Sequence record: PP400785
Source of the DNA: Escherichia phage FL08
Length of the DNA stretch: 64,000 nt
Reading direction: 5' to 3' (one strand)
Below the pieces are notes generated by a model. It saw nothing but the letters and a program-made list of their open reading frames with translations. It did not search any database and was not told where the DNA came from. How positions within the stretch are numbered: position 1 is the stretch's first letter; every line of letters begins with the position of its first letter. Below, in pieces: positions 1 through 64,000 of the stretch. The position numbers were made by a program, and so were the translations under genes.

Positions 1-84
1 TTCAGCATATTCAGCTAATTTAGCTTTAGCTTCTTTGTTATCATCAAGAGCCTTCAGCTCTGCAATATAATCTTTATCTATCAT
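1..84 (-). CDS. Partial CDS (first ~28 codons; continues beyond window start), hypothetical protein
   Basis: ATG at 82-84 on minus strand preceded by GAGGA Shine-Dalgarno; reading frame runs off the window edge (MIDKDYIAELKALDDNKEAKAKLAEYAE...). Confidence 0.4.
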   Translation of the reverse strand, partial: MIDKDYIAELKALDDNKEAKAKLAEYAE

Positions 85-97
85 AATATTTCCTCAG

Positions 98-105
98 TAT
101 AAATA
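98..105 (+). promoter_or_regulatory. Late promoter TATAAATA upstream of uvsW
   Basis: Exact TATAAATA about 30 nt upstream of the uvsW ATG. Confidence 0.65.
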
Positions 106-134
106 TAGATATATTTATTACATGGTATTTAGAC

Positions 135-1646
135 ATGACTGACATTAAAGTACATTTTTATGATTTTAGTCACGTGAGAATTGACTGTGAAGAAAGTACA
201 TTTCATGAACTCCGTGATTTCTTTAGCTTTGAAGCTGATGGGTATCGTTTTAATCCGAAATACAAATATGGCCACTGGGATGGACGAATCCGTCTTTTAG
301 ATTATAATCGTCTTCTTCCATTCGGCTTAGTCGGGCAAATTAAAAAGTTCTGTGATAACTTTGGCTATAAAGCCTGGATTGACCCACAAATTAACGAAAA
401 AGAAGAATTATCAAGAAAAGATTTTGATGAATGGCTTTCTAAATTAGAAATCTATTCAGGAAATAAAAGAATTGAACCACACTGGTATCAAAAAGATGCA
501 GTGTTCGAAGGATTAGTTAATCGTCGTAGAATTCTTAATCTTCCAACATCTGCAGGTAAATCTTTAATTCAAGCTTTGCTTGCGCGATATTATTTGGAAA
601 ATTATGAAGGTAAAATTCTTATCATTGTTCCAACAACTGCTTTAACAACTCAGATGGCTGATGACTTCGTTGACTATCGTTTATTCAGTCATGCAATGAT
701 AAAGAAAATAGGTGGAGGAGCATCAAAAGATGATAAATATAAAAATGATGCACCAGTCGTTGTTGGTACATGGCAAACTGTAGTAAAACAACCGAAAGAA
801 TGGTTCTCACAGTTTGGAATGATGATGAATGATGAATGCCATCTTGCTACAGGAAAAAGTATTTCATCCATCATATCAGGTTTAAATAACTGCATGTTCA
901 AATTCGGTTTGTCTGGTTCATTACGTGATGGCAAAGCTAATATCATGCAGTATGTTGGGATGTTTGGTGAAATATTTAAACCAGTAACGACTTCTAAATT
1001 AATGGAAGATGGACAAGTAACTGAGTTAAAAATTAATAGTATTTTTCTTCGCTATCCCGATGAGTTCACTACTAAATTAAAGGGAAAAACTTACCAAGAA
1101 GAAATAAAAATTATTACTGGGCTCAGTAAAAGAAATAAATGGATCGCTAAATTAGCTATTAAGCTTGCGCAAAAAGATGAAAACGCTTTTGTCATGTTTA
1201 AACATGTATCGCATGGTAAAGCTATTTTTGATTTAATTAAAAATGAATACGATAAAGTTTATTACGTATCAGGGGAAGTTGATACCGAAACCCGCAATAT
1301 AATGAAAACCTTAGCTGAAAATGGTAAAGGAATAATTATAGTAGCGAGTTATGGTGTATTTTCTACTGGTATTTCAGTTAAAAATCTGCATCATGTTGTT
1401 TTAGCGCACGGCGTTAAATCAAAAATCATTGTATTACAAACAATCGGTCGTGTATTACGTAAGCATGGTTCTAAAACAATCGCAACGGTCTGGGACCTCA
1501 TAGATGACGCGGGCGTAGTTTCTAAATCAAAAACATCTTCTAAAAAATACTCGCATTTAAACTATCTTTTAAAACATGGACTTGATCGTATTCAGCGTTA
1601 TGCTGATGAAAAGTTTAATTATGTGATGAAAGAGGTTAAACTTTGA
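135..1646 (+). CDS. uvsW: UvsW DNA/RNA helicase (SF2)
   Basis: 503 aa; Walker A PTSAGKS, DECH box, helicase C-terminal motifs; N-terminus MTDIKVHFYDFSHVRIDCEE matches T4 UvsW as I recall it; preceded by late promoter TATAAATA. Confidence 0.92.
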   Translation: MTDIKVHFYDFSHVRIDCEESTFHELRDFFSFEADGYRFNPKYKYGHWDGRIRLLDYNRLLPFGLVGQIKKFCDNFGYKAWIDPQINEKEELSRKDFDEWLSKLEIYSGNKRIEPHWYQKDAVFEGLVNRRRILNLPTSAGKSLIQALLARYYLENYEGKILIIVPTTALTTQMADDFVDYRLFSHAMIKKIGGGASKDDKYKNDAPVVVGTWQTVVKQPKEWFSQFGMMMNDECHLATGKSISSIISGLNNCMFKFGLSGSLRDGKANIMQYVGMFGEIFKPVTTSKLMEDGQVTELKINSIFLRYPDEFTTKLKGKTYQEEIKIITGLSKRNKWIAKLAIKLAQKDENAFVMFKHVSHGKAIFDLIKNEYDKVYYVSGEVDTETRNIMKTLAENGKGIIIVASYGVFSTGISVKNLHHVVLAHGVKSKIIVLQTIGRVLRKHGSKTIATVWDLIDDAGVVSKSKTSSKKYSHLNYLLKHGLDRIQRYADEKFNYVMKEVKL

Positions 1647-2335
1647 ATTATAAATTAATATATGATAATTTAATTAATAGAGCCCAGAATCGGGCTCGCC
1701 TTAATGGATACACTGAAACACATCATATAATTCCTAGATGTATGGGTGGTACAAATGATAAGTGTAATTTAGTAGAACTAACGGCTGAAGAACATTTTAT
1801 AGCCCATAAACTTTTAGCTAAAATTCATCCAAACCATTACGGTATAATTAAAGCTGTTATATGTATGGGGATGAATTCAAATACTCATGAAAGACACGTC
1901 AATAAATCTTACGCATGGGAACGTCGTAAAATGGCAGAACTTCAATCCGGCGAAGGTAATCCATTTTACGGAAAACACCATACGGAAGAACATAAACAAT
2001 ATATGTCAAAACTCATGAAAAGTCGTCCAATTACATGGGGAAATAAAATTAGTAAAACTAAAAGAATGAACCCAACGAAATGGACTGAAGAAGCTAAAAG
2101 ATTACATTCAATCAATCAATCGGGTAAAAATAACGGCATGTATGGAAGGAAACATTCCGCTAAATCTATTCAGAAAATTAAAGATAACATGCCAGATAAT
2201 TCAGGAGCTAATAACCCAGCTGCTAAACCTATAGAAGTAAATGGTGTTAAGTATAAATGTATGAAAGATGCTTCTAAAGCTACTGGATTATCAATGTACA
2301 AACTAAGAATACTTAGAAAAACAGTTAATTTATAA
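1643..2335 (+). CDS. Free-standing HNH homing endonuclease (MobE-like)
   Basis: 230 aa; HNH motif HHIIPRCMGGTNDKCNLVELTAEEHFIAH; repeated NPFYGKHH / NGMYGRKH NUMOD-like segments; TTG start overlapping the uvsW stop with AGAGG SD upstream; paralogous N-terminus to the HNH ORF at 29293-29934. Confidence 0.8.
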   Translation: MNYKLIYDNLINRAQNRARLNGYTETHHIIPRCMGGTNDKCNLVELTAEEHFIAHKLLAKIHPNHYGIIKAVICMGMNSNTHERHVNKSYAWERRKMAELQSGEGNPFYGKHHTEEHKQYMSKLMKSRPITWGNKISKTKRMNPTKWTEEAKRLHSINQSGKNNGMYGRKHSAKSIQKIKDNMPDNSGANNPAAKPIEVNGVKYKCMKDASKATGLSMYKLRILRKTVNL

Positions 2336-2348
2336 GGGCTTCGGCCCT

Positions 2349-2591
2349 TTGGAGAAAAAGATGTTACTAGAATTTAAACAATTTCTTTATGAAGCTTCTA
2401 TTGATGAATTTATGGGTAAAATTGCCTCTTGTCAAACATTAGAAGGTCTAGAAGAACTTGAAGCTTATTACAAGAAAAGAGTTAAAGAAACTGAATTAAA
2501 AGATACTGATGACATCTCTGTGAGAGATGCTTTGGCAGGAAAAAGAGCTGAATTAGAAGATTCAGACGATGAAGTAGAAGAAAGCTTTTAA
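2349..2591 (+). CDS. uvsW.1: UvsW.1-like small acidic protein
   Basis: 80 aa, GGAG SD, position downstream of uvsW; size close to T4 UvsW.1 (76 aa). Confidence 0.7.
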   Translation: MEKKMLLEFKQFLYEASIDEFMGKIASCQTLEGLEELEAYYKKRVKETELKDTDDISVRDALAGKRAELEDSDDEVEESF

Positions 2592-2646
2592 ATTAAAAAA
2601 GGCCCAACCAAAAAGGAAGGGCCAAAACTATAGACTAAAGGTCACA

Positions 2647-2814
2647 CTATAGCAAAAGTTGTGTTTCATTTAATTGTTCTTCCGAACTTTCTGAAACTGG
2701 TAGTTCTTTAATGTAATTATAACAAGGCCCAGGATGTACAGGACCTTTGTCTGTTTCAACAACCAATGCAGAATCGATTGGAGTTTTACAGACAACGCAA
2801 ATCTTATCTGACAT
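2647..2814 (-). CDS. Small Cys-containing protein (uvsY.-2 position)
   Basis: 55 aa ORF not in the supplied track (under 60 aa): MSDKICVVCKTPIDSALVVETDKGPVHPGPCYNYIKELPVSESSEEQLNETQLLL; GAGGAG SD; late promoter TATAAATA just upstream. Confidence 0.55.
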   Translation of the reverse strand: MSDKICVVCKTPIDSALVVETDKGPVHPGPCYNYIKELPVSESSEEQLNETQLLL

Positions 2815-2841
2815 GATTGTCTCCTCTAAATTATATATATC

Positions 2842-2849
2842 TATTTATA
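2842..2849 (-). promoter_or_regulatory. Late promoter TATAAATA (minus strand) upstream of the uvsY.-2-like ORF
   Basis: Plus-strand TATTTATA = TATAAATA on minus strand, ~28 nt upstream of ATG at 2814. Confidence 0.5.
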
Positions 2850-3069
2850 TAACTCTCATATGCATATCAATGCCCATATCTTTAGAATAAAAATATTCAT
2901 CAAGATATCCGGCAAATTTTCCTTTAATATAAAGGACATCTTCACCGCACGGGTGGTCGGCCAGGATACGAATATCCTGACGCTTAAGATTATGCTTTTT
3001 CATTAAGAATTGAATTTCCGTTTCAAATTCTTCTTCATAATTAAAAGCATCATCAATGCTATATCTCAT
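2845..3069 (-). CDS. Hypothetical protein (uvsY.-1 position)
   Basis: 74 aa ORF immediately downstream of uvsY in same orientation, stop/start overlap with uvsY. Confidence 0.6.
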   Translation of the reverse strand: MRYSIDDAFNYEEEFETEIQFLMKKHNLKRQDIRILADHPCGEDVLYIKGKFAGYLDEYFYSKDMGIDMHMRVI

Positions 3070-3482
3070 TATTTTCCAGCCTCAAATGCCCGCATGTCTT
3101 GAATATGCTTAATAGCAAATCCACGTGATTTAATAGCATCAAGAGCTCCGCTACAGAAATCTAATAAAATCCCCCAATACTGTAACGAGGTATCAACCTT
3201 TAAAACATCCTTATCAGCTGATAGAACTGTCTTCATTTCTGATTTCTCGTAACGATCCATACTAAATTCATCACCATCTCCTCGTCCCGAGTAGTAGTCT
3301 AATTTAGCTTTAAGAGCAACTTTCTTTTGCGCGTCAATTCTAAGCATTTCCTTTTTAATACTTGAATGCTTATTAAGCCATTTACTATATAACATCACAT
3401 TATTAGCTGCTTCATACTGTAATTTAGTCGAATCTATAAACACATCTTTCTTCAATTCTTCTTGAAGATCTTCTAATTTCAT
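3069..3482 (-). CDS. uvsY: UvsY recombination mediator
   Basis: 137 aa, same length and recognisable sequence as T4 UvsY; MotA-box middle promoter upstream. Confidence 0.92.
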   Translation of the reverse strand: MKLEDLQEELKKDVFIDSTKLQYEAANNVMLYSKWLNKHSSIKKEMLRIDAQKKVALKAKLDYYSGRGDGDEFSMDRYEKSEMKTVLSADKDVLKVDTSLQYWGILLDFCSGALDAIKSRGFAIKHIQDMRAFEAGK

Positions 3483-3522
3483 ATTGTTCTCTATTCAATT
3501 GTTATTGGATGGACTTAGATTC

Positions 3523-3550
3523 ATTATACCACGTTTTAACGTGAAGCATT
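3523..3550 (-). promoter_or_regulatory. MotA-dependent middle promoter upstream of uvsY
   Basis: Minus strand reads AATGCTTCA (MotA box) - 13 nt - TGgTATAAT (extended -10). Confidence 0.65.
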
Positions 3551-3947
3551 ATACTCTGTTACTGGAAGCCAGTTGTAGTTTTATTTGCTCAATATCATCG
3601 GGGTTATCGATGACCGAAAAGCGTATTTCTACTATCAGAGTATAATCATCATAAACTGGTATTACATTAACTGCTAATTTATCAATACGTGGCTCATAGT
3701 TTCTTACTGCGCTTTCGATATTACGCTCAACTGTGTCAGCAGTAAGAGGAGTCATATTTTCAAAAAGCTGGTCTGATAAATCACATCCAAATTCAGGGTC
3801 AAACGGTCTTGAACCTTTTCTTGTTGTAATAATTCCCAAAAGACTGTTTTTAATTGACCTTAATCCAAGTGATCTGGAAACATCTTTGTTCCAATCCATT
3901 TTCATTTCCGGGTCAATATCAGAATAAAGCTTATTAATATTTGCCAT
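3549..3947 (-). CDS. 25: Baseplate wedge protein gp25
   Basis: 132 aa, matches T4 gp25 length/sequence; SD separated from AUG by a hairpin (known gene 25 arrangement). Confidence 0.92.
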   Translation of the reverse strand: MANINKLYSDIDPEMKMDWNKDVSRSLGLRSIKNSLLGIITTRKGSRPFDPEFGCDLSDQLFENMTPLTADTVERNIESAVRNYEPRIDKLAVNVIPVYDDYTLIVEIRFSVIDNPDDIEQIKLQLASSNRV

Positions 3948-4573
3948 TATAGTAACTCAAAGAACTCTTTGAGGCCTCTTATTACATGAGCATGGGTTTT
4001 TCCACACTCTGGACATTTAATTGGAACAGCCAAATAAACGGTAGGCTTTAAAAGCATATCTTTTATAGCTACAATATCTGACTCTGTGATGATAGAATAT
4101 AAATCTTCCAGTTCTTTTTCATTTAAGTCTTCAACTGGAATGCTTTCCCCGTTAGCATGAATCGTTTCTATACATGATACTATCATGTGGGCTATATTTT
4201 TATCATCAAAAATTTTAGGGTATCGGAATTTAATTTTAATGTCACCCAGTGTATACCAGAGGTCTTCTGGTGCATCTATTTGTGTATGTAATAGATTTAT
4301 ATGGGTTGGTATTTCAGTTCCACAGGTGCACTTCCAGGAGTTTTCGTGATTAACTTCACCGAGAGAATGTGCCCATAAATGAATCAACAATAGTTCTGAT
4401 TCTTGGCGGTTTAAATCTTTTGCATTTGTGCAGTCTTTGATTAGCTTTTTAACAATTACTTCTACGGAACCATTATTTTTGGCAGTAATAAGTTCTAGAT
4501 ATTCTTTAAGCGTGAATGCGCGACAATTGATTATTTTAGAACCAACTCTCACATCAAATTTGTATTCATACAT
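3947..4573 (-). CDS. 26: Baseplate hub protein gp26
   Basis: 208 aa; synteny 25-26 divergent from 51; late promoter upstream. Confidence 0.88.
3948..3979 (-). promoter_or_regulatory. Gene 25 translation initiation region with SD-hairpin-AUG arrangement
   Basis: Minus RNA: AGAGG, then stem CUCAAAGA/UCUUUGAG, then 8 nt, then AUG; SD about 28 nt from AUG unless hairpin folds. Confidence 0.7.
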
Positions 4574-4594
4574 ATTTAGCTCCTTTATTTATCA

Positions 4595-4602
4595 TATTTA
4601 TA
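4595..4602 (-). promoter_or_regulatory. Late promoter TATAAATA (minus) for gene 26
   Basis: TATTTATAAATA palindrome-like element gives TATAAATA on both strands between divergent genes 26 and 51. Confidence 0.6.
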
Positions 4603-4606
4603 AATA
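4599..4606 (+). promoter_or_regulatory. Late promoter TATAAATA (plus) for gene 51
   Basis: Exact TATAAATA 18 nt upstream of gene 51 ATG. Confidence 0.7.
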
Positions 4607-4623
4607 GAATAAAAGGAGCATCT

Positions 4624-5373
4624 ATGGCAAACATTATTCGTTGTAAATTACCAGATGGTGTTCATCGTTTTAAACCATTTACGGTAGAAGATTATCGAGA
4701 TTTTTTGTTAGTTCGAAACGATATAGAGCATCGGTCACCACAAGAACAAAAAGAAATAATTACTGATTTAATTGATGATTATTTTGGAGACTATCCGAAG
4801 ACTTGGCAACCATTTATATTTTTGCAGGTATTTGTAGGTTCAATAGGTAAAACTAAAGTACCAGTCACATTTGTATGTCCAAAATGTAAAAAAGAAAAGA
4901 CAGTTCCATTTGAAATATATCAAAAAGAATTAAAGGAACCTATTTTTGATGTAGCTAATGTTAAAATTAAATTAAATTTTCCTTCTGAGTTTTATGAAAA
5001 TAAAGCAAAGATGATTACTGAAAATATTCATTCTGTTCAAGTAGATGAAATATGGTATGATTGGAAGGAAATTAGCGAATCAAGTCAAATAGAACTTGTT
5101 GACGCCATCGAGATAGAAACATTAGAAAAAATTCTTGATTCAATGAATCCTATTAATTTAACATTGCATATGTCCTGCTGTGATAAGTATGTAAAAAAAT
5201 ACACTGATATAGTAGATGTGTTTAAGCTATTAGTTAACCCAGATGAGATATTTACTTTTTATCAAATTAATCACACACTCGTAAAAAGTAATTATAGCTT
5301 AAATTCAATAATGAAAATGATTCCTGCCGAGCGCGGATTCGTATTAAAACTGATTGAGAAGGATAAACAATAA
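4624..5373 (+). CDS. 51: Baseplate hub assembly protein gp51
   Basis: 249 aa; AAGGAG SD; late promoter TATAAATA at 4599-4606; synteny. Confidence 0.88.
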
Positions 5374-6545
5374 TGAGTATGTTGCAACGCCCTGGATATC
5401 CAAATCTCAGCGTTAAATTATTTGAGAGTTATGACGCTTGGAGTAATAATAGATTTGTTGAATTAGCTGCTACTATTACCACATTAACTATGCGGGATTC
5501 TCTTTATGGTCGAAATGAAGGAATGCTACAATTTTATGATTCTAAAAATATCCATACAAAAATGGATGGAAATGAAATAATTCAGATTTCTGTAGCTAAT
5601 GCAAACGATATTAATAATGTTAAAACAAGAATTTATGGATGTAAGCATTTTTCTGTATCTGTAGATTCAAAAGGTGATAACATCATTGCTATTGAATTGG
5701 GAACTATTCATTCTATAGAAAATCTTAAATTTGGTAGACCATTTTTCCCTGATGCAGGTGAATCTATAAAAGAAATGCTTGGTGTCATTTATCAAGACCG
5801 CACATTATTAACTCCAGCAATAAATGCTATAAATGCTTATGTTCCTGATATTCCATGGACTAGCACATTTGAAAACTATTTGTCATATGTAAGAGAAGTT
5901 GCTCTAGCGGTAGGAAGCGATAAGTTCGTATTTGTATGGCAAGACATCATGGGAGTTAACATGATGGACTATGATATGATGATAAATCAAGAACCATATC
6001 CAATGATTGTAGGTGAGCCAACTTTAATAGGTCAATTCGTCCAAGAATTGAAATATCCATTAGCATATGATTTTGTTTGGTTGACTAAATCAAACCCGCA
6101 TAAACGTGATCCAATGAAAAATGCTACTATCTATGCTCATTCATTTTTAGATTCTTCATTACCAATGATTACTACAGGAAAGGGTGAAAACTCTATTGTA
6201 GTGTCAAGGTCAGGTGCTTATTCTGAAATGACTTATAGAAATGGATATGAAGAAGCTATTCGTCTTCAGACTATGGCGCAATATGACGGCTATGCTAAAT
6301 GTTCTACTGTCGGTAATTTTAACTTGACTCCTGGCGTTAAAATTATTTTTAATGATAGTAAAAACCAATTTAAAACAGAATTTTACGTTGATGAAGTTAT
6401 TCACGAATTATCAAATAATAATTCCGTAACTCATCTATATATGTTCACTAATGCAACGAAACTGGAAACAATCGACCCAGTTAAGGTTAAAAATGAATTT
6501 AAAACTGATACTACCACTGAAGAAAGTAGTTCTTCCGATAAGTAA
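5373..6545 (+). CDS. 27: Baseplate hub protein gp27
   Basis: 390 aa; ATGA overlap with gene 51 stop; synteny and size match T4 gp27. Confidence 0.9.
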
Positions 6546-7026
6546 TAAAGAAGTTTCTATTCCTAAGATGGGTCTTAAACATTATAACATTTTAAAAGAT
6601 GTTAAAGGTCCTGATGAAAATTTAAAGCTTCTTATTGATTCTATTTGTCCAAATTTATCACCGGCAGAAGTTGATTTCGTTTCTATTCATTTATTGGAAT
6701 TTAATGGAAAGATTAAATCTCGTAAAGAAATAGATGGCTATACTTATGACATTAATGATGTTTATGTATGCCAAAGATTAGAATTTCAATACCAAGGAAA
6801 TACATTTTATTTTAGACCTCCTGGAAAATTTGAACAATTTTTAACGGTGAGCGATATGTTATCTAAATGCTTGCTTAAGGTCAACGATGAAGTTAAAGAA
6901 ATTAATTTTCTTGAGATGCCAGCATTCGTTTTAAAATGGGCAAATGATATTTTTACAACTTTAGCAATTCCTGGCCCTAATGGTCCAATAACTGGAATTG
7001 GCAATATTATTGGATTATTTGAATGA
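6493..7026 (+). CDS. 28: Baseplate hub distal protein gp28
   Basis: Track ORF 6451-7026 trimmed to internal ATG at 6493 giving 177 aa (T4 gp28 length); overlaps gp27 3' end. Confidence 0.8.
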
Positions 7027-8795
7027 AAAAGCCACAAGAAATGCAAACGATGCGTAGAAAAGTTATTTCAGATAATAAACCAACACAGGAAGCGGCTAAA
7101 TCCGCTTCCAATACTTTATCTGGACTTAATGACATTTCTACAAAATTGGATGATGCTCAAGCTGCTTCTGAATTAATAGCTCAAACCGTTGAAGAAAAAT
7201 CGAATGAAATAATTGGAGCAATTGACAATGTAGAAAGCGCAGTGAGTGATACTACTGCTGGTTCTGAGTTAATTGCTGAAACTGTCGAAATTGGCAATAA
7301 TATTAATAAAGAAATCGGTGAATCGCTCGGAAGTAAATTAGATAAATTAACGAGTTTACTCGAGCAAAAAATCCAGACAGCCGGAATTCAACAAACAGGA
7401 ACTAGTTTAGCTACGGTTGAAAGCGCTATTCCTGTTAAAGTTGTTGAGGACGATACAGCTGAATCCGTGGGTCCTTTATTACCAGCTCCTGAAGCAGTTA
7501 ATAATGATCCTGACGCTGATTTTTTCCCTGCCCCTCAACCAGTTGAACCTAAGCGAGAGTCACCGGAAGAAAAACAGAAAAAAGAAGCATTTAATTTAAA
7601 ATTATCTCAAGCTTTAGATAAATTAACAAAGACTGTTGATTTTGGATTTAAAAAATCCATTTCAATTACTGATAAAATATCAAGCATGCTATTTAAGTAT
7701 ACTGTCAGTGCTGCTATTGAAGCTGCTAAAATGGTTGCATTAATAATGGCTGTTGTTATTGGAATAGACCTACTGATGGTTCATTTTAAATATTGGTCAG
7801 ATAAATTTTCAAAAGCCTGGGATTTGTTTAGCACTGATTTTAAAACTTTTTCAAGCGAAACCGGAACTTGGGGTCCTTTATTACAGAGCATCTTTGAATC
7901 TATTGATGAAATTAAAAAGTTCTGGGAAGCGGGAGATTGGGGCGGTTTGACGGTAGCTATTGTAGAAGGGCTTGGAAAGGTTCTTTATAATTTAGGAGAA
8001 CTTATTCAGCTTGGAATGGCTAAATTATCAGCAGCAATTCTTCGAGTTATTCCTGGTATGAAAGATACTGCTGACGAAGTAGAAGGAAGAGCACTGGAAA
8101 ATTTCCAAAATTCTACTGGAGCATCTCTCAATAAAGAAGACCAGGAAAAAGTTGCGAATTATCAAGATAAACGAATGAATGGAGACCTTGGTCCGATAGC
8201 AGAAGGACTAGACAAAATTGCGAACTGGAAAACTCGTGCATCTAACTGGATTCGTGGTGTTGATAATAAAGAAGCATTGACAACTGATGAAGAACGCGCA
8301 GCAGAAGAAGAAAAATTAAAGCAGCTTTCACCAGAAGAAAGAAAAAATGCTTTAATGAAGGCTAATGAAGCCCGTGCCGCGATGATTCGTTTTGAAAAAT
8401 ATGCTGATTCAGCTGATATGAGTAAAGACTCAACGGTTAAATCAGTTGAAGCTGCCTATGAAGACCTTAAAAAACGAATGGATGACCCGGATTTAAATAA
8501 TTCACCGGCAGTTAAAAAAGAACTTGCTGCTAGATTTTCTAAAATTGATGCTACTTATCAAGAGCTCAAGAAAAATCAGCCTAATGCCAAACCTCAAACT
8601 TCTGCTAAATCGCCAGAAGCAAAACAAGTCCAGGTAATAGAAAAGAACAAAGCACAGCAAGCTCCTATTCAACAAGCATCTCCTTCAATCAATAATACTA
8701 ATAATGTTATTAAGAAAAATACTGTCGTTCATAATATGACACCCGTAACGAGCACGACTGCTCCTGGTGTATTTGATGCGACTGGAGTTAATTAA
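7023..8795 (+). CDS. 29: Baseplate hub / tail length determinator gp29
   Basis: 590 aa; coiled-coil/Ala-rich N-terminal half; synteny. Confidence 0.9.
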   Translation: MKKPQEMQTMRRKVISDNKPTQEAAKSASNTLSGLNDISTKLDDAQAASELIAQTVEEKSNEIIGAIDNVESAVSDTTAGSELIAETVEIGNNINKEIGESLGSKLDKLTSLLEQKIQTAGIQQTGTSLATVESAIPVKVVEDDTAESVGPLLPAPEAVNNDPDADFFPAPQPVEPKRESPEEKQKKEAFNLKLSQALDKLTKTVDFGFKKSISITDKISSMLFKYTVSAAIEAAKMVALIMAVVIGIDLLMVHFKYWSDKFSKAWDLFSTDFKTFSSETGTWGPLLQSIFESIDEIKKFWEAGDWGGLTVAIVEGLGKVLYNLGELIQLGMAKLSAAILRVIPGMKDTADEVEGRALENFQNSTGASLNKEDQEKVANYQDKRMNGDLGPIAEGLDKIANWKTRASNWIRGVDNKEALTTDEERAAEEEKLKQLSPEERKNALMKANEARAAMIRFEKYADSADMSKDSTVKSVEAAYEDLKKRMDDPDLNNSPAVKKELAARFSKIDATYQELKKNQPNAKPQTSAKSPEAKQVQVIEKNKAQQAPIQQASPSINNTNNVIKKNTVVHNMTPVTSTTAPGVFDATGVN

Positions 8796-8803
8796 GGAAT
8801 AAT

Positions 8804-9898
8804 ATGGCAATTGTTAAAGAAATAACTGCTGATTTAATTAAAAAGTCCGGTGAGAAAATTTCAGCCGGACAGAGTACTAAATCAGAAGTAGCAACTAAAA
8901 CATACACTGCCCAGTTTCCAACTGGGCGTGCTAGTGGTAATGACACTACAGGGGACTTCCAGGTAACAGATCTATATAAGAATGGATTATTATTTACTGC
9001 ATACAATATGTCATCTAGGGATTCTGGAAGTCTTAGAACGATGAGATCTAACTACTCTTCTTCATCTTCGAGTATTTTACGTACAGCCAGAAACACTATC
9101 AGTAATACAGTATCAAAACTATCAAATGGACTAATATCAGATAATAATTCAGGAACAATAAGTAAAGTTCCTGTTGCAAATATTCTTTTACCTAGATCTA
9201 AATCTGACGTCGATACGTCATCACATAGATTTAATGATGTTCAAGATAGTCTTATTACAAAAGGTGGAGGTACTGCTACTGGTGTGCTAAGCAATATGGC
9301 TTCAACCGCAGTATTTGGAGCGCTGGAAAGTATAACACAAGGTATAATGGCTGATAATAATGAACAGATTTATACGACAGCCAGAAGCATGTACGGCGGT
9401 GCTGAAAATAGAACTAAAGTGTTCACTTGGGATTTGACTCCGCGCTCAACAGAAGATTTAATGGCTATTATTAATATCTATCAGTATTTTAACTATTTTT
9501 CTTACGGTGAAACTGGTAAATCTCAATATGCTGCTGAAATAAAAGGATATCTAGATGAGTGGTACCGTTCTACTTTTATTGAGCCGTTAACTCCAGAAGA
9601 TGCAGTTAAAAATAAGACGTTATTTGAGAAAATGACATCGAGTTTAACTAACGTTCTTGTAGTTTCAAACCCGACAATTTGGATGGTGAAAAACTTTGGT
9701 ACAACATCTAAGTTTGATGGAAAAACGGAAATATTCGGTCCATGTCAAATCCAGAGTATCAGATTTGATAAAACACCTAATGGTAACTTTAACGGATTAG
9801 CTATTGCTCCAAATCTCCCTAGTACATTTACTCTCGAGATTACTATGAGAGAAATTATCACGTTAAACCGTGCTTCTTTATATGCGGGGACTTTTTAA
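8804..9898 (+). CDS. 48: Baseplate tail tube cap gp48
   Basis: 364 aa; synteny 29-48-54. Confidence 0.9.
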   Translation: MAIVKEITADLIKKSGEKISAGQSTKSEVATKTYTAQFPTGRASGNDTTGDFQVTDLYKNGLLFTAYNMSSRDSGSLRTMRSNYSSSSSSILRTARNTISNTVSKLSNGLISDNNSGTISKVPVANILLPRSKSDVDTSSHRFNDVQDSLITKGGGTATGVLSNMASTAVFGALESITQGIMADNNEQIYTTARSMYGGAENRTKVFTWDLTPRSTEDLMAIINIYQYFNYFSYGETGKSQYAAEIKGYLDEWYRSTFIEPLTPEDAVKNKTLFEKMTSSLTNVLVVSNPTIWMVKNFGTTSKFDGKTEIFGPCQIQSIRFDKTPNGNFNGLAIAPNLPSTFTLEITMREIITLNRASLYAGTF

Positions 9899-10863
9899 TG
9901 TATTCTTTAGAGGAATTTAATAATCAAGCAATAAACGCAGATTTCCAACGTAATAATATGTTCAGCTGTGTTTTTGCTACAACTCCATCAACTAAAAGCT
10001 CTTCGTTGATAAGTTCAATTAGCAACTTTTCTTATAATAACTTGGGCCTAAATTCAGATTGGTTAGGATTAACTCAAGGCGATATTAATCAGGGAATTAC
10101 TACGCTAATTACAGCTGGCACACAAAAACTGATAAGAAAATCAGGGGTTAGTAAATATCTTATTGGTGCCATGAGTCAACGTACAGTTCAAAGTTTATTA
10201 GGCTCATTTACAGTTGGTACATATTTAATTGACTTCTTTAACATGGCATATAACTCATCTGGATTGATGATATACTCTGTAAAAATGCCAGAGAATAGAT
10301 TATCCTATGAAACTGACTGGAACTATAATTCTCCTAATATTCGTATAACTGGGAGAGAATTAGACCCTTTGGTTATTTCATTCAGAATGGATTCAGAAGC
10401 TTGTAACTATCGTGCAATGCAAGACTGGGTTAACGCTGTTCAAGACCCAGTAACTGGATTGCGTGCTTTGCCGCAAGATGTCGAGGCTGATATTCAGGTT
10501 AATCTTCATTCTCGCAATGGATTACCACATACTGCGGTGATGTTCACTGGATGCATTCCAGTGTCCGTAAGCGCTCCTGAGTTATCATATGATGGAGATA
10601 ACCAAATAACTACATTTGATGTTACTTTTGCGTATAGAGTCATGCAGGCTGGAGCAGTTGATAGACAAGCTGCGCTTGAATGGCTTGAATCTGCTGCTAT
10701 AAATGGTATTCAAAGCGTTCTCGGAAATAGTGGAGGTGTCACTGGACTATCTAATTCGCTTTCACGACTTAGTAGATTAGGGGGAACTGCAGGAAGCATT
10801 TCAAATATTAACACTATGACAGGAATTGTCAATTCGCAAAGTAAAATATTAGGAGCAATATAA
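9898..10863 (+). CDS. 54: Baseplate tail tube initiator gp54
   Basis: 321 aa; ATGA overlap with gene 48; followed by intrinsic terminator. Confidence 0.9.
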   Translation: MYSLEEFNNQAINADFQRNNMFSCVFATTPSTKSSSLISSISNFSYNNLGLNSDWLGLTQGDINQGITTLITAGTQKLIRKSGVSKYLIGAMSQRTVQSLLGSFTVGTYLIDFFNMAYNSSGLMIYSVKMPENRLSYETDWNYNSPNIRITGRELDPLVISFRMDSEACNYRAMQDWVNAVQDPVTGLRALPQDVEADIQVNLHSRNGLPHTAVMFTGCIPVSVSAPELSYDGDNQITTFDVTFAYRVMQAGAVDRQAALEWLESAAINGIQSVLGNSGGVTGLSNSLSRLSRLGGTAGSISNINTMTGIVNSQSKILGAI

Positions 10864-10867
10864 CAAT

Positions 10868-10896
10868 GGGGACCTTTCGGTCCCCATATTTTTATT
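10868..10896 (+). terminator. Intrinsic terminator after gene 54
   Basis: GGGGACC-TTTC-GGTCCCC hairpin followed by ATATTTTTATTT. Confidence 0.7.
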
Positions 10897-11182
10897 TACG
10901 GAATGAAATGAAAGCAGCAACTGAAGCAACTAAACTGTCTTCAATATAAACTTCAATTTTTACCGGAGCTTCTGACTCAAATTTACCTGTTACTACACCC
11001 TGAAAAATACTTTCAGTCTGTTCTGGCTTTGAAAAATTTTCAGAAGGAAAAATTCCGAACTTTTTATCTGTTCCAAAAATTTTGATAAATTCATCGTAAA
11101 CTGCTTCATTAAAAGCATTATCAGCAGGAATAACGCCTTCAACTACAAGTTCTTGACCTAAAAAGCGCAAAGAAGATTTCAT
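10892..11182 (-). CDS. Hypothetical protein (alt-upstream region)
   Basis: 96 aa; GAGG SD; early promoter at 11214-11242 directly upstream. Confidence 0.65.
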   Translation of the reverse strand: MKSSLRFLGQELVVEGVIPADNAFNEAVYDEFIKIFGTDKKFGIFPSENFSKPEQTESIFQGVVTGKFESEAPVKIEVYIEDSLVASVAAFISFRK

Positions 11183-11213
11183 TTTGTGTTCCTCATGTTA
11201 TGTCAGTAAGACT

Positions 11214-11242
11214 ACTATAACACAACACGAGGGACTTGTAAA
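11214..11242 (-). promoter_or_regulatory. Early promoter (TTTACA-N17-TATAGT)
   Basis: Minus strand GTTTACA - 17 nt - TGtTATAGT; drives the 96-aa ORF; part of a ~50-bp repeat also found at 26446-26500. Confidence 0.6.
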
Positions 11243-13300
11243 CTACATCTTGAACTTTTTAGACATTCCGTTGATGTTAACCAAAGAAGCTAAGATTTGA
11301 GAAACTTCGTTTTCCTCTTCTTTTGATTCTTCTACAAGGAATTGATTAAATCCAGCCATTGGACGAACTTCACCAGTTTCCATTAGATGGTCGCCATCAT
11401 ATACTGATTCTTCTAATTGTTCAGAAGGAGGAACGATTGTACCTTCGATTAGATACTTGTTATAAGCAGTTTCTTTCATAAAGTAAGTACTTACTTTATT
11501 AATCTTCAGTAAAATTCCACGTGGTAGAATAACTTCAGCTTCTGACGGAAATCCTGATAAATGACCCGGAACGATAACTTTGATTCGCTCAGCTCCTTTA
11601 ATTACCATACCCACGCTAGTTTCAGCATCTTCATTAGCATATGTAGAATGACTACCCATATGCATCAAATCTTCTGCATCAACGGAACCTTCTCCTTCAC
11701 CAGAAAATACTGCGCCGGAATCATCTAGAGCCATATAGTTTTTACCATGCTCACCGAAGATATTTGGTTTAAGCGATGTGGATACGAAGTTCTTGAAATA
11801 GAACATTTTATTTTCAATGTTATGACGCAAAGTTTTAAAGGTAACTTCTTGTCCACGGTAAAGTGTAGTTCCTGGAGGAAGAACTGAACCTTTAGCGAAT
11901 GCAGAATCAAGCGTCTCAATATGTTTAATAGCTCGTTCCATATATTCTTCACGGGTAGAATCTGGTTTACCCAAAAGGAACGAGTTCATTTCAACATATG
12001 AATCTGCACAATAATCTTCAATTACATCAGATTCAGCTTGAGTTAATCCTTTTGGAGTTACTTCAGTGCTTGCGTATTCATATGCCTGAGCAGCAGATTC
12101 ATTAATCAATTTATAAATGCCATTCATGACAAATTGAATAATAGCTGTCTTTTCATCTGGCGTAGCTTTAGAACCTTTAACCAAATCATTGATAATTTTC
12201 TTAATAACATCAAAGCTATTAGAAATATTAATATCAGCAAGATCGCTTAAAATTTTATCAGTCTTATAATCAAAGAATTCTTTATTCTTTAAATATTCTT
12301 GAGAACCTTGATATGTTATATCGCTCTGTAACTTGATAGATGGATCACGTAAACGTGCATGGGCTAATGCAATATGATTTCGGAAGCTTTCGAGTTCATA
12401 ATCACTAGATTTAAAACGAGAAGCGCTTCTCATACCGCCTATAGCTCCTTTGCTGAAGTTTGAACCAATTTGAATAACGCCAGAGTTCATTGGTCCTTCT
12501 GCTTTATACACCGGAACTTTAGATTCAAACTCTTGATATTTCTTAGCAGCGAAGCTATCACCCTGAAGTGAAGCATCAACAGTAGAATATTGAGCTTGTG
12601 CTGCTAATCGACGACTAATTTTAGTTTTCTGAATAACAGCTTGGTCCGTGCGCTTATCATTTTCTAAAGCAATAGAAGCAGCAACAGCAACAGCTTTAGG
12701 AACAGCATTACCTGTTTTAACATCTACATAAACATCACCAACCTTTGATTCAACTTTTGTGAATAACTCAGTTGAAATAGGAGGTACACCTGGAATGTCT
12801 TCTAAATTGGCATTTTTACGATAAACCATAATATATGCGTACTTTTTATCATAATCCCAGATTTCCTTTAAAAGAACATATCGACCTGCTCCTTTAGTAC
12901 GTACTAAACGGTCAGCAATAACTTGCATTTGACGAGCAGCGCCATTTGTTTTACTCTTTAGTACGCGGAATAAGCATGCATCAATTTTATACTGTTTCAT
13001 TGTTTGAAGAGCAGTATCAAAAACAGCGTTAATGACGCCAATTGGATTTCCACCCAAGTTTCTAAGTTTAACCAGTGATAATTTCTCGTTGACACCTATC
13101 ATTACGATATGCATCATTTTATCGCCCGGCTTAACGTTTTTATTTGTATCACCTCCAGAGGTGTATGTACAAAATCTAAATCCAGGAAGCACGCTTTCTT
13201 CGCCGGCTTGAATAGCAAAAATTTGAGGTATTTTATGCTTAGGATTTAAGTTAACAACCGGCGCCGAAGCGCCGTCAAATAATTCTGTAATAAGTTCCAT
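11243..13300 (-). CDS. Alt-like ADP-ribosyltransferase paralog
   Basis: 685 aa; N-terminal ~280 aa highly similar to the adjacent Alt; ART motifs retained (LYRGQ Arg, FVSTSL STS, EAEVILPRG ExE). Confidence 0.85.
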   Translation of the reverse strand: MELITELFDGASAPVVNLNPKHKIPQIFAIQAGEESVLPGFRFCTYTSGGDTNKNVKPGDKMMHIVMIGVNEKLSLVKLRNLGGNPIGVINAVFDTALQTMKQYKIDACLFRVLKSKTNGAARQMQVIADRLVRTKGAGRYVLLKEIWDYDKKYAYIMVYRKNANLEDIPGVPPISTELFTKVESKVGDVYVDVKTGNAVPKAVAVAASIALENDKRTDQAVIQKTKISRRLAAQAQYSTVDASLQGDSFAAKKYQEFESKVPVYKAEGPMNSGVIQIGSNFSKGAIGGMRSASRFKSSDYELESFRNHIALAHARLRDPSIKLQSDITYQGSQEYLKNKEFFDYKTDKILSDLADINISNSFDVIKKIINDLVKGSKATPDEKTAIIQFVMNGIYKLINESAAQAYEYASTEVTPKGLTQAESDVIEDYCADSYVEMNSFLLGKPDSTREEYMERAIKHIETLDSAFAKGSVLPPGTTLYRGQEVTFKTLRHNIENKMFYFKNFVSTSLKPNIFGEHGKNYMALDDSGAVFSGEGEGSVDAEDLMHMGSHSTYANEDAETSVGMVIKGAERIKVIVPGHLSGFPSEAEVILPRGILLKINKVSTYFMKETAYNKYLIEGTIVPPSEQLEESVYDGDHLMETGEVRPMAGFNQFLVEESKEEENEVSQILASLVNINGMSKKFKM

Positions 13301-13303
13301 GAT

Positions 13304-15352
13304 TTATCCTTGAACGAACTTGTAAGGCATGTTTGTAATATCTATGCAAGACGCAATAATTCCAAGAGATGATTCTACTTTCTGTTTAACATTTGATGAA
13401 ACAAATGATGCAAAGTCAACTCTATCTTCTATATCACCTGTCATTGTAACTACTTCGCCGGTTTCCATTAAACGGTCACCGTCATAAATTACTGATTCGG
13501 TGAGTTCTTCGGTGGTCATAACTTCAGCTTGAATAAGCTTGTTGTTAGTTTTGACTGTTCCATCATTGTAAGATGCATCAGTTATTTTATTAACTTTGAC
13601 CATTAATCCACGTGGCAAAATGACTTCCATTTCATTTGAAGGCGCTAAACTTCCACCGGGTAAAACAACATTGACTTTATCAGCCCCAGTAATAACCCAT
13701 CCAATTCCGACTAAATTATCGCTAGAATTAACAAGCCCTTCATCATTTTTATCGATAGAAATGTTTAGACGCTTTTCATCTGGTAAAACACCAACAGCTG
13801 AATCAGTCATCCAAGTACCAAAAATGTTTGGATATAATGATGTTGATACAAAATTTCTAAAATAAAAAACTCGATTTTTTACCATTGCTTCGTATATTGA
13901 AGGTAACATTCGTTGTGAACGATACAAAGTAATACCTTTTGGTAATCGTTCACCATTTTTAAAGGCTGAATCTAAATTATCAATAGCTTTTTCTATGTCA
14001 GATGCTGTCAAAATACTTGTACGCTCATCTGGATTATATAATCCCAAAAGAGCATTATTTATGTCTACATATCCTGAACCTACGTATTCACGAATTCCGC
14101 GTTTTTGTGCTGGTGTGTATTTAGATGAATCTTTATTTTCGACTATAGGATGTAATGACCATCCAGCTGTAAGAGCATATCCACGTAATTCTCTTCGAAT
14201 AATCTTTGTTTTTATTGCATTCCAAGAATTTTGTACTAACTCATTTGCAGCATCTTGGTTTAAATGCGAATGTTTGTTAATATTTCTTTCAAACCAAGCA
14301 CCTTTATATTTTTCTAAAGTATCATCGACGATAGAAGCAATAGTTTCTAAAGTTTTTATTGAAGTAATAGATTCTTTTCGTAATTTTTCTAAAGCTTTAT
14401 TTTTTATTTCTGCATTAATAATGGATTCTTTATCTTCAGGAATTATAGAAGCTTCTCTGAATGCCATCCCAGCTGTAACACTGCTAAGAGCATTCTCTAG
14501 TGCAAATCCTGAAGTAGAAATTACCGTTAATTCATTAGAATCAGAAATTAAAGGCGCATCAGCGGGTTTATTTAATTCTGCTGCTGAAGCCTCAAATTTT
14601 TGAAACATCGGTGTTTCAAATCTAGAAGATTCCAATGACTGACTTTGTGCAATTGCTCTACGGGAAATTTTAACTTTAACGATTACAGCTTGGTCAGAAC
14701 GTTTATCATTTTCTTGTGCAATAGATGCTGCAATTGCCTCATTTTTGGTTACTTGAGCTCCGGTATCTTTATTGATATAAACATCACCGACCTTCGATTC
14801 AACTTTAGTAAAGAGCTCGGTACTAATTTCCGGAACTCCTGGAATGTCTTCTAGTGATACATTTTTGCGATGTATAAGAATATATGCATACTTTTTATCA
14901 TAATCCCAGAGTTCCTTAAGAAGGACGTATCTGCCACCTGAACGACTACGGATAAGTCTATCAGCAATAACTTGAATTTGTCGAGCTTGACCAGCGGTTT
15001 TAGACTTAAGAATACGAAGCATACAAGCATCAATTTTATACTGACGCATTGTTTGCATTGCAACAGTAAAAACTGAATTGATATAATTAATTGGGCTTGG
15101 ACCAAGACCTTTTAATTTAGCAATTGAACCTTTAGCGGTTAATGTAAAAGGAACAATATGCATCATTTTATCGCCCATTTTTAAATCGCGATTAGTATCA
15201 CCTCCAGATGTATAGGTACATAAACGAAAGCCTGGTTGTTCAATTGCATCATCAACATGAACTGAAAAAATTTGCGGTATTTTCTTCTTTGGATTTAAGT
15301 TTGTAATCGGAAGAGTAGTATCTTCGTCAAATAATTCTGTAATAAGTTCCAT
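13304..15352 (-). CDS. alt: Alt ADP-ribosyltransferase (capsid-packaged, injected)
   Basis: 682 aa from second Met (track ORF starts MM); N-terminus MELITELFDEDTTLPITNL matches T4 Alt; motifs LYRSQ, FVSTSL, EMEVILPRG; late promoter upstream. Confidence 0.9.
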   Translation of the reverse strand: MELITELFDEDTTLPITNLNPKKKIPQIFSVHVDDAIEQPGFRLCTYTSGGDTNRDLKMGDKMMHIVPFTLTAKGSIAKLKGLGPSPINYINSVFTVAMQTMRQYKIDACMLRILKSKTAGQARQIQVIADRLIRSRSGGRYVLLKELWDYDKKYAYILIHRKNVSLEDIPGVPEISTELFTKVESKVGDVYINKDTGAQVTKNEAIAASIAQENDKRSDQAVIVKVKISRRAIAQSQSLESSRFETPMFQKFEASAAELNKPADAPLISDSNELTVISTSGFALENALSSVTAGMAFREASIIPEDKESIINAEIKNKALEKLRKESITSIKTLETIASIVDDTLEKYKGAWFERNINKHSHLNQDAANELVQNSWNAIKTKIIRRELRGYALTAGWSLHPIVENKDSSKYTPAQKRGIREYVGSGYVDINNALLGLYNPDERTSILTASDIEKAIDNLDSAFKNGERLPKGITLYRSQRMLPSIYEAMVKNRVFYFRNFVSTSLYPNIFGTWMTDSAVGVLPDEKRLNISIDKNDEGLVNSSDNLVGIGWVITGADKVNVVLPGGSLAPSNEMEVILPRGLMVKVNKITDASYNDGTVKTNNKLIQAEVMTTEELTESVIYDGDRLMETGEVVTMTGDIEDRVDFASFVSSNVKQKVESSLGIIASCIDITNMPYKFVQG

Positions 15353-15375
15353 CATAGCCTCTCTAGTGTTTATTC

Positions 15376-15383
15376 TATTTATA
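15376..15383 (-). promoter_or_regulatory. Late promoter TATAAATA upstream of alt
   Basis: TATAAATA on minus strand ~20 nt upstream of alt ATG, consistent with alt being a late, virion-packaged product. Confidence 0.6.
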
Positions 15384-15388
15384 AAATT

Positions 15389-15406
15389 AAAGGCCCGAAG
15401 GCCTTT
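15389..15406 (-). terminator. Hairpin / probable terminator
   Basis: AAAGGCCCGAAGGCCTTT; identical 18-mer recurs at 63318-63335. Confidence 0.5.
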
Positions 15407-15593
15407 AGTAATCTAGTGGTAAGAGAGTACGATATATTTCAAACTTTGGTCCTTTTTCATAGGCATCAAATGTTTCTGTAAATTTATTATAAGCGTATGC
15501 ATCTACAAATTCGAGAATGACTTGTGATACAGAAGTAGAAACATCTCCACCTTCTTTTTGAGCAATGACAATTGTTTCTAAGTAAGCTTTCAT
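15405..15593 (-). CDS. Hypothetical protein
   Basis: 62 aa; ATGA overlap with gene 30 stop. Confidence 0.55.
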   Translation of the reverse strand: MKAYLETIVIAQKEGGDVSTSVSQVILEFVDAYAYNKFTETFDAYEKGPKFEIYRTLLPLDY

Positions 15594-17053
15594 AAACCAG
15601 TTACCTCATGAAAATCACCAAATACATCCTCGAATGTATTAGCTTTAGTTTTATCTTCACGTAAACGAATCGCAATCGGAAGAAATAATTTAACGTAATC
15701 AGTGCGGCCATCAGATTTTAACCAACCGTTGCATTCGCACTCTAGAATTTTTCCAATATAATAATTTTGGTTTTCCATAATGCGAGTACGGTCAAGTTCA
15801 TGCGATTTTACACCGGCTTTATCTTTTAAGCCTGAACCAGCATTTACCTTAATTTTTCCACACTCTGATTCAAGAATAAATCCACCCGCTTTAGTAGGGT
15901 CTTTACGGTGAGGATAAATTCCTACAATTTTTAAATCAACATCAATTACTTCTTTAAATTTATAGAGATTTTTTGAACGAGCATTTTCCCACAATCCATC
16001 GGTATTTTTGAGAATAATACCTTCAAGACCTTGGTCAATATACTTTTTATAAATTACCTTAGCTTCATCTAGGTTATTTACTACCTGGTTTTCAATTAAA
16101 ATTACTTTATCATAACCTGATGTCATTTGTTCTAGTTTAGAAAAACGTACATCATATTTCAAACGAAATGCAGGAAGACCGTATATTTCTACCAACGGGA
16201 CATAATCCCAGACCTGAAACTTCATGCATTGAGCTTCTTTTTCAGAAATGGTTCCCTTTAAAGATTTATTGGCGATGCCATTAGATGCAGTACGTGATTC
16301 AGCTACTTCGGCGAATTCTTTAGCTTTACTAATTTCAGGATAAGCATCAAAAAGAAAATCTAGGCCTTCTGACTCCTTTTCAACTTGCTCATGGTATACC
16401 AATTCGCCATCAATTAACACACCTTCTGGATGAATCTGGCGAGCTTCTGCAGTCATTTTGATTAACTCTTCCTTAAGAAGATCTAATCCTAGATATTCAT
16501 TACCAGCTCGCGATAAAAGACGAACATCATCTAATTCATCGCCTCGGACTTCAGCAAAACACCGAGCTCCATCTGCTTTTAATTGCGCAAAGGCTGGAAA
16601 CTTGATATTCTTACTAATGCCTTTTTCATCATAAGAACTTGCCAGCATTTGAGGTTGTTCAGGAATTAAACCTGGCCAAACTTTGTTTGCAATAGATACT
16701 GAAGCACCGCATTCAAGGTCTCGCATCATCACTCGACGCAAAACTTCAACATCATCCTTTTTACCATCAGTGATATATCCAGTTAATTCCTCAATTGCTG
16801 CATTTCCAGTCAATTTCCGAGTAGCTAACGTGAATTCAATGAAGTCAAGCATATCGGTAATGGTCAGCATTCCAAAACTCTGGGTAGCAATACCAGGTTT
16901 AGGCCATTTCTTAATATAATACTGTAACCCACGAGAATAAGTCAGACGATATACTCGTTTAAGCAATTCATTATCTTTATTCTTTTCAAGAATTGCTTGC
17001 TTCTGCTTAGTTGATCCAATAGATGCTATTTCATTCAGAATTTTAAGAATCAT
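15590..17053 (-). CDS. 30: ATP-dependent DNA ligase
   Basis: 487 aa; adenylation motif KADGARC; sequence recognisable as T4 DNA ligase. Confidence 0.95.
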   Translation of the reverse strand: MILKILNEIASIGSTKQKQAILEKNKDNELLKRVYRLTYSRGLQYYIKKWPKPGIATQSFGMLTITDMLDFIEFTLATRKLTGNAAIEELTGYITDGKKDDVEVLRRVMMRDLECGASVSIANKVWPGLIPEQPQMLASSYDEKGISKNIKFPAFAQLKADGARCFAEVRGDELDDVRLLSRAGNEYLGLDLLKEELIKMTAEARQIHPEGVLIDGELVYHEQVEKESEGLDFLFDAYPEISKAKEFAEVAESRTASNGIANKSLKGTISEKEAQCMKFQVWDYVPLVEIYGLPAFRLKYDVRFSKLEQMTSGYDKVILIENQVVNNLDEAKVIYKKYIDQGLEGIILKNTDGLWENARSKNLYKFKEVIDVDLKIVGIYPHRKDPTKAGGFILESECGKIKVNAGSGLKDKAGVKSHELDRTRIMENQNYYIGKILECECNGWLKSDGRTDYVKLFLPIAIRLREDKTKANTFEDVFGDFHEVTGL

Positions 17054-17319
17054 TGTTCATCCTTCAGAGTTTGATTTACATCTCTATTATAAATCAATTC
17101 ATCATTAAGCTCAGGCAAAGACTTATGATATGCCGTTCTAACTTTATTTCCTTGCATCCAGTGCTTGACGTAAATGAAACCTTGCTCTACACATTTTTTA
17201 AAAATTCGTTCATCCTTTTGAGCACGGAACTCTGGATTACATCTAAAAAATTGATTTACGTGACCGTAATCACGTGTAGTATTACCTTCATTTTCATAAA
17301 TAGTATGAACAACAAACAT
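17050..17319 (-). CDS. Hypothetical protein (30.1 position)
   Basis: 89 aa; overlapping start/stop with neighbours. Confidence 0.6.
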   Translation of the reverse strand: MFVVHTIYENEGNTTRDYGHVNQFFRCNPEFRAQKDERIFKKCVEQGFIYVKHWMQGNKVRTAYHKSLPELNDELIYNRDVNQTLKDEQ

Positions 17320-18158
17320 TAGAATGCTCCTTGAAAAATATTATCACCACTAGTAGGTCTATTATACAAATACTCTATGCCACCAGGTTTAATATAGTTC
17401 CATGTCTGAAACGGATGTGTCTGATATGGATGATATAGATGATTATAAGGATTAACTCCAGGTGTTCTCCAGGTAGTATTCCAAGGAAAAGAATTGTTTT
17501 TAACCATCTTCTCAATTACATCTTTTATAGCTTTTTCACTATCAAAACTTTCTTTATTTTCCTTTGGTGAAAAAAGCTTATTTTCTACATCATTCCATGT
17601 ATAAACTCGCTGCGCAGTTTTTGGAATATTGTCACGCTCTCCTCGAGCCATCCAATAAACAGGAACATTTAATATTTCACTCGCATGATCGCAGTGATGA
17701 GCGAGATCGTCAATATAACAAATCACGTTATATTTCTCTTTTGCCTTTTTGAACAGCTCTTCTTTTGAAGAATCATGACCACACATCATTACTTCTGAGA
17801 AGGCACCAGGAAAAAGAGCATTCAAATTAAATTGACGATTCAACAGAGCGTCAATAGAATCACCCAATGCGGTAACAGCTACAAAATTATAATCTTCTTT
17901 TAATTTGTTAATCACACACAGGGCATCTTTATATGGAGACAAGTAACGAATAAAATCTGAACGATTGTATTTTTCAATTAACTTGACGCCAAGTTCTTCA
18001 TCACAATTAAAGAGTTTACCCGGAGAAATAAATTTCTCATCTTGGATCATTTTTAAAATATGTTCTAACGGAAGATTATATTTCTGGGCAAAATAAGGAA
18101 GGCCTGATTGCCAGCTTAAACAAACTCCATCAATATCAGTTAAAATAGTTGGCTTCAT
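17319..18158 (-). CDS. HAD-superfamily phosphatase-like protein (30.2 position)
   Basis: 279 aa; N-terminal HAD motif I ILTDIDGV; later DD acidic motif. Confidence 0.7.
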   Translation of the reverse strand: MKPTILTDIDGVCLSWQSGLPYFAQKYNLPLEHILKMIQDEKFISPGKLFNCDEELGVKLIEKYNRSDFIRYLSPYKDALCVINKLKEDYNFVAVTALGDSIDALLNRQFNLNALFPGAFSEVMMCGHDSSKEELFKKAKEKYNVICYIDDLAHHCDHASEILNVPVYWMARGERDNIPKTAQRVYTWNDVENKLFSPKENKESFDSEKAIKDVIEKMVKNNSFPWNTTWRTPGVNPYNHLYHPYQTHPFQTWNYIKPGGIEYLYNRPTSGDNIFQGAF

Positions 18159-18619
18159 AGAGAGTCTCTTAATAGGTTTAACACATCAATAAATTCAGCT
18201 TCGGTTAGTATTGTATCATCTTTTGTTAGACCACTAGCCATGCTGTGCTTCAAAACTTTTCCTTTCGAGGCTTGTAATGCATCACGAAAGCCCCTGTTTT
18301 GGATCGCTGCTTCAAAATATGCATTTGTGTATAATTCTTTCCATGCTTCGGAATATCTTGAAAATGGAACTCCAAGCCAGAAGAGGGTCCCACGGTCCTG
18401 AGCTCTAGCATAAGCTCGTCCAGCTTGTTGGGCGGCAAGCCCGGATAACCCAAATATACGTCTTTGCTGCTCAACATTTTTCACCTTGCATCCTTGGAGG
18501 AATCCTTCAAGACCTCCGAATTGAATACCATCCATGACGAAAGGCCATTGGGCGAAATTACTTAATGCGCATGATGGCCATCTAAAATTGCTTCTAATCT
18601 CTAACTCAGACATTTTCAA
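18155..18619 (-). CDS. NADAR / YbiA-like (DUF1768) domain protein (30.3 position)
   Basis: 154 aa; LSNFAQWPFVMDG...E...Q..K pattern resembling E. coli YbiA DFSNFAAWPIKVDG. Confidence 0.7.
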   Translation of the reverse strand: MKMSELEIRSNFRWPSCALSNFAQWPFVMDGIQFGGLEGFLQGCKVKNVEQQRRIFGLSGLAAQQAGRAYARAQDRGTLFWLGVPFSRYSEAWKELYTNAYFEAAIQNRGFRDALQASKGKVLKHSMASGLTKDDTILTEAEFIDVLNLLRDSL

Positions 18620-18812
18620 TACTTATAATTTCAACATCAGCCCAATGACCATAGCAAGGAAGACGAAATTCAACTGGCCAGTTAGGGTCCTTTTCTAATA
18701 TAATAGACTTAACTTGTGGTTCTTCATGTTCATCAGTATATGGATTTTTATCTGTTACTTTATATGTGACCTTAATGTATTGAATTCCAAAAATCTTATT
18801 AATTATATTCAT
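18606..18812 (-). CDS. Hypothetical protein
   Basis: 68 aa; tight overlap with flanking genes. Confidence 0.55.
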   Translation of the reverse strand: MNIINKIFGIQYIKVTYKVTDKNPYTDEHEEPQVKSIILEKDPNWPVEFRLPCYGHWADVEIISIENV

Positions 18813-19006
18813 ACTAATTCCTTTAATCCGTAAATAGGAGACAATTCATCACCCATACGAAGGTCTTCATTTCCATCTACCCAGGAAACAATATAAGCCT
18901 CTTTTATTTGAACACCACTCCATTTAAATGGAGGTAGAACCTTAGAAATTAATCCAGGTATACCAACTCCCTTTAATTCAACAGTTTGACCTAAAAAGAA
19001 TTTCAT
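18809..19006 (-). CDS. Hypothetical protein
   Basis: 65 aa; ATGA-type overlap with flanking genes. Confidence 0.55.
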   Translation of the reverse strand: MKFFLGQTVELKGVGIPGLISKVLPPFKWSGVQIKEAYIVSWVDGNEDLRMGDELSPIYGLKELV

Positions 19007-19293
19007 TAGAACCTCATCTGAAAACCATGCGATTTAACATTACCGCCGCCAATATCAGAAATATTAATTTCACGCGCAATCGAAGGATCGATGTCAATTT
19101 CACGATTAAGTTTAGCGATAGCTAAAGTATCACGCCCATTTACAGTACGGAACTCTAAAGGACAAACCACATCAACGTAATTTTTAATTGATTCACTGGT
19201 AGGTTGCAAATGAGCAGGAAGGTCTTTGGGCGCCTTTGAGAAAACCACTTCACAGAAATTTTTACGGGTATCAAAATAAGTAGTCATAAACAT
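19006..19293 (-). CDS. Hypothetical protein
   Basis: 95 aa; SD present; operon context. Confidence 0.6.
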   Translation of the reverse strand: MFMTTYFDTRKNFCEVVFSKAPKDLPAHLQPTSESIKNYVDVVCPLEFRTVNGRDTLAIAKLNREIDIDPSIAREINISDIGGGNVKSHGFQMRF

Positions 19294-19310
19294 AGTATTT
19301 TCCTCAGTAA

Positions 19311-19335
19311 GGGGCCGAAGCCCCTCATTTTATTT
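19311..19335 (+). terminator. GC hairpin with plus-strand T-run
   Basis: GGGGCCGAAGCCCC followed by TCATTTTATTTT on plus strand; lacks T-run on minus strand. Confidence 0.4.
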
Positions 19336-19712
19336 TAAATATCAAATTCATTAAGAACTACATCAAAGATTGCTTCAAGATGCTCAGGTTTAGCTCTGTT
19401 ACTCAGAATATGACGAATCCAAGTTTTAACCAAAAGCTTGCGATTATCACCATTCCAGCAAGGATGAGTCCCTAAATCGCGTTGACGAAAATCATCATCC
19501 AGAGCGATTTTAAAGTTGGAACCTTCCATTGTGATTGAAACCGTGATGCCATTTTCAAATCGCATATAAACGTAATTAGGAGTCATATACTGTTCAATTT
19601 CGCATACTGATCCATTTTGATGTTTCCAAAGGCAAATAGTATCAATAGAACCTGCAATACCATTAGAAACATATTTACGTTCAAAGTTGATGTAGTTCAT
19701 TTTATTCTCCAA
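19335..19712 (-). CDS. Hypothetical protein
   Basis: 125 aa; GGAG SD; early promoter candidate upstream at 19737-19764. Confidence 0.6.
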   Translation of the reverse strand: MENKMNYINFERKYVSNGIAGSIDTICLWKHQNGSVCEIEQYMTPNYVYMRFENGITVSITMEGSNFKIALDDDFRQRDLGTHPCWNGDNRKLLVKTWIRHILSNRAKPEHLEAIFDVVLNEFDI

Positions 19713-19736
19713 GATGTTTAATTGCGGTACAGGTAT

Positions 19737-19764
19737 ATAATATCATATCCTGTACCAAAGTAAA
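19737..19764 (-). promoter_or_regulatory. Early promoter candidate (TTTACT-N16-TATTAT) embedded in inverted repeat
   Basis: -35/-10 like elements on minus strand; 8-bp inverted repeat GGTACAGG/CCTGTACC flanks the -10. Confidence 0.4.
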
Positions 19765-19767
19765 CAA

Positions 19768-20100
19768 TTATTTTACTACTTTCCAGTGTTGCATGTCAAG
19801 TTTACCGACTTTTTTCATCTTCTCAATTAAGCGTTCGGCACGTTGGCGAGCTGTAACATAATGCCATTCGCCTAATTCATTTTGTTCAATTTTTCCAACG
19901 ATTACTGTATTCAATTCATAAATCCAACCAGTAAAGAAATTATGAACTTGAATTGTAAAGGTGAAATCTGTTCCCATACCTTCTGTTGTTTCTACTTCAA
20001 TAATATCACCTTCAACTGCCATTAAGAACCACATAGTTTCATCATATTTACCATTGAAGCATTTAGTTTTAACTGCAGCGTTCAGATTAATCGTTTTCAT
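19768..20100 (-). CDS. Hypothetical protein
   Basis: 110 aa; AGGAG SD; early promoter upstream at 20128-20156. Confidence 0.6.
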   Translation of the reverse strand: MKTINLNAAVKTKCFNGKYDETMWFLMAVEGDIIEVETTEGMGTDFTFTIQVHNFFTGWIYELNTVIVGKIEQNELGEWHYVTARQRAERLIEKMKKVGKLDMQHWKVVK

Positions 20101-20127
20101 TTTATTCTCCTTTGTTTGTGTAAAATA

Positions 20128-20156
20128 ATACTATCACAAAGGAACCATACTGTAAA
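20128..20156 (-). promoter_or_regulatory. Early promoter (TTTACA-N17-TAGTAT)
   Basis: Immediately downstream of the minus-strand terminator at 20176-20205 and upstream of the ORF starting at 20100. Confidence 0.55.
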
Positions 20157-20175
20157 CAACTTTGTGCAATCTTTG

Positions 20176-20205
20176 GAAAATAAAAAAGGACTCCCGAAGG
20201 AGTCC
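20176..20205 (-). terminator. Intrinsic terminator after the 30.9-like gene
   Basis: GGACTCC-TTCG-GGAGTCC followed by TTTTTTATTTT on minus strand. Confidence 0.7.
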
Positions 20206-20210
20206 TCAAC

Positions 20211-20387
20211 TTATGCTTTCTGCTTACCAAAACGAGAAGCATCATCTCGAAGAACCGCACGTGCTCGGCGCATGATCTTCTCAACAGTTTGATTGATACG
20301 AGAGTTCGACCCACGCTTGTAGCCAGCGCGTTTAGAATCACCAACTTTCTTTTCAACTGCTTTCTTTGCTTTAACTTGTTTTGCCAT
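20211..20387 (-). CDS. Small basic protein (30.9 position)
   Basis: 58 aa from MAKQVKAKKAVEKK (track ORF 72 aa trimmed to the internal ATG); Lys/Arg-rich; followed by minus-strand terminator. Confidence 0.55.
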   Translation of the reverse strand: MAKQVKAKKAVEKKVGDSKRAGYKRGSNSRINQTVEKIMRRARAVLRDDASRFGKQKA

Positions 20388-20551
20388 TATAAATTCTCTT
20401 TTAAATGAAAATGCAGGACTTATTGGCATTGCCTGCGCAAGCCCTCAAGGGGAACATAGGTTTTTGGGTATTTAACGACCAGGATAACCATAAACCCGTC
20501 ATCATTCACATTCAAGAGGTACACCATAAAACTGCCGGGGTCTTAAAACTA

Positions 20552-20571
20552 TAATGATTCGCAAATCATTA
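20552..20571 (-). terminator. Hairpin downstream of rIII (possible terminator)
   Basis: TAATGATT-TGCG-AATCATTA followed by UAGUUUU on minus strand. Confidence 0.35.
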
Positions 20572-20632
20572 ATCAGACAGTTCGATGGCTCCTCGATTTT
20601 AGCTCACACTAAGGCAGTGAATCTCCAATAAA

Positions 20633-20881
20633 TTACTTCAATGTTACCACAAAGTGACGAACTGCTTTTCGCGCAGCAGAAGCCAGAGGCTTAGCATACT
20701 TAAGTTCATCTTTTTCCTGAAGCTCAGCAGCTAATGCAGTTTGAGCAGGATTCAAATGTTTGAAATAACGCAGGATTTCAAGAGCTTCGGCTTCAACATC
20801 AATAGATGCGCCATAGTTTTCGTGACCATTATTCCATGCGTTTCGTTGCAGTTCAAGAGCGTGTTGTAATTGTTTAATCAT
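20633..20881 (-). CDS. rIII: rIII lysis inhibition accessory protein
   Basis: 82 aa; length and sequence match T4 RIII as I recall it; synteny between 30.x and 31. Confidence 0.85.
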   Translation of the reverse strand: MIKQLQHALELQRNAWNNGHENYGASIDVEAEALEILRYFKHLNPAQTALAAELQEKDELKYAKPLASAARKAVRHFVVTLK

Positions 20882-20962
20882 TTAAAAATTCTCGTTAGAG
20901 ATTAAAACTCGGTAGTCACGTTCTTCTGAATTTCATCTTCTTTCGACAGATCTCTCAGTTGT

Positions 20963-20991
20963 AGACTACCACGTAGAATTGTTCGGTTAAC
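20963..20991 (-). promoter_or_regulatory. Early promoter candidate upstream of rIII (GTTAAC-N17-TAGTCT)
   Basis: Weak match to the early promoter pattern seen elsewhere in the window. Confidence 0.35.
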
Positions 20992-21020
20992 TTATTATTC
21001 CGACACCCAATTCATATTAT

Positions 21021-21028
21021 TATTTATA
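21021..21028 (-). promoter_or_regulatory. Late promoter TATAAATA upstream of rIII
   Basis: Exact TATAAATA on minus strand in the 31-rIII intergenic region. Confidence 0.5.
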
Positions 21029-21364
21029 TCACTTATAAAGACACGGAATAGCTTTATAGTGACAAGTAACGAATTTTTGTTTAATTTCTTTTGGCTGCTT
21101 AAGACCCAGAGCTACAAAAGGATGCGGAACATTTCGAATTTGACCAACTGGAAGAGAAGTCAAATCACCGACTTCGCAGAAACCTTCAGGAACATCAGGA
21201 CCAACAGAGTGAACTACACACAGTTCAGGAACTTCACCTTGGACACGTTTACCAATAATAAGTCCTGATTCTGTAACTTCTTCATCACCGGCTTGCGCAG
21301 GTTCAGAAACTAAAATAACATATTCACCGACAGCACGAATTGGTAGCTGTTGTACTTCAGACAT
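21029..21364 (-). CDS. 31: gp31 co-chaperonin (GroES analogue)
   Basis: 111 aa; sequence [19 protein letters not shown] matches T4 gp31; MotA-box middle promoter upstream. Confidence 0.92.
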
Positions 21365-21394
21365 CGTTTTTCCTTTTTGTTAACAGATGAATTA

Positions 21395-21421
21395 ATAATA
21401 ACAAATAATTCTTAAAGCATT
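21395..21421 (-). promoter_or_regulatory. MotA-dependent middle promoter upstream of gene 31
   Basis: Minus strand AATGCTTTA (MotA box) - 12 nt - TATTAT. Confidence 0.6.
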
Positions 21422-21729
21422 TATTTACCAATAAATTGGAGTAAATGCTCAACTTTCATACCATTAACAGAAATCAATTTGTCAATAGAAAAACCTCGCC
21501 ATGCACCGAGTTCAACATCAAATATCGGAATCATATCAGTAGATTCTTTCCGAGTAGATTCAGTCAATTTACCGGTTTGCATAGTTGGCATAAAGTCAGC
21601 ATCACGAGTGCCTTTCATAGTACGAATAGTACCATCAGACTTTTCAAAAACCACGTTTGAAATACCCATGGACAATTTAGTTTTCAAAATTTCACGAATT
21701 GCTACTTTCTGTTCAGTTGTCAATTTCAT
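21421..21729 (-). CDS. Hypothetical protein (31.1 position)
   Basis: 102 aa; operon context. Confidence 0.6.
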   Translation of the reverse strand: MKLTTEQKVAIREILKTKLSMGISNVVFEKSDGTIRTMKGTRDADFMPTMQTGKLTESTRKESTDMIPIFDVELGAWRGFSIDKLISVNGMKVEHLLQFIGK

Positions 21730-21966
21730 TTATTTACCTATTACAGTTTTAATATGGGTTGTTCCACGTTCTTTAAGAGTGGAAAGCAATTTTTGGCATT
21801 TTTCTAAATCAGATTTCCAACTATACGGTCTATCAATACAAACCCATTCTGACTTATAATACTGCTTCCATTTAGAGAAAAAATATTTCTTATACTCTAC
21901 AGCAAATGAAATGTTCTCGTTAGAATAAGAACTAATTGCTGTGAGCTGTACCAAACGAAATTTCAT
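21730..21966 (-). CDS. Hypothetical protein (31.2 position)
   Basis: 78 aa; abuts cd. Confidence 0.55.
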   Translation of the reverse strand: MKFRLVQLTAISSYSNENISFAVEYKKYFFSKWKQYYKSEWVCIDRPYSWKSDLEKCQKLLSTLKERGTTHIKTVIGK

Positions 21967-22547
21967 TATTCACCACAGAATTCGTTGATATTTTCCCAAT
22001 TTAACTTATTTAAGTTTTTCTTAGGAACATTAAACACTTCAATACCCGCATTTCGCAGAATATCATCCCAGCCAGGTTTATTTTTATCGTATGTTTCGCA
22101 ATAAACCAACTTTTTAATTCCAGATTGAGCTATCGCTTTTGCACAATCTGGGCAAGGAGAAAGTGTTACATACATAGTAGCACCTTCAATTGAAGAACCA
22201 TTTCGCGCAGCAAACAAAATCGCATTTAGTTCAGCATGAATTTCATTTTTAGACGACCATTCAGAGTGAGCGCTACGGTGTTCTTTCGCCAAGACAAAGC
22301 GATCAGTTGAACCAAATGATACGCATTCAGGCTTATGGCCTTGAATGATAGTGTGTTTAGGCTTATTCAACAACCAACCTTGCTCAGCAGCATAATCACA
22401 ACAGTTCACACCTCCTGCGGGTGAACCATTATATCCGGTAGAAATAATACGTCCATTCTTTTCAATTACTGCTCCTACCTTCCAGGAGCAACATTTTGAT
22501 TCTTGTGATACTAAATATGCAATTTGAAGTACTGTACTCGCTTTCAT
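21966..22547 (-). CDS. cd: dCMP deaminase
   Basis: 193 aa; zinc-binding HAE and PCPDC motifs of cytidine/dCMP deaminases; T4 Cd length. Confidence 0.92.
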   Translation of the reverse strand: MKASTVLQIAYLVSQESKCCSWKVGAVIEKNGRIISTGYNGSPAGGVNCCDYAAEQGWLLNKPKHTIIQGHKPECVSFGSTDRFVLAKEHRSAHSEWSSKNEIHAELNAILFAARNGSSIEGATMYVTLSPCPDCAKAIAQSGIKKLVYCETYDKNKPGWDDILRNAGIEVFNVPKKNLNKLNWENINEFCGE

Positions 22548-22882
22548 TTCATAATCACCAGATAAGCAGATTTAGCAGTTTCAACACGATAAATTTCGTG
22601 ACGAAGTTTAGTTATACTTTTAATAACAGAACTAATTATATTCTGCCCATCTTTAAAGCGGTTTTTCTTATCAATAAAAATTGCACCAGCCATCTTTTTG
22701 TGAAGCTCAACTGGATACTTCGTCACAATAATAGCATCATACACAGAAGGATGAATACTATTCACTAGAGTGTCATTCATTAAAGTTATTCTAATGAACT
22801 GTGCTGTGTCAGAGTCAAGCGCTCTATGATCGCCAGTATCATTTTCAAGACAATTATCAATTATATCAGTTAAATTCATCAT
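22544..22882 (-). CDS. Hypothetical protein (cd.1 position)
   Basis: 112 aa; ATGA overlaps. Confidence 0.6.
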   Translation of the reverse strand: MMNLTDIIDNCLENDTGDHRALDSDTAQFIRITLMNDTLVNSIHPSVYDAIIVTKYPVELHKKMAGAIFIDKKNRFKDGQNIISSVIKSITKLRHEIYRVETAKSAYLVIMK

Positions 22883-23115
22883 AGTACGCCATACACCCTT
22901 TGTGCTTCAACTAATCCATCAAAATCCAATTTGAGATGTGTTATTTGGTCACCATCACCTGGATTCACAATTACTAATACTGAACGAGGAGTTTCGGTAA
23001 TAACACGAACCGATGTTTCAGGAAATCGTTCAGAAACCTTATTTACCAATTCCTGAGCAAATAGTTTAACTTTTTCTTGGAATTCTTTAACAGTAATTGG
23101 TTTTTCACTTAGCAT
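22879..23115 (-). CDS. Hypothetical protein (cd.2 position)
   Basis: 78 aa; early promoter with inverted repeat upstream at 23137-23174. Confidence 0.6.
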   Translation of the reverse strand: MLSEKPITVKEFQEKVKLFAQELVNKVSERFPETSVRVITETPRSVLVIVNPGDGDQITHLKLDFDGLVEAQRVYGVL

Positions 23116-23136
23116 TTCAATTTCCTCATTTGTTTT

Positions 23137-23174
23137 GGTAGAGCTATAATATCACAACTCTACCAAAAAGTAAA
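23137..23174 (-). promoter_or_regulatory. Early promoter (TTTACT-N17-TATTAT) with inverted repeat GGTAGAG/CTCTACC around the -10
   Basis: Promoter-early-stem-loop-like element upstream of ORF starting at 23115. Confidence 0.55.
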
Positions 23175-23177
23175 CTA

Positions 23178-23459
23178 TTAAATTGCCTTGAATTCTGATG
23201 TCTGTGATTCAAAGCGAATATCGCCTTTGATGACTAGCTCAGCATCAAGACCAAATACGACAATGATATGCGCGGAACCCGGATACAGCGTAATTGCAAT
23301 AGAATCCACCTGGTCTGGAAGCAAAGTATTCAATACATGAGTCACTTGAGCATGAATTCGAAGCTCGGCTGCGTTATCAAGCTTTTCAAACATATTATTA
23401 GCGATAATTTGACTAAACACTACTTCTACGATTTTAGAATAAGTCGGAAACATATTCAC
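23178..23459 (-). CDS. Hypothetical protein
   Basis: 93 aa. Confidence 0.55.
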   Translation of the reverse strand: MNMFPTYSKIVEVVFSQIIANNMFEKLDNAAELRIHAQVTHVLNTLLPDQVDSIAITLYPGSAHIIVVFGLDAELVIKGDIRFESQTSEFKAI

Positions 23460-23648
23460 CTCACATAATTTTCTTCAAGCCAATTAATAACATCCAACGC
23501 ATTATCAAAAGTTGAACCATCTACTATTTCTTCTGTTTCATAATCAAGAATATCTAAGTCTACTCTTCCATCAACAATAGGCCATAAACAAAATAGATAT
23601 TTCTTTTCTTTTTCAATTTTATCACAAAGTCGATAAATCTTTTCTATG

Positions 23649-23656
<8 letters not shown>
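23456..23656 (-). CDS. Hypothetical protein
   Basis: 66 aa; overlaps neighbours by 4 nt. Confidence 0.55.
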
Positions 23657-25067
<1,411 letters not shown>

Positions 25068-25071
<4 letters not shown>

Positions 25072-25298
25072 TTATTTTTCTCAACTAATGATTGAATATA
25101 ATCATGCAGATCTTTAGACGCCTTAGCCCAATTATTTTGATATTCATTTTTAAGATTAGCACGTGATTGAGCTAATAAAACATCATTAGTTGGAGGTAAA
25201 GATTCTAACCGCTGAATCTGGCGTCCGTAAATCATTGCAGCCATCTCGGATTCATAAATCAATCCTTTGAGATGTTCAAATTGATGCCATGAAATCAT
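25068..25298 (-). CDS. Hypothetical protein (pseT.2 position)
   Basis: 76 aa. Confidence 0.55.
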
Positions 25299-25594
25299 TT
25301 ACATTTATCCTCTTTTAACTCTTGACGATAATAACATATCATAGTTTTTTGATCATGTACATATCGTTTTACATCATTAAGCCAAATACGAAATTCCTGG
25401 GAATCTTCAAATGGCATACCGACCCAAGCTTTACCATCAATAACTTTAACTTGCCAAGATAGTTTAGCTTCGTCATATGACTTTATTTGTACAGGCCAAT
25501 TAGGATGAACTGTTTCTTTCTTTACTTCTAGAGGCTTTGTCGAACAACCAACTAGAAGACCAATAGATAATATTACTGCTGATAGTTTAATCAT
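25295..25594 (-). CDS. Predicted lipoprotein (pseT.3 position)
   Basis: 99 aa; signal peptide with lipobox LVGC (MIKLSAVILSIGLLVGCSTKP). Confidence 0.65.
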   Translation of the reverse strand: MIKLSAVILSIGLLVGCSTKPLEVKKETVHPNWPVQIKSYDEAKLSWQVKVIDGKAWVGMPFEDSQEFRIWLNDVKRYVHDQKTMICYYRQELKEDKCK

Positions 25595-25944
25595 TTAGAA
25601 AGGTCCTGGATGTCTTCTGCGAACTTGTTGAAGGAGTTGTTGATTTGTTTTTCAACCAATCCTGGCTTACGAGCCACCACATCCGCCTTCTTTGCGTCTT
25701 TGCGCAGCTTTTCATTTTCACGCTCAATAGCAGCAATTGCCTCACGATTTTTATTATTCATCGCGTCAATATAATTATACTGAATTCGCAAATTATTTAA
25801 TGCTAAGGCGTTTTCATTGGCCGTTTTTGTAATTTCAGTAACTGATGTTTCTAATCTTTCTACCTTATTTTTTAAAATAATAGATGTTCCGCCTAATGCT
25901 ATTACAATTAATAGCAAACCTGCTGTAGTATTACTTAATTGCAT
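25591..25944 (-). CDS. Membrane-anchored coiled-coil protein
   Basis: 117 aa; N-terminal hydrophobic helix (LLLIVIALGGTSIIL) followed by charged coiled-coil-like segment. Confidence 0.6.
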   Translation of the reverse strand: MQLSNTTAGLLLIVIALGGTSIILKNKVERLETSVTEITKTANENALALNNLRIQYNYIDAMNNKNREAIAAIERENEKLRKDAKKADVVARKPGLVEKQINNSFNKFAEDIQDLSK

Positions 25945-26438
25945 AAAGTTTTAATAACCTCTACAATATCATCTTGAGAAAGACCGTTAATTAAAATATG
26001 ATGTTCAGCCGGAGATTTAGAAATTTTAAAGCATGCCTCAACATCTTCTGCCATATCCGATGCACTACGATTTGGATTACTAATTCCAAGACGATGCTTT
26101 CCAGTCAAAGGATTAACGATGATATAGCATTTACAGCTATTGATATGAACATTGGGCTGAGTCTGATTAATGAACACTTCGCACTCATACTTAGCGAGTT
26201 GATTTTCTAAAAAGACTTTCATCTCTTCAACCGCATCAGGAAGCATATCGCGGGCTTGCTCAAGACGACGATTTCGATATTCTTTAATGGTAGTTTTCCG
26301 CTTGACTTGCTTAGCTAAATCTTTCTTAAGATCGGTGATATATCCAACTCGACGATTTCCTTTGAATACAGAAATCCCATCTGTAGTATCACCGTATGCT
26401 TCAACGACCATCTCAGTAGTAATAAGCTGCAAATCCAT
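25935..26438 (-). CDS. alc: Alc transcription terminator for cytosine-containing DNA
   Basis: 167 aa; sequence MDLQLITTEMVVEAYGDTTDG matches T4 Alc; early promoter upstream. Confidence 0.9.
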   Translation of the reverse strand: MDLQLITTEMVVEAYGDTTDGISVFKGNRRVGYITDLKKDLAKQVKRKTTIKEYRNRRLEQARDMLPDAVEEMKVFLENQLAKYECEVFINQTQPNVHINSCKCYIIVNPLTGKHRLGISNPNRSASDMAEDVEACFKISKSPAEHHILINGLSQDDIVEVIKTLCN

Positions 26439-26469
26439 TATAAAGTCCTCATGTTATGTCAGTAAGATT

Positions 26470-26498
26470 ATTATAACACAACACGAGGGACTTGTAAA
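26470..26498 (-). promoter_or_regulatory. Early promoter (TTTACA-N17-TATAAT) upstream of alc
   Basis: Near-identical to the element at 11214-11242. Confidence 0.65.
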
Positions 26499-26502
26499 CA
26501 GC

Positions 26503-28090
<1,588 letters not shown>

Positions 28091-28120
28091 AATAAAATGG
28101 GCCTTGCGGCCCACTCCTTA
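28091..28120 (-). promoter_or_regulatory. denA translation initiation region: SD - GNRA hairpin - AUG
   Basis: Minus RNA: UAAGGAGU, then GGGCC-GCAA-GGCCC hairpin, then AUUUUAUU, then AUG; SD sits directly after the nrdB stop codon. Confidence 0.55.
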
Positions 28121-29296
28121 AAAGTATTTTTTAAAACTCATCATAACTTTATCATCAACATCATTATCAATCTGTGCAACAAGGTAAGATGACAGTTCTA
28201 CTTCTTGTGGCGCGGATTGAACATTATCAGAATTAAGATATTCACGAATCCAAGGATACGGATGTTTAACCGGAGCATCGGTAATTGGGCATGGAAGACC
28301 ACACTGTTTCATACGAGATACAGTTAAGTAATCAATAAAGCTCCACATGCTATTTGTATTTAATCCAGGAACATCGCCGTCTTTAAATAAATGAACTGCC
28401 CAATCTTTTTCTTGGCGGTTAACTTCCATGAAAATATCAACTGCTTCTTGTTCACACTCTTGAGCAATTTTAACCCATTCATCGCCATCAGTACCAGATT
28501 GAAGTTGACGAATAATATATTGGGTGCCTTTAAGGTGAAGCTGTTCATCGCGTGCAATGAACTTCATAATCTTGGCATTACCTTCCATGATTTCCATGTT
28601 TTTATGGAAGTTAAAGGTACATGCGAAAGATACATAAAAACGAATAGCTTCCAATGCGTTGATTACATGCAAACAGAGGTAAAGAGATTTCATTAGCTCA
28701 TGCTTCCAATATGTCTCATGCTCAATAGCATCTTCAATAACGTCTTCGTCTGCATTAATTTCTTTTTGGTATTCGATATCAGCTTTAGCGTTTTCCCAAT
28801 AACGAGTTTTAATCAGAACATCATCATAATAACGTCCAATGGATTCAGCACGTTTCATAATAGCTTCATCTAATACAATCTCATCAAATACCTTCGATGG
28901 ATCAGTATAAAGATTTCGCATGATATGTGTATATGAACGGCTGTGAATAGTTTCACTAAAAGTCCATGTAGCAACCCATGTATCAAGACTCGGGTCTGAA
29001 ATTAATGACATAAGTACAGCAGATGGCGCACGACCCTGAATGCTATCCAAAAGTGATTGATACTTCAGGTTATTAGTAAAAATATTTTGCTGATACTGAG
29101 GAAGCTTATTAAACTGTGCAGCATCCATCATTAAGTTTACTTCTTCAGGACGCCAAAAAAATGATAAAGATTTCTCAATAAGTTCTTCAAATACTCTATG
29201 TCGTTGAATATCATATCGAGCTAAACCCAATCCAGAACCAAAAAACATCGGCTCAGTCAAAATATTAACAGGGGATGTATTAAAAACTGTACTCAT
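28118..29296 (-). CDS. nrdB: Ribonucleotide reductase small subunit (class Ia)
   Basis: 392 aa uninterrupted; diiron-tyrosyl radical family sequence; no intron. Confidence 0.93.
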   Translation of the reverse strand: MSTVFNTSPVNILTEPMFFGSGLGLARYDIQRHRVFEELIEKSLSFFWRPEEVNLMMDAAQFNKLPQYQQNIFTNNLKYQSLLDSIQGRAPSAVLMSLISDPSLDTWVATWTFSETIHSRSYTHIMRNLYTDPSKVFDEIVLDEAIMKRAESIGRYYDDVLIKTRYWENAKADIEYQKEINADEDVIEDAIEHETYWKHELMKSLYLCLHVINALEAIRFYVSFACTFNFHKNMEIMEGNAKIMKFIARDEQLHLKGTQYIIRQLQSGTDGDEWVKIAQECEQEAVDIFMEVNRQEKDWAVHLFKDGDVPGLNTNSMWSFIDYLTVSRMKQCGLPCPITDAPVKHPYPWIREYLNSDNVQSAPQEVELSSYLVAQIDNDVDDKVMMSFKKYF

Positions 29297-29934
29297 TTAG
29301 AATCCTTAAATTTACATTTATCATAATGCCATCTTAAAGCATTGCCTTTATTAACTTTCTTGCCACAATGCGGACAAGGCGGATACTCTGTACCTTGCTT
29401 AGTTCTCAAAGAAATCAAATCACGGGTTTCTTTAGTATGAGGAACATCTCTTGTCGGAGAGATTGTACCATACATCGGATTAAGCACGCCGACTTTAGCA
29501 GCAGCTATATTCTTTTTAGCTTCTTCGGTTTTAGGTTTTCTCATGCGAGCTAAATGCTCTTTGGTAAATTTCCTTCCTTTAAGGGCTCTACTTATCTTTT
29601 CTCTGGTTTCCATAGAAACTTCACGTCCTGTAGCAGCTTCAGATAAACGTCGTCTACCTAATTCGTACAGTTGAGAAGAAATTTTATATGAGCGATTTTT
29701 ACCAGTCAAGCACATTAAACCAAAAGCTTTCTTTAATCCTGGAGTGTCATATATTTTACATAAAAGCCAATGAGCTATAAAATGCTCTCTACCTGTTAAT
29801 TCAACTAAATTTTCCTTATCATCAGAACCTCCCATACATTTAGGGATTATATGATGTGTCTCTTTATATTCTAGTAAAGATTCCCGAGCCTGAGCTCGGG
29901 AAATTAGGTCGTTATAGATTTTTTGATAATTCAT
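29293..29934 (-). CDS. mobE: HNH homing endonuclease (MobE-like, between nrdA and nrdB)
   Basis: 213 aa; HNH motif HHIIPKCMGGSDDKENLVELTGREHFIAH; C-terminal CPHCGKK zinc-finger-like; start overlaps nrdA stop (TAATG). Confidence 0.8.
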   Translation of the reverse strand: MNYQKIYNDLISRAQARESLLEYKETHHIIPKCMGGSDDKENLVELTGREHFIAHWLLCKIYDTPGLKKAFGLMCLTGKNRSYKISSQLYELGRRRLSEAATGREVSMETREKISRALKGRKFTKEHLARMRKPKTEEAKKNIAAAKVGVLNPMYGTISPTRDVPHTKETRDLISLRTKQGTEYPPCPHCGKKVNKGNALRWHYDKCKFKDSK

Positions 29935-32198
29935 TACAATTTACATGCTGCGCAATCATCGGCTTTTGGAGTTTCTATTTCATAATCATCAGTACCAGAA
30001 CCATCGCGGGTATTATGATAATAGAAATTTTTTCCGCCAAAATACCAAAAATACAAAAGGTCATCAATCATTATTGACATTGGAACCTTGCCTTTAGGGA
30101 AGATTTGGGGGTCATAGTATGTATTCGCCGAAGCTGATTGACAAACCCATTTCAGCATAATAGCTACCTGCGTAAGATAAGGTTTATTACCTTTCTTAGC
30201 TAATTTCCATGTATAGTCGTAAAGGTCTATGTTATGCTCAATATTGGGCACGACCTGATTAAAGGAGCCCTCTTTTGATTCTTTAACAGAGACTGGTCCA
30301 CGTGGAGGCTCGATACCGTTTGTACTGTTAGAAACTTGGGAAGATGACTCACATGGCATAAGTGCTGATAATGTGCTATTACGGATGCCAAAGAGCTTAA
30401 GGTCTTCCCGCAGCGACGACCAGTCACAAACGTATTTTGGAGCTGCGATTTGGTCAATCTTTTTATTGTACCAGTCGATAGGTAATTCGCCTCGAGACCA
30501 ACGAGTGTCTGAATAATATTCGCAAGGTCCTTTTTCTTTGGCGAGCTTAATGGATGCTTTAATGAGTCCATACTGTAATCTCTCAAATAGTTCATGTGTT
30601 AAATCGTTAGCATCTTCATAAGAAGCAAAGTTACTTGCCAGCCAAGCTGCATAGTTGGTAACACCTACGCCAAGGTTTCGACGCTTTTTAGCTTTTTCTG
30701 CTTCAGGAACTGGATATCCTTGATAATCCAAAAGATTATCAAGAGCACGAACTTGAACTTCTGCCAATTCATTAATTTTATCTTGGTCTTGCCAGTCAAA
30801 ATTATCTAGTACGAATGCAGAGAGAGTACACAATCCAATTTCAGCATCAGGACTGTTCACATCATTTGTTGGAATAGCAATTTCACAGCACAAGTTACTC
30901 TGACGAATAGGTGCCTTTTCACGAATAAACGGAGTATAGTTATTCGTATTATCAATGAACTGCACATAAATCCTTGCTGTTCCTGAACGTTCAGTCATGA
31001 GCAATTCAAATAGTTCACGGGCTTTAATACGCTTTTTACGAATATTAGGGTCTTTTTCTGCTGCTTCGTATAATTCACGGAAACGGTCTTGGTCTTTAAA
31101 ATAAGAATAATAAAGCTCGCCACCCATTTCATGCGGACTGAACAAAGTAATGTAATCGTTCTTTCCGAATCGTTCCATCATCAAATCATTCAGCTGAACA
31201 CCATAATCCATATGACGAATGCGGTTTTCTTCTACGCCTTTGTTATTTTTCAAAACGAGAAGATTTTCAACTTCCAAATGCCAAATAGGATAATAAGCAG
31301 TAGCAGCGCCGCCACGAATTCCACCCTGTGAGCATGATTTAACTGCAGTCTGAAAATGTTTCCAAAAAGGAATAACACCAGTATGACGTACTTCACCCAT
31401 GCCAATCTTAGAACCTTCGGCACGAATCATACCAACATTAATACCAATTCCAGCGCGTTTAGAGATATATTCAACAATTGAAGCGGAAGCCTTATTGATA
31501 GACTTCAATGAATCACCTGCCTCAATAACAACACATGAACTAAACTGTCGAGTCGGAGTACGACAACCAGCCATAATAGGAGTTGGCAATGAAATCTGTC
31601 GAGTAGATACTGCTTCATAAAAACGGATAACATGTTTTAATCTATCAACAGATTCATCTTGATGCAGTGCCATTCCAATAGTCATAAATGCAAACTGCGG
31701 AGTTTCATAAATTTGACCGGTGGTTTTATCTTTGACTAGATATTTTTCTTTTAATTGCATCGCTCCGGAATAAGTAAATTCCATATCCCGCTCGTGCTTA
31801 ATTTTTGATTCTAAAAATGTAATTTCTTCCGCAGAATATTTTGACAATAATTCAGGGTCATATTTCCCTTCATTTACGCAATAAGAAATATGGTCAATAA
31901 ATGAACGCGGTTCATACTGCCCGTAAACATGCTTACGAAGAGCAAACATTAAACAGCGTGCAGCTACATATTGATAATCAGGCTCTTCAACCGAAATAGA
32001 ATTCGCAGCAGCCTTAATGACAATAGTCTGAATATCATCAGTTGTCATTCCATCACGGAGATAAGATTTAATATTTTCATATAATTCATAAGGATCTACT
32101 GATGTTCCTTCAGCTGCCCAAGATAAAACTTTAATAATTTTTTGTGGGTCGAAGCTCTGAGAAACACCACTACTTTTGATAACATTAATTAATTGCAT
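29934..32198 (-). CDS. nrdA: Ribonucleotide reductase large subunit (class Ia)
   Basis: 754 aa; ATP-cone N-terminus, active-site Cys region; T4 NrdA length. Confidence 0.95.
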   Translation of the reverse strand: MQLINVIKSSGVSQSFDPQKIIKVLSWAAEGTSVDPYELYENIKSYLRDGMTTDDIQTIVIKAAANSISVEEPDYQYVAARCLMFALRKHVYGQYEPRSFIDHISYCVNEGKYDPELLSKYSAEEITFLESKIKHERDMEFTYSGAMQLKEKYLVKDKTTGQIYETPQFAFMTIGMALHQDESVDRLKHVIRFYEAVSTRQISLPTPIMAGCRTPTRQFSSCVVIEAGDSLKSINKASASIVEYISKRAGIGINVGMIRAEGSKIGMGEVRHTGVIPFWKHFQTAVKSCSQGGIRGGAATAYYPIWHLEVENLLVLKNNKGVEENRIRHMDYGVQLNDLMMERFGKNDYITLFSPHEMGGELYYSYFKDQDRFRELYEAAEKDPNIRKKRIKARELFELLMTERSGTARIYVQFIDNTNNYTPFIREKAPIRQSNLCCEIAIPTNDVNSPDAEIGLCTLSAFVLDNFDWQDQDKINELAEVQVRALDNLLDYQGYPVPEAEKAKKRRNLGVGVTNYAAWLASNFASYEDANDLTHELFERLQYGLIKASIKLAKEKGPCEYYSDTRWSRGELPIDWYNKKIDQIAAPKYVCDWSSLREDLKLFGIRNSTLSALMPCESSSQVSNSTNGIEPPRGPVSVKESKEGSFNQVVPNIEHNIDLYDYTWKLAKKGNKPYLTQVAIMLKWVCQSASANTYYDPQIFPKGKVPMSIMIDDLLYFWYFGGKNFYYHNTRDGSGTDDYEIETPKADDCAACKL

Positions 32199-32515
32199 AA
32201 GTCCTCAACTTGAAAATCGTCTTTAAACACTCGGTTAACTATATGAGCTATTATATCACCATGACACGGCTTTGGTTTACATGTGCATCCTAGCCTCATT
32301 CCACGTAAAGGCTCTAAATGTGCTTTAGTTATTTCTCCGGATTTAATTCGACGTATAAAATCTTTTTTGAATAATTCAATGGCAGCCTCCCGGCTGCCAG
32401 CATCTTTACCGACGTAATTTCCCCAAAATGTACCGCGGTGAATATTAACATCAAAGTCGGATTTGTATTTATTCACTACCCGGCATAGACGGCCCACGCT
32501 GGAATAATTCGTCAT
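32189..32515 (-). CDS. Conserved hypothetical protein with CxC...CHGD motif (nrdA.1 position)
   Basis: 108 aa; Cys/His cluster [12 protein letters not shown] suggests metal binding. Confidence 0.6.
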
Positions 32516-32732
32516 ATTGTTTTTCCGTTAAAACAGTAATATCGTAGTAACAGTCAGAAGAAGTTTTAACTGTGGAAATTTTATTATCAAAATACTCACG
32601 AGTCATTTTATGAGTATAGTATTTTTTACCATAAATGGTAATAGGCTGTTCTGGTCCTGGAACTTCTAACTCGCTTGGGTTAGGAAGTGTAAAAAGAACA
32701 ACGCCAGAAGTATCTTTAAATCGTAAAATCAT
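32469..32732 (-). CDS. Hypothetical protein (nrdA.2 position)
   Basis: 87 aa; overlaps both neighbours. Confidence 0.55.
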
Positions 32733-33589
32733 ATTGCCATTTTCCCTTTAATTGCTGGATGCGATTCATAATTTTCAAGGATAAAATCTTTCGGTTTCAT
32801 GTATTCAGTTAACCAGTAAAGCTGTGTTTCGGTGTCACAATTTCCAAACTCTATAGGCCAATCAATTTTAAGTTCACATAGTTCTTTAGGCTCACGACGT
32901 AAAATTTCTTTACATTGCTCAGTATGATTCATATAGATGTGAGTATTACCACCAGAAAATATCAAATCTCCTGGGATAAGATTACACATCTTAGCCACAA
33001 TATGCGTCAAGGCAGCGTACGAGGCAATGTTGAATGGCAAGCCCAAGAAAACATCTACACTTCTTTGGTACCATTGTAAATCAAGATAACCATTACGCAC
33101 ATTAAACTGATAGAACATATGACAGGGCGGTAATGCCATTTGATTGATTTCAGCTGGATTCCATGCTGAAACGATTTGACGTCGATCAGTTGGTAATTTT
33201 TTAATACGATCAATAGTTTCAACTAATTGATCCACACCACCGAAATCACGCCATTGTTTACCGTATATAGGACCAAGTTCACCACTATGATATCCTAGGT
33301 CTTTAGCCTGGTTTTCATAGTTATCGTCCCAAATAGTTTTACCTTGAATAAGACTACCATGAGTGCGAAGACGTAAATCATTAACATTGGTAGAACCGGA
33401 AATAAACCATAAAAGCTCAGCAATGCATGCATTCCAGGCGAGCTTCTTAGTTGTTACTGCAGGAAAACCTTTAGTTAAATCCCAACGCAATTTAGTACCG
33501 AACAAAGCAATTGTTCCTGTGCCTGTTCGGTCATCGGTTTCATAACCATTTTCAAAAATGTCTTTAATTAAATCTTGGTATTGTTTCAT
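32729..33589 (-). CDS. td: Thymidylate synthase
   Basis: 286 aa contiguous; catalytic region LPPCH present; T4 Td length without intron. Confidence 0.95.
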
Positions 33590-33633
33590 TTAGTACCTTA
33601 TATAAATTATAATACATTTTATGAAGCTAATAA

Positions 33634-33993
33634 TTAATACGGTTTAGCATCAAATTTTCTCTCAATTTCAGGCGTGAAATATAATTCTTTACCGCGTTTG
33701 GAAAAGCGACCAATAATATGATAATTATTCTCATCAAACGTGATATTACCAATATCCATAGCTTTCAACCAAATATCGATATTTCTATCCAGCTTTATGT
33801 CAAAATTCCAATACGGAGAACTATTACCGAAAATACTGCAAGCGGATTCAGTGAAACAGCTACTATAAATCTTGTCTTTAGGAACTACTAATTGATAGAC
33901 ACCTTTAATAAACTGAGGACCCTGCCACTTTGGCTGTTTCGCGTCTTTTTCTAATAGAATAGGGTAATAATTAAAATTCATATTTTCCGCCAC
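33634..33993 (-). CDS. Hypothetical protein at frd-td junction
   Basis: 119 aa ORF separating frd and td. Confidence 0.6.
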   Translation of the reverse strand: MAENMNFNYYPILLEKDAKQPKWQGPQFIKGVYQLVVPKDKIYSSCFTESACSIFGNSSPYWNFDIKLDRNIDIWLKAMDIGNITFDENNYHIIGRFSKRGKELYFTPEIERKFDAKPY

Positions 33994-34001
33994 GCGTTAT
34001 T

Positions 34002-34828
<827 letters not shown>

Positions 34829-34839
34829 ATCATCTCCAA

Positions 34840-35172
34840 TTAAAAAGGATCAGGAACGTATCCGCTAGCTTTAATCATTTTAATTAACGTTAACATTCCT
34901 TTGTTAACTGCTCGTGAGATTTCATCAAAAGCTTCAGGATTAAAAAGTTCTAACACGCCCTTCTGAACTTTTAATTTACAGCCAACAATTTCTTCATCGC
35001 CTATAGTAAATTCATTACCACCAATTCCTCCGAAAAACTTAATTACACCAGTTAACTGTCTTCCACGAGAATATGGGTCGTGTGATAAATTAATATGAGT
35101 CACCCCGGGTACAGTTTTAAATTGGCAGCGAATGTTTACTTGGGAAATTCCAGTTACATGAATATCAGACAT
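34840..35172 (-). CDS. Hypothetical protein (frd.2 position)
   Basis: 110 aa. Confidence 0.6.
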   Translation of the reverse strand: MSDIHVTGISQVNIRCQFKTVPGVTHINLSHDPYSRGRQLTGVIKFFGGIGGNEFTIGDEEIVGCKLKVQKGVLELFNPEAFDEISRAVNKGMLTLIKMIKASGYVPDPF

Positions 35173-35182
35173 AATATTTTCC

Positions 35183-35425
35183 TCAAACAGACTTTTTCAC
35201 AATTTTCCAATCAGCTTTAAACTGTTCAACGTCAGAATGGTAAATCCAGAATCCTGCGCTTTCTCCGTCTTCATAAAGAGGACATCCATCGCATTCATCT
35301 TCCCATCCCATATCACGTAAAAGATGTTCAGCTTTTTCAACAAGTTCAGAATCTTTACCGATGATATTAAAATACCATTTACCTCTAACTTCCGAATCTT
35401 TGATGCTCTGACGTTGTAATCTCAT
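35183..35425 (-). CDS. Hypothetical protein (frd.3 position)
   Basis: 80 aa; GAGGAG SD; early promoter at 35452-35480. Confidence 0.6.
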   Translation of the reverse strand: MRLQRQSIKDSEVRGKWYFNIIGKDSELVEKAEHLLRDMGWEDECDGCPLYEDGESAGFWIYHSDVEQFKADWKIVKKSV

Positions 35426-35451
35426 TTTATTCTCCTCAAGTTGATAAGGCT

Positions 35452-35480
35452 ATAGTATCATTACCATAGCCCGTTGTAAA
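35452..35480 (-). promoter_or_regulatory. Early promoter (TTTACA-N17-TACTAT) with inverted repeat GGCTAT/ATAGCC
   Basis: Upstream of ORF starting at 35425. Confidence 0.55.
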
Positions 35481-35867
35481 CTACTTTTTGAAAGTTTTTC
35501 GCAAAAGTTCAATGATTTCATCTACATTGTTTTCGTCAACAATGCAGTGAATTTTTGTTACGCCAGAAACTATACCTTCATTAGCGGATTGAGGCTTTTC
35601 TAAAGTTACCTCAGTAAAGTATTTGAATTCTTCAGAGTAAATCTCAAAATACGTCTCAAGTGGGCCACCCGCCATGTATTCAGTGCCATCTTCCATAGTT
35701 ACACGTACCACACATTCACCAGCACAATCATCACTTTCCATTTCATCTACAACAAAACTAGGTCCGTGCTTCTCTATTAAATTTAGCATCATCACATTGC
35801 AACGGCACTCGTTAGCAAAGTCATTTTTAAATAAAGGGTTAATGATATAAGTTTTTCCAACTTCCAT
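35481..35867 (-). CDS. Hypothetical protein
   Basis: 128 aa. Confidence 0.55.
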   Translation of the reverse strand: MEVGKTYIINPLFKNDFANECRCNVMMLNLIEKHGPSFVVDEMESDDCAGECVVRVTMEDGTEYMAGGPLETYFEIYSEEFKYFTEVTLEKPQSANEGIVSGVTKIHCIVDENNVDEIIELLRKTFKK

Positions 35868-35913
35868 TTTGATTTCCTCATTTTAACGGGGCTATCAAAT
35901 AGCCCCTTGATAA

Positions 35914-36144
35914 TTATTGCTCAATCAGTCCCATGTAAAATTCTGCGTCTTCAGAATCCATGCCATCACAATATTCATTAGCCATAAAGCGGGTAAGGTC
36001 TTCAAGAGGACCTTCAATGACAATAGAAAAATTGCAATAATTGGGATCATCATGAATACTTGTGATACTAAGTTCAGGATAACGATTACGAATAATCTCT
36101 TCAATATATTCAAAATCAACGATGTCAATATCAACTTTAGCCAT
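35914..36144 (-). CDS. Hypothetical acidic protein
   Basis: 76 aa from MAKVDIDIV; track ORF (118 aa) trimmed because the early promoter (36188-36216) and strong SD AAGAGGA precede the internal ATG. Confidence 0.55.
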
Positions 36145-36187
36145 ATTATTTTCCTCTTTAATCATCAGCAGTATTGCCGATAGTTGT

Positions 36188-36216
36188 ATAGTACCATGGA
36201 AGGACAAGAATGTAAA
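36188..36216 (-). promoter_or_regulatory. Early promoter (TTTACA-N17-TACTAT) downstream of gene 32 terminator
   Basis: A/T-rich upstream element AAAAAATTTTT precedes -35. Confidence 0.6.
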
Positions 36217-36241
36217 CCGTTTTGTGAAAAAAATTTTTGAA

Positions 36242-36268
36242 ATAAAAAAGGGGACCTCTAGGGTCCCC
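36242..36268 (-). terminator. Intrinsic terminator after gene 32
   Basis: GGGGACC-CTAGA-GGTCCCC followed by TTTTTTATTT on minus strand. Confidence 0.75.
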
Positions 36269-36290
36269 AATTAATTAGTAATATAATCTA

Positions 36291-37196
36291 TTAAAGGTCA
36301 TTCAAAAGGTCATCTAGGTCCGTGTCATCAGCACTAGATGAACTGCCAGAGCTTGAGCTCATAAAATCATCTTCAGTTTTTGTATTGAAGTCATCAACAT
36401 TGAATGCATCCAAATCATCAGCAACTTTATCAGCTTTCTTAGCAGCAGTTGCAGCAGCACCGCCCATCACAGCAGTTCCCATAACTTGACCGAATTTAGT
36501 GCTCAGTTCTTCAAACGATTTGAATTTATCTTTAGAAGTCATTTCAGAAAGGTCAACCATTTGTTCGAACAGTTCTTTCTGGAAAGATTCATCGTCAATG
36601 TTTGGAATCGCAGATTGATTCAGGAATTTAGATTCGTCGTAGTTACTAAATCCAGAAACCTGTTTAACTTTCAGTACAAAGTTAGCACCTTCCCACGGAC
36701 AAGTTACATCAACCGGAGTTTCACCCATTTCAACATCAACCGCAATCATCGCGTTGATTTTATCCCAGATTTTCTTACCGAAACGATATTTAAATACTTT
36801 ACCTTCGTTTTCTGGAGCAGCTGGGTCTTTTACAACAAGAATATTAGCCCAGTAAGAAGTTTTACGTTTAACAAGACTGTACTCTTTATTGTCAGTGTTG
36901 TACAGATCATTTTTACTGATGTACTGACATACTGGACAAGAATCGTAATCACCATGGGTAGATGAACATGTTTCAATATACCATTTACCATTTTTCTTGA
37001 AACCGTGATTTACAAGAATTGCGAATGGTGCTTGTTCATCATTTTTAGACGGAAGAAAACGAATTACTGCTTGACCGTTACCCGCATTATCGAGTTTCAG
37101 TTTCCACTCGCCTTTATCTTCAGAAGAAAAACCTTTATTGCCATTCAGTTTAGCCATTTGTGCAGCAAGTTCAGCAGTAGATTTACGTTTAAACAT
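36291..37196 (-). CDS. 32: Single-stranded DNA-binding protein gp32
   Basis: 301 aa; sequence matches T4 gp32 incl. acidic Ser/Asp-rich C-terminus; AT-rich translational operator upstream; terminator downstream. Confidence 0.96.
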
Positions 37197-37245
37197 TTTA
37201 TTTCCTTTTTAATTTAATTTAATTAACAGTTGGTGCTATGACACT
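37197..37245 (-). promoter_or_regulatory. Gene 32 autoregulatory translational operator (AT-rich leader)
   Basis: Leader reads UUAAUUAAAUUAAAUUAAAAAGGAAAUAAA-AUG, the unstructured repeat that gp32 coats cooperatively in T4. Confidence 0.7.
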
Positions 37246-37250
37246 TTACC

Positions 37251-37883
37251 TCATAGCTGGCATAATTCGCAATACTCTGGGTCTTCGAGAGGTATCCAAC
37301 CTGAGTTGAAATACTTTACCATCGATTTAGCAGTTGTATCAGTTATATTTATATTACCTTTAACTCTTCGCCATCCAGGAGTTTTACCGTACAGATTAGA
37401 GGATAATAATAACACATAATTCTCGTAAGCAATATGAGATAATTTCCAAGACTCTATATTAGCTCGTGATGTTTTCCAAGGTCTAAAATCGTCACGGTTC
37501 ATATAATTAGCCAATCTCATATGCTCTCTAACTTCCGGGTCTTTGGCTGGATGAGTTTCACCACTCACACCAAATCCACCACCAGCATATACCAGATTAA
37601 AATAGTCTGGATTATCTCTGGCATTTACTTCAAGTTGGTATTTTCGTTCTGCTTCAATAACATCCAAGTCATCATCAATTTGAATTATTTTAACGCTCGG
37701 TTTTTGAAGCATTAGCGCATTCAAAAATCTTTTTTGTTTACATGAGCTCCAGTATTCCTTTCCGGAAGAGTCATATATTATTCCGTTCTCAAATGAGCAA
37801 TTTAATTTACTACCGATATAATAGTATGGCGGAGTCTTATTTTTGACACGGTCTTCAAATGTAAACCAATATACTATATTCAT
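37251..37883 (-). CDS. segG: GIY-YIG homing endonuclease SegG-like
   Basis: 210 aa; GIY-YIG-like N-terminus IVYWFTF...YYYIGSK; located between genes 32 and 59 as T4 segG. Confidence 0.75.
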   Translation of the reverse strand: MNIVYWFTFEDRVKNKTPPYYYIGSKLNCSFENGIIYDSSGKEYWSSCKQKRFLNALMLQKPSVKIIQIDDDLDVIEAERKYQLEVNARDNPDYFNLVYAGGGFGVSGETHPAKDPEVREHMRLANYMNRDDFRPWKTSRANIESWKLSHIAYENYVLLLSSNLYGKTPGWRRVKGNINITDTTAKSMVKYFNSGWIPLEDPEYCELCQL

Positions 37884-37884
37884 A

Positions 37885-38538
37885 TCAATACTTGCAAGAT
37901 TTCACAGTTTCAATGAAAACACTTTTAGCTTTCTGTGAATCAATATTTAAAATTTTTCTATAAGCCTTTAACTTTATAGAATAATTGTTCCAAACTAAAT
38001 TATCAGTTTGTTCATCATGTTTATCAATTATATTTAAAAACGAATCAAGCAAGATAAACGTCTCAAACGAAATTATGTTCGATTGCAGAAGTTTAAAAAT
38101 ATAACTTGACTGAACCTTTGGATTATATTCAAAGATTTCTTTAAAAGCAGAAACTTCAACTTTTTTACTAAAATAATAAATGTTGCGAATATCTTCTTCA
38201 AACTTAAATTTAATTTGCTTTAAGCGTCCGATATATTCACGATAAAACACAAGTGCATCAGCGTCAGAGATGTCACCAATCCAAGCATCTTGGTTAGCAA
38301 CCAAATTGCTTATAAAGATTAAAGCAAGTTCCTTTAATTTATATTTTTCTGATAACTTCTGGAAAAAATACTTATCCCTTCGCTTTTGATAAGCGGCATC
38401 AGACACCCGCATGCACCAATTATACTTAATAACATCATACTTTCCATTCATATGCTGTTTTATCATTAAGTATAATTTATAAACTGATTTACCATCAATG
38501 TATCTTTCACCACCAGCAGGCATGCGGAGTTTAATCAT
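37885..38538 (-). CDS. 59: Helicase loader gp59
   Basis: 217 aa; matches T4 gp59 length and sequence. Confidence 0.92.
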   Translation of the reverse strand: MIKLRMPAGGERYIDGKSVYKLYLMIKQHMNGKYDVIKYNWCMRVSDAAYQKRRDKYFFQKLSEKYKLKELALIFISNLVANQDAWIGDISDADALVFYREYIGRLKQIKFKFEEDIRNIYYFSKKVEVSAFKEIFEYNPKVQSSYIFKLLQSNIISFETFILLDSFLNIIDKHDEQTDNLVWNNYSIKLKAYRKILNIDSQKAKSVFIETVKSCKY

Positions 38539-38873
38539 AGCAGAAAATCTAATGTATTAGTTTTTTCACAACGAACAACAGAAGGACGTAAAAGATTTTC
38601 GTCAATAGCTTCTGACTGAATTTTTTCAATTATACCCGAAGGAATAAATTTAGCAAATTGAGTTTCAGGAATAGAGTTTTCTTCCAAGAATGCTGTCGTA
38701 GCTTCAAGATAACTCATTCCAAACTCTTCTACCATTTTTTCAATAATAAATCCATTTTCTTGACGATCAAGAAGCTTTGCTATTTCATCCTTTTCTTTTT
38801 TGATTGAAAGTTCTTTTTCTGAAAGACCGGTCTCATCGACCGGACGAATATCATTTAGAGAAAACTGTGTCAT
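38535..38873 (-). CDS. 33: Late transcription co-activator gp33
   Basis: 112 aa from MTQFSLNDIRPVDETG (track ORF begins at an upstream TTG). Confidence 0.88.
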   Translation of the reverse strand: MTQFSLNDIRPVDETGLSEKELSIKKEKDEIAKLLDRQENGFIIEKMVEEFGMSYLEATTAFLEENSIPETQFAKFIPSGIIEKIQSEAIDENLLRPSVVRCEKTNTLDFLL

Positions 38874-39120
38874 AAAGTTCAACTACCTCTTCAGTTTCAG
38901 CTTCAAACACATCACGGTTATCTTTATGATACAAAGCTAACAGACGATTAAACATCTTGCCATCAACACCAAGTTCATCTTTGGCACGAATTCGAATATC
39001 TTTAATCAGTTCATTATAACCGGAAATTTTCAGTTTATGATCAGATGCTTCTTTAATAAATTTAGCCAAGTCTTCGCCATGGATAGCTTCATCAAATTCA
39101 ACCATTTCTTTTTTAGCCAT
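38851..39120 (-). CDS. dsbA: Double-stranded DNA-binding protein DsbA
   Basis: 89 aa; position between rnh and 33; T4 DsbA length. Confidence 0.85.
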   Translation of the reverse strand: MAKKEMVEFDEAIHGEDLAKFIKEASDHKLKISGYNELIKDIRIRAKDELGVDGKMFNRLLALYHKDNRDVFEAETEEVVELYDTVFSK

Positions 39121-39128
39121 TATTCACC

Positions 39129-40046
39129 TCAAAATTCATTAATGCTATTAGTTAATTTAGAAAGACCCGCTTTTACAAAATATGAATAAATTTTGCCACG
39201 CGGTGGTAATTTATATGAATTATAGTAATTCACAATGTTTGAAGCAATATTATCAGGAATATAATCAAAATCAATTAGAACTAAATTTTCTTTATAACGA
39301 TTATATTCAGATTCTGTGAGAAGCACCTTAGCTTGCTCACGGTCATTAGCAATAGCTTCAACGATTGAAGTTTTCATTGAAGGAGTTCGTTCACCTTCAA
39401 CTTTGGTAAACCAAAAGTCAGATCGTACTTTAACTGAAGCAACGTTATCCTTTTTGTCGCCTTTAAGGATTTTAGTCATGCAATCAATTTCAGCAGAACC
39501 GCTTTTAATTTTAACCCATTTCTTATGCATCGGTGACCATTGCTTAACATTTGGGTATTTGTGAAGCTGTGTAAAGTCACCATCCGATGAAATGATTAAA
39601 ATCTTATGTCCTTCTAAAGAGAACTTTTTAACAAGAACAGCAATATGGTCATCTGCTTCATACTTATCAATATCCATAACAATGTATGGCATATAAGCTT
39701 TCAATTCATCTATAACTTTATGGCTGGATTCAAAATAACCTTCCCAGTCCCAAGTAGATTCTTCTCGTGCTTTTCCACGGTTTTTCTTGTAATAATACGC
39801 AAAATCACGACGCCAGTATCCAGATTTCGCGTTATCAATACACAGTACAATTTTAGTGTATCCAAGCGTTTTTGCTTTTTTGACATTAAACTTAATTGAG
39901 TTCAATATCAAATGACGAACCATTGATAAATTAATTTTTTCTTTATCTGGGAAGTTTACCAAAGCAGTTGAAAGCGCAATTTGACTAAAGTCAATAAAGC
40001 AAATTCCTTCTTTGTAGTCTTCATCCAGCATCATTTCTAAATCCAT
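39129..40046 (-). CDS. rnh: RNase H (5'-3' exonuclease, FEN family)
   Basis: 305 aa from MDLEMMLDEDYKEG; acidic metal-binding residues typical of FEN-1 family. Confidence 0.92.
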   Translation of the reverse strand: MDLEMMLDEDYKEGICFIDFSQIALSTALVNFPDKEKINLSMVRHLILNSIKFNVKKAKTLGYTKIVLCIDNAKSGYWRRDFAYYYKKNRGKAREESTWDWEGYFESSHKVIDELKAYMPYIVMDIDKYEADDHIAVLVKKFSLEGHKILIISSDGDFTQLHKYPNVKQWSPMHKKWVKIKSGSAEIDCMTKILKGDKKDNVASVKVRSDFWFTKVEGERTPSMKTSIVEAIANDREQAKVLLTESEYNRYKENLVLIDFDYIPDNIASNIVNYYNSYKLPPRGKIYSYFVKAGLSKLTNSINEF

Positions 40047-40074
40047 ATGAACCTCGTTCAATTAGTGAGATTTC

Positions 40075-40104
40075 TATTATATACCATCCAAATCTTAAAG
40101 TAAA
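40075..40104 (-). promoter_or_regulatory. Early promoter candidate upstream of rnh (TTTACT-N18-TATAAT)
   Basis: Located in 34-rnh divergent intergenic region. Confidence 0.45.
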
Positions 40105-40108
40105 CAAG

Positions 40109-40116
40109 TATAAATA
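40109..40116 (+). promoter_or_regulatory. Late promoter TATAAATA upstream of gene 34
   Basis: Exact TATAAATA 35 nt upstream of gene 34 ATG. Confidence 0.7.
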
Positions 40117-40150
40117 CTTATTATTGAAAACACAATAGGAGCCCGGGAGA

Positions 40151-43100
40151 ATGGCCGAGATTAAAAGAAAGTTCAGAGCAGAAGATGGTCTGGACGCAGG
40201 TGGTGATAAAATAATCAACGTAGCTTTAGCTGATCGTGCCGTAGGAACTGACGGCGTTAACGTTGATTACTTAATTCAAGAAAACACAGTTCAACAATAT
40301 GATCCAACTCGTGGATATTTAAAAGATTTTGTAATCATTTATGATAACCGCTTTTGGGCTGCTATAAATGATATTCCAAAACCAGCAGGAGCTTTTAATA
40401 GCGTACGATGGAGAGCGTTACGTACTGATGCAAACTGGACAACTGTTTCATCAGGACCTTATCAATTAAAGTCAGGCGAATCAATTTCAGTTGATACTAC
40501 AGCTGGTAATGACATTACATTTACTTTACCATCTACCCCAATTGACGGTGATACTATCGTTCTCCAAGATATTGGAGGAAAACCTGGAGTTAACCAAGTT
40601 TTAATTACAGCTCCGGTACAAAGCATTGTAAATTTTAGAGGTCAGCAAGTACGTTCAGTACTAATGACTCATCCAAAATCACAGATAGTTTTAATTTTTA
40701 GTAATCGTCTGTGGCAAATGTATGTCGCTGATTATAGTAGAGAAGCTGTAGTTGTAACGCCTGCGAGTCTCTATCAGGCGCAATCAAACGATTTTATCGT
40801 GCGCAGATTTACTTCAGCCGCGGCGATTAATATTAAACTTCCGAGATTTGCTAATCATGGCGATATTATTAATTTCGTTGATTTGGATAAATTAAATCCT
40901 CTTTATCACACAATTGTTACTACATATGATGAAACAACTTCAGTACAAGAAGTTGGAACTCATTCCATTGAAGGCCGTACATCGATTGACGGTTTCTTGA
41001 TGTTTGATGATAATGAGAAATTGTGGAGATTGTTTGACGGGGATAGTAAAGCACGTTTACGCATTATAACAACTAATTCTAATATTCGTCCAAATGAAGA
41101 AGTCATGGTATTTGGCGCGAATAATGGAACAACCCAGACAATTGAACTTCAGCTTCCGACTAATATTTCTGTTGGTGATACTGTTAAAATTTCCATGAAT
41201 TACATGAGAAAAGGACAAACAGTTAAAATCAAAGCTGCTGATGAAGATAAAATTGCTTCTTCAGTTCAATTGTTGCAATTCCCAAAACGCTCAGAATATC
41301 CGCCTGAAGCTGAATGGGTAACAGTTCAAGAATTAGTTTTTAACGGTGAAACTAATTATGTTCCAGTTTTGGAGCTTGCTTATATAGAAGATTCTGATGG
41401 AAAATACTGGGTTGTACAACAAAACGTTCCAACTGTAGAAAGAGTAGATTCTTTAAATGATTCTACTAGAGCAAGATTAGGCGTAATTGCTTTAGCTACA
41501 CAAGCTCAAGCTAATGCTGATTTAGAAAATTCTCCGCAAAAAGAATTGGCAATTACTCCAGAAACGTTAGCTAATCGTACTGCTACAGAAACTCGTAGAG
41601 GTATCGCAAGAATAGCAACTACTGCTCAAGTTAACCAGGATACTACATTCTCTTTTGCTGATGATATTATCATCACTCCTAAAAAGCTGAATGAAAGAAC
41701 AGCTACTGAAACTCGCAGAGGTGTTGCTGAAATTGCTACGCAGCAAGAAACTAATGCAGGAACCGATGATACTACAATCATCACTCCTAAAAAGCTTCAA
41801 GCTCGTCAAGGTTCTGAATCATTATCTGGTATTGTAACCTTTGTATCTACTGCAGGTGCTACTCCAGCTTCTAGCCGTGAATTAAATGGTACGAATGTTT
41901 ATAATAAAAACACTAATAATTTAGTTGTTTCACCTAAAGCTTTGGATCAGTATAAAGCTACTCCAACGCAACAAGGCGCAGTAATTTTAGCAGTTGAAAG
42001 TGAAGTAATTGCTGGACAAAGCCAAGAAGGATGGGCAAATGCGGTTGTAACGCCAGAAACGTTACATAAAAAGACATCAACTGATGGAAGAATTGGTTTA
42101 ATTGAAATTGCTACGCAAAGTGAAGTTAATACAGGAACTGACTATACTCGTGCAGTCACTCCTAAAACTTTAAATGACCGTAGAGCAACTGAAAGTTTAA
42201 GTGGTATAGCTGAAATTGCTACGCAAGTTGAATTCGACGCAGGCGTCGACGATACTCGTATCTCTACACCATTAAAAATTAAAACCAGATTTAATAGTAC
42301 TGATCGTACTTCTGTTGTTGCTCTATCTGGATTAGTTGAATCAGGAACTCTCTGGGACCATTATACCCTTAATATTCTTGAAGCAAATGAGACACAGCGT
42401 GGTACACTTCGTGTAGCTACACAAGTTGAAGCTGCTGCAGGAACATTAGATAATGTTTTAATAACTCCTAAAAAGCTTTTAGGTACTAAATCTACCGAAT
42501 CGCAAGAAGGTGTTATTAAAGTTGCAACTCAGTCTGAAACTGTGACTGGAACGTCAGCAAATACTGCTGTATCTCCAAAAAATTTAAAATGGATTGTGCA
42601 GAGTGAACCAACTTGGGCAGCAACTACTCTGATAAGAGGGTTTGTTAAAACTTCTTCTGGTTCATTAACGTTTGTTGGTAATGATACGGTAGGTTCAACA
42701 CAGCCATTAGAATCATATGAGAAAAATGGTTATGCAGTATCACCATATGAATTAAATCGCGTATTAGCAAATTATTTGCCATTAAAAGCAAAAGCTGTAG
42801 ATAGTAATTTATTAGATGGTCTAGATTCGCTCCAGTTCATTCGTAGGGACATTGCACAAACAGTTAATGGTTCACTAACCTTAACCCAACAAACGAATCT
42901 GAGTGCCCCTCTTGTATCATCTAGTACTGCTACATTCGGTGGATCAGTTTCAGCAAATAGTACATTAACTATTTCTAATACTGGAACGGCAACTCGTCTG
43001 ATTTTTGAGAAAGGACCTCAAACTGGAACAAACCCAGCTCAAACGATGACAGTCAGAGTGTGGGGAAATCAGTTTAGTGGGGAATCAGACACAACACGTT

Positions 43101-44020
43101 CTACCGTATTTGAAGTTAGTGATGAAACGTCTAGTCATTTTTATTCTCAGCGTAATAAAGCTGGAAATATAACATTTAATATCAACGGTACAGTAACACC
43201 GATAAATGTTAATGCTTCAGGAACATTGAATGCAAATGGTGTAGCAACATTTGGTAATTCAGTCACTGCAACTGGTGAAATTATTTCTCGAAGCGCAAAT
43301 GCTTTCCGTGCTATTAACGGAAATTATGGTTTCATTGTTCGCAATGATGGGTCAGTAACGAATTTTATGCTTACTGCATCGGGTGATCAAACTGGCGGAT
43401 TTAATGGATTGCGTCCTTTAGCTATTAATAATGCATCTGGCCAAGTAACGATTGGTGAAAGCTTAATCATTGCAAAAGGTGCTACTATAAGTTCGGGTGG
43501 TTTGACTGTTAACTCGAGAATTCGTTCTCAGGGTACTAAAACCTCTGATTTATATACCCGTGCGCCAACATCTGATACAGTAGGATTCTGGTCAATCGAT
43601 ATTAATGATTCAGCCACTTATAACCAGTTCCCGGGTTATTTTAAAATGGTTGAAAAAACTAATGAAGTGACTGGACTTCCATACTTAGAACGTGGTGAAG
43701 AAGTTAAATCTCCTGGTACATTGACTCAGTTTGGTAACACACTTGATTCACTTTACCAAGATTGGATTACTTATCCAACGACTCCAGAAGCGCGCACCAC
43801 TCGCTGGACCCGCACATGGCAGAAAACCAAAAACTCTTGGTCAAGTTTTGTTCAGGTATTTGACGGAGGTAACCCTCCTCAGCCATCTGATATCGGTGCT
43901 TTACCATCTGATAATGCTATAATGGGGAATCTTACTATTCGTGATTTCTTACGAATTGGTAATGTTCGCATTATTCCTGACCCAGTGAATAAAACTGTTA
44001 AATTTGAATGGGTTGAATAA
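40151..44020 (+). CDS. 34: Long tail fiber proximal subunit gp34
   Basis: 1289 aa (T4 gp34 length); late promoter TATAAATA at 40109-40116; internal tandem ~40-aa repeats. Confidence 0.95.
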   Translation: MAEIKRKFRAEDGLDAGGDKIINVALADRAVGTDGVNVDYLIQENTVQQYDPTRGYLKDFVIIYDNRFWAAINDIPKPAGAFNSVRWRALRTDANWTTVSSGPYQLKSGESISVDTTAGNDITFTLPSTPIDGDTIVLQDIGGKPGVNQVLITAPVQSIVNFRGQQVRSVLMTHPKSQIVLIFSNRLWQMYVADYSREAVVVTPASLYQAQSNDFIVRRFTSAAAINIKLPRFANHGDIINFVDLDKLNPLYHTIVTTYDETTSVQEVGTHSIEGRTSIDGFLMFDDNEKLWRLFDGDSKARLRIITTNSNIRPNEEVMVFGANNGTTQTIELQLPTNISVGDTVKISMNYMRKGQTVKIKAADEDKIASSVQLLQFPKRSEYPPEAEWVTVQELVFNGETNYVPVLELAYIEDSDGKYWVVQQNVPTVERVDSLNDSTRARLGVIALATQAQANADLENSPQKELAITPETLANRTATETRRGIARIATTAQVNQDTTFSFADDIIITPKKLNERTATETRRGVAEIATQQETNAGTDDTTIITPKKLQARQGSESLSGIVTFVSTAGATPASSRELNGTNVYNKNTNNLVVSPKALDQYKATPTQQGAVILAVESEVIAGQSQEGWANAVVTPETLHKKTSTDGRIGLIEIATQSEVNTGTDYTRAVTPKTLNDRRATESLSGIAEIATQVEFDAGVDDTRISTPLKIKTRFNSTDRTSVVALSGLVESGTLWDHYTLNILEANETQRGTLRVATQVEAAAGTLDNVLITPKKLLGTKSTESQEGVIKVATQSETVTGTSANTAVSPKNLKWIVQSEPTWAATTLIRGFVKTSSGSLTFVGNDTVGSTQPLESYEKNGYAVSPYELNRVLANYLPLKAKAVDSNLLDGLDSLQFIRRDIAQTVNGSLTLTQQTNLSAPLVSSSTATFGGSVSANSTLTISNTGTATRLIFEKGPQTGTNPAQTMTVRVWGNQFSGESDTTRSTVFEVSDETSSHFYSQRNKAGNITFNINGTVTPINVNASGTLNANGVATFGNSVTATGEIISRSANAFRAINGNYGFIVRNDGSVTNFMLTASGDQTGGFNGLRPLAINNASGQVTIGESLIIAKGATISSGGLTVNSRIRSQGTKTSDLYTRAPTSDTVGFWSIDINDSATYNQFPGYFKMVEKTNEVTGLPYLERGEEVKSPGTLTQFGNTLDSLYQDWITYPTTPEARTTRWTRTWQKTKNSWSSFVQVFDGGNPPQPSDIGALPSDNAIMGNLTIRDFLRIGNVRIIPDPVNKTVKFEWVE
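41440..42600 (+). repeat. Tandem degenerate ~40-aa coding repeats within gene 34
   Basis: Recurring peptide units such as TETRRGIARIATTAQVN, TETRRGVAEIATQQETNAGTDDTTIITPKKL, TESLSGIAEIATQVEFDAGVDDTRISTPLK, TESQEGVIKVATQSETVTGTSANTAVSPKNL. Confidence 0.7.
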
Positions 44021-44028
44021 GAGGTATT

Positions 44029-45147
44029 ATGGAAAAATTTATGGCAGAGTTTGGACAAGGATATGTCCAAACGCCATTTTTATCGGAAAGTAATTCAGTA
44101 AGATACAAAATAAGTATAGCGGGTTCTTGCCCGCTTTCTACTGCAGAAGGACCATATGTTAAATTTCAGGATAATCCTATCGGAAGTCAAACATTTAGTG
44201 CAGGTCTTCATTTAAGAGTTTTTGACCCTTCTACAGGAGCATTAGTTGATAGTAAGTCATATGCTTTTTCTGCTTCAAATAATACTACATCAGCTGCTTT
44301 TGTCAGTTTCATGAATTCTTTGTCAAACAATAGACTTGTTGCTATATTAACTAGCGGAAAGGTTAATTTTCCTCCTGAGGTAGTGTCTTGGCTAAGAGCC
44401 GCGGGAACGTCTGCCTTTCCATCTGATTCTATATTGTCAAGATTTGACGTATCATATGCTGCTTTTTATACTTCTTCTAAAAGAGCTATTGCATTAGAGC
44501 ATGTTAAACTAAGTAATAGAAAAAGCACAGATGATTATCAAACTATTTTAGATGTTGTATTTGACAGTTTAGAAGACGTCGGAGCTACGGGATTTCCTAA
44601 AAGAACGTATGAAAGCGTTGAGCAATTTATGTCAGCGGTTGGTGGAACTAATAACGAAATTGCACGTTTACCAACTTCATCCGCGATAAGTAAACTCTCT
44701 GATTATAATTTAATTCCTGGCGATGTTCTTTATCTTAAAGCACAGCTATATGCTGATGCCGATTTACTTGCGCTTGGAACTACAAATATATCTATCCGTT
44801 TTTATGATGAATCGAATGGATATATTTCTTCAACACATGCTGAGTTTACTGGTCAAGCTGGGTCATGGGAATTAAAGGAAGACTATGTAGTTGTTCCTGA
44901 AAATGCGGTAGGATTTACGATATATGCACAAAGAACTGCCCAAGCAGGTCAAGGAGGCATGAGGAATTTAAGTTTTTCTGAAGTATCAAGAAATGGCGGA
45001 ATTTCAAAACCTGCTGAATTTGGCGTCAATGGTATTCGCGTTAATTATATCTGCGAATCTGCTTCACCTCCAGATATAATGGTACTTCCTACACAAGCAT
45101 CGTCTAAAACTGGTAAAGTGTTTGGACAAGAATTTAGAGAAGTTTAA
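44029..45147 (+). CDS. 35: Long tail fiber hinge connector gp35
   Basis: 372 aa; synteny 34-35-36-37. Confidence 0.9.
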   Translation: MEKFMAEFGQGYVQTPFLSESNSVRYKISIAGSCPLSTAEGPYVKFQDNPIGSQTFSAGLHLRVFDPSTGALVDSKSYAFSASNNTTSAAFVSFMNSLSNNRLVAILTSGKVNFPPEVVSWLRAAGTSAFPSDSILSRFDVSYAAFYTSSKRAIALEHVKLSNRKSTDDYQTILDVVFDSLEDVGATGFPKRTYESVEQFMSAVGGTNNEIARLPTSSAISKLSDYNLIPGDVLYLKAQLYADADLLALGTTNISIRFYDESNGYISSTHAEFTGQAGSWELKEDYVVVPENAVGFTIYAQRTAQAGQGGMRNLSFSEVSRNGGISKPAEFGVNGIRVNYICESASPPDIMVLPTQASSKTGKVFGQEFREV

Positions 45148-45152
45148 ATTGA

Positions 45153-45178
45153 GGGAGCCTTCGGGTTCCCTTTTTCTT
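45153..45178 (+). terminator. Intrinsic terminator after gene 35
   Basis: GGGAGCC-TTCG-GGTTCCC followed by TTTTTCTTT. Confidence 0.75.
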
Positions 45179-45186
45179 TATAAATA
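45179..45186 (+). promoter_or_regulatory. Late promoter TATAAATA upstream of gene 36
   Basis: Exact TATAAATA immediately after terminator, 24 nt upstream of gene 36 ATG. Confidence 0.7.
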
Positions 45187-45209
45187 CTATTAAAATAAAG
45201 GGGCATACA

Positions 45210-45866
45210 ATGGCTGATTTAAAAGTAGGTTCAACAACTGGAGGCTCTGTCATTTGGCATCAAGGAAATTTTCCATTGAATCCAGCCGGTGACGATGTAC
45301 TCTATAAATCATTTAAAATATATTCAGAATACAATAAACCACAAGCTGCAGATAACGATTTCGTTTCTAAAGCTAATGGTGGTACTTATTTAAATAAAGT
45401 AATTTTTAATAAAGGAATGACTGTTCCTGGCGCAGGGTCAGGCGATAATGGTATTTTTGCTGGTCCTGGTGATAGTGCCACGTATGATACTACAAATATG
45501 GATATTGTTTCGTGGTATGGTATTGGTTTTAAATCATCACAAGGAACAGCAGGTAGAACTGTAGTAATTAACACACGAAATGGAGATATTAGCTCAAAGG
45601 GCGTAATTGAAGCATCACAAATCCGTGTAACTTCGTTATCACCAGTAAATAATTATGACCTTACGCGGAAAGATTATGTTGATGGAGCAATAAATATTGT
45701 TACAGCAAACGCAAACTCTAGGGTATTACGCTCTGGAGACACTATGACAGGAAATTTAACTGCGCCAAACCTTTTTTCACAGAATCCTGCATCTCAACCC
45801 TCACATGTTCCACGATTTGACCAAATTGTTATTAAGGATTCTGTTCAAGATTTCGGCTATTATTAA
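45210..45866 (+). CDS. 36: Long tail fiber distal connector gp36
   Basis: 218 aa; preceded by terminator plus late promoter TATAAATA. Confidence 0.9.
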   Translation: MADLKVGSTTGGSVIWHQGNFPLNPAGDDVLYKSFKIYSEYNKPQAADNDFVSKANGGTYLNKVIFNKGMTVPGAGSGDNGIFAGPGDSATYDTTNMDIVSWYGIGFKSSQGTAGRTVVINTRNGDISSKGVIEASQIRVTSLSPVNNYDLTRKDYVDGAINIVTANANSRVLRSGDTMTGNLTAPNLFSQNPASQPSHVPRFDQIVIKDSVQDFGYY

Positions 45867-45874
45867 GAGGACTT

Positions 45875-48800
45875 ATGGCTACTTTAAAACAAATACAATT
45901 TAAAAGAAGCAAAACTGCAGGAGCACGTCCTGCCGCTTCAGTATTAGCCGAAGGTGAATTGGCTATAAACTTAAAAGACCGTGTACTTTTTACTAAAGAT
46001 GACCAAGGAAATATTATTGATCTGGGATTTGCTAAAGGCGGTAGTATTGACGGGAATGTTATTCATACAGGCAATTATAACCAAACTGGCGATTATACTT
46101 TAAATGGCGTCTTCACTCAGACTGGTAATTTTAATTTAACCGGTACTGCTCGAGTAACTCGTGATATTATTGCCGCTGGGCAGATTATGACTGAAGGCGG
46201 TGAACTTATTACAAAAAGTTCAGGTACAGCACATGTTCGTTTTTTCGATGGCAATAGTCGCGAACGTGGAATCATTTATGCCCCGGCTAATGATGGTTTA
46301 ACTACACAAGTACTTAATATCAGGGTTCAAGACTACGCCGCTGGTGATGAAAATACCTACGCGTTTTCAGGTACTGGTCTTTTCACAGCTCCAGAAGTTT
46401 CTGCGTGGAAATCTATTTCGTCTCCACAAATTCTGACCGACAAAGTTATTACAAACGGGAAGAAGGCAGAAGATTATGATATCTATTCATTGGCAAATAA
46501 CACCCCATTATCTGAAAGCACTACTGCTATTAATCATCTTCGTGTCATGCGTAATGCAGTCGGTTCTGGTATTTTCCATGAAGTTAAAGACAATGATGGG
46601 ATAACTTGGTATGCAGGTGATGGACTTGACGCCTATCTTTGGTCGTTTACTTGGTCAGGTGGATTGAAAGCGGGACATTCTATTTCTGTAGGCACCCCAG
46701 GCGGCCCCAAAGGATACTCTGAATTAGGGACTGCTTCAATTTCTCTTGGCGATAATGATACCGGATTAAAATGGTATCAAGATGGTTATTTCTATGTAGT
46801 AAACAATGGTACGAGAACTTTCCTTTATAGTCCTGAATCAACCGTAAGCCTTAGAAAATTTGTAGCTGGATATTCTACTAACGGAACCGATTTAACTACT
46901 CCTCCAACTGAAAACTATGCTCTCGCTACTGTCGTGACATATCACGATAATAACGCGTTTGGAGATGGTCAGACTCTTTTAGGATATTACCAAGGCGGTA
47001 ATTATCATCACTATTTCCGTGGTAAAGGTACTACAAACATTAATACTCACGGCGGTTTGTTAGTTACTCCTGGTAATATTGACGTTATTGGTGGTTCTGT
47101 TAATATCGATGGTAGAAATAATAATTCAACTTTAATGTTTAAAGGCTATACCATGGGTCAAAGCTCCGTTGATAACATGTATATAGCTGTTTGGGGAAAT
47201 ACTTTTACTAATCCAAGTGAAGGTACCCGTAAAAATGTCATGGAAATTTCTGATGATATTGGATGGATGCATTATATTCAACGAACAACTGCAGGTAAAG
47301 TCGAATCGGTTCTAAACGGCACCCAGATTGTTAATGAAAACTTGACCGTAGTAAAAAATGCTACATTTGGTGGTACAATCAGCGCAGCAGGTGAAATTTC
47401 ATCTGGGGCTGTGAATGCGCTTCGTATTTGGAACGCAGATTATGGAGCTATTTTTAGACGTTCAGAAGGTAGTCTTCATATTATTCCAACTGCTTATGGT
47501 GAAGGTAAACATGGTGATATCGGCCCACTTCGCCCGTTTAGTATGGCTTTAGATACTGGTAAAGTTACTATTCCAGATTTACAATCAAGTTACAATACGT
47601 TCGCAGCAAACGGCTATATTAAATTTACTGGTCACGGTGCGGGCGCTGGCGGTTATGATATTCAATATGTTCAAGCGGCTCCTATTTTCCAGGAAATCGA
47701 TGATGATGCTGTAAGCAAATATTATCCTATTGTTAAACAGAAGTTTTTAAATGGTAAAGCCGTTTGGTCTTTAGGTACTGAAATTAATTCAGGTACATTC
47801 GTTATTCATCATCTGAAAGAAGATGGTTCACAAGGCCATACGTCTCGTTTTAATCAAGACGGTACTGTTAACTTCCCAGATAACGTTGCTGTCGGCGGCG
47901 GTGAAGCTACTATTGCTCGTAATGGTAACATCTGGTCTGATATCTGGAAAACGTTTACTTCAGCAGGCGACGTAACTAATATTCGCGATGCTATTGCTAC
48001 TCGCGTTGCCAAAGAAGGCGACACGATGACCGGGCGCTTAACTCTTAATGCAAACTCTGATGCCATCGTTATTAACAGCACCGCAACCGAATCTGGCTAT
48101 TTGAAAGGACAAAAAGCCGGCGTTGATAACTGGTATGTAGGTAATGGTGGGACTGATAATGCTATATCGTTTTATAGTTTCCGAACTAATTCAGGCATAT
48201 ATGTTAATAATGGTGGTGATATTGCTTTAAACCCGGAAGGGTCTGCCACTTTTAATTTTAATAGGGATCGAATTTATATAAATGGGTCAGTCTGGGCCGC
48301 ACACCAGGCTGGCGATTGGGGAAATCAATGGCGCCAGGAAGCTCCTGTATTTGTGGATTTTGGTAATGTCGGTAATGATAGTTATTATCCTATTATTAAA
48401 GGAAAATCTGGTATTACTAATGAAGGTTATATATCTGGTGTAGATTTTGGTATGCGCCGTATCACTAATACATGGGCACAAGGTATTATTCGTGTAGGCA
48501 ACCAGGAAGGCGATTCTGACCCACAAGCGATCTATGAATTCCACCACAATGGAGTTCTGTATGCTCCTAATATGGTTAAAACTGGGGCAAGACTATCAGC
48601 TGGCGGTGGTGACCCGGTGTGGACTGGACCATGTCTTGTTATTGGTGATAATGATACCGGATTAGTTCATGGTGGTGATGGGCGAATTAACATGGTTGCA
48701 AATGGAGTGCATATTGCTTCGTGGTCAGCTGCTTATCAGATCCATGAAGGTCTTTGGGATTCAACTGGTGCTTTATGGACTGAAACAGGAAGAGCTATTA

Positions 48801-49204
48801 TTTCTTATGGGCATTTAGTCCAACAAAGTGATGCCTATTCCACATATGTCCGCGATGTTTATGTTCGTTCTGATATTCGTGTTAAAAAAGACCTTGTTAA
48901 ATTTGAAAATGCTTCTGAGAAGCTTTCTAAAATTAACGGTTACACTTATATGCAGAAACGTGGAACAGATGAAGAAGGTAATCAGAAATGGGAACCTAAC
49001 GCTGGTTTGATAGCTCAAGAAGTTCAAGCTATTTTACCAGAATTAGTTGAAGGTGACCCGGATGGTGAAGCTTTACTTCGTTTGAACTATAACGGTGTAA
49101 TTGGTTTAAATACAGCTGCAATCAATGAGCATACTGCAGAAATTGCGGAACTTAAATCAGAAATTGAAGAACTTAAAGCATTAGTTAAATCATTGTTAAA
49201 ATAA
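45875..49204 (+). CDS. 37: Long tail fiber distal subunit gp37 with C-terminal intramolecular chaperone (peptidase S74-like) domain
   Basis: 1109 aa; last ~111 aa (from [10 protein letters not shown], nt 48869) resemble the self-cleaving intramolecular chaperone domain of phage fibers/endosialidases; T2-type architecture. Confidence 0.9.
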
Positions 49205-49207
49205 TAA

Positions 49208-49226
49208 GAGGGGCTTCGGCCCCTTG
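49208..49226 (+). other. GC hairpin with UUCG-type loop between genes 37 and 38 (no T-run)
   Basis: GAGGGGCTTCGGCCCCTT immediately upstream of gene 38 SD; likely RNA stability/processing structure rather than terminator. Confidence 0.45.
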
Positions 49227-49235
49227 GAGGTTTAT

Positions 49236-50027
49236 ATGGCAGTAACAGGACCGTGGGTAGGATCGTCTGCAGTAGTTAATACAGGACAAAATTGGATGGG
49301 TGGTGCCGCGCAGAGATTGAGAATGGGAATTCCGTTTTGGATGAGTAATATGATAGGTCGATCTGTTGAAATAATTCACACGCTTGGAGCAGACCATAAC
49401 TTCAATGGTCAATGGTTCCGAGATAGATGTTTTGAGGCAGGTAGTGCACCTATAGTGTTTAATATTACTGGAGATTTAGTATCATATTCTAGAGATGTTC
49501 CTTTATTCTTCATGTACGGAGATACACCAAATGAATATGTTCAGTTAAATATTATTGGCGCTCATATGTGGGGTAGAGGTGGACAAGGTGGATGGACTCA
49601 TTCCGGTGGAGATGGTAATGGACAACAAGGCGGGCATTGTATTCAAAACGACATTGGTGGACGATTAAGAATTAACAATGGTGGAGTAATCTGTGGTGGC
49701 GGAGGCGGTGGTGGCGGCATTGCTTACCGTGTTCACTCAGGGGCAAACTGGAAAGATATTGGTGGTGGCGGCGGAAGACCATTTGGCCCAGGTGGTGGCG
49801 GTGGTTACTCAGGTGGCGCAGCTTCATACGTCGCCCCAGGAGGTGGTTACCAATACGGAAATGCTCACTCTGGCCAGGGCGGCGATGCCGGAGGAAATGG
49901 ACAAAATGCCTGGTCTGATGGTGGTAAAGTTCTAAAGGTTGGTGCAGGAGGAGCAGCAGGTTATGCTGTCATAGGATCTGCTCCAACTTGGCAAAATGTT
50001 GGAGTAATATATGGTCCAAGAGTATAA
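49236..50027 (+). CDS. 38: Tail fiber adhesin gp38 (T2-type, glycine-rich motifs)
   Basis: 263 aa from ATG with GGAGG SD (track starts at upstream TTG); multiple poly-Gly motifs [23 protein letters not shown] separating variable segments. Confidence 0.88.
49680..49830 (+). repeat. GGN-rich low-complexity tract encoding poly-glycine motifs of gp38
   Basis: ggtggcggaggcggtggtggcggc and ggtggtggcggcgg runs. Confidence 0.7.
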
Positions 50028-50058
50028 TTTTGAATAAATACCCCTAAAAGGAGGGTCT

Positions 50059-50715
50059 ATGGCAGCACCTAGAATATCATTTTCGCCCTCTGATATTCTA
50101 TTTGGTGTTCTAGATCGCTTGTTCAAAGATAACGCTACCGGGAAAGTTCTTGCTTCCCGGGTAGCTGTCGTAATTCTTTTGTTTATGATGGCGATTGTTT
50201 GGTATAGGGGAGATAGTTTCTTTGAGTACTATAAGCAATCAAAGTATGAAACATACAGTGAAATTATTGAAAAGGAAAGAAATGCACGCTTTGAATCTGT
50301 CGCCCTGGAACAACTCCAGATAGTTCACATATCATCTGAGGCAGACTTTAGTGCGGTGTATTCTTTCCGCCCTAAAAACTTAAACTATTTTGTTGATATT
50401 ATAGCATATGAAGGAAAATTACCTTCAACAATAAGTGAAAAATCACTTGGAGGATATCCTGTTGATAAAACTATGGATGAATATACAGTTCATTTAAATG
50501 GACGTCATTATTATTCCGACTCAAAATTTGCTTTTTTACCAACTAAAAAGCCTACTCCCGAAATAAACTACATGTACAGTTGTCCATATTTTAATTTGGA
50601 TAATATCTATGCTGGAACGATAACCATGTACTGGTATAGAAATGATCATATAAGTAATGACCGCCTTGAATCAATATGTGCTCAGGCGGCCAGAATATTA
50701 GGAAGGGCTAAATAA
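50059..50715 (+). CDS. t: Holin T
   Basis: 218 aa; single N-terminal TM segment (VAVVILLFMMAIVWY) with large periplasmic domain; T4 holin length. Confidence 0.92.
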   Translation: MAAPRISFSPSDILFGVLDRLFKDNATGKVLASRVAVVILLFMMAIVWYRGDSFFEYYKQSKYETYSEIIEKERNARFESVALEQLQIVHISSEADFSAVYSFRPKNLNYFVDIIAYEGKLPSTISEKSLGGYPVDKTMDEYTVHLNGRHYYSDSKFAFLPTKKPTPEINYMYSCPYFNLDNIYAGTITMYWYRNDHISNDRLESICAQAARILGRAK

Positions 50716-50988
50716 TTATTTGTTCGTATACATTTCTAGATATCGATATACACCCTCAAAACCCTCGTTGAATTCATCGATGAGGGTTTTCTTATCTTCT
50801 TGAGTTAATTCAGAAACAATTTTACGAAATGAATTCTGATTTAACTTTCTACCTTCATGCGTTACTCCAATCTCATTAAGAAATGCAATAAAATTAGCAC
50901 GATTCTCAACAATATCTTCTCTGGAAAATTTAATCAAAATAGATGCAACAGTAATAATTTCACGAACTGTATCAATGTTTTTATTCAT
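50716..50988 (-). CDS. asiA: Anti-sigma70 factor AsiA
   Basis: 90 aa; MNKNIDTVREIITVASILIKF matches T4 AsiA. Confidence 0.92.
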   Translation of the reverse strand: MNKNIDTVREIITVASILIKFSREDIVENRANFIAFLNEIGVTHEGRKLNQNSFRKIVSELTQEDKKTLIDEFNEGFEGVYRYLEMYTNK

Positions 50989-51000
50989 TAACTATACCAC

Positions 51001-51153
51001 TCAATTAGTTGACTTTGTTATAATATCATCAGACGCTTGATTTGTAAACTGGTCTGTGTTATTTTCTTCAAAAATTTTTTCTACGAATTCCTTGAACGAC
51101 TCGCGTTCCTGAGCTACATTATGCTCGATTACCTTTTCAAGATTATGACTCAT
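51001..51153 (-). CDS. Small acidic hypothetical protein
   Basis: 50 aa ORF not in track; ATGA overlap with arn stop codon. Confidence 0.45.
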   Translation of the reverse strand: MSHNLEKVIEHNVAQERESFKEFVEKIFEENNTDQFTNQASDDIITKSTN

Positions 51154-51428
51154 TCGAAATAATCTTCAATTTCGTAATCATGGACATAAATCATTATAGT
51201 TTTTAATACATCATCAATACTTTTTCCTGGAGCTGGAATTACGTAAAAATATCCTGCTTTTGAGAGGTCTTTATAAGTTCCAATCAAGAAATCATTATTC
51301 TCAAGATGTAACTCTTCAACTAATTCATTGACAATTGAATGGTATAGGTTTGGTAGAAACTTATATAGCTTTTCTAGAATATCAATTTTGATTGTGTATT
51401 GAACCACGGACTGAGAATCAATAATCAT
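51150..51428 (-). CDS. arn: Arn anti-restriction protein (McrBC inhibitor, DNA mimic)
   Basis: 92 aa; acidic; sequence MIIDSQSVVQYTIKIDILEKL matches T4 Arn. Confidence 0.88.
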   Translation of the reverse strand: MIIDSQSVVQYTIKIDILEKLYKFLPNLYHSIVNELVEELHLENNDFLIGTYKDLSKAGYFYVIPAPGKSIDDVLKTIMIYVHDYEIEDYFE

Positions 51429-51505
51429 AGACCTTCCCCTTATGTTTCTGTTTGCGATTAGATTCTTTAAACGCTTTCTTCTTATCCTTATGGACAGAAG
51501 CTTTA

Positions 51506-51730
51506 TTAAAATTGTGTTTTGCGACTAAATTGTTCATAGTGCTGAATTACCTCTCTCAAACACTTGCATGTGAATGAAAACTTTTTAGCTACACCACATT
51601 CAAATATATGTTCTCTTAAATCGCGTGTATCAGTATATCCCATCTCAACAATAAAATGCCGTATTAGATTTTTATCTTTATCATTGAGAGAATTAAAATA
51701 ATCAGATTTTGAATTAATTTCCCTGGCCAA
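51506..51730 (-). CDS. Hypothetical protein
   Basis: 74 aa; Cys-containing (CGVAKKFSFTCKC). Confidence 0.55.
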   Translation of the reverse strand: MAREINSKSDYFNSLNDKDKNLIRHFIVEMGYTDTRDLREHIFECGVAKKFSFTCKCLREVIQHYEQFSRKTQF

Positions 51731-52010
51731 ATTGAATCACCTTCAGTTGACGTTTTAACTCTTTTATCATCTCTTCGTTCATCGCAATATAAAGATCGCG
51801 TAAAGCAGGTTTTAGCATTCCATTTACCGGAGAACTAAATGGGCATACATAATCTTTTCCTACGAGCTTTTTGGTGAATTCCATATCACAGAACTTAAAT
51901 CCCGGCTCATTGGTATAAATTCCCCAATTAGTTGACATCATTTTATTAGCATATTCCAGTGCCTGGATTTGATTCATAATTCCATCAATTTGAAACTTTT
52001 TAATATTCAT
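51714..52010 (-). CDS. Hypothetical protein
   Basis: 98 aa. Confidence 0.55.
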   Translation of the reverse strand: MNIKKFQIDGIMNQIQALEYANKMMSTNWGIYTNEPGFKFCDMEFTKKLVGKDYVCPFSSPVNGMLKPALRDLYIAMNEEMIKELKRQLKVIQFGQGN

Positions 52011-52471
52011 TAGTAAAGGTCCTCAGAGTAAAGTTCTTTTTCACTACCACCACGTTCAATACGTACTTGTCCGGCATAAGTTGCAATAATCATTGCTTCT
52101 TCACGTGTCCAATAATTACTATATTGGTCAATAAATCCTTGGTCATCATCACAAACTTGTTGAGTAACTAATTGAGGTTTAACTACATCTAAAACTTCTG
52201 CCATATCTTTAGAATAATGACGAGCACCTGGAATAATAAGAGTTCGTCCATCTTTTAATTTAAAACGATTAGCTGCACAGACAATTCGTCGTTGATACTT
52301 TTGGTTTTCATCCCAATATGCAGTCTGCCAACAGATTTCAGGAACTTCTTTCAGAATATCTTCTTCTGTGCATTTATAACCATGCGCTTTAAATTTTTCA
52401 ACAAGACTTTCTGGAGTCTCACGAGATAAAGGAACATTCAGCATTTTTAAACGATTGATAAATGAGTTCAT
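52010..52471 (-). CDS. Hypothetical protein
   Basis: 153 aa; ATGA overlap with neighbour. Confidence 0.6.
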
Positions 52472-52797
52472 TTAAACCATCCTTTAATACGCTGCCACAA
52501 AGTTTTCTGTTGAGCTTTGTTGACACCAATTGAGCGAATAACTGGTTGAGATTCCTGGAATTCTTTATAATCAGCAAGGTAAATTTCGTAAGCTGCATCC
52601 GTAAATGAACTTATCGCTGCCATAAAATTATTGCGAATACCTACTGGAGCATCTTTACTTTCACGAATAATCATGTATTTACCAGTCTTAATCTTTACGA
52701 TAGTTCCAAGATAAGCTCCATGGTACCAAATATCCCAACCCTCTTGAGTGGGTTCTGCGCAACGACGAAGTTCATTAACAATTTCTAACTTGTTCAT
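52468..52797 (-). CDS. Hypothetical protein
   Basis: 109 aa. Confidence 0.6.
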
Positions 52798-52807
52798 TAT
52801 TTATTCC

Positions 52808-53443
52808 TCACAGTTCAGATGCTACAGTGATTACTGCTTCAATGTTTTCTGCCGAGCGTTTAATGTCAAGATACACATTACCGTTTTTAGCGATTTTACA
52901 TGACATTCCGATATCAGTAAATTTCTGAATATGGTGTTCCATCATTTTGTATCCAAAAATTCGCATATTTCCATTGTTGTTAATTTCAAAATTACGAATT
53001 CCGTGAGTGCGTTTTTCTAAAATAGCGAGATAGTTACTGCGATAAGTTTCAACCTTTTTAAGAACAAATCCATTTTCATCTAAAAGTTTTAACATGAGGT
53101 CTTTATCTTCTTCCATATCAGAAGTAATCTCACGAGCTTTACGAGTTGCTCGTTTTTTCAGCAGTTCCGGAGCATTTTCTTGTGCGTATAAAGTTGCTGC
53201 ATTTGAAATAATATCCTGAGCTTCACCAGTAATGATTAATCCATCACCAGATTTCTCCACCAGGCCTTTTTTAATCAATACCCCAATATTACTATTAACT
53301 ACTGCGTTACCTAAATCTGGATGCACCTCACGAACTTCTGCAGCTGTAATGAAATCTTTCTTAGCAATAGTAATTAAAATCGCAGCAGTTTTTTCATTCA
53401 GAACATCGTTAGAAGCTTTGATGATGTAAGTTACTTTAGACAT
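52808..53443 (-). CDS. motA: MotA middle-transcription activator
   Basis: 211 aa; sequence matches T4 MotA; early promoter upstream. Confidence 0.93.
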   Translation of the reverse strand: MSKVTYIIKASNDVLNEKTAAILITIAKKDFITAAEVREVHPDLGNAVVNSNIGVLIKKGLVEKSGDGLIITGEAQDIISNAATLYAQENAPELLKKRATRKAREITSDMEEDKDLMLKLLDENGFVLKKVETYRSNYLAILEKRTHGIRNFEINNNGNMRIFGYKMMEHHIQKFTDIGMSCKIAKNGNVYLDIKRSAENIEAVITVASEL

Positions 53444-53484
53444 TTTCTAATCTCCGTAATTCTGTATCAGTAGTTGATAGTTGT

Positions 53485-53513
53485 ATAGTACCACAGTATG
53501 CTTTGGTTGTAAA
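53485..53513 (-). promoter_or_regulatory. Early promoter (TTTACA-N17-TGgTACTAT) upstream of motA
   Basis: Preceded by AAAAAATTTTT upstream element; directly follows minus-strand terminator. Confidence 0.65.
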
Positions 53514-53533
53514 CCGTTTTGTGAAAAAATTTT

Positions 53534-53564
53534 TAAAATAAAAAGGGAGAGCCGAGGCTCTCCC
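53534..53564 (-). terminator. Intrinsic terminator upstream of motA promoter
   Basis: GGGAGAGCC-GA-GGCTCTCCC followed by TTTTTATTTT on minus strand. Confidence 0.7.
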
Positions 53565-53569
53565 TAAAA

Positions 53570-53719
53570 TTACTGCATGACTGTGATAACTGTCATGATA
53601 ACACGTTGAATTCCGAACGCAAGAAGACCTCCTGCTACGGCTGGAACAACGCCTAAACCCGCCAGTAAAATGCTACCAGATACTAATGCAGCGCTTGTAA
53701 TACCTATGAATGGACTCAT
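53570..53719 (-). CDS. Small hydrophobic membrane protein
   Basis: 49 aa (MSPFIGITSAALVSGSILLAGLGVVPAVAGGLLAFGIQRVIMTVITVMQ), not in track; ATGA overlap with gene 52 stop; terminator downstream. Confidence 0.5.
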   Translation of the reverse strand: MSPFIGITSAALVSGSILLAGLGVVPAVAGGLLAFGIQRVIMTVITVMQ

Positions 53720-55044
53720 TTGATTTCCTCTAAATCTTTAGTGTATTCAGTAACTACATCAGTAGTTTTCCAATATTCGTTTTCTTCTTTTTTAGCTTTA
53801 GCTTCTTCAGCAAGTTTCTTCGCTTCATCGGAAGTCATATGAAAAATATTCATTCCAACTAGTTTATCAACATAAGAAGAATACATATCGATTTTCGAAA
53901 GTTCTTCGGTCAGTTCTTTACGAGTTTTACCCTGTACAACAATTTCACCTGAAATTACTTTCTTAATGAAATGTGCCTTGGCAAAGGCTAAACGAAATGC
54001 TGATTCAGTTTCTTTAATTTTGTTATCAATTCGTTTTTGGACATAAGTTTTACGAACTTCAACGAAGTCTTTAATTAAATCGACTACGTTATCGTAAACT
54101 TGTAGTTTTCCTTTCTCATTAATAACCGTAATATTCTGAGAACGACGCTCAATCAACCCGAAGTCTTTCATAATTTTTGCATGGCGTTCTTCTTCGTTAT
54201 CGCTCAAAGAGTATTCTTTGCGGAATTTAACTTTGAAGCCAAAACCATGCTCACCGCAAGCATCATCCCATGTAATGAAGCCTTTATCTTCAAGTGGGTC
54301 TAAGATTTTACTCACATAAGTTTCACGATCATACTTATATGGAATCTCAGTGATATGCATTTGAGTTCGTGAAGTAAACTTATATGTTCCACGAATTTCA
54401 TACTGCCCATCAATTTCAACAACTTCACCACGAAATTCTGGGAATTCTACCTTCGGTTTAGTTACTTTCTTTCCTTGAAGAGCTTGCAGTACAGCTTTCT
54501 TAATAGAAGAAACACTATGAGGAAGAATGTAAGTTGCATAACCAGTTGCAATACCGGAAACGCCATTAAGAAGAACAGTAGGAATAATAGGCAAATAGAA
54601 AGCAGGCGGAATGTGTTCTTTATCTTGATGTACTGGAGCATATTCAGTATCTTTATATACGTTATAGAAATTTTTACTTACACGAGCAAAAATATAACGA
54701 CTTGCTGCTGCTTTTTGAACGGTACGAGAACCAAAGTTTCCTTGACCATCTAACAGAGGAAAGTTATTATTCCAAGTATTAGCCATCAAAGCGCCTGCGT
54801 CTTGTGCAGAGTTTTCGCCATGGTGATATCCAAGGTCCGCTACACCACCTGCAATAGAAGCGAGTTTGTGAAACTTATCTTTATTTCCTCGTGCCAAATC
54901 AAGAGCTCGAGCAATAACAAATCGTTGAACTGGCTTAAATCCATCAATCATATTTGGAATGGCACGATTTTCAACCGTGTACATAGCATAAGCCAATGCT
55001 TCATTATCAATGATACTTTTTAAATCGCGATTATTCAGTTGCAT
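53716..55044 (-). CDS. 52: DNA topoisomerase II medium subunit gp52
   Basis: 442 aa; GyrA-like N-terminal domain with active-site Tyr region; T4 gp52 length. Confidence 0.93.
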   Translation of the reverse strand: MQLNNRDLKSIIDNEALAYAMYTVENRAIPNMIDGFKPVQRFVIARALDLARGNKDKFHKLASIAGGVADLGYHHGENSAQDAGALMANTWNNNFPLLDGQGNFGSRTVQKAAASRYIFARVSKNFYNVYKDTEYAPVHQDKEHIPPAFYLPIIPTVLLNGVSGIATGYATYILPHSVSSIKKAVLQALQGKKVTKPKVEFPEFRGEVVEIDGQYEIRGTYKFTSRTQMHITEIPYKYDRETYVSKILDPLEDKGFITWDDACGEHGFGFKVKFRKEYSLSDNEEERHAKIMKDFGLIERRSQNITVINEKGKLQVYDNVVDLIKDFVEVRKTYVQKRIDNKIKETESAFRLAFAKAHFIKKVISGEIVVQGKTRKELTEELSKIDMYSSYVDKLVGMNIFHMTSDEAKKLAEEAKAKKEENEYWKTTDVVTEYTKDLEEIK

Positions 55045-55048
55045 AAAT

Positions 55049-55189
55049 TTACCATACTAGTGAATGTAGTGCCATAATAACATCAGAAATGAAAAGCACG
55101 ACTTGAATTAATCCGAACATTACTCCATAATATAGTGCTACCAATAAAGCAGCAAGGGCTAATGAATAGCCCAAGATTTTCTTAATCAT
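55049..55189 (-). CDS. Small hydrophobic membrane protein
   Basis: 46 aa (MIKKILGYSLALAALLVALYYGVMFGLIQVVLFISDVIMALHSLVW), not in track; overlaps ac stop. Confidence 0.45.
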   Translation of the reverse strand: MIKKILGYSLALAALLVALYYGVMFGLIQVVLFISDVIMALHSLVW

Positions 55190-55337
55190 TAGATAACAAC
55201 ACAAATGTTAAATATGCACACATACCCTGGGCTAAAGCTTGTGAAAACACACTGCTAGCATCGATACAGATAGTTAAAACACATGCTACTATCCAACAAA
55301 TAAATGAAATAACTCCTAATAATTTTGCGATATTCAT
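55182..55337 (-). CDS. ac: Ac (acridine sensitivity) small membrane protein
   Basis: 51 aa hydrophobic ORF with GAGG SD between 52 and stp; size matches T4 Ac. Confidence 0.6.
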   Translation of the reverse strand: MNIAKLLGVISFICWIVACVLTICIDASSVFSQALAQGMCAYLTFVLLSND

Positions 55338-55344
55338 ATTTTCC

Positions 55345-55425
55345 TCACTGGCGTCCGAAGACGCCTTTAGTTTTAAGATTATTACGATAGAACTGCATCA
55401 CATGTTCGTTATGGAAATTACTCAT
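55345..55425 (-). CDS. stp: Stp peptide (activator of host PrrC anticodon nuclease)
   Basis: 26 aa [26 protein letters not shown], matching the T4 Stp peptide as I recall it; start overlaps ndd stop (TAATG). Confidence 0.85.
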
Positions 55426-55883
55426 TAATATGCCTGCAAAACAAATTTAAAGTTATCAGCCAACATACGGTTCATTTCTTCAAGTGTTTGATACTCAGAA
55501 TGATGATTACGAGTAAACGCTAAAGCTAACTGTCCTTTTCCAAATCCCGTCGTCAGAGGTTTCATCTTAGAAGCAGGCAGATAAAATACTGTGTATGGAA
55601 CATTGTTATTTGCAATAGTACGTGCAAGCTGAGACCGACGTTGACGAATATGACTTAGAACTGCACTGAATCCTTGCTTAGAACGCTGATTACCTACATA
55701 AAATCGTGCTGACACACATGGATTACTAAATGGACGACCATCTAATTTACTTACTAAAAAGTAAAATCCAGGTTTAGATAAAATATCTTTATGCGGAGTT
55801 CCCAAAAACCACTCACCACCCTTGATTGTACCAATAACAGTAGCGCCTGCATTATTCAGATCAGTAACAGTCATGTATTTCAT
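55425..55883 (-). CDS. ndd: Ndd nucleoid disruption protein
   Basis: 152 aa from [18 protein letters not shown] (track ORF trimmed); matches T4 Ndd. Confidence 0.9.
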
Positions 55884-55941
55884 ATTAATTTCCTCTAAAT
55901 TATTTTCTACTCCAAGGCCGCATGAATACGCAGCCATTAAA

Positions 55942-56157
55942 TTAATCGTCGCAGTCGACGCTCAATTCCCAAAACTCTTCTACTGTATAAGTTTCAGTAT
56001 CATTTTCAATACAGAAACGTTCATTACTATTATTTGCTAAAGTAGCATTAACTGTCGGTTTCTCGCTAGTGCTCTTAAGAGGTGAAATACGAATTAACTG
56101 ATCACCGTTATCTAAACAGAAAATTTCACCAACTTTTACATCTTTAAAACTTTTCAT
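55942..56157 (-). CDS. Hypothetical protein
   Basis: 71 aa. Confidence 0.55.
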
Positions 56158-56272
56158 AATTCACCTCAAGGAGTATAAAATCCAAATGCAGTTGTTGACC
56201 ATCCCATCCAATATGGGAAATTTGCACCAATGTAAAACATGAGAATATAAAACCAACCACTCAGCAAATTCA

Positions 56273-56470
56273 TCATTTTACACCATTCCAAATTGTTTCA
56301 ACCACAGATTTTAAACCATTTTGATGAATATCCATTCCGACTACCGCCATCAAATAGATTCCAACTACAACTGAACCTAAGGCAAAAATCAGCATGAAAA
56401 TGAATAAAGCCGGAAAAATATTATCGAAAAACCATTCAATAAATGTAAAAGCACTGCGTTTACGCTTCAT
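56273..56470 (-). CDS. Small membrane protein
   Basis: 65 aa from MKRKRSAFTF (SD GAGGAAAAT); hydrophobic core FPALFIFMLIFALGSVVVGIYLMAVV. Confidence 0.5.
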   Translation of the reverse strand: MKRKRSAFTFIEWFFDNIFPALFIFMLIFALGSVVVGIYLMAVVGMDIHQNGLKSVVETIWNGVK

Positions 56471-56477
56471 ATTTTCC

Positions 56478-56591
56478 TCACATAAATCCAAAGTAAACGT
56501 TTAATACATCAATCATTAAAACGATTGGGAATATACTCAAAACTACTAGTATTATAACTACATTCCATATAGCTTTAATAATCTTTTTCAT
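56478..56591 (-). CDS. Small membrane protein
   Basis: 37 aa from MKKIIKAIWNVVIILVVLSIF; GGAGG SD; early promoter at 56619-56647 lies inside the longer track ORF, so the track ORF is trimmed. Confidence 0.5.
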   Translation of the reverse strand: MKKIIKAIWNVVIILVVLSIFPIVLMIDVLNVYFGFM

Positions 56592-56618
56592 TTCTGTTCC
56601 TCCGTAGTTGATAGGGTA

Positions 56619-56647
56619 ATAGTACCACGGAAGAACAGTCTTGTAAA
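56619..56647 (-). promoter_or_regulatory. Early promoter (TTTACA-N17-TGgTACTAT)
   Basis: Same conserved -10 context GTGGTACTAT as other early promoters in window. Confidence 0.55.
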
Positions 56648-56655
56648 CAACTTTT

Positions 56656-56754
56656 TTAAAAATATTCGTAATAAATGTGAATACCAACTACTACCGCTGA
56701 AACCTGTGCAACCCACCACGCACAAGCAATAAGTACAGAATTCAAAATTTTCAT
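56656..56754 (-). CDS. Tiny hydrophobic peptide
   Basis: 32 aa MKILNSVLIACAWWVAQVSAVVVGIHIYYEYF; GAGG SD; overlaps upstream tiny ORF. Confidence 0.4.
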   Translation of the reverse strand: MKILNSVLIACAWWVAQVSAVVVGIHIYYEYF

Positions 56755-56835
56755 AATAACCTCATCACAAAAGTAAATGTTAAACAAATTACTGGAATAC
56801 TAATTAACCAAACAAAACACCACCATAATGAACTC
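56749..56835 (-). CDS. Tiny hydrophobic peptide
   Basis: 28 aa MSSLWWCFVWLISIPVICLTFTFVMRLL; ATGA overlap with upstream gene stop. Confidence 0.4.
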
Positions 56836-57097
56836 ATAGTTCAATCTCAGCGATTTTCATTTCATTACTATTAATAGCCTCTTTAAGACTATCTGAAAGA
56901 ATTACATCCCAGTGGTCATTCATATGACCATTAACTAAGCGTGTAATTTCTTCAGGAGTTGAAAAATAAGGCTGATCAGACTCCCAATGCGATAATCCTA
57001 AGCGAGTATAAATCATGCCTTCATCATCACTAGAATATTCAACTGACACAAACTCATCAGTTATTTTATGCTTAGCATAATAAAATTTAAATTTCAT
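56834..57097 (-). CDS. Hypothetical protein
   Basis: 87 aa from MKFKFYYAKHK (GGAGAG SD); track ORF trimmed because early promoter 57132-57160 lies within its 5' part. Confidence 0.55.
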   Translation of the reverse strand: MKFKFYYAKHKITDEFVSVEYSSDDEGMIYTRLGLSHWESDQPYFSTPEEITRLVNGHMNDHWDVILSDSLKEAINSNEMKIAEIEL

Positions 57098-57131
57098 TTT
57101 ACTCTCCAAATCCGTATCAGTTGATAGTTGT

Positions 57132-57160
57132 ATAGTACCACGGTCCTTGTGGTATGTAAA
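57132..57160 (-). promoter_or_regulatory. Early promoter (TTTACA-N17-TGgTACTAT) with spacer inverted repeat TACCAC/GTGGTA
   Basis: Upstream of the 87-aa ORF; downstream of denB. Confidence 0.6.
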
Positions 57161-57177
57161 CTGTTTTGTGAAATTTT

Positions 57178-57735
57178 TTAAATGGAAAGATACCATCCGT
57201 TGTAGTTGCTTTTTCTTACAACCTTACGAAGGTCTTCTCTGTCACCGATGAACTTCGGAGTGTACTGGATGACACCTGGATGAATTTCTTTAGTGTTGAA
57301 TATAATTATACAGTCGGCGACTTGATGATTTAGAATGGGCCCTAGATTTATTCCAGAACCGTATGGATACTCTCCGCTGCATCCTGTTGTTACAGAAATC
57401 CAACGTGAGTCAGTTTGGTGTGTCTTAACTTCTACACGAAGCCCACAGTATCTTGGATGCGCCAATACATCCCATGCGTATGTATACGGGTCATTAACAT
57501 CCTCTTGGCCTTTATTAACATACCCGCTTAGCCAATCTGCCACAAAAAACTCTGCGTACACAGCGATACGGCATCTTTCGATAACTTCTGCCTTATCCTG
57601 ATTTGGGTTCTGTTTTAAAGAGTATCTTGCAGTATCAGCAATTTTGACCTTCATTTCATTGGTTAAATCGCTGTTCGATAGAGTAAATGACGGAATCTGA
57701 AATAGTCTCTGTAACCCAGGATTTGTTTTCTGCAT
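57178..57735 (-). CDS. denB: Endonuclease IV (dC-specific)
   Basis: 185 aa; matches T4 DenB length and sequence as I recall it. Confidence 0.88.
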   Translation of the reverse strand: MQKTNPGLQRLFQIPSFTLSNSDLTNEMKVKIADTARYSLKQNPNQDKAEVIERCRIAVYAEFFVADWLSGYVNKGQEDVNDPYTYAWDVLAHPRYCGLRVEVKTHQTDSRWISVTTGCSGEYPYGSGINLGPILNHQVADCIIIFNTKEIHPGVIQYTPKFIGDREDLRKVVRKSNYNGWYLSI

Positions 57736-57802
57736 TTAAACTTTCCTTTTATGTCTGAATCACCGATATTCATACAATAAATCATAATTTTTCCTTAAAA
57801 CA

Positions 57803-57820
57803 AAAGGGCCGAAGCCCTTT
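57803..57820. terminator. Bidirectional hairpin terminator candidate
   Basis: AAAGGGCCGAAGCCCTTT with T-rich tracts on both sides; near-identical hairpin at 58038-58053. Confidence 0.5.
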
Positions 57821-57823
57821 ATT

Positions 57824-58018
57824 TTACTTGAATTGTGCAATTCTTTTCTCTAGACATTCAGCATAAGATTTCATTGAGATGAACTGCGAAAGTAACAGTT
57901 CTTGCTCAACTGCGTTAACTGTTAGAAACTTTGCGCTTTCTAAAAATTTACTCAGTGCATTAATTTTGAGCATTAATTGATCGTATTCTTCTTTTACTCG
58001 TGCTTGATAACCTAACAT
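57824..58018 (-). CDS. Hypothetical coiled-coil protein
   Basis: 64 aa; flanked by identical GGGCCGAAGCCC hairpins. Confidence 0.55.
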   Translation of the reverse strand: MLGYQARVKEEYDQLMLKINALSKFLESAKFLTVNAVEQELLLSQFISMKSYAECLEKRIAQFK

Positions 58019-58050
58019 AATTTTCCTTAATGTGATAAGGGCCGAAGCCC

Positions 58051-58989
58051 TTATTTAAATTGTTCAGTAACGTCTTCAACTACTTCGTATTGGCAGGTAC
58101 GCATTTTAGCATCGTTGTAATCAATCGGAATTGATACTACATCACGAGGATGAACTTTAACTTTTACAACTCGGCTGGTTGAACTACCAAAGTGACGAAT
58201 ATAAGATTTAGAACACACATGTAGACCACGAGAACAAGTTTGTGTATCATCGTCATTCACACGAGTACGTGGCATTTTAACTACTTTACCCGGACTGTTA
58301 TCAAAGGTATTTGAGTGACAGTCAAAGTAATTGCTGCGAACTACTTTCCAAGCATAGAAGTAACCATCTTCTGTAATTTCAATATCGTTTGCTACCAAGA
58401 AATCAAAGAGTCGAGATACCGCTTTTTGGCTTGGGTTTTCCAACAGATTTTCCAAGAACGGAAAATAAAATTCAAAGTTTTCGCCTTTTTCCATCGAGTC
58501 AAGAATACGATCAACCAAACCAGACCGCAATTCAATATTTTGATAGAACAAGCTTCCACCTTCAATTCGAACATCGCCGGAAATATATTTTTCAACAGCA
58601 CGACGAACATTAATTTTTTGTGCCGCTTCTTCCAACTTGTCCGCTACAAGCAGATTAAGAATTTCCTGGAAGTTTGAATGAGTATTAGGAGTTGCGTTAT
58701 AAGTTACACCGTCAACAGTAATTGAAATGAATTTTTTAGATGCATTCCAAATAATGTCAGATTTAGCAACTGTAGCAATAACTGCATCGCTATTAACTTT
58801 AACTGTAATATCACCGCTAATAGTAACTTTAGGGTGTTTAGCTTCTTCAGCATTTTTCAAAACACGACGGATTGTGTCAACCGATACACCTTGCCAATCA
58901 GCCAATTCCTGTTGGGTATAATTACCACTTGAATACAGTTTAACAATTTCAGCTTGTTCGTTTTTGGTCAGGCATTTAATATTGTACAT
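58051..58989 (-). CDS. rIIB: rIIB protein
   Basis: 312 aa; synteny with rIIA; T4 rIIB length. Confidence 0.92.
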   Translation of the reverse strand: MYNIKCLTKNEQAEIVKLYSSGNYTQQELADWQGVSVDTIRRVLKNAEEAKHPKVTISGDITVKVNSDAVIATVAKSDIIWNASKKFISITVDGVTYNATPNTHSNFQEILNLLVADKLEEAAQKINVRRAVEKYISGDVRIEGGSLFYQNIELRSGLVDRILDSMEKGENFEFYFPFLENLLENPSQKAVSRLFDFLVANDIEITEDGYFYAWKVVRSNYFDCHSNTFDNSPGKVVKMPRTRVNDDDTQTCSRGLHVCSKSYIRHFGSSTSRVVKVKVHPRDVVSIPIDYNDAKMRTCQYEVVEDVTEQFK

Positions 58990-59000
58990 AATTTTCCTTA

Positions 59001-61178
59001 TTAGGCCGCAAGGGCCTTCATAGTTTTAGCGATTTGAGAAACTTCATCATCACTTAAAGAGTTGCGATATCCGATGAAGTCGGAAACAATACGGAATTTC
59101 TTGGTAAACTCAGCAACCATTTTATCACTGTTTTTTGAAGCATTATTTGATAATACATCAAAAAGATTAGTTACTGTCCAGATGTCATGACCGATAGTAT
59201 CTTTTCCACCATTAAAATATACACCCTGTAATGAACTAACCATATTAGCGAGTCGTGTATATTCTTCAGAAACTTCATCTACACTGAAGTACTTCATCAT
59301 AAAATCTAATTCAGGATACTTGATAATTTTATCAATATATCGTTTAGCTGAACTTGAATAACCTACATACTTATCATAATCTACATCATCAAAAGCATCT
59401 ACATATAAATCACGCAAAGCTTCAAAAATGCATTGGCACTGACCGAGTTCTTTTACCTTTTTCTGTAAAAGCGGACGAATAACATAAAATTCATTAATGC
59501 CAATAAGATTAGCCATACGAATCAAAATATTCATAGATGGATGACAAAGAGATGTAGTACCATCCATAGAGAAAATATCAGAACGATGCATATACGCTAC
59601 ATAACCAGTAATTTCATCTGCTTCTGACGTAAGTGTAAACAGTTCCTCTTTTTCCCAACGCCCGTCTTTAATTTCAAATTTAAATGCTGTAGCAGCTTTA
59701 GGACGAGGAGCTTTACTTTTAACTACCTTTGGAATATAGCTTTTAACTAAAGCTTCAATTTCTGACAAATAATGAATGTTAACTTCATCACTTTCAAACA
59801 TCGCCATAATATCAGGAAGCAAATCAATCTGCGATTCTACTTCTGGATTAATAAACAGAAGACGTTCGTTATGATGAATATTCAGAGTGTTATTAAATTC
59901 ACTATCATCTAATGCACGTGCTAATCCACGGACAATATTAACACGATTTTTAATATTATCAATAACGATATTAATTTTTGTTGTATTAATACCAAACAGA
60001 CGATAACTTGATGCAACGGCTGAAGTTTCATGACTTTGTTTAATGCGCTTCAGTCGAGGGTCAAGATTTACTTCATACACAACCCCTGCATTACATAACT
60101 TACTGTCAGGTTCAAACATACTCTGCATCTTCTTATATGACAGATTTTTAGTCGTGAATTTGACTGAATTACTAATCATATAATCTCGAGCAGAATACCC
60201 CATCTTCATCAATTCACGATATGTGTGACGAGGAGATGTAGATTCTTTAAATCGTTTTACATCTTCATTGAATGCCTTTTCACTAAGTTCTTTAACTCGC
60301 TCAATAATATTTTTACGAGTACGATCATCAAGTGAAAGAGCCTCGCGAGATGGAGCAATATCCAGTGAACCCATTGGAAACTTAATGTAATTCACTTCAT
60401 TGCGAATGCTTAACCAGTTGCGGTCTCTAATAACACCATCAATAGGATAAACAATACCACCATAGATAGCATATAATCCACCACGATCAGGCCAGTATCT
60501 TTCTGGATTTACACCGTAATAATCATCAAAATCCGGAAAATAGTCAATTTCACGGTCAAGACCATTAATGATAGCCAAATCTTTGAACGGTCGCATGATA
60601 TAAGAAACTTCATAAGCAAAGTTTCTAAAGTCTTTTTCTTCAACTGGAACTACGATTTCAATACCAGTTTTATCATCTGGACCCATTTCTTTTACGAATG
60701 TAGGTTTAATCTGTGGGCCATCACCATCCATGTAAGCTACATAACCACGAATTTCACCTTTATGATACGAAGTAATACTAAACGTATCAGTATAACTAAA
60801 CGGAGATTTAGAACCTAAACCAAATCCGCCAATAAAGTCATTAGATTCAGCTTTAGATGAACTGAAGTATGAATTATACAACCCAGGAGAATTATCATCA
60901 CCTTGAATATCAAAATCACTCATACCCGGACCAAAATCTCGACAAACAAATCGTGGATCTAAACGTCCAGGAACTTGTATGATAAATTTTTCAGGATTTC
61001 CATTGAGAGCATGGGCATCAATCATGTTGGTAATCAATTCACGAACTACTGCGCGAATCTTGTTTGTATACAAATCAGACGACAGAATTTTAAATACTTT
61101 AGGAGATGCTGTGATGCTAAATGCTTTTGATTTAGAACCATTACCAAGAATTGTTTCTTTTTCAGTGGTGATAATCAT
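59001..61178 (-). CDS. rIIA: rIIA protein
   Basis: 725 aa; N-terminal GHKL-type ATPase-like region; T4 rIIA length. Confidence 0.93.
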
Positions 61179-61188
61179 AATTTCCTCA

Positions 61189-61392
61189 TTAATTCATATT
61201 ACGCTTAATAACTTCAGCAACTTCTAGTAGTTCATCTTTAGTTGCGGTGTCGGATTGAATTTTATCTCTAATATCTTTAAAGCGGTTTTTAAATTCTTCG
61301 GCTTCTCCCATATCGAAAAAGCGTTGAATGATTCTATATTCTCGATGAACTGCTTTATCAAAAAGTTCTAAATTTACTTTATATGATTTCAT
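61189..61392 (-). CDS. Hypothetical protein (rIIA.1 position)
   Basis: 67 aa; GAGGA SD; early promoter at 61418-61446. Confidence 0.6.
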
Positions 61393-61417
61393 TTCAATAT
61401 CCTCATTTGCCCAATTA

Positions 61418-61446
61418 ATTATACCACATCCTTGTGGTAAAGTAAA
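61418..61446 (-). promoter_or_regulatory. Early promoter (TTTACT-N17-TATAAT) with spacer inverted repeat TACCAC/GTGGTA
   Basis: Upstream of rIIA.1-like ORF and rIIA. Confidence 0.6.
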
Positions 61447-63267
61447 CTATTGGCTCATCCATTCTTTACGAAGGTCAGCATTATCTCCCATGAGCATTTC
61501 AAAAAGCTCTTTCCAGTTCTCAGGAAGTTTAACAACATCATATACTGGGTTTTGAATCATCTCACGATATTCAGATTTTTCCAAAGAGCCAAGTCCTTTA
61601 ATATAACGGATGCTATGTTTAGGTAGAGCATCTTTGGCACTCTCATATTCAGCGACTGTATAAAACCATTCTTGTTTTTTACCGACCTGAGCGATGATTA
61701 CAGGAGTTTTGACAAAGCGAATTCGTCCTTGCTCAAACAATTCTGGCCAATTACTAAAAAATCCGAGCAGAGAAGGATAAATGCTTCCTAGACCATCATG
61801 GTCAGCATCGGTCATAATAGCAATATTATGATAATTCAAGTTTTCAGCTTTTTCACCAAGAACTAATCCAGTGATTGCGCAAATATCAAACAGTTCTTTG
61901 TTTTTAAGCATGTCAGCATATGACATACCCCAACTGTTGAGAACTTTACCACGTAATGGATAACCACCGTGAAGTTCTTTATCACGAACATCAATAAGAT
62001 ATCCGATAGCCGAATCACCCTCAGTCAAGAAAAGAGTAGTGTCAGCATCTTTACCACAAAGATTCGCTTTGATATGTTTATGAACCTTAGCTTTAGAAGC
62101 CTTTTTAGCTGCTTTAGTTTCTGCTGCTTTTTCTGCCGCCAATTTACGAGCCAAAGCAGCTTCAATAATCGGCATTAGAATTGCTTCATTATTTAGAATA
62201 GCACGTGAAATCTTTTTAGCATCAAGCTGAATATGACTACGGATTTCACCAAATGGAGAAGTCAAACGCTCTTTAGTTTGAGAATCAAATCGCATGTTTT
62301 TCATATCACGAACAAACATAACGATAGTCAAACATTCTTTAACACGTGCTTTAGTTACATCAATTTTGAACTTACGTTTGATTTGTGGAATAAGGTCTTC
62401 ACAAATATCATCCATAACACAGTCAATGTGATGGCCACCATTCTTAGTATGAATGTTATTAACGTATGTTAATTGACGAAAACCATCCGGTGAACGACCA
62501 ACCGCAATAGAACAATTTTCTTGTTCTTGAACAATAGCATGCTCATCATATTGGCGTGCATATTTCTTAAAATTGCCCTGAACCTTTTTACCATTAAAGG
62601 TAAATTGAATATCAGGATAAACTACTGCGAGTGTCTGGAGACGGTCCAGTGTAATGTCAAGATAAACCTGAGACAGCTCATTAGTTTCAAATGACATAAA
62701 ATCAGGAATGAAAGTAACACGAGTTCCTTTCCATTTTCCAGGAATATCTTCCCATGATTTATTTTCCATGCCATTTGAACAACGAACTACAATATTATTT
62801 TGACCATCACCAGTTTCACCGACAAACATCACAGAAAAAATGTTTGTCAAACTAGAACCAACACCATTCATACCGCCAGTGACACGTTCTTTATCATCAC
62901 CAAAGTTACCACCTGCTTTTGGAATAGTCCATGCAGCAACTGGACCAGGAATTTCTTCACCGGTAGGTGTTTTAACCATCGCTTGTGGAATACCGCGACC
63001 GTTATCTTCAACTGTTACCTGATTATTTTTAATGGTAACATTAATTTTATTTGCGAATTTAAACTTAGTACGAATACCTTCATCTACTGAGTTATCGATA
63101 ATTTCATCAATAAGCTTAACAAGACCAGGTACATACTGAACACTTTCCCATTTACCAAACAGAAAGCGCTCATGCATTTCATTAGCAGAAGAGCCAATGT
63201 ACATGCCACTACGCTTTTTGATATGTTCAATATCGCTCAGAATTTTAATTTCATTCTTAATCATCAC
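61447..63267 (-). CDS. 39: DNA topoisomerase II large subunit (unsplit gene 39, GyrB-like)
   Basis: 606 aa single ORF containing GHKL ATPase region and Toprim motifs (TEGDSA, DADHDG). Confidence 0.93.
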   Translation of the reverse strand: MMIKNEIKILSDIEHIKKRSGMYIGSSANEMHERFLFGKWESVQYVPGLVKLIDEIIDNSVDEGIRTKFKFANKINVTIKNNQVTVEDNGRGIPQAMVKTPTGEEIPGPVAAWTIPKAGGNFGDDKERVTGGMNGVGSSLTNIFSVMFVGETGDGQNNIVVRCSNGMENKSWEDIPGKWKGTRVTFIPDFMSFETNELSQVYLDITLDRLQTLAVVYPDIQFTFNGKKVQGNFKKYARQYDEHAIVQEQENCSIAVGRSPDGFRQLTYVNNIHTKNGGHHIDCVMDDICEDLIPQIKRKFKIDVTKARVKECLTIVMFVRDMKNMRFDSQTKERLTSPFGEIRSHIQLDAKKISRAILNNEAILMPIIEAALARKLAAEKAAETKAAKKASKAKVHKHIKANLCGKDADTTLFLTEGDSAIGYLIDVRDKELHGGYPLRGKVLNSWGMSYADMLKNKELFDICAITGLVLGEKAENLNYHNIAIMTDADHDGLGSIYPSLLGFFSNWPELFEQGRIRFVKTPVIIAQVGKKQEWFYTVAEYESAKDALPKHSIRYIKGLGSLEKSEYREMIQNPVYDVVKLPENWKELFEMLMGDNADLRKEWMSQ

Positions 63268-63317
63268 TTATCCTCGTTTGGTTTCGGGAATATTATACTC
63301 CGGTAATCATAAAGCTA

Positions 63318-63335
63318 AAGGCCCGAAGGCCTTTT
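63318..63335. terminator. Hairpin / terminator candidate
   Basis: AAAGGCCCGAAGGCCTTT, identical to 15389-15406. Confidence 0.4.
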
Positions 63336-63603
63336 ATTTAAAACGAATAGTTGAATCCTTAAAGAACAGCCCAGAACATACTGTTCCTTCTACTTTCTGC
63401 CCAGTAGGTCCAATAGCACGAAATCCAGTATGTTGGAAATCATTTTCAGAACAACCGAACCAGTTATATCCAGTGATTTCAATATTAGTAAAACCGCTTG
63501 AAGACAAAACTTTGGTTGCATTATCAGCATCAGTACATCCTATTAAAGACACTGCTAATACTAATGCTGCAATAGAACGATTAATATATTTCATAATTTT
63601 CAC
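63334..63603 (-). CDS. Predicted lipoprotein
   Basis: 89 aa; signal peptide plus lipobox LIGC (MKIMKYINRSIAALVLAVSLIGCTDADN). Confidence 0.6.
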   Translation of the reverse strand: MKIMKYINRSIAALVLAVSLIGCTDADNATKVLSSSGFTNIEITGYNWFGCSENDFQHTGFRAIGPTGQKVEGTVCSGLFFKDSTIRFK

Positions 63604-63971
63604 TTAAATTTAATGGCTTGAAGAAGACTAATAACTCTCAAGCGGCTTCTTTCATCTTTAACTGTAAAGGAAAGAGGGTCACCAGATTTCATAGTGATAG
63701 TGCATTCAAAATCAAAATTTTCGGGAACTTCTTCGAAGAAGTCAAATTCTTCATCATAAATTAGAACATTACTCTGAAAACTGTGAAGAATTTTTCCGTC
63801 ATTTCCAGATGCTGTACTAATCATTGTAACATTATTACCTTTCATATCTTCAACGATAAATTCGCTTGTAGATATTACAGCATTAATAGAACCATTCCTA
63901 TAAATAGCAGAAAATAGATATTTCTTTTCTTCACCTTCGCGAATACGATATTTCTTACCGATTTTAAACAT
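63600..63971 (-). CDS. Hypothetical protein
   Basis: 123 aa; overlaps downstream lipoprotein gene start by 4 nt. Confidence 0.55.
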   Translation of the reverse strand: MFKIGKKYRIREGEEKKYLFSAIYRNGSINAVISTSEFIVEDMKGNNVTMISTASGNDGKILHSFQSNVLIYDEEFDFFEEVPENFDFECTITMKSGDPLSFTVKDERSRLRVISLLQAIKFK

Positions 63972-64000
63972 AATTACCCTTTAAGTAAGTCGTAAAATCC

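Follow-up and report, generated by a model that had tools for sequence, protein, structure and literature searches.

What is the gene that separates uvsW from uvsW.1 in Escherichia phage FL08, and how could it have come to occupy the coding end of a helicase gene? In the window, as we call the whole 64,000-nucleotide stretch that was analyzed (record PP400785), this junction holds an open reading frame (ORF) that a preliminary description had read as an HNH endonuclease of 230 residues. The ORF list, profile matches and an invariant motif all bear out that reading (Table 1). The ORF is intact and matches PHROG 655 'homing endonuclease' (3.9e-60) and PHROG 12434 'HNH endonuclease' (7e-10). Taken alone, the Pfam HNH profile (PF01844) gives a sub-threshold match over residues 23-44 (E = 0.012; 16.2 bits against a curated cut-off of 21.4 bits), so it is the invariant motif, together with a paralog in the window that scores 23.9 bits on the same residues, that carries the HNH assignment. 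Across an alignment of 52 endonuclease homologs, H28, N42, H51 and H55 are invariant, as are P31 and G36, and the predicted structure (pLDDT 88) places strands at residues 25-28 and 43-46 and a helix at residues 48-61. Beyond this core, NUMOD3 (PF07460) is matched in two stretches (7.6e-14), the I-TevI_DNA-bd profile gives 0.029, and the C-terminus matches the I-TevI DNA-binding domain structures 1i3j/1t2t.

Table 1. Features of the uvsW-uvsW.1 junction and of the paralogous locus, in window coordinates
Feature	Position	Strand	Details and basis
T4 late-promoter consensus, exact	98..105	+	TATAAATA; ~30 nt 5' of uvsW ATG; pattern scan
uvsW helicase gene	135..1646	+	503 aa, ends ...NYVMKEVKL-stop; ORF list, aligned with T4 and T6 uvsW
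Endonuclease-linked uvsW haplotype (candidate immunity/co-conversion tract)	1508..1628	+	9 occupied and 11 empty genomes aligned
Replacement uvsW tail brought by insert	1629..1646	+	AAA GAG GTT AAA CTT TGA (KEVKL-stop)
Free-standing Mob-type HNH homing endonuclease gene (putative)	1643..2335	+	230 aa; ORF list, Pfam, PHROG, BLASTP
GC-rich hairpin	1680..1697	+	GAGCCC-AGAATC-GGGCTC; ORF nt 38-55, dG -13.2, z -2.65
HNH catalytic core	1721..1807	+	residues 27-55, HHIIPRCMGG...N42...EH51FIAH55; alignment, model, Pfam
NUMOD3 DNA-binding motif, better of two stretches	1922..2008	+	residues 94-122; Pfam PF07460
I-TevI-like C-terminal DNA-binding region with helix-turn-helix	2111..2296	+	residues ~157-218
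Displaced resident uvsW tail	2318..2335	+	AAA ACA GTT AAT TTA TAA (KTVNL-stop); identical to T4 uvsW end
UUCG-loop hairpin	2336..2347	+	GGGCTTCGGCCC; sequence, fold; identical in T4
uvsW.1	2361..2591	+	76 aa from ATG 2361; Pfam UvsW-1 PF11637 1.7e-30, PHROG 1143
Paralogous Mob endonuclease gene, nrdA/nrdB (mobE) position	29293..29934	-	213 aa; BLASTP, Pfam

The suggestion that this gene has a paralog elsewhere in the same genome also held. The two proteins share 38% identity over 183 aa (BLASTP, E = 4e-32), with ~41 identities among the first 60 residues; the N-terminus MNYKLIYDNLINRAQ and that of the ATG-started paralog align from residue 1 onward. We refine the earlier account of the paralog by placing it on the minus strand. 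Its proposed mobE position is confirmed by its neighbors, nrdA (29934..32198, minus strand) and nrdB (28118..29296, minus strand), and by a 95% match to T4 mobE DNA over 65% of the paralog's length. The paralog's ATG overlaps the nrdA stop as TAATG, and a hairpin with a 9-bp stem lies at 29881-29902. Searched against the T4 genome with tblastn, the uvsW-tail endonuclease matches five places, of which mobE is the best (42% over 168 aa). Copies of its own lineage score 247 bits or more, and the next-best homologs score at most 141 bits. By these comparisons the ORF is an HNH/Mob-type endonuclease gene whose predicted N-terminal HNH domain is homologous to the T4 Mob proteins and whose C-terminal DNA-binding half is distinct.

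The architecture of the junction is that of a cassette within a gene. The earlier placement of the ORF exactly between uvsW and uvsW.1 stands insofar as both genes flank it, but the insert itself lies within the 3' coding end of uvsW: it spans 689 bp (1629..2317) and enters five codons 5' of the resident stop. The tail that the insert supplies to uvsW contains the Shine-Dalgarno (SD) sequence of the endonuclease (AGAGG, 1631-1635), 7 nt from its TTG start (1643-1645), which overlaps the uvsW stop TGA (1644-1646), an arrangement seen just as first described. A related tail, AAA GAG GTC CAA ATT TGA, is carried by the Dhakavirus copy of the insert and is unlike the resident Dhakavirus tail. The displaced resident tail now encodes, in frame, the final five residues of the endonuclease and provides its stop codon, and a T4 empty-site query against occupied genomes begins to match only at this tail (2318). 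Likewise, in a codon table the final 21 nt of the endonuclease of Dhakavirus PSD2002 match the tail of JS98, an empty Dhakavirus, at every position. The UUCG-loop hairpin that lies 3' of the uvsW stop in T4 is found here 3' of the endonuclease stop, followed by the SD of uvsW.1 (GGAG, 2351-2354), whose start agrees with the T4/RB33 annotation. Pfam domains UvsW_N, DEAD and Helicase_C are present in uvsW orthologs. Tail replacement thus offers a route for an endonuclease gene into a coding region without harm to the host gene.

Three separate ORFs make up this region, and the endonuclease gene is free-standing, residing in neither an intron nor an intein. Some GenBank records (e.g., G8 and G28) carry the label 'group I intron endonuclease', which we reject: no intron model matches, and uvsW has its own stop and needs no splicing. 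An Rfam scan of positions 1000-3000 found no intron and no other RNA family. Labels across records are inconsistent ('mobD', 'MobE', 'group I intron endonuclease', 'hypothetical protein'), and the present analysis corrects them. The gene is not new as such, as GenBank already has a 'homing endonuclease' at this place in T6 and many other records; our literature search found no paper describing this endonuclease, its cleavage or its biased inheritance.

The distribution of the insert is sporadic. Among Tequatrovirus records in GenBank, a full-length endonuclease gene is present in 48, including T6 and Yersinia phage PST, and the site is empty in ~450, an occupancy of ~10% of T-even records (48/~500) with identical insert boundaries throughout. 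T4 and T2 lack the insert. The junction alignment agrees with the preliminary description, which did not know the locus to be occupied in T4 and would have been contradicted by an insert in T4 and most T-evens or by a profile search without HNH family hits; neither is the case. Jiaodavirus has 13 occupied records among the ~144 that match at 90% identity or more, which puts occupancy at roughly 10% for both genera counted. Members of this gene lineage (54-100% identity) share the uvsW/uvsW.1 site in Tequatrovirus, Jiaodavirus, Dhakavirus (PSD2002), Gaprivervirus (TH40) and Morganella phage Rgz1. These counts come from GenBank phage records; a right-junction pattern scan of IMG/VR gave only 3 loci. 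The locus is a sixteenth kind of homing-endonuclease site in the T-even repertoire, and since it is occupied in T6 and empty in T4 and T2, the classical pairs T6 x T4 and T6 x T2 permit a direct test.

From its sequence relationships and junctions, we consider it likely that the ORF is a free-standing Mob-family HNH homing endonuclease gene forming a mobile cassette in the 3' end of uvsW. If so, the alleles with and without the gene may bear traces of its target. The window-type left junction is found in 48 of 48 occupied records (at least 97.4% identity over 76 nt), and a T4-type 90-nt site is found in 450 empty records, 428 of them at 99% identity or more. Over the last ~70 bp of uvsW, occupied and empty alleles are separated by fixed, mostly synonymous differences in perfect linkage with the gene (48/48 versus 450). 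Between 1559 and 1625 occupied alleles carry nine third-position changes and one L/I change; closest to the insertion point they have AAG (1613), TAT (1622) and GTG (1625) for AAA, TAC and GTA. TAT is present in all six occupied alleles compared, from five lineages, and TAC in all five empty alleles, from three genera. The occupied TH40 retains GTA and PSD2002 retains AAA, leaving TAC→TAT as the only universal change. The perfectly linked tail changes and the recurrence of TAC→TAT in five lineages suggest that the endonuclease target is probably at or near TACGTAATGAAA. The earlier proposal that the target might lie in uvsW thus gains support from the comparison of alleles. We infer that the linked proximal changes would confer immunity on the occupied allele, though the linked substitutions could also be mere hitch-hiking of donor flank with no role in immunity. 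Between genera, third codon positions of the empty site are highly conserved over the last 12 uvsW codons (9/12, 8/10 and 7/10), but two other stretches of uvsW are equally so.

Homing may be active with the cut falling elsewhere, and the proximal changes merely co-converted. Such a cut could lie in the patch at 1508-1557, further upstream in uvsW, or in uvsW.1. We regard this as unlikely, although it is the strongest of the alternatives. The free-standing endonucleases of T4 usually cut 100-300 bp from their own genes (PMC2790892), and the patch, divergent and non-synonymous, has ~24 differences over its 50 positions in occupied alleles; of the 52 records with this patch, 48 also have the gene. 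The informative polymorphism is moreover all on the left, so that co-conversion would cover the tract wherever the cut falls. An altered patch is nevertheless not needed in the Jiaodavirus phage Roth16, which is occupied and retains a T4-like patch (GVKPKSANAKKKYVH). The sole change common to the occupied alleles of five lineages lies instead beside the insertion point, where the preceding 24 nt are identical among the empty alleles of three genera, and the right flank and uvsW.1 hold no gene-linked differences. Further upstream (1412-1452), both haplotypes are found with and without the gene, indicating recombination.

It is less probable still that the gene is resident and vertically inherited, encoding a nuclease that has lost homing or never homed at this site, its patchiness reflecting repeated recombinational loss. 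Some other advantage might then retain the nuclease, for example exclusion of competing phages, DNA processing or support of uvsW.1 expression. In no comparison between genera does the endonuclease exceed UvsW in conservation, and its divergence (52-68%) tracks or exceeds that of UvsW (64-77%). We therefore reject recent cross-genus transfer, and the pattern agrees equally well with long vertical residence punctuated by losses and with recurrent homing. By the sequence estimate, purifying selection on the gene is strong (dN/dS ~0.06 across eight intact copies). The start of uvsW.1 overlaps the endonuclease stop in Jiaodavirus, Dhakavirus and Gaprivervirus, so that translation of uvsW.1 may depend on the endonuclease there, and the four records with the linked upstream patch and no gene (OES_C-1, OES_C-2, OES_C-3 and LH2) are consistent with loss. 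Against residence, the boundaries between presence and absence are precise and identical in ~500 genomes, the fixed donor-type flank is confined to one side, and the empty site is nearly invariant. RefSeq also has the gene in at least 11 records, from Tequatrovirus phages under different names, with shuffled upstream haplotypes, and a frameshifted copy exists in BF15. Together, these features make up the signature of a classical homing cycle. The closest characterized relative, MobE, is itself mobile (PMC2790892).

Directly upstream of the endonuclease gene, a pattern scan found no exact late or MotA-type promoter, and a scan for sigma-70 promoters and terminators returned sites no more numerous than in shuffled sequence. 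From its exact consensus, we infer that the late promoter 5' of uvsW is the probable source of a uvsW-endonuclease transcript. Within the ORF, the GC-rich hairpin at 1680..1697 lacks a following U-tract. At the equivalent place in the ORF (nt ~32-57), the four other lineages and the mobE paralog of the window also have hairpins, with unlike stems; they were compared through single-sequence folds, their stems being too unrelated for a MAFFT register, and RNAalifold on the first 100 nt of the ORF returned nothing for this reason. By analogy of position, we take this hairpin to be the counterpart of the internal terminator hairpin of T4 mobE. A local hairpin (z -2.4) in which uvsW codons pair with the SD and start was set aside as Tequatrovirus-specific at best: RNAalifold found no common structure at the uvsW/endonuclease junction of five lineages. 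That the ORF is a decaying, non-expressed pseudogene is very improbable, for while a weak TTG start, the lack of a promoter of its own in our scans and the 4-bp deletion in BF15 would fit decay, eight of the nine sampled copies are intact under the constraint given above, the catalytic residues are invariant, the SD is placed 7 nt 5' of the start, and all five lineages keep a TTG or ATG start that overlaps the uvsW stop.

The homing cycle that we favor would run as follows. The uvsW and endonuclease genes would be co-transcribed from the late promoter, with low-level translation of the endonuclease coupled to termination of uvsW. During mixed infection, the endonuclease would nick or cut the final ~140 bp of the empty uvsW allele, most likely at or beside the insertion point, in GAAAAATTTAAYTACGTAATGAAA, which the empty alleles of three genera share without change. 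Repair by recombination with the occupied genome would then copy the cassette along with up to ~135 bp of donor uvsW. The occupied allele would be immune through both the splitting of the site by the insert and the changes TAC→TAT, GTA→GTG and AAA→AAG.

A more speculative extension, which we offer as a tentative possibility, is that the element acts as a portable 'tail-swap' cassette, changing the final codons of the gene it enters and commandeering the translational wiring nearby. Its own translation would be gained by coupling to uvsW through the SD inside the substitute tail, and where uvsW and uvsW.1 overlap (ATGA), uvsW.1 would become coupled to the endonuclease stop. The conserved hairpin across Mob genes could then be a family-wide element tuning expression. 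If this is true, loss or silencing of the endonuclease ORF would lower UvsW.1, an addiction-like mechanism of retention.

Among known systems, T4 MobE is closest. It shares the N-terminal HNH domain of the same family, and mobE is likewise promoterless, starts over the stop of its upstream gene and has a GC-rich hairpin ~27-35 nt into the ORF (PMC2790892, PMC2988022). Both genes are sporadic among T-evens, and in both cases clustered substitutions in the neighboring gene separate alleles with and without the endonuclease. MobE nicks nrdB at nt 122-126 (PMC2790892), in a polymorphic stretch near mobE (PMC2790892, PMC2988022). The uvsW-tail endonuclease differs in locus, with uvsW instead of nrdB as the neighbor and candidate target; in its C-terminal half, with two NUMOD3 motifs and an I-TevI-like helix-turn-helix; in a hairpin without the poly(U) tract; and in an insert that lies within the coding end of the upstream gene, whose tail it replaces. 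For MobE, nicking and mobility have been demonstrated; for the present enzyme they are predicted. MobE resisted cloning and in vitro assay (PMC2790892), and Mob nicking enzymes are otherwise hard to study; the candidate target here is unusually well delimited, being confined to ~30 bp where uvsW ends and marked by three synonymous differences.

T4 SegE is also a free-standing homing endonuclease with uvsW as its target gene (PMC2988022, Table 1). It belongs to the unrelated GIY-YIG family and is encoded between inh and uvsW, on the 5' side, so that in T6 the two endonuclease genes flank uvsW. The window lacks segE: uvsW starts at 135 with no gene between, leaving a ~614-bp gap in the T6 alignment. 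Lying between two unrelated endonuclease genes, T6 uvsW is a small model for the way in which elements of this sort set limits to genetic exchange. In domain order, the uvsW-tail endonuclease resembles I-HmuI and I-TevI, which combine a nuclease domain with NUMOD3-type linker motifs and a C-terminal helix-turn-helix; the likeness to I-HmuI follows from the general structure of that enzyme, which our searches did not recover. Both of these are encoded in group I introns, whereas no intron is present here, and the nuclease domain of I-TevI is GIY-YIG instead of HNH.

As here, Aeh1 mobE (in nrdA) and T4 mobA (gene 39/60) are endonuclease genes within a host coding region whose function is preserved. 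The Allomyces mitochondrial atp6 element, which Paquin and colleagues are said to have described in 1994, reportedly carries a replacement atp6 C-terminus, and so, like the uvsW insert, supplies a substitute 3' end for its host gene and displaces the resident one. Compared with all three, the uvsW insert replaces only 5-6 codons, and the displaced tail is reused in frame as the C-terminus of the endonuclease, while the UvsW helicase is not split into two polypeptides.

The uncharacterised gene between uvsW and uvsW.1 in FL08 belongs to the Mob family. Its protein belongs to PHROGs family 655 'homing endonuclease' (3.9e-60) and matches Pfam NUMOD3 over two stretches (7.6e-14) and, weakly, the I-TevI DNA-binding domain; the Pfam HNH match (16.2 bits) lies under the 21.4-bit cut-off. 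H28, N42, H51 and H55 are invariant in an alignment of the endonuclease with 51 homologs. In an AlphaFold model (mean pLDDT 88) they lie on strand 25-28, strand 43-46 and helix 48-61, a predicted strand-strand-helix arrangement with the topology expected for an HNH core, and whole-model structure searches recovered nuclease domains weakly. A tblastn search of T4 found five places, mobE being the best, and no intron was found at the locus. Together, these results identify a free-standing Mob-type HNH endonuclease, as the preliminary description had proposed, and the GenBank labels 'mobD' (PST), 'MobE' (ACG-C40) and 'group I intron endonuclease' (G8, G28) are nominal. A 62-nt stretch of the HNH core (1712-1773, residues ~24-44) has 93.5% DNA identity to T4 mobB (NC_000866.4 38537-38598). 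Elsewhere the two proteins are distant; gene conversion between mob paralogs could account for the stretch, as could strong constraint.

From residue 1 onward, the endonuclease aligns with a second ORF, ATG-started, at 29293..29934. Over 183 aa the two are 38% identical (E = 4e-32), with about 41 identities among the first 60 residues, which bears out the suggested paralogy. Because this alignment begins at residue 1, it supports the TTG start. The paralog lies on the minus strand with nrdA and nrdB on either side, its ATG overlapping the stop codon of nrdA as TAATG. Its DNA matches T4 mobE, in agreement with the mobE position given in the preliminary description. FL08 carries this mobE allele upstream of nrdB (28118-29296, minus strand), whose 392-aa ORF is continuous and gives no hint of a group I intron; in T4, nrdB is interrupted by one (I-TevIII). 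A 144-aa GIY-YIG ORF at 27680-28114, probably denA, matches PHROG 1111 'endonuclease'.

Coordinates of the endonuclease locus and of hairpins near the 5' ends of related genes
Feature	Sequence	Position	Strand	Remark
Late-promoter consensus	FL08	98-105		exact; upstream of uvsW
uvsW	FL08	135..1646	+	
AGAGG (Shine-Dalgarno)	FL08	1631-1635	+	
Endonuclease ORF	FL08	1643..2335	+	230 aa, uninterrupted
Endonuclease TTG start	FL08	1643-1645	+	
uvsW stop TGA	FL08	1644-1646	+	
GC-rich hairpin	FL08	1680-1697	+	ORF nt 38-55
uvsW.1	FL08	ATG at 2361	+	Pfam UvsW-1, 1.7e-30
Hairpin, mobE paralog	FL08	29881-29902	-	
Hairpin	L020 (Roth16)	2534-2552		
Hairpin	L025	3033-3052		
Hairpin	L029	3032-3052		
Hairpin	L027	3038-3057		

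Alignment of genomes with the insert (occupied) and without it (empty) places a 689-bp insert, 1629..2317, inside uvsW. T4 uvsW ends ...AAT TAC GTA ATG / AAA ACA GTT AAT TTA TAA (KTVNL-stop after the slash), followed by the hairpin GGGCTTCGGCCC. In FL08, the junction on the uvsW frame reads ...ATG AAA GAG GTT AAA CTT TGA, a replacement tail (KEVKL-stop) that holds the endonuclease Shine-Dalgarno sequence and overlaps its TTG start. The arrangement of start, stop and AGAGG described from the sequence is present, as is the intact ORF between its two neighbors. The resident 18 nt (2318-2335) now lie 3' of the endonuclease body, where, in their original frame, they form its last five codons and stop. 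The right flank of the insert is identical to T4 for >100 bp, and every difference is on the left.

The same site is occupied in other genera. In a protein search the endonuclease clade is discrete (54-100% identity, 247-518 bits; remaining homologs, 141 bits or less), and all the members examined sit at the uvsW/uvsW.1 junction and start 4 nt before the uvsW end, among them those of Jiaodavirus Roth16 and Roth78, Dhakavirus PSD2002, Gaprivervirus TH40 and Morganella phage Rgz1. Three lineages use TTG as the start codon and two use ATG. Among Jiaodavirus records matching at 90% identity or more, 13 of roughly 144 are occupied. The PSD2002 endonuclease ends in ATG AAA CAG GTG GAT TTA TGA, the uvsW tail of empty Dhakavirus JS98, while uvsW of PSD2002 itself ends in AAA GAG GTC CAA ATT TGA; the TH40 endonuclease ends in IKQVEI-stop, resembling TH40's own uvsW. 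AAA GAG GT is common to the Tequatrovirus and Dhakavirus replacement tails and missing from both resident tails, which makes the replacement tail part of the cassette. The tail swap recurs, and the insertion architecture, with a replacement tail and in-frame reuse of the resident one, is conserved in all five lineages. In empty Mineola and JS98, uvsW and uvsW.1 overlap as ATGA; in lineages with this overlap, uvsW.1 of occupied genomes overlaps the endonuclease stop instead. Between genera, endonuclease identity (52-68%) never exceeds that of UvsW (64-77%), so the locus association is old, and this comparison gave no sign of recent cross-genus transfer. In Roth16 (L020 1002-2504) and Roth78, uvsW is mislabelled 'U3 small nucleolar RNA-associated SSU processome protein 25', and in vB_KpnM_GF (L022) the annotated uvsW gene is truncated by indels within its final 40 nt.

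The full-length ORF is found in 48 phage records, including T6, Yersinia phage PST, G8, G28, ACG-C40, HY03, UFV-AREG1, EC121, ZN18, PYPS2T and pSe_SNUABM_01. The site is empty in about 450 other Tequatrovirus records, among them T4, T2, RB32 and RB33, confirming that T4 lacks the insert. Of the 15 endonuclease genes listed in a review of T4 mobile elements, none occupies uvsW/uvsW.1; the known element targeting uvsW is segE, between inh and uvsW (PMC2988022). Our literature search found no publication on this uvsW/uvsW.1 endonuclease gene. In FL08, segE is missing from its place between inh and uvsW (1-134), seen as a ~614-bp gap in alignment with segE carriers; segE is present in T6 (L001 1376-1993), PST and many others. 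In T6, uvsW has a homing endonuclease gene on either side, the two being unrelated to each other; in FL08 only the 3' one is present.

Occupancy is linked to particular uvsW alleles. Nine occupied Tequatrovirus sequences differ from eleven empty ones at 1559-1625 by nine third-position substitutions and an L/I change, all of them fixed. The window-type junction occurs in 48/48 occupied records (97.4% identity or more over 76 nt) and the T4-type 90-nt site in 450 empty records (428 at 99% or more). Linkage to the gene also extends, in 48 of 52 records, to a non-synonymous patch (1508-1557); the exceptions, empty OES_C-1, OES_C-2, OES_C-3 and LH2, are T4-type from 1558/1559 (OES_C-1, L003 1501-2305) and look like recombinants or loss events sharing a breakpoint. 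At 1412-1452 both haplotypes are found with and without the endonuclease, which shows recombination. The empty alleles of T4, Mineola and JS98 have AAA TTT AAY TAC GTA ATG AAA in common; across genera, TAT replaces TAC in 6/6 occupied alleles, and GTA is also changed in most. On the basis of these linked and cross-genus differences, the predicted recognition or cleavage site falls within the final ~140 bp of uvsW; its most probable position is the insertion point, where the insert itself would split it. The linked changes could instead be merely co-converted donor sequence. The patch at 1508-1557 is an alternative target location, but Roth16 is occupied and yet T4-like there. By sequence comparison, the gene has the complete signature of a homing element as well as a well-delimited candidate target, and the preliminary observation and interpretation hold. 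Its main interest is that T6 x T4 crosses could test it directly.

The endonuclease is under strong purifying selection: 8/9 sampled copies are intact, with a pooled dN/dS of about 0.06. The BF15 copy (L012 701-1389) looks like a degenerating one, in which a 4-bp deletion cuts the protein off at residue 195 with loss of the C-terminal DNA-binding domain. A 146-aa version from UFV-AREG1 is in UniRef as well (P0008). uvsW is reported to be a late gene (Derr and Kreuzer 1990), and no exact late-promoter consensus directly precedes the endonuclease; expression is likely by late co-transcription and coupled, weak translation from TTG. Within the 3' part of the ORF, TATAAATG (2252-2259), ~100 nt upstream of uvsW.1, matches the T4 late-promoter consensus at 7/8 positions and is not kept in the Jiaodavirus copy. 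Near the 5' end, the GC-rich hairpin has counterparts (z -2.5 to -4.4) in the mobE allele of FL08 and in each of the four other lineages, all at ORF nt ~32-57. Their stem sequences are unrelated and the peptide encoded there varies; the hairpin may be a family-wide regulatory element. In T4 mobE, a terminator with a 9-bp stem and 4-nt loop lies 27 nt after the AUG (PMC2790892). The endonuclease hairpin matches this experimentally shown internal terminator in position, whereas the hairpins of the uvsW-site endonucleases lack its poly(U) tract.

Follow-up and report, generated by a model that had tools for sequence, protein, structure and literature searches.

Tandem Alt-type ADP-ribosyltransferase paralogs, Alt and Alt2, encoded by Escherichia phage FL08

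Alt of phage T4 (gpAlt) is an NAD+–arginine ADP-ribosyltransferase that is present at ~40 copies in the virion head and is injected with the DNA (PMC9026906). Cleavage of Alt by the prohead protease gp21 at ITE-6 and LTE-619, yielding a 68.2 kDa protein, was shown experimentally (PMC5694885). Literature cited in PMC5512222 and PMC9503650 establishes that T4 Alt ADP-ribosylates host proteins, RNA polymerase alpha among them, with NAD+ as the donor; both papers also cite Depping et al. 2005 for the modification of many proteins by this enzyme. Tandem Alt/Alt2 pairs are already known as well; they are annotated in hundreds of phage genomes and are ordinary. Both genes of Escherichia phage vB_EcoM_G4498 are named "Alt-like" in RefSeq, records of the BASEL phages use "Alt" and "Alt2", and the pair is annotated alta/altb in related genera. 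The name "Alt2" is confined to record notes.

We analysed a 64,000-nucleotide stretch of Escherichia phage FL08 (PP400785), referred to below as the window. The original prediction of two adjacent paralogous ORFs of ~683 aa was borne out: alt (paralog A) is followed by alt2 (paralog B) on the minus strand, and their products, Alt and Alt2, are 41% identical overall (BLASTP E 2e-157; Table 1). The longest form of the first ORF (13304-15355) encodes 683 aa, and its second ATG, at 15352, gives 682 aa. Just 3 nt separate the two genes (TAA-ATC-ATG), and an AAGGA sequence ahead of alt2 is located within the 3' end of alt. The second paralog had been taken for the gene upstream of alt in T4; relative to transcription alt2 is instead downstream, in the order gene 30/alt.1, alt, alt2, alt.-3, gene 54, which was the same when checked against T4, T2 and G4498. 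The 4.9-kb alt locus (10800-15700) is 100% identical to that of G4498. Both proteins matched PF03496 (ADPrib_exo_Tox; 3e-36 and 125 bits for Alt, 6e-20 and 71.9 bits for Alt2) above its gathering score of 23.4 bits. Full-length matches to PHROG 802 (Alt-like) were also obtained (Alt, residues 1-681, E 4.6e-262; Alt2, residues 1-685, E 2e-256), each spanning profile positions 2-674 of 674.

Table 1. Features of the alt/alt2 locus of phage FL08 (positions in the window)
Feature	Position	Strand	Remarks
Terminator-like hairpin AAAGGCCTTCGGGCCTTT + T-run	15388..15407	-	after alt.1; terminator in NC_054918.1 annotation
T4 late-promoter consensus TATAAATA	15376..15383	-	exact; ~21 nt upstream of alt start
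Ribosome-binding site GAGAGG	15358..15363	-	5 nt before second ATG of alt
alt (paralog A)	13304..15352	-	682 aa, 99% identical to T4 Alt
Alt propeptide	15335..15352		aa 1-6
Alt basic N-domain			aa 7-238
Alt helical region			aa 239-415
Alt ART domain			aa 416-619
Alt catalytic residues	13625..13921	-	R478 13919-13921; S503-T504-S505 13838-13846; E574-M-E576 13625-13633
Alt LTE-619	13496..13504	-	C-terminal gp21 motif as shown for T4 Alt (PMC5694885)
Alt C-propeptide	13307..13495		aa 620-682
alt2 (paralog B)	11243..13300	-	685 aa
Alt2 propeptide MELITE	13283..13300	-	aa 1-6
Alt2 basic N-domain	12587..13282	-	aa 7-238
Alt2 helical domain	12026..12586	-	aa 239-425
Alt2 ART domain	11408..12025	-	aa 426-631
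Alt2 catalytic residues	11534..11857	-	R482 11855-11857; S507-T508-S509 11774-11782; E587-A-E589 11534-11542
Alt2 LEE-631	11408..11416	-	aligns with LTE-619 of Alt
Alt2 predicted C-propeptide	11246..11407	-	aa 632-685
CTAAAGAGT	12953..12961	-	5' copy of short direct repeat; site of T4-lineage alt2 deletion
CTAAAAAGT	11254..11262	-	3' copy of deletion repeat, codon 680 of alt2
Early-promoter-like site	11214..11242	-	TTTACA-17-TATAGT + TG extension, G before; consensus match only
alt.-3	10892..11182	-	96 aa, DUF5498; neighbour, not paralog
Bidirectional terminator hairpin	10866..10887		between alt.-3 and gene 54

A late promoter had been predicted ahead of the pair, and a consensus match at the canonical place was confirmed as the one that would serve both alt and alt2. 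This exact copy of TATAAATA, which comes just after the terminator hairpin, is the sole one from 4.6 kb to 21 kb in the window, which leaves alt2 without a separate late promoter. The bare octamer was found 11 times across the window against 9.75 expected; as this is no enrichment, the promoter evidence consists of position rather than count. The upstream hairpin (AAAGGCCTTCGGGCCTTT) would set the gene 30/alt.1 unit apart from the alt genes. A search for terminators along alt, alt2 and alt.-3 found none until past alt.-3, and the hairpin between alt.-3 and gene 54 probably closes the alt transcription unit. The early-promoter-like site is placed between alt2 and alt.-3.

The R-S-ExE signature predicted for both proteins was checked for loss of catalytic residues by alignment, and all were retained. 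The catalytic arginine lies in LYRSQ in Alt and in LYRGQ in Alt2, and the R, S-T-S and E-x-E elements are in register in the two proteins and invariant in a 19-homolog alignment. An AF2 model of Alt2 (pLDDT 73, pTM 0.60, with low confidence in the loop 517-555) was compared with the PDB using Foldseek, yielding 75 matches at E ≤1e-3. Every top match listed was an ART toxin; the ART domain matched Vis (4xzk, E 3e-7, TM-score on target 0.62), Certhrax, CDTa, C3, VIP2 and iota toxin. The ART domain of Alt2 is thus predicted to adopt the C3/VIP2/Vis/CDTa-family fold of the R-S-E clade. The PF03496 and PHROG 802 matches and this predicted fold support the original identification of the two proteins as paralogous Alt-type ADP-ribosyltransferases, encoded in tandem, that have both preserved the catalytic signature.

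The paralogs had been described as having a nearly identical N-terminal region, and as made up of a conserved N-terminal and a divergent C-terminal half. Residues 1-238 are indeed conserved (67-68% identity overall, 55-75% per 40-residue block), but near identity was an overstatement, as MELITELFD, with the first 27 nt, is the sole identical N-terminal stretch. Divergence of the core was also observed, with 10-20% identity in the helical mid-region (residues 239-415) and 36-41% in the ART region, but the extreme C-terminus is conserved (~42% identity in the tail, with the island YDGDxLMETGEV). The pattern is one of a divergent core between conserved flanks, not one conserved and one divergent half. 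These values bear on the possibility that Alt2 is a redundant dosage copy, packaged and injected with essentially the substrates of Alt (RNA polymerase alpha Arg265 and others) and providing more injected ART. The common ExE active site and architecture are consistent with such a role, as are the vigour of T4 without Alt2 and the finding that Alt is non-essential (PMC9026906). However, a dosage duplicate is expected to stay similar or vanish, whereas the identities of the mid-domain (10-12%) and ART (36-41%) are low, the stretch from STS to ExE is unlike in length and sequence, and both module types occur side by side in at least Tequatrovirus and Dhakavirus, each under purifying selection. 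Alt variants have also been reported not to be interchangeable, in that plaquing on Mokosh type I cells was rescued by T4 Alt and not by Bas37 Alt (preprint 10.1101/2025.11.20.689424). We consider a dosage copy unlikely. Distinct targets of Alt and Alt2 are plausible, because the effector modules are ancient and deeply diverged and Alt variants reportedly do not substitute for one another against Mokosh type I.

Comparison of alt2 with its T2 and WL-3 orthologs gave dN/dS values of 0.02-0.06 in all four regions, ART included (0.02 in the N-domain), and alt2 is under strong purifying selection. The Alt2 effector module grouped with that of Dhakavirus QL01 gene 3 (45% identity in the mid-region, 56-61% in ART) and not with that of Alt. 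Trees of the mid and ART regions grouped sequences by type (bootstrap 84-100 of 100; alternative groupings 0), and the N-domain tree grouped paralogs by genome (bootstrap 94/70/100 of 100; the Tequatrovirus grouping received 94, and that of QL01 genes 2 and 3 received 100). N-domains of QL01 genes 2 and 3 are 89% identical, and those of Tequatrovirus and Dhakavirus are 42-47% identical. The flanks of the T2-type allele are 98-100% identical at the nucleotide level, and its core is 40-75% identical. Our analysis adds that the basic N-domain follows phage lineage, and that the helical and ART module follows type across genera and is exchanged as a cassette. The effector modules of Alt and Alt2 represent deeply diverged, ancient lineages. 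Recent gene conversion of the tandem copies, and not functional constraint, would be another source of the N-terminal similarity, and both the grouping of N-domains by genome and the identity of the first 27 nt fit this explanation. Against it, the N-domains of the window are saturated at synonymous sites (dS ~1.25; third-position identity 54%, nucleotide identity 68%), which argues that no recent conversion took place there, and a dN/dS of 0.23 points to constraint on them. Foreign effector modules entering resident N-domain frames, as seen in the T2-type allele, would equally produce grouping by genome. Recent conversion is unlikely in our judgement.

Alt2 is intact at ≥95% identity in ~396 phage records, T2 being among the carriers, and in T4 and its relatives (~91 records) alt2 is deleted, with only a frameshifted remnant left. 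This loss from T4 and ~90 relatives indicates that Alt2 is dispensable on at least some hosts. The remnant, T4 alt.-1/alt.-2 (NP_049810, NP_049809), comes from the first ~117 codons of an alt2-type gene; it carries the Alt2-specific residues GASAPVV and IQAGEESVLPGFRF, and was generated by a 1-nt frameshift and by the out-of-frame loss of 1,699 bp between CTAAA(G/A)AGT repeats. PHROGs 23015 and 15247 matched Alt2 at E 2e-40 and 1e-37, and Alt at 1e-21 and 2e-19. The original prediction was unsure whether T4 has an annotated Alt paralog; only this remnant exists in T4, and the T4 record already flags it as alt-derived, attributing it to a duplicated initial segment of alt. Our data are more consistent with a full-length paralog that has decayed than with such a duplication. 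Could the FL08 gene be a decaying or catalytically dead duplicate heading for the same state? Loss in T4 and the ~91 records provides a precedent, as does an IMG/VR contig in which the second gene is broken into ORFs of 392 and 315 aa. With an intact ORF in ~400 records, dN/dS of 0.02-0.06 that extends to the ART domain, every catalytic residue kept and a Pfam score well over the cut-off, decay is disfavoured and seems very improbable.

The propeptide MELITE is identical in Alt and Alt2, and an L-x-E site is found ~55-63 residues from the C-terminus of both. Residues 7-619 of Alt compute to 68,192 Da, in agreement with the published 68.2 kDa. LEE-631 of Alt2 is followed by SV(I)YDGDxLMETGE and is predicted to be the C-terminal gp21 site, in which case mature Alt2 would comprise residues 7-631 (69.1 kDa). 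Most full-length paralogs from several genera contain an N-terminal L/I-x-E followed by (L/V/I)-(F/L)-(D/E), as well as YDGDxLMETGE near the C-terminus. The identical MELITE and the aligned C-terminal L-x-E, as in T4 Alt, lend indirect support to packaging of both proteins. Alt2 might instead stay out of the virion and work late in the producing cell, like the unpackaged ModA/ModB, with its N-terminal similarity reflecting common ancestry only. A literature search for Alt2 in virions, including virion proteomics, and for its cleavage, injection, enzymatic activity or targets found none, which is compatible with a non-virion role. Moreover, short free-standing ART ORFs without the N-domain, of 274 aa in Krischvirus KFS-EC and of 319 aa in Aeromonas phage 31, adjoin full-length alt genes, so unpackaged ARTs can sit at the alt locus. 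Alt2, however, has kept the exact MELITE, the whole N-domain and the aligned L-x-E/YDGDxLMETGE island, matching the ends at which virion Alt is processed. The propeptide, N-domain and C-terminal island are the best-conserved parts of the family (dN/dS 0.02 for the Alt2 N-domain), and the late promoter before alt is the sole promoter serving Alt2. A role confined to the producing cell is quite improbable.

The explanation that we favour, and consider highly likely, is that alt and alt2 are two functional, co-transcribed late genes whose products are packaged, trimmed by gp21 and injected as arginine-specific ARTs, most likely with different targets. Each protein would be an arginine-specific mono-ADP-ribosyltransferase in four parts: an N-terminal propeptide of six residues, the last three being the gp21 site I-T-E; a basic alpha/beta N-domain of ~230 residues (pI ~9.6) that co-varies with phage lineage and presumably functions in prohead core incorporation and/or co-ejection with DNA; an effector module made up of a helical domain and a C3/VIP2-type R-S-ExE ART domain; and an acidic C-terminal propeptide that would be cut off at the L-x-E site. 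Alt and Alt2 would be synthesised late, enter the prohead core and be trimmed by gp21 at both ends, and would then enter the next host with the DNA and transfer ADP-ribose from NAD+ to proteins of that host. As their effector modules stem from separate lineages of ancient origin, Alt and Alt2 most likely differ in the host proteins that they modify, although the two sets may overlap, and each may act against defences of its own. Since both enzymes have the ExE motif of arginine specificity and T4 Alt reportedly has many targets, the overlap could be large. A broader reading, to which we give about even chances, is that the Alt system is modular, with a lineage-specific packaging frame and one to three exchangeable helical and ART cassettes in tandem that differ in targets or in the defences met, Alt2 possibly being anti-defence. 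The frame would consist of the 6-residue propeptide, the basic N-domain and the C-terminal propeptide, and cassettes would be swapped between alleles and even phage genera. If this reading is correct, chance loss of Alt2 in T4 would explain the absence of Alt2 studies.

FL08 Alt is the ortholog of T4 Alt (NP_049811), with the same length, locus, late promoter position and ITE-6/LTE-619 sites, and no difference of substance was apparent. Alt2 has the architecture and catalytic triad of T4 Alt in common but is 41% identical to it overall and 10-12% in the helical mid-domain. It corresponds to BASEL Alt2 (bas35_0031, bas36_0031, bas38_0034), to the RB6 gene and, in T2 and vB_EcoM_G4498, to the second of the genes named 'Alt-like RNA polymerase ADP-ribosyltransferase', all of them 99-100% identical to it and alike in position and length. 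Tandem full-length Alt paralogs are found at the same locus, as alta/altb or triple arrays, in SP18, IME08, QL01 and Aeromonas phage 31/44RR (Nolan et al. 2006, PMC1524935), and QL01 gene 3 carries the counterpart of the Alt2 effector module. Among other Straboviridae, copy number (1-3) and module repertoire vary by genus, and N-domains are lineage-specific. T4 ModA/ModB are fellow members of the R-S-E ART clade (PMC5512222), but are short, unpackaged and early, and do not contain the N-domain or propeptides (PMC5512222 and general knowledge). The catalytic fold and R-STS-ExE are common to the C3 exoenzyme, VIP2, iota-Ia, CDTa, Vis and Certhrax toxins at 14-21% identity; these bacterial toxins are delivered by secretion or a binary-toxin pore, whereas Alt uses the phage head and tail. 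By analogy only, polymorphic toxins join effectors that can be swapped to a delivery part that is conserved, although Alt has no immunity gene. The T4 internal proteins IPI-IPIII, again solely as an analogy, carry capsid targeting sequences and have a short N-terminal targeting and cleavage peptide ending in L/I-x-E, variable cargo and a hypervariable locus (PMC9026906), whereas the mature Alt protein keeps a large conserved N-domain and Alt also has a C-terminal propeptide.

BLASTP comparison of the proteins encoded by ORF A (alt) and ORF B (alt2) revealed 41% identity (E 2e-157). Both proteins contain PF03496 (125 bits for A and 71.9 bits for B; cut-off 23.4 bits), and both match PHROG 802, 'Alt-like RNA polymerase ADP-ribosyltransferase', from end to end; no NCBIfam model matched either one. 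The catalytic residues of A (R478, S503-T-S505 and E574-x-E576) align with those of B (R482, S507-T-S509 and E587-x-E589), and the R, STS and ExE residues are invariant in an alignment of 19 members. By every sequence-level criterion, A and B are members of the Alt family. The tandem paralogs and the R-S-ExE signature of the original prediction are thus borne out, with careful alignment showing no catalytic loss. The N-terminal regions, which had been described as nearly identical, are conserved but only about two-thirds identical (67-68% over residues 1-238). The predicted divergence beyond this point was observed in the central region (10-20% over residues 239-415) and in the ADP-ribosyltransferase (ART) domain (36-41%), but the extreme C-terminus is also conserved (~42% in the tail, which contains a conserved YDGDxLMETGEV island). 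In precomputed Pfam annotation, almost every full-length Alt homolog (P0001-P0120) carries a second family, PF26846, which presumably spans the Alt N-terminal region.

Comparison with T4, as envisaged in the original prediction, identifies A as the T4 Alt ortholog (99% identity). Tandem Alt paralogs in which the R-S-ExE signature is intact are already known from public annotation. In G4498, T2 and many other phages, RefSeq lists the B gene as a second 'Alt-like RNA polymerase ADP-ribosyltransferase'; BASEL phage records label the pair Alt and 'ADP-ribosyltransferase Alt2', and related genera carry the names alta and altb. A tblastn search found B at ≥95% identity in ~396 phage records, T2 and RB6 among them.

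A 4.9-kb query (window 10800-15700) was 100% identical to Escherichia phage vB_EcoM_G4498 (Tequatrovirus gee4498), and 234 phage records covered at least 80% of it; the alt region is part of a T4-like genome. The alt.1 gene and the end of the ligase gene overlap by 4 nt. As predicted, an exact late-promoter octamer precedes the alt pair. The paralog that had been placed upstream of alt is actually downstream in the direction of transcription. Only 3 nt separate the alt stop codon from the start of B, and an AAGGA sequence lies within the 3' end of alt. We looked for a late promoter private to B and found none. With this arrangement, the simplest reading is that alt and alt2 would be co-transcribed from the alt late promoter, probably with translational coupling from alt to alt2. 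Sigma-70 and terminator scans within the coding regions gave matches at chance level, which were disregarded.

Features of the alt region and the sequence segments used for comparison
Feature	Sequence	Coordinates	Strand	Details
Gene 30 (DNA ligase)	window	15590-17053	minus	
alt.1	window	15405-15593	minus	62 aa; PF24647 'Phage blade protein' (Phage_blade), E 2e-29
Terminator hairpin	window	15407-15388	minus	
Late-promoter octamer	window	15383-15376	minus	TATAAATA, exact
Ribosome-binding site	window		minus	GAGAGG; between late promoter and ORF A
ORF A (alt)	window	15352-13304	minus	682 aa
ORF B (alt2)	window	13300-11243	minus	685 aa
Early-promoter-like site	window	11214-11242	minus	between ORF B and alt.-3; belongs to alt.-3
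alt.-3	window	11182-10892	minus	96 aa; DUF5498; 3' of alt2
Bidirectional terminator	window	10866-10887		faces gene 54; directly after alt.-3 stop codon
CTAAA(G/A)AGT copies flanking T4 deletion	window	12961-12953 and 11262-11254		
alt.-1/alt.-2 region	T4 locus sequence	4066-4451		
alt alleles compared	window	13304-15352		
	T2 locus sequence	1904-3997		
	QL01 locus sequence	1864-3948		

T4 Alt.-3 mutants with a C-terminal extension escape CmdTAC by blocking CmdA degradation (PMC11618068); read-through of alt.-3 in this genome would run into the bidirectional terminator just past its stop codon. Elsewhere in the window, local G+C content rises to 0.43 with positive GC skew at ~48000-50000, a segment that in the matching G4498 record corresponds to the gp37 C-terminus, a gp38 tail-fibre adhesin (so annotated there) and the holin gene.

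The dN/dS of B relative to its T2 and WL-3 orthologs was 0.02-0.06, with comparably low values in all four regions (N-domain, mid-domain, ART domain and tail). Such values, combined with catalytic residues that remain intact, exclude the possibility that alt2 is a decaying pseudogene. Mass spectrometry of T4 Alt established that cleavage at ITE-6 takes off 6 N-terminal residues and cleavage at LTE-619 takes off 63 C-terminal ones, so that a protein of 68.2 kDa remains (PMC5694885). The prohead protease gp21 cleaves at an L/I-x-E motif, and Alt is present at ~40 copies per T4 head (PMC9026906). The mass computed for residues 7-619 of A was 68,192 Da, confirming that the T4 cleavage sites map onto this protein. 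B has an identical N-terminus (MELITE), and its LEE-631 aligns with LTE-619 of A and is followed by a shared SV(I)YDGDxLMETGE island, such that the predicted mature Alt2 would consist of residues 7-631 (69.1 kDa). In Dhakavirus, Gaprivervirus, Biquartavirus and uncultivated contigs, the majority of full-length paralogs carry an L/I-x-E at the N-terminal end and, after it, (L/V/I)-(F/L)-(D/E). The YDGD island is also found near the C-terminus of most of them; exceptions that lack it are alta of SP18 and the gene of Krischvirus KFS-EC. These features are good, though indirect, evidence that packaging and processing of Alt2 resemble those of Alt. Proteomic evidence for Alt2 in virions was not found in literature searches.

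We constructed trees from 19 full-length Alt proteins representing at least eight lineages, with support given per 100 bootstrap replicates. The N-domain tree was incongruent with the mid-domain and ART trees. N-domains grouped by genome or genus, with support of 94 for all Tequatrovirus copies, 70 for the three tandem alt genes of Dhakavirus QL01 and 100 for QL01 genes 2 and 3. The mid-domains and ART domains instead grouped by module type across genera, pairing B with QL01 gene 3 (support of 100/84 for mid/ART), the T2-type alt allele with QL01 gene 1 (100/100) and QL01 gene 2 with SP18 altb (100/100). The opposite groupings were recovered in 0/100 replicates. The B cassette is an old lineage, distinct from that of T4 Alt.

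The upstream (alt) slot is occupied by one of two alleles, T4-type or T2-type (697 aa), and the T4-type effector module was found at ≥90% identity in 173 records. The DNA of the two alleles is 98-100% identical in both flanks (nt 1-720 and nt ~1816 onwards); identity in the core (nt ~720-1816) is only 40-75%. The T2-type ART segment shares 83-93% nucleotide identity with QL01 gene 1, versus 45-58% for the N-domains. The near-identical flanks, divergent core and QL01-like ART domain indicate that cassettes have been exchanged between genera. The breakpoints coincide with two features: the linker predicted between domains near residue 238, and the conserved EVILPRG region. The picture is one in which a lineage-specific delivery frame (propeptides and basic N-domain) would carry an exchangeable effector cassette (helical mid-domain and ART domain).

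Recent gene conversion could in principle account for the N-terminal similarity of A and B in this genome. However, their N-domains have a dS of ~1.25 and a third-position identity of 54%, and on these grounds it was rejected. As these domains were not recently homogenised, we conclude that their similarity reflects constraint. The first 27 nt of alt (15326-15352) and alt2 (13274-13300; both minus strand), encoding MELITELFD, are identical even at synonymous positions; the 54% third-position identity applies outside this segment. This identity could result from selection that acts at the nucleotide level on the start of translation or on the targeting peptide; alternatively, it could be a micro-conversion tract.

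Other arrangements of this locus were also observed in other genomes. The second alt gene of an IMG/VR contig (7001-9123) is split into ORFs of 392 and 315 aa. Short stand-alone ART ORFs with ExE and without the N-domain adjoin full-length alt genes in Krischvirus KFS-EC (6053-6877; 274 aa) and Aeromonas phage 31 (2058-3017; 319 aa).

T4 does not contain an intact alt2. Its small ORFs alt.-1 and alt.-2 align with B over the first ~117 codons and carry B-specific rather than A-specific residues. The T4 record already notes them as alt-derived and describes them as duplicating the initial part of alt, and they are among the alt duplications listed by Nolan et al. 2006 (PMC1524935). Relative to the window, the T4 DNA lacks 1 nt, which splits the reading frame, and has a 1,699-bp out-of-frame deletion between CTAAA(G/A)AGT direct repeats. 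At the level of sequence, alt.-1 and alt.-2 are explained by this frameshift and deletion within alt2. The unusual C-terminus of Alt.-2 is accounted for as well: owing to the out-of-frame deletion, it reads into the 3' untranslated region of B. The T4-type deletion junction was present in 91 phage records; in the other ~400 matching records the junction halves lay apart, as expected for an intact gene.

Literature searches on Alt2 function, proteomics of virions with two Alt proteins, and alt.-1/alt.-2 returned only Nolan 2006 and database notes. The deletion mechanism behind T4 alt.-1/alt.-2, the cassette-like exchange of effector modules and the retention of both gp21 sites by Alt2 appear not to have been described in the searchable literature, and each is a modest addition.

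An AlphaFold2 model of B (pLDDT 73) consists of an alpha/beta N-domain (residues 12-227), a helical domain (~250-470) and an ART domain (~470-625), followed by a disordered tail. According to our model of the infection cycle, alt and alt2 would both be transcribed late in infection. Both proteins would then enter the prohead core, be cut at both ends by gp21, exit with the DNA at the next infection and use NAD+ to ADP-ribosylate arginines of host proteins; for Alt2 we infer these steps. Substrate recognition likely involves the helical domain and the variable STS-ExE loop, the most divergent parts of the two proteins, in which case different, possibly overlapping, target sets would be expected. 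T4 Alt helps evade Mokosh type I, a role in which Bas37 Alt cannot substitute (preprint 10.1101/2025.11.20.689424, which did not address Alt2). This failure to replace T4 Alt supports the view that Alt variants have diverged in function.

Among phage enzymes that enter the cell together with the DNA and reprogramme the host, Alt is the textbook case. T4, in which to our knowledge nearly all Alt work has been done, is an atypical member, as its second alt gene is only a wreck. If Alt2 is indeed packaged, most Tequatroviruses, including T2, inject two different ADP-ribosyltransferases. Alt2 and the alternative alt alleles are reasonable host-range or anti-defence candidates in therapeutic T4-like phages, and the cassette architecture suggests a natural scaffold with which foreign cargo could be packaged. 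A PDB sequence search identified no solved Alt or Alt2 structure, returning only weak CDTa matches for A (E 0.008-0.05) and none for B. When the model of B was compared instead, the best PDB matches were Vis, Certhrax, CDTa, C3, VIP2 and iota toxin.

Follow-up and report, generated by a model that had tools for sequence, protein, structure and literature searches.

The T4-like NADAR gene adfN (30.3) and its HAD-family neighbour 30.2 upstream of the DNA ligase gene of Escherichia phage FL08

Two adjacent genes of Escherichia phage FL08, one encoding a NADAR/YbiA-like protein and the other a HAD phosphatase-like protein, raise the question of whether both take part in the removal of ADP-ribose from phage DNA. 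The window analyzed in this work is a stretch of 64,000 nucleotides (sequence record PP400785). Both ORFs and both motifs quoted in the preliminary description of this DNA were found on its minus strand: ORF 18155-18619 contains ALSNFAQWPFVMDGIQFGGLEGFLQGCK and ORF 17319-18158 opens with MKPTILTDIDGVCLSW. Since transcription runs leftward, the pair is located upstream of the DNA ligase gene and not downstream as initially described, and 30.1 separates 30.2 from the ligase gene. The gene order along transcription on the minus strand is 30.4 > 30.3 > 30.2 > 30.1 > 30 (Table 1), and the T4 annotation has the identical order (alt, alt.1, 30, 30.1, 30.2, 30.3, 30.4). The DNA of this stretch is matched by 668 phage records (top identity 97%), with the annotation "hypothetical protein" in nearly all of them. 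The explanation that we retain with high confidence is that the two ORFs are orthologues, in a closely related Tequatrovirus, of T4 30.3, encoding AdfN, and of T4 30.2, encoding a HAD phosphomonoesterase that is not needed against DarTG1.

Table 1. Features of the alt to 30.4 region of the window.
Feature	Coordinates	Strand	Basis
alt	13304-15355	minus	ORF list and T4 gene order
alt.1 (62 aa)	15405-15593	minus	Pfam PF24647 "Phage blade protein", E 2e-29
Gene 30, ATP-dependent DNA ligase	15590-17053	minus	ORF and T4 annotation
Gene 30.1, DUF3045 (89 aa)	17050-17319	minus	Pfam PF11243, E 1.7e-61; T4 annotation
Gene 30.2 (279 aa)	17319-18158	minus	ORF list; T4 annotation
Gene 30.2 residues 196-279, low-confidence C-terminal tail, probably disordered	17322-17573	minus	
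Gene 30.2 residues 1-195, HAD core and helical C1-type cap	17574-18158	minus	
ATGA overlap, 30.3 stop TGA / 30.2 start ATG	18155-18158	minus	Read from sequence; same in T4
Gene 30.3 = adfN (152 aa), NADAR fold	18155-18613	minus	
Gene 30.4 (68 aa)	18606-18812	minus	ORF list; T4 annotation

The reading frame initially proposed for the NADAR-like ORF proved correct but its start did not: 30.3 begins at the ATG at 18613 rather than at the TTG at 18619. This start gives a protein of 152 aa, agrees with T4 and close relatives and yields the published residue numbering. It is overlapped by the final 8 bases of 30.4, ATGTCTGA. At the other end of the gene, the ATGA overlap is compatible with a translational coupling of 30.3 and 30.2; the latter would share the transcript of adfN, and its translation is probably coupled to that of adfN. 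A consensus scan also detected a near-consensus sigma-70-like site (TTGACA, 18 bases, TAAAAT) at 19799-19770 on the minus strand, upstream of 30.7, and, on the same strand and directly past alt.1, a terminator-like hairpin (15407-15388). This predicted promoter and this hairpin, which are pattern matches to consensus only, would enclose 30.7 to alt.1 in a single early transcription unit.

The 30.3 protein of the window shares 148 of its 152 residues (97%) with T4 gp30.3 and matches the full length of the Pfam model PF08010 (Phage_30_3, Bacteriophage protein GP30.3; E 6e-69, 230.6 bits for a cut-off of 36). The Pfam NADAR model PF08719 gave no match to this protein at E values up to 1; sub-threshold matches to this model were obtained for 10 of 56 multi-domain relatives (best E 1.2e-6). 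Single-sequence PDB searches retrieved nothing useful for the 30.3 or the 30.2 protein, NCBIfam yielded no match and Pfam none for 30.2; family profiles and structure prediction were required. The best PDB match of a profile built from ten relatives of 30.3 is E. coli YbiA; it is weak (E 0.055) and lies exactly over SNFA..DG..E..Q..K, the signature that had led to the NADAR/YbiA-like assignment, which is borne out by this match and by that to PF08010. The protein has the alpha+beta fold of NADARs. Its catalytic residues E36 and K43 are kept (in LEGFLQGCK) and align with the YbiA motif. This E/K pair is invariant across the ten relatives (there E38 and K45, counted from the TTG start), as is the phage-type H123, located in LKHSM. 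The C-terminal helix is intact, the protein having the same C-terminus as in T4 and the model a helix at residues 140-153 (TTG-start numbering). Together with the conserved HAD motif residues of 30.2 (see below), the PF08010 match places these ORFs and their motifs far beyond chance. Relatives of 30.3 numbered 22 in a word-indexed search versus 1451 cluster representatives in an exhaustive profile search, and this family is therefore not confined to phages.

The 30.3 gene also contains an internal ORF (18250-18477, minus strand, 75 aa, +1 frame of 30.3), which is annotated as 30.3' in T4 and matches Pfam DUF2883 (E 5e-44). This open frame is retained in close relatives, whose 30.3 is 86-97% identical, with the ATG missing in three of them, and it is interrupted in most distant 30.3 homologues. 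As its frame is not conserved past close relatives, 30.3' is probably not a real gene.

The function of 30.3 in T-even phages had been presented as not established; this statement is outdated, since the activity of AdfN has been published (PMC11825919). T4 30.3 was described as a phage NADAR whose third catalytic residue is a His (PMC11543638) and, in vitro, cleaves ADP-ribose from guanine and not from thymidine (PMC11125620). It was named AdfN (anti-DarT factor NADAR) by Johannesman et al. (Nat Commun 2025, PMC11825919). Deletion of adfN makes T4 sensitive to DarTG1, purified AdfN de-ADP-ribosylates DNA modified by DarT1, and the E36A and K43A substitutions each weaken the protein (PMC11825919). 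Furthermore, expression of AdfN rescues RB69, whose own allele carries a truncating frameshift; the C-terminal helix, which has to be intact in AdfN, is lost in this inactive allele (PMC11825919). In the independent transposon screen of the HIDEN-SEQ preprint, all insertions in 30.3 were lost on DarTG1 hosts (log2FC -7.25; bioRxiv 10.1101/2025.11.20.689424). The counter-defense role put forward for the NADAR in the preliminary description is thus supported by a 97%-identical protein that clears the ADP-ribose added by DarT1 and is required for phage growth on hosts carrying DarTG1 (PMC11825919; PMC11125620; bioRxiv 10.1101/2025.11.20.689424). Since this role of AdfN against DarTG1 is already published, the window contributes one more orthologue.

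In this mechanism, DarT1 of the host ADP-ribosylates guanines of the phage DNA and replication is blocked; AdfN then cuts the N-glycosidic bond that links ADP-ribose to the guanine, restoring the DNA and releasing free ADP-ribose. Catalysis involves E36, K43 and H123, the last of these standing where other NADARs have their third acidic residue. The activity is experimental for the T4 protein and extends to the window protein by orthology. T4 AdfN and the 30.3 protein of the window are equally long, are encoded among the same neighbouring genes, share E36, K43 and H123 and both have an intact C-terminal helix. They differ by A67S, E89P, R107K and M125I (window residue -> T4 residue), none of which is catalytic, and no functional difference would be expected from these four substitutions. 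Since it is full-length and encodes the complete C-terminal helix that the frameshifted RB69 allele has lost, the window gene would be a functional adfN by orthology.

The comparison with other NADARs delineates what is particular to this gene. Whereas DarG1 belongs to DarTG1 systems (for example the Geobacter lovleyi NADAR, PDB 8bat), the window gene has no adjacent DarT gene, its neighbours being 30.4 and 30.2, and its product is devoid of the N-terminal extension of DarT1-linked NADARs. The third catalytic position is a His in the window protein, an Asp in DarG1 and a Glu in YbiA-type proteins. The 30.3 gene is an orphan, antitoxin-like NADAR gene. Its product is just 20% identical to E. 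coli YbiA (PDB 2b3w) and to a Phytophthora NADAR (8bau); YbiA-type proteins have been tied to the damage control of riboflavin intermediates (PMC11825919; PMC11125620). Unlike DarG1, T4 AdfN fails to neutralise DarT1 when cells are not infected, and AdfN alone protects uninfected E. coli and unrelated phages poorly (PMC11825919; PMC11125620). T5 and Bas25 are only partly rescued by AdfN, and a further T-even protein has been postulated (PMC11825919). This weak protection outside T-even infection means that the described mechanism is incomplete.

The 30.2 protein of the window is identical to T4 gp30.2 at 270 of 279 residues (97%). It matches no Pfam or NCBIfam model, HAD models and the NT5C model PF06941 included; sub-threshold Pfam matches were found among its 36 relatives to Hydrolase (9/36), HAD_2 (7/36) and NT5C (6/36, best E 1.2e-4). 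It carries the four HAD motifs (I, D8-x-D10; II, T96; III, K132; IV, D150-D151). In an alignment of the 36 relatives, D8, D10 and K132 never vary, and each of T96, D150 and D151 occurs in at least 90% of the sequences. The AlphaFold model, confident for residues 1-195, displays a Rossmann-like HAD fold with a four-helix insertion between motifs I and II. The top PDB match of the family profile is the mouse 5'(3')-deoxyribonucleotidase 2jao (E 0.023), in an alignment that pairs DvDGvlvkWqSgL of the profile with NMDGVLADFESGL. A Foldseek search against viral models retrieved neighbours annotated as 5' nucleotidases, for example in the Delftia phage PhiW-14. Because of these conserved motifs, of the AlphaFold fold and of the profile and Foldseek matches, gp30.2 is filed in the HAD superfamily, as a putative member at most of the NT5C family. 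The phosphatase-like assignment made earlier from motif I is therefore confirmed by the four motifs, the modelled fold and the match to 2jao; overall, profile searches and structure prediction upheld both the NADAR and the HAD relationships.

Besides their HAD core and helical cap, gp30.2 and the NT5C family (mouse cdN 2jao, human cdN 6g2n, Staphylococcus 3bwv) have in common the motif I context D-x-D-G-V-x-x-x-[WF]-x-S-G-L. Identity with these enzymes is about 20%, and gp30.2 differs from them by a predicted extra disordered tail of 80 residues. Its model has a pLDDT of 35-49 at residues 224-279, with disorder beyond about residue 200, and the C-terminal tail varies or is absent among the 36 relatives. 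A motif, G-[IV]EYL-x-x-[RQ]PT[AS], is located in this tail at residues about 259-270 (about 17349-17384, minus strand) and was found in 17 of 100 relatives of 30.2, from several genera; it looks like a docking motif for some partner.

A helical cap in HAD phosphatases normally implies a small-molecule substrate. From this cap and from the likeness to 5'(3')-deoxyribonucleotidases, we infer that the likeliest candidate substrate of gp30.2 is a small phosphoester, namely a nucleoside monophosphate or a sugar phosphate related to it. Fold and motifs were established here, and the substrate is deduced from them; gp30.2 would be a Mg-dependent HAD phosphomonoesterase with a helical cap, nearest to 5'(3')-deoxyribonucleotidases. 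What it does during infection can be read in several ways, which differ in how well they fit the genetics of T4, the gene neighbourhoods and the fusion proteins encoded elsewhere.

The first of these readings, to which we give somewhat less than an even chance, is that gp30.2, as a (d)NMP phosphatase, serves to trim or sanitise the dNMP pool of the infected cell independently of ADP-ribose, like the nucleotidases thought to act in other phages with modified DNA. The closest relatives of gp30.2 in sequence and structure are indeed 5'(3')-deoxyribonucleotidases (2jao, 3bwv and 6g2n), the predicted helical cap would suit a small substrate, and the viral structural neighbours are annotated as nucleotidases, as in PhiW-14. 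Moreover, in the alignment with 2jao, W16, which is invariant in 30.2, faces the Phe located after motif I; in 5'(3')-deoxyribonucleotidases, this Phe stacks on the base. However, 30.2 has no Pfam NT5C match and its hhalign match to NT5C domains (probability 90%, E 1.7e-6) spans only 70 N-terminal columns, from motif I to motif II. A literature search on gp30.2, and on 30.1/30.2/30.3 with phage T4, found no biochemical report and no nucleotidase assignment of gp30.2 in T4. Furthermore, fitness is unaffected by insertions in 30.2, in rich as in minimal medium (LB versus M9, log2FC -0.10, neutral; bioRxiv 10.1101/2025.11.20.689424).

A phosphatase step could also be tied to ADP-ribose itself, as suggested by proteins in which a gp30.3-type NADAR is fused to an NT5C-type HAD domain. 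Such a fusion constitutes a single protein in P0133, and NADAR::NT5C fusions are also encoded by two viral contigs (L100:5914-6966 and L101:3430-4437), with NT5C scores of 39-55 bits for a cut-off of 24.8. Among the best 120 clusters retrieved with the NT5C domain of P0133, 14 include NADAR fusions. Another NADAR::NT5C fusion (L105:4062-4862) has a Tc-R-P/DSPc phosphatase gene on one side and an ADP-ribosylglycohydrolase gene on the other. For neighbourhoods of this type, Iyer et al. suggested that the ADP-ribose freed by glycohydrolases is processed by phosphatases (PMC9503650). These recurrent fusions hint at a phosphatase step tied to ADP-ribose removal in some systems. The fused HAD domains were considered as possible orthologues of 30.2 and rejected: HMM and hhalign comparisons identify them as bona fide NT5C domains, distant from 30.2, and an HMM of the 30.2 family searched against the multi-domain proteins of the 30.3 family gave a weak match to motif I in P0133 only.

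It is nonetheless conceivable, at a rather low probability, that gp30.2- and NT5C-type HADs are recurrent accessory partners of gp30.3-type NADARs, the fusions representing the same module and the partner being redundant in T4. These phosphatases would dispose of phosphorylated products of ADP-ribose removal or would dephosphorylate ADP-ribosylated nucleotides and so prevent their re-use, and redundancy in T4 would hide the role of 30.2 from single-gene screens. If a phosphatase step does belong to ADP-ribose detoxification, the mechanism described for AdfN would be extended. Such a step might also partly explain the poor activity of AdfN outside T-even infection, but T4 genetics disfavour 30.2 as the missing factor.

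The stronger proposal that 30.3 and 30.2 form one counter-defense module, gp30.2 being the T-even factor without which AdfN is not fully active, appears quite improbable. In this module, gp30.2 would for example clear released ADP-ribose products or ADP-ribosylated nucleotides, or localise AdfN. The overlap of the 30.3 stop with the 30.2 start, the failure of AdfN in uninfected E. coli, its partial effect for T5 and Bas25 and the T-even protein postulated from them (PMC11825919) argue in its favour, as do the NADAR::NT5C fusions and the context of the L105 fusion read with the proposal of Iyer et al. (PMC9503650). In T4 transposon data, however, 30.2 is dispensable and non-essential, with insertions at 72 of 72 TA sites, and its insertions are neutral when control and DarTG1 hosts are compared (71 TA sites, log2FC -0.12, p 0.61; bioRxiv 10.1101/2025.11.20.689424). 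In the same comparison, 30.1 and nudE gave log2FC of -0.01 and +0.11, and the only significant genes were 30.3 and 30.4, the latter with a log2FC of -1.79 (adjusted p 0.014; bioRxiv 10.1101/2025.11.20.689424). As the end of 30.4 overlaps the start of 30.3 by 8 bases, the simplest reading of the effect of 30.4 on DarTG1 hosts would be a polar effect on the expression of adfN. The distant relationship between 30.2 and the fused HAD domains also argues against a common module.

The gene neighbourhoods point in the same direction. A DNA ligase gene lies downstream of the 30.2 relative on the same strand, often abutting it, in 71 of 77 viral loci, all of which belong to T4-like phages. A 30.3 relative is found upstream within 6 kb in 36 of these 77 loci (abutting 30.2 in 19), and the module is contradicted by the 41 others, which have no 30.3 relative within 6 kb. 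In T4-like phages, 30.2 is therefore primarily a conserved neighbour of the ligase gene, which is its most conserved neighbour. AdfN does not require it against DarTG1, the most decisive reason being the neutrality of 30.2 insertions on DarTG1 hosts, though 30.2 may contribute redundantly or under particular conditions. The idea of the preliminary description that the NADAR and the phosphatase work as a pair thus finds no support in T4 genetics and, on the HIDEN-SEQ transposon data, 30.2 is largely rejected as the missing T-even potentiator of AdfN for DarTG1. We retain 30.2 as a HAD phosphomonoesterase gene located beside adfN and dispensable for its anti-DarTG1 function.

That gp30.2 would be a 3'-phosphatase healing polynucleotide ends, preparing nicks for the adjoining DNA ligase, agrees with the ligase synteny but is quite unlikely because of the cap domain and of a synteny that is confined to T4-like phages and may be inherited rather than functional: HAD phosphatases acting on macromolecules, such as Pnkp, have no cap whereas the 30.2 model has four helices between motifs I and II, PseT already does this job in T4, and hundreds of other HADs score equal to or above Pnkp.

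More distant viral contigs display other arrangements of these genes. L095:5905-7753 has no HAD gene, and a DNA ligase gene comes immediately after its AdfN-like gene. In L098:4709-6453, about 700 bp separate a 30.2-like HAD gene from the AdfN-like gene downstream of it, and in L102:5291-6447 a thymidylate-synthase-like gene abuts the AdfN-like gene. Close relatives of the NT5C domain found in the NADAR fusions are also joined with sigma-70 regions 1.2 and 2, in L106:5001-5768, P0296, P0349, P0370 and many clusters. A "sigma-70-linked NADAR" subtype has been mentioned (PMC11125620), and a bacterial neighbourhood associating NT5C, a sigma factor and a NADAR is possible.

Follow-up and report, generated by a model that had tools for sequence, protein, structure and literature searches.

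A candidate split ribosome binding site built around a conserved hairpin at the nrdB/denA junction of T4-like phages

The window considered here is a stretch of 64,000 nucleotides from Escherichia phage FL08 (PP400785), a Tequatrovirus that shows 98-99% identity to RB7, RB32-type phages and T4 across the region carrying nrdB and denA. Both genes are encoded in the minus strand (Table 1), and the mRNA spanning their junction reads AAA AAA UAC UUU UAA GGAGU GGGCC GCAA GGCCC AUUUUAUU AUG AAA GAA, which is identical to the junction of T4. As the initial annotation of this DNA had proposed, a Shine-Dalgarno (SD) sequence is followed by a perfect hairpin with a GNRA loop and then by the AUG of denA, although the SD, which had been placed immediately after the nrdB stop codon, actually overlaps it, since UAAGGAGU contains the UAA. 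The nrdB stop and the AUG are 27 nt apart, whereas the gap between GGAG and the AUG is the 23 nt already estimated in that annotation, and it shrinks to 9 nt when the 14-nt hairpin is removed (or to the proposed 8 nt if counted from UAAGGAGU). The nrdB gene of the window is an uninterrupted ORF of 392 aa, while its counterparts in T4 and RB7 are interrupted by the I-TevIII group I intron; mobE is still found upstream in the window.

Table 1. Features of the nrdB/denA junction and related elements in the window
Feature	Position	Strand	Description
nrdB CDS	28118..29296	-	392 aa, intronless; stop UAA 28120-28118; from the ORF list; homologue annotated nrdB in RB7, T4 and others
Shine-Dalgarno UAAGGAG	28114..28120	-	Overlaps the nrdB stop codon; duplex with 16S 3' end -8.7 kcal/mol
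In-frame GUG	28112..28114	-	Annotated as the denA start in T4T and T4 RefSeq, giving 144 aa; probably wrong
Hairpin GGGCC-GCAA-GGCCC	28099..28112	-	5 G-C pairs, GNRA tetraloop; U28113-A28098 a possible sixth pair
Hairpin 5' arm GGGCC	28112-28108	-	
Hairpin loop GCAA	28107-28104	-	
Hairpin 3' arm GGCCC	28103-28099	-	
U-rich tail AUUUUAUU	28091..28098	-	Hairpin to AUG; without SD; anti-SD duplex +2.8 kcal/mol
denA, endonuclease II	27680..28090	-	136 aa; AUG 28090-28088; PDB 2WSH match E = 1.5e-87
Gene 25 split RBS	3945..3978	-	GAGG 3978-3975; hairpin 3973-3956; spacer UUACUAUA 3955-3948; AUG 3947-3945
Intercistronic hairpin	2334-2349	+	
Intercistronic hairpin	10866-10887		
Intercistronic hairpin	15388-15407	-	
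Intercistronic hairpin	19310-19325	-	
Intercistronic hairpin	20187-20206	-	
Intercistronic hairpin	36250-36268	-	
Intercistronic hairpin	53544-53565	-	
Intercistronic hairpin	55350-55365	-	
Intercistronic hairpin	57803-57820	-	
Intercistronic hairpin	58035-58054	-	
Intercistronic hairpin	63317-63334	-	

The beginning of denA is annotated in two different ways. The T4 reference genome (NC_000866.4) and that of T4T (HM137666) carry a 435-nt denA that starts at a GUG located 3 nt past the nrdB stop, whereas RB7 is annotated from the AUG; in T4 coordinates, the conserved AUG lies at 137927-137925 and the annotated start at 137951. If denA began at the in-frame GUG, from which the frame is indeed open, the hairpin would be nothing but the coding sequence of an N-terminal extension of eight residues. 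The GUG, however, directly abuts GGA and has zero SD spacing. An in-frame start eight codons upstream of the AUG occurs in only 4 of 25 lineages, another 18 have no upstream in-frame start at all, and the AUG is the only start common to all of them. Moreover, the frame relation between the nrdB stop and the AUG varies among lineages, conservation of the DenA protein begins at M-K-(E/D)-I-A, MKEIATEY is the N-terminus of the crystallised enzyme (PDB 2WSH) as well as of the constructs employed in the published biochemistry, and the covariation of the stem described below is RNA-like and not codon-like. A different start codon with an adjacent SD of its own, which the initial annotation had named among the observations that would speak against its proposal, was looked for, and the search returned just this GUG without spacing. 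On these comparative grounds a GUG start was rejected as extremely improbable. The comparative data favour the AUG, and denA in the T4 reference is probably eight codons too long (144 instead of 136 aa). Read-through of the stop codon to give a NrdB-DenA fusion was also discarded: the two genes share the frame in the T4 type, but this relation is not conserved.

The core hairpin has a predicted energy of -11.5 kcal/mol with its five base pairs, or of -12.2 kcal/mol with six, when the flanking U-A pair is included. Folding prediction, which the initial annotation had proposed as a check, gave for the 71-nt region a z-score of -3.1, and none of 200 shuffled sequences was equally stable. The conservation of the element was followed in an IMG/VR sample of 49 loci encoding DenA relatives, 42 of which have nrdB directly upstream. 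The layout of stop/SD, hairpin, tail of 6-10 nt and AUG is kept in 41 of these 42 nrdB-denA loci (28 distinct junction sequences), always with a G+C stem of 4-7 bp and with a loop that is mostly UUCG, or GCAA or GUAA in the T4 type. When the 28 sequences were aligned, 96% of the cells were paired and four out of six pairs showed changes on both sides, with a total of 24 compensatory cells that include replacements of G-C by A-U and of G-C by C-G. This covariation score was not reached by any of 500 shuffles and collapsed in shifted registers, whereas the consensus fold obtained with RNAalifold contains the core 5-bp helix alone. The alignment identifies the denA hairpin as a selected RNA structure. 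A search of the junction against Rfam returned only sub-threshold noise. Some contigs in the IMG/VR sample are of interest for a different reason: in five of them (L047-L051, around positions 1440-1520), which encode DenA-like proteins of 40-42% identity, the N-terminal part of the DenA reading frame contains TAG codons at places where the alignment has sense codons (IGF*FLTDV*LDQNG), which suggests a TAG-recoded genetic code in these large phage contigs.

The position of the SD is equally constant. A motif of the UAAGGA type is present between the nrdB stop and the stem in each of the 25 lineages examined, and the median energy of its duplex with the 3' end of the 16S rRNA is -5.6 kcal/mol for the region 5' of the hairpin versus +2.2 kcal/mol in the tail. 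None of the 25 lineages has an SD in the 6-10 nt tail, where duplex energies are -0.1 kcal/mol or weaker. The linear distance from the SD to the AUG is 20-27 nt, whereas excision of the hairpin leaves 5-9 nt in 24 of the 25 lineages. The annotated RB7 genome was used to obtain a baseline from the 51 same-strand genes around denA: the 38 other genes bearing an SD have it at a spacing of 2-11 nt, and only denA, at 22 nt, falls outside this range, with an SD that ranks among the strongest of the 51. In the same line, all 572 ATG or GTG codons of the window that open at least 60 codons were scanned for the succession of SD, hairpin, SD-free tail of 4-10 nt and start codon, and denA and gene 25 were the only matches. 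The arrangement at denA exceeds what is expected by chance, as indicated by the fold z-score, the covariation and the mere two matches of the window scan. Taken together, denA combines a strong but distant SD (>15 nt), no SD at the canonical distance, and a hairpin in the spacer that is conserved with compensatory changes, which are the sequence hallmarks of a split ribosome binding site (RBS) of the T4 gene 38/25 type. A split RBS is the best-supported explanation for denA translation, and we regard it as rather probable. Accessible literature yielded no published experiment on the nrdB/denA junction, and literature searches no mapping of T4 3' ends at nrdB/denA or ribosome profiling; similarly, no description of a split RBS at denA was found in the searchable literature, although an earlier mention in primary papers is possible.

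Thermodynamic models of the window sequence also predict a more extensive fold. The minimum free energy structure has a helix of 10 bp (-16.4 kcal/mol) and reaches -18.0 kcal/mol with an outer CUUUUA/UGAAAG helix. The extension is made of three G-U pairs and one A-U pair, which set GGAG against the UUUU tail, and the outer helix touches the AUG; in this model the unpaired probability is 0.01-0.3 for the SD and about 0.3-0.4 for the AUG. Such GGAG-UUUU pairing in the T4-type sequence would hinder the use of the SD and counts against a split RBS. It could even be read as a translational repressor, in which the SD would be held against the U-tail, and the AUG region against the 3' end of nrdB, by one extended helix, so that denA would stay silent until ribosomes translating nrdB melt the structure. 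When all lineages are considered, about 70% of the cells at the four extension pairs are compatible with G-U or A-U pairing, which is consistent with this possibility; none of these four pairs, however, shows any compensatory change, and pairing is to be expected whenever a purine-rich SD faces a U-rich tail. Moreover, RNAalifold leaves the extension out, the mean accessibility of the SD ranges from 0.08 to 0.77 among lineages, and the extension is worth about -4 kcal/mol, which is weaker than the -8.7 kcal/mol of the duplex between SD and anti-SD. A helix sequestering the SD, without covariation and outside of the consensus fold, was consequently rejected as a conserved feature, and a repressor role seems to us very unlikely. 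We rather regard the extension as a by-product of base composition, or at most a lineage-specific damper that would be removed by the ribosome terminating at nrdB.

Reviews of the field list exactly two T4 cases where a hairpin between SD and AUG restores the spacing, gene 38 (22 nt reduced to 5 nt) and gene 25 (27 nt reduced to 11 nt); mutations destabilising the hairpin lower the translation of both genes (PMC3014915; PMC7297116). The initial annotation had taken gene 25, a split RBS with experimental support (PMC3014915), as the model for denA, and a matching architecture is indeed found in the window where it had been located (3948-3979), with a linear spacing of 27 nt as published (PMC3014915). 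As in denA, the SD of gene 25 lies directly past the upstream stop codons and is followed by a spacer hairpin, an 8-nt tail and the AUG, all of it conserved among T-even phages. The gene 25 hairpin, however, is A/U-rich and weaker (7 bp, -7.4 kcal/mol), has neither an extra-stable tetraloop nor a U-tract, and its SD is a GAGG with 27 nt of linear and 9-11 nt of effective spacing. A closer relative is found at the T4 gene 37/38 junction, which reads GCA UAA GGAG A GGGGC UUCG GCCC UUC UAAAU AUG and folds into a GAGGGGC-UUCG-GCCCUUC hairpin of -11.4 kcal/mol. Gene 38 shares with denA the UAAGGAG motif over the upstream UAA stop, the G+C tetraloop hairpin of about -11.5 kcal/mol, the short A/U tail and the AUG, and even the distances are similar, either from stop to AUG (26 nt in gene 38, 27 nt in denA) or linearly from SD to AUG (22 nt and 22-23 nt, respectively). 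A covariance model built from the denA junctions matches T4 gene 37/38 with 27.8 bits (E = 0.0075), which is the best complete match to the succession of stop/SD, hairpin, tail and AUG, although two ordinary stop-hairpin junctions of the window score higher.

There are also differences between the two junctions. The tail of gene 38 (5 nt) is A-rich and not terminator-like (score of -2.48), whereas that of denA (7-8 nt) is U-rich, with a score of -4.77; the loop is UUCG in gene 38 but GCAA in denA of the T4 type; and the published mutational support belongs to gene 38. Judged from these comparisons, denA is a closer twin of T4 gene 37/38 than of gene 25. Hence, the split-RBS architecture put forward in the initial annotation stands, with a stable hairpin, a sole SD 5' of it and the AUG 8 nt 3', conserved with compensatory changes across Tevenvirinae lineages, whereas gene 25 gives way to gene 37/38 as its model. 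The thrS mRNA of E. coli also tolerates a hairpin within the ribosome binding region (PMC7297116), but there the hairpin is a protein operator located 5' of a normally spaced SD, whereas that of denA lies between SD and AUG and gives no indication of a protein ligand. Two other matches of the covariance model were discarded as split sites. The one at 57832-57788 is an ordinary stop-hairpin junction with its SD 3' of the hairpin. The other, at 63355-63302 (-), reads UAAAUAAAAGGCC-UUCG-GGCCUUU-AGCUUU-AUG and lies upstream of a gene 39-like topoisomerase ORF (61447-63267); no ORF of at least 50 aa starts from the aligned AUG, and it also looks like an ordinary stop-hairpin junction.

These ordinary junctions belong to a much larger family. 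The window contains around 20 intercistronic G+C hairpins that are capped by UUCG or GNRA tetraloops and located a few nucleotides from stop codons (examples in Table 1), which can be split into those followed by strong U-tracts, thus terminator-like, and those with the SD of the next gene directly after them, whose tail scores are at background. The denA hairpin is a member of this generic T-even family, with which it shares the G+C stem and the UUCG or GNRA loop near a stop codon. In other junctions with a close gene start, the SD is placed 3' of the hairpin (2334+, 49209+, 55365-, 59017- and 19325-), whereas at denA alone the 6-10 nt of tail leave no space for an SD, and a conserved one is found 5' of the hairpin instead. 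The window has its own gene 38-like ORF of the T2 type (263 aa, start around 49236), which is preceded by a stop codon, an AGGGGC-UUCG-GCCCCU hairpin at 49209-49224 (+), a normal SD (UGGAGG) and the AUG; its hairpin is therefore 5' of a normal SD, whereas T4 gene 38 (L056, 820-852) has a split site. In Krischvirus, denA follows a different gene, and a hairpin with a GAAA loop and a U-run precedes a separate GAGGAAAGGA SD. As the same class of hairpins usually sits 5' of a normal SD, Krischvirus denA included, this distribution indicates that the denA hairpin is not there solely for the RBS.

A candidate for a further role is transcription termination. The window has a 6-bp stem followed by UUUUAUU, and six of the eight nucleotides before the denA AUG are U, the highest number among the 51 RB7 leaders (on average 2.3 U and 3.6 A). 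The window promoter/terminator scan was deemed uninformative at denA and was substituted by a TransTermHP-style tail score, which for the denA tail falls beyond the first percentile (-4.27) of the genome-wide background and outperforms the mobE terminator (-3.46), with a median of -3.77 over the 25 lineages. This internal terminator of mobE has been validated experimentally, with an efficiency of about 30% (PMC2790892), and corresponds to the sole call of the terminator scan (29881-29902 on the minus strand, inside a mobE-like HNH ORF at 29293-29934). The scan did not call the denA hairpin in the window; the likely reason is that its stem extension tolerates G-T pairs and takes up the T-run. 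On the basis of these tails, the hairpin and U-tract could primarily be a partial intrinsic terminator of nrdA-nrdB transcripts, a barrier to 3' exonucleases, or both, with denA translated by reinitiation on read-through RNA and the hairpin being tolerated without any enhancing effect. In this regard, TransTerm calls a terminator at the hairpin upstream of denA in RB49 (Krischvirus), the many similar hairpins after stop codons of the window are in keeping with such a function, and some phages express denA from stop/start overlaps without any hairpin. In the L025 contig (IMGVR_UViG_2974786931_000001, around 1490-1503), the whole intergenic element is absent and the UGA of nrdB overlaps the AUG of denA (UUAUGA), and in T4-like phages of Aeromonas denA likewise overlaps the upstream ORF through AUGA junctions. 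The L025 contig combines a T4-like 3' end of nrdB with a denA similar to that of L023, a combination that hints at recombination at precisely this place.

Several data, however, fit poorly with termination as the main role. With its 5-6 bp the stem is short, a U-tract is lacking in two lineages (L030 and L031), which stay at the background value of -2.0, and several others have weak ones. The hairpin at nrdB/denA of RB69 is absent from the 31 terminators given by TransTerm for this phage. Moreover, the stop codon is just 4-5 nt from the stem, so that a ribosome sitting there would block its folding. Termination also has to be incomplete, given that the junction cannot accommodate a separate denA promoter and that any transcript read for denA includes the hairpin. 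Finally, a terminator alone would leave unexplained both the conserved SD of the UAAGGA type and the 5-9 nt spacing after excision. We consider this explanation unlikely on balance when taken as the primary function, whereas a weak or partial terminator, or a stabiliser of the 3' end of nrdB mRNA, likely coexists with the split RBS as far as the tails can tell.

Under the split-RBS reading, denA would be translated from the AUG at 28090 through a non-contiguous site whose only SD is the UAAGGAG at the nrdB stop. Folding of the hairpin would convert the 22-23 nt of linear distance into a gap of some 7-9 unpaired nt and one helix width, and a 30S subunit bound at the SD could then place the AUG in the P site, in the same layout as in T4 genes 38 and 25. 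The hairpin and its U-rich tail would probably also provide nrdB transcripts with a weak intrinsic terminator or a 3' barrier, in which case production of denA would depend entirely on read-through RNA and remain low. The UAAGGAG shares nucleotides with the nrdB stop, and the stem lies 4-5 nt further on, so that a terminating ribosome must unfold the element and leave the SD exposed. Ribosomes that finish nrdB would in this way be well placed to re-engage the SD, which makes the structure-dependent coupling of denA to nrdB suggested in the initial annotation plausible from the arrangement of the junction. Enhancement of initiation by the hairpin, partial termination and translational coupling are all steps that we infer from the analysis. 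Direct coupling seems to offer a substitute: the sequence of L025, which has no element and overlaps UGA with AUG, indicates that the hairpin is dispensable where such coupling is available.

These steps can be joined into a three-way coupler, where the same hairpin would be both a leaky terminator of nrdB and the part of the denA RBS that collapses the spacer. A ribosome at the nrdB UAA, 4-5 nt from the stem, would prevent folding of the terminator and allow read-through, it would then be released onto the SD that overlaps its own stop codon, and the refolded hairpin would hand the AUG to the same subunit. If this were true, the closeness with which nrdB translation trails transcription would determine the output of a toxic nuclease, but we regard the complete scheme as speculative and quite unlikely. 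The GGAG could alternatively be a target for RegB, an activity that together with S1 prefers a GGAG that precedes an A-rich single strand; structured intergenic GGAGs are resistant (PMC1702504), and this reading was rejected. The GGAG of denA is probably a poor RegB substrate by analogy, and its structure might, speculatively, shield it from RegB.

Altogether, the comparative data make denA a likely third example of a split RBS beside T4 genes 38 and 25, and not a new mechanism. Split SD sites have so far rested on those two T4 genes, and a third, covarying case would demonstrate that tetraloop hairpins of 14-16 nt between the SD and the start codon are routinely compatible with binding of the 30S subunit, and also that the intercistronic hairpins of T-even phages can enter initiation regions. 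In practical terms, the start of denA would be corrected in the T4 reference annotation, with a product of 136 aa and not 144 aa, and gene callers and RBS calculators relying on linear SD spacing should be used with caution. Moreover, the junction, together with its natural variants lacking the hairpin or having the SD after it, would offer a compact system to see how RNA structure, termination and reinitiation act together to limit the amount of a toxic nuclease.
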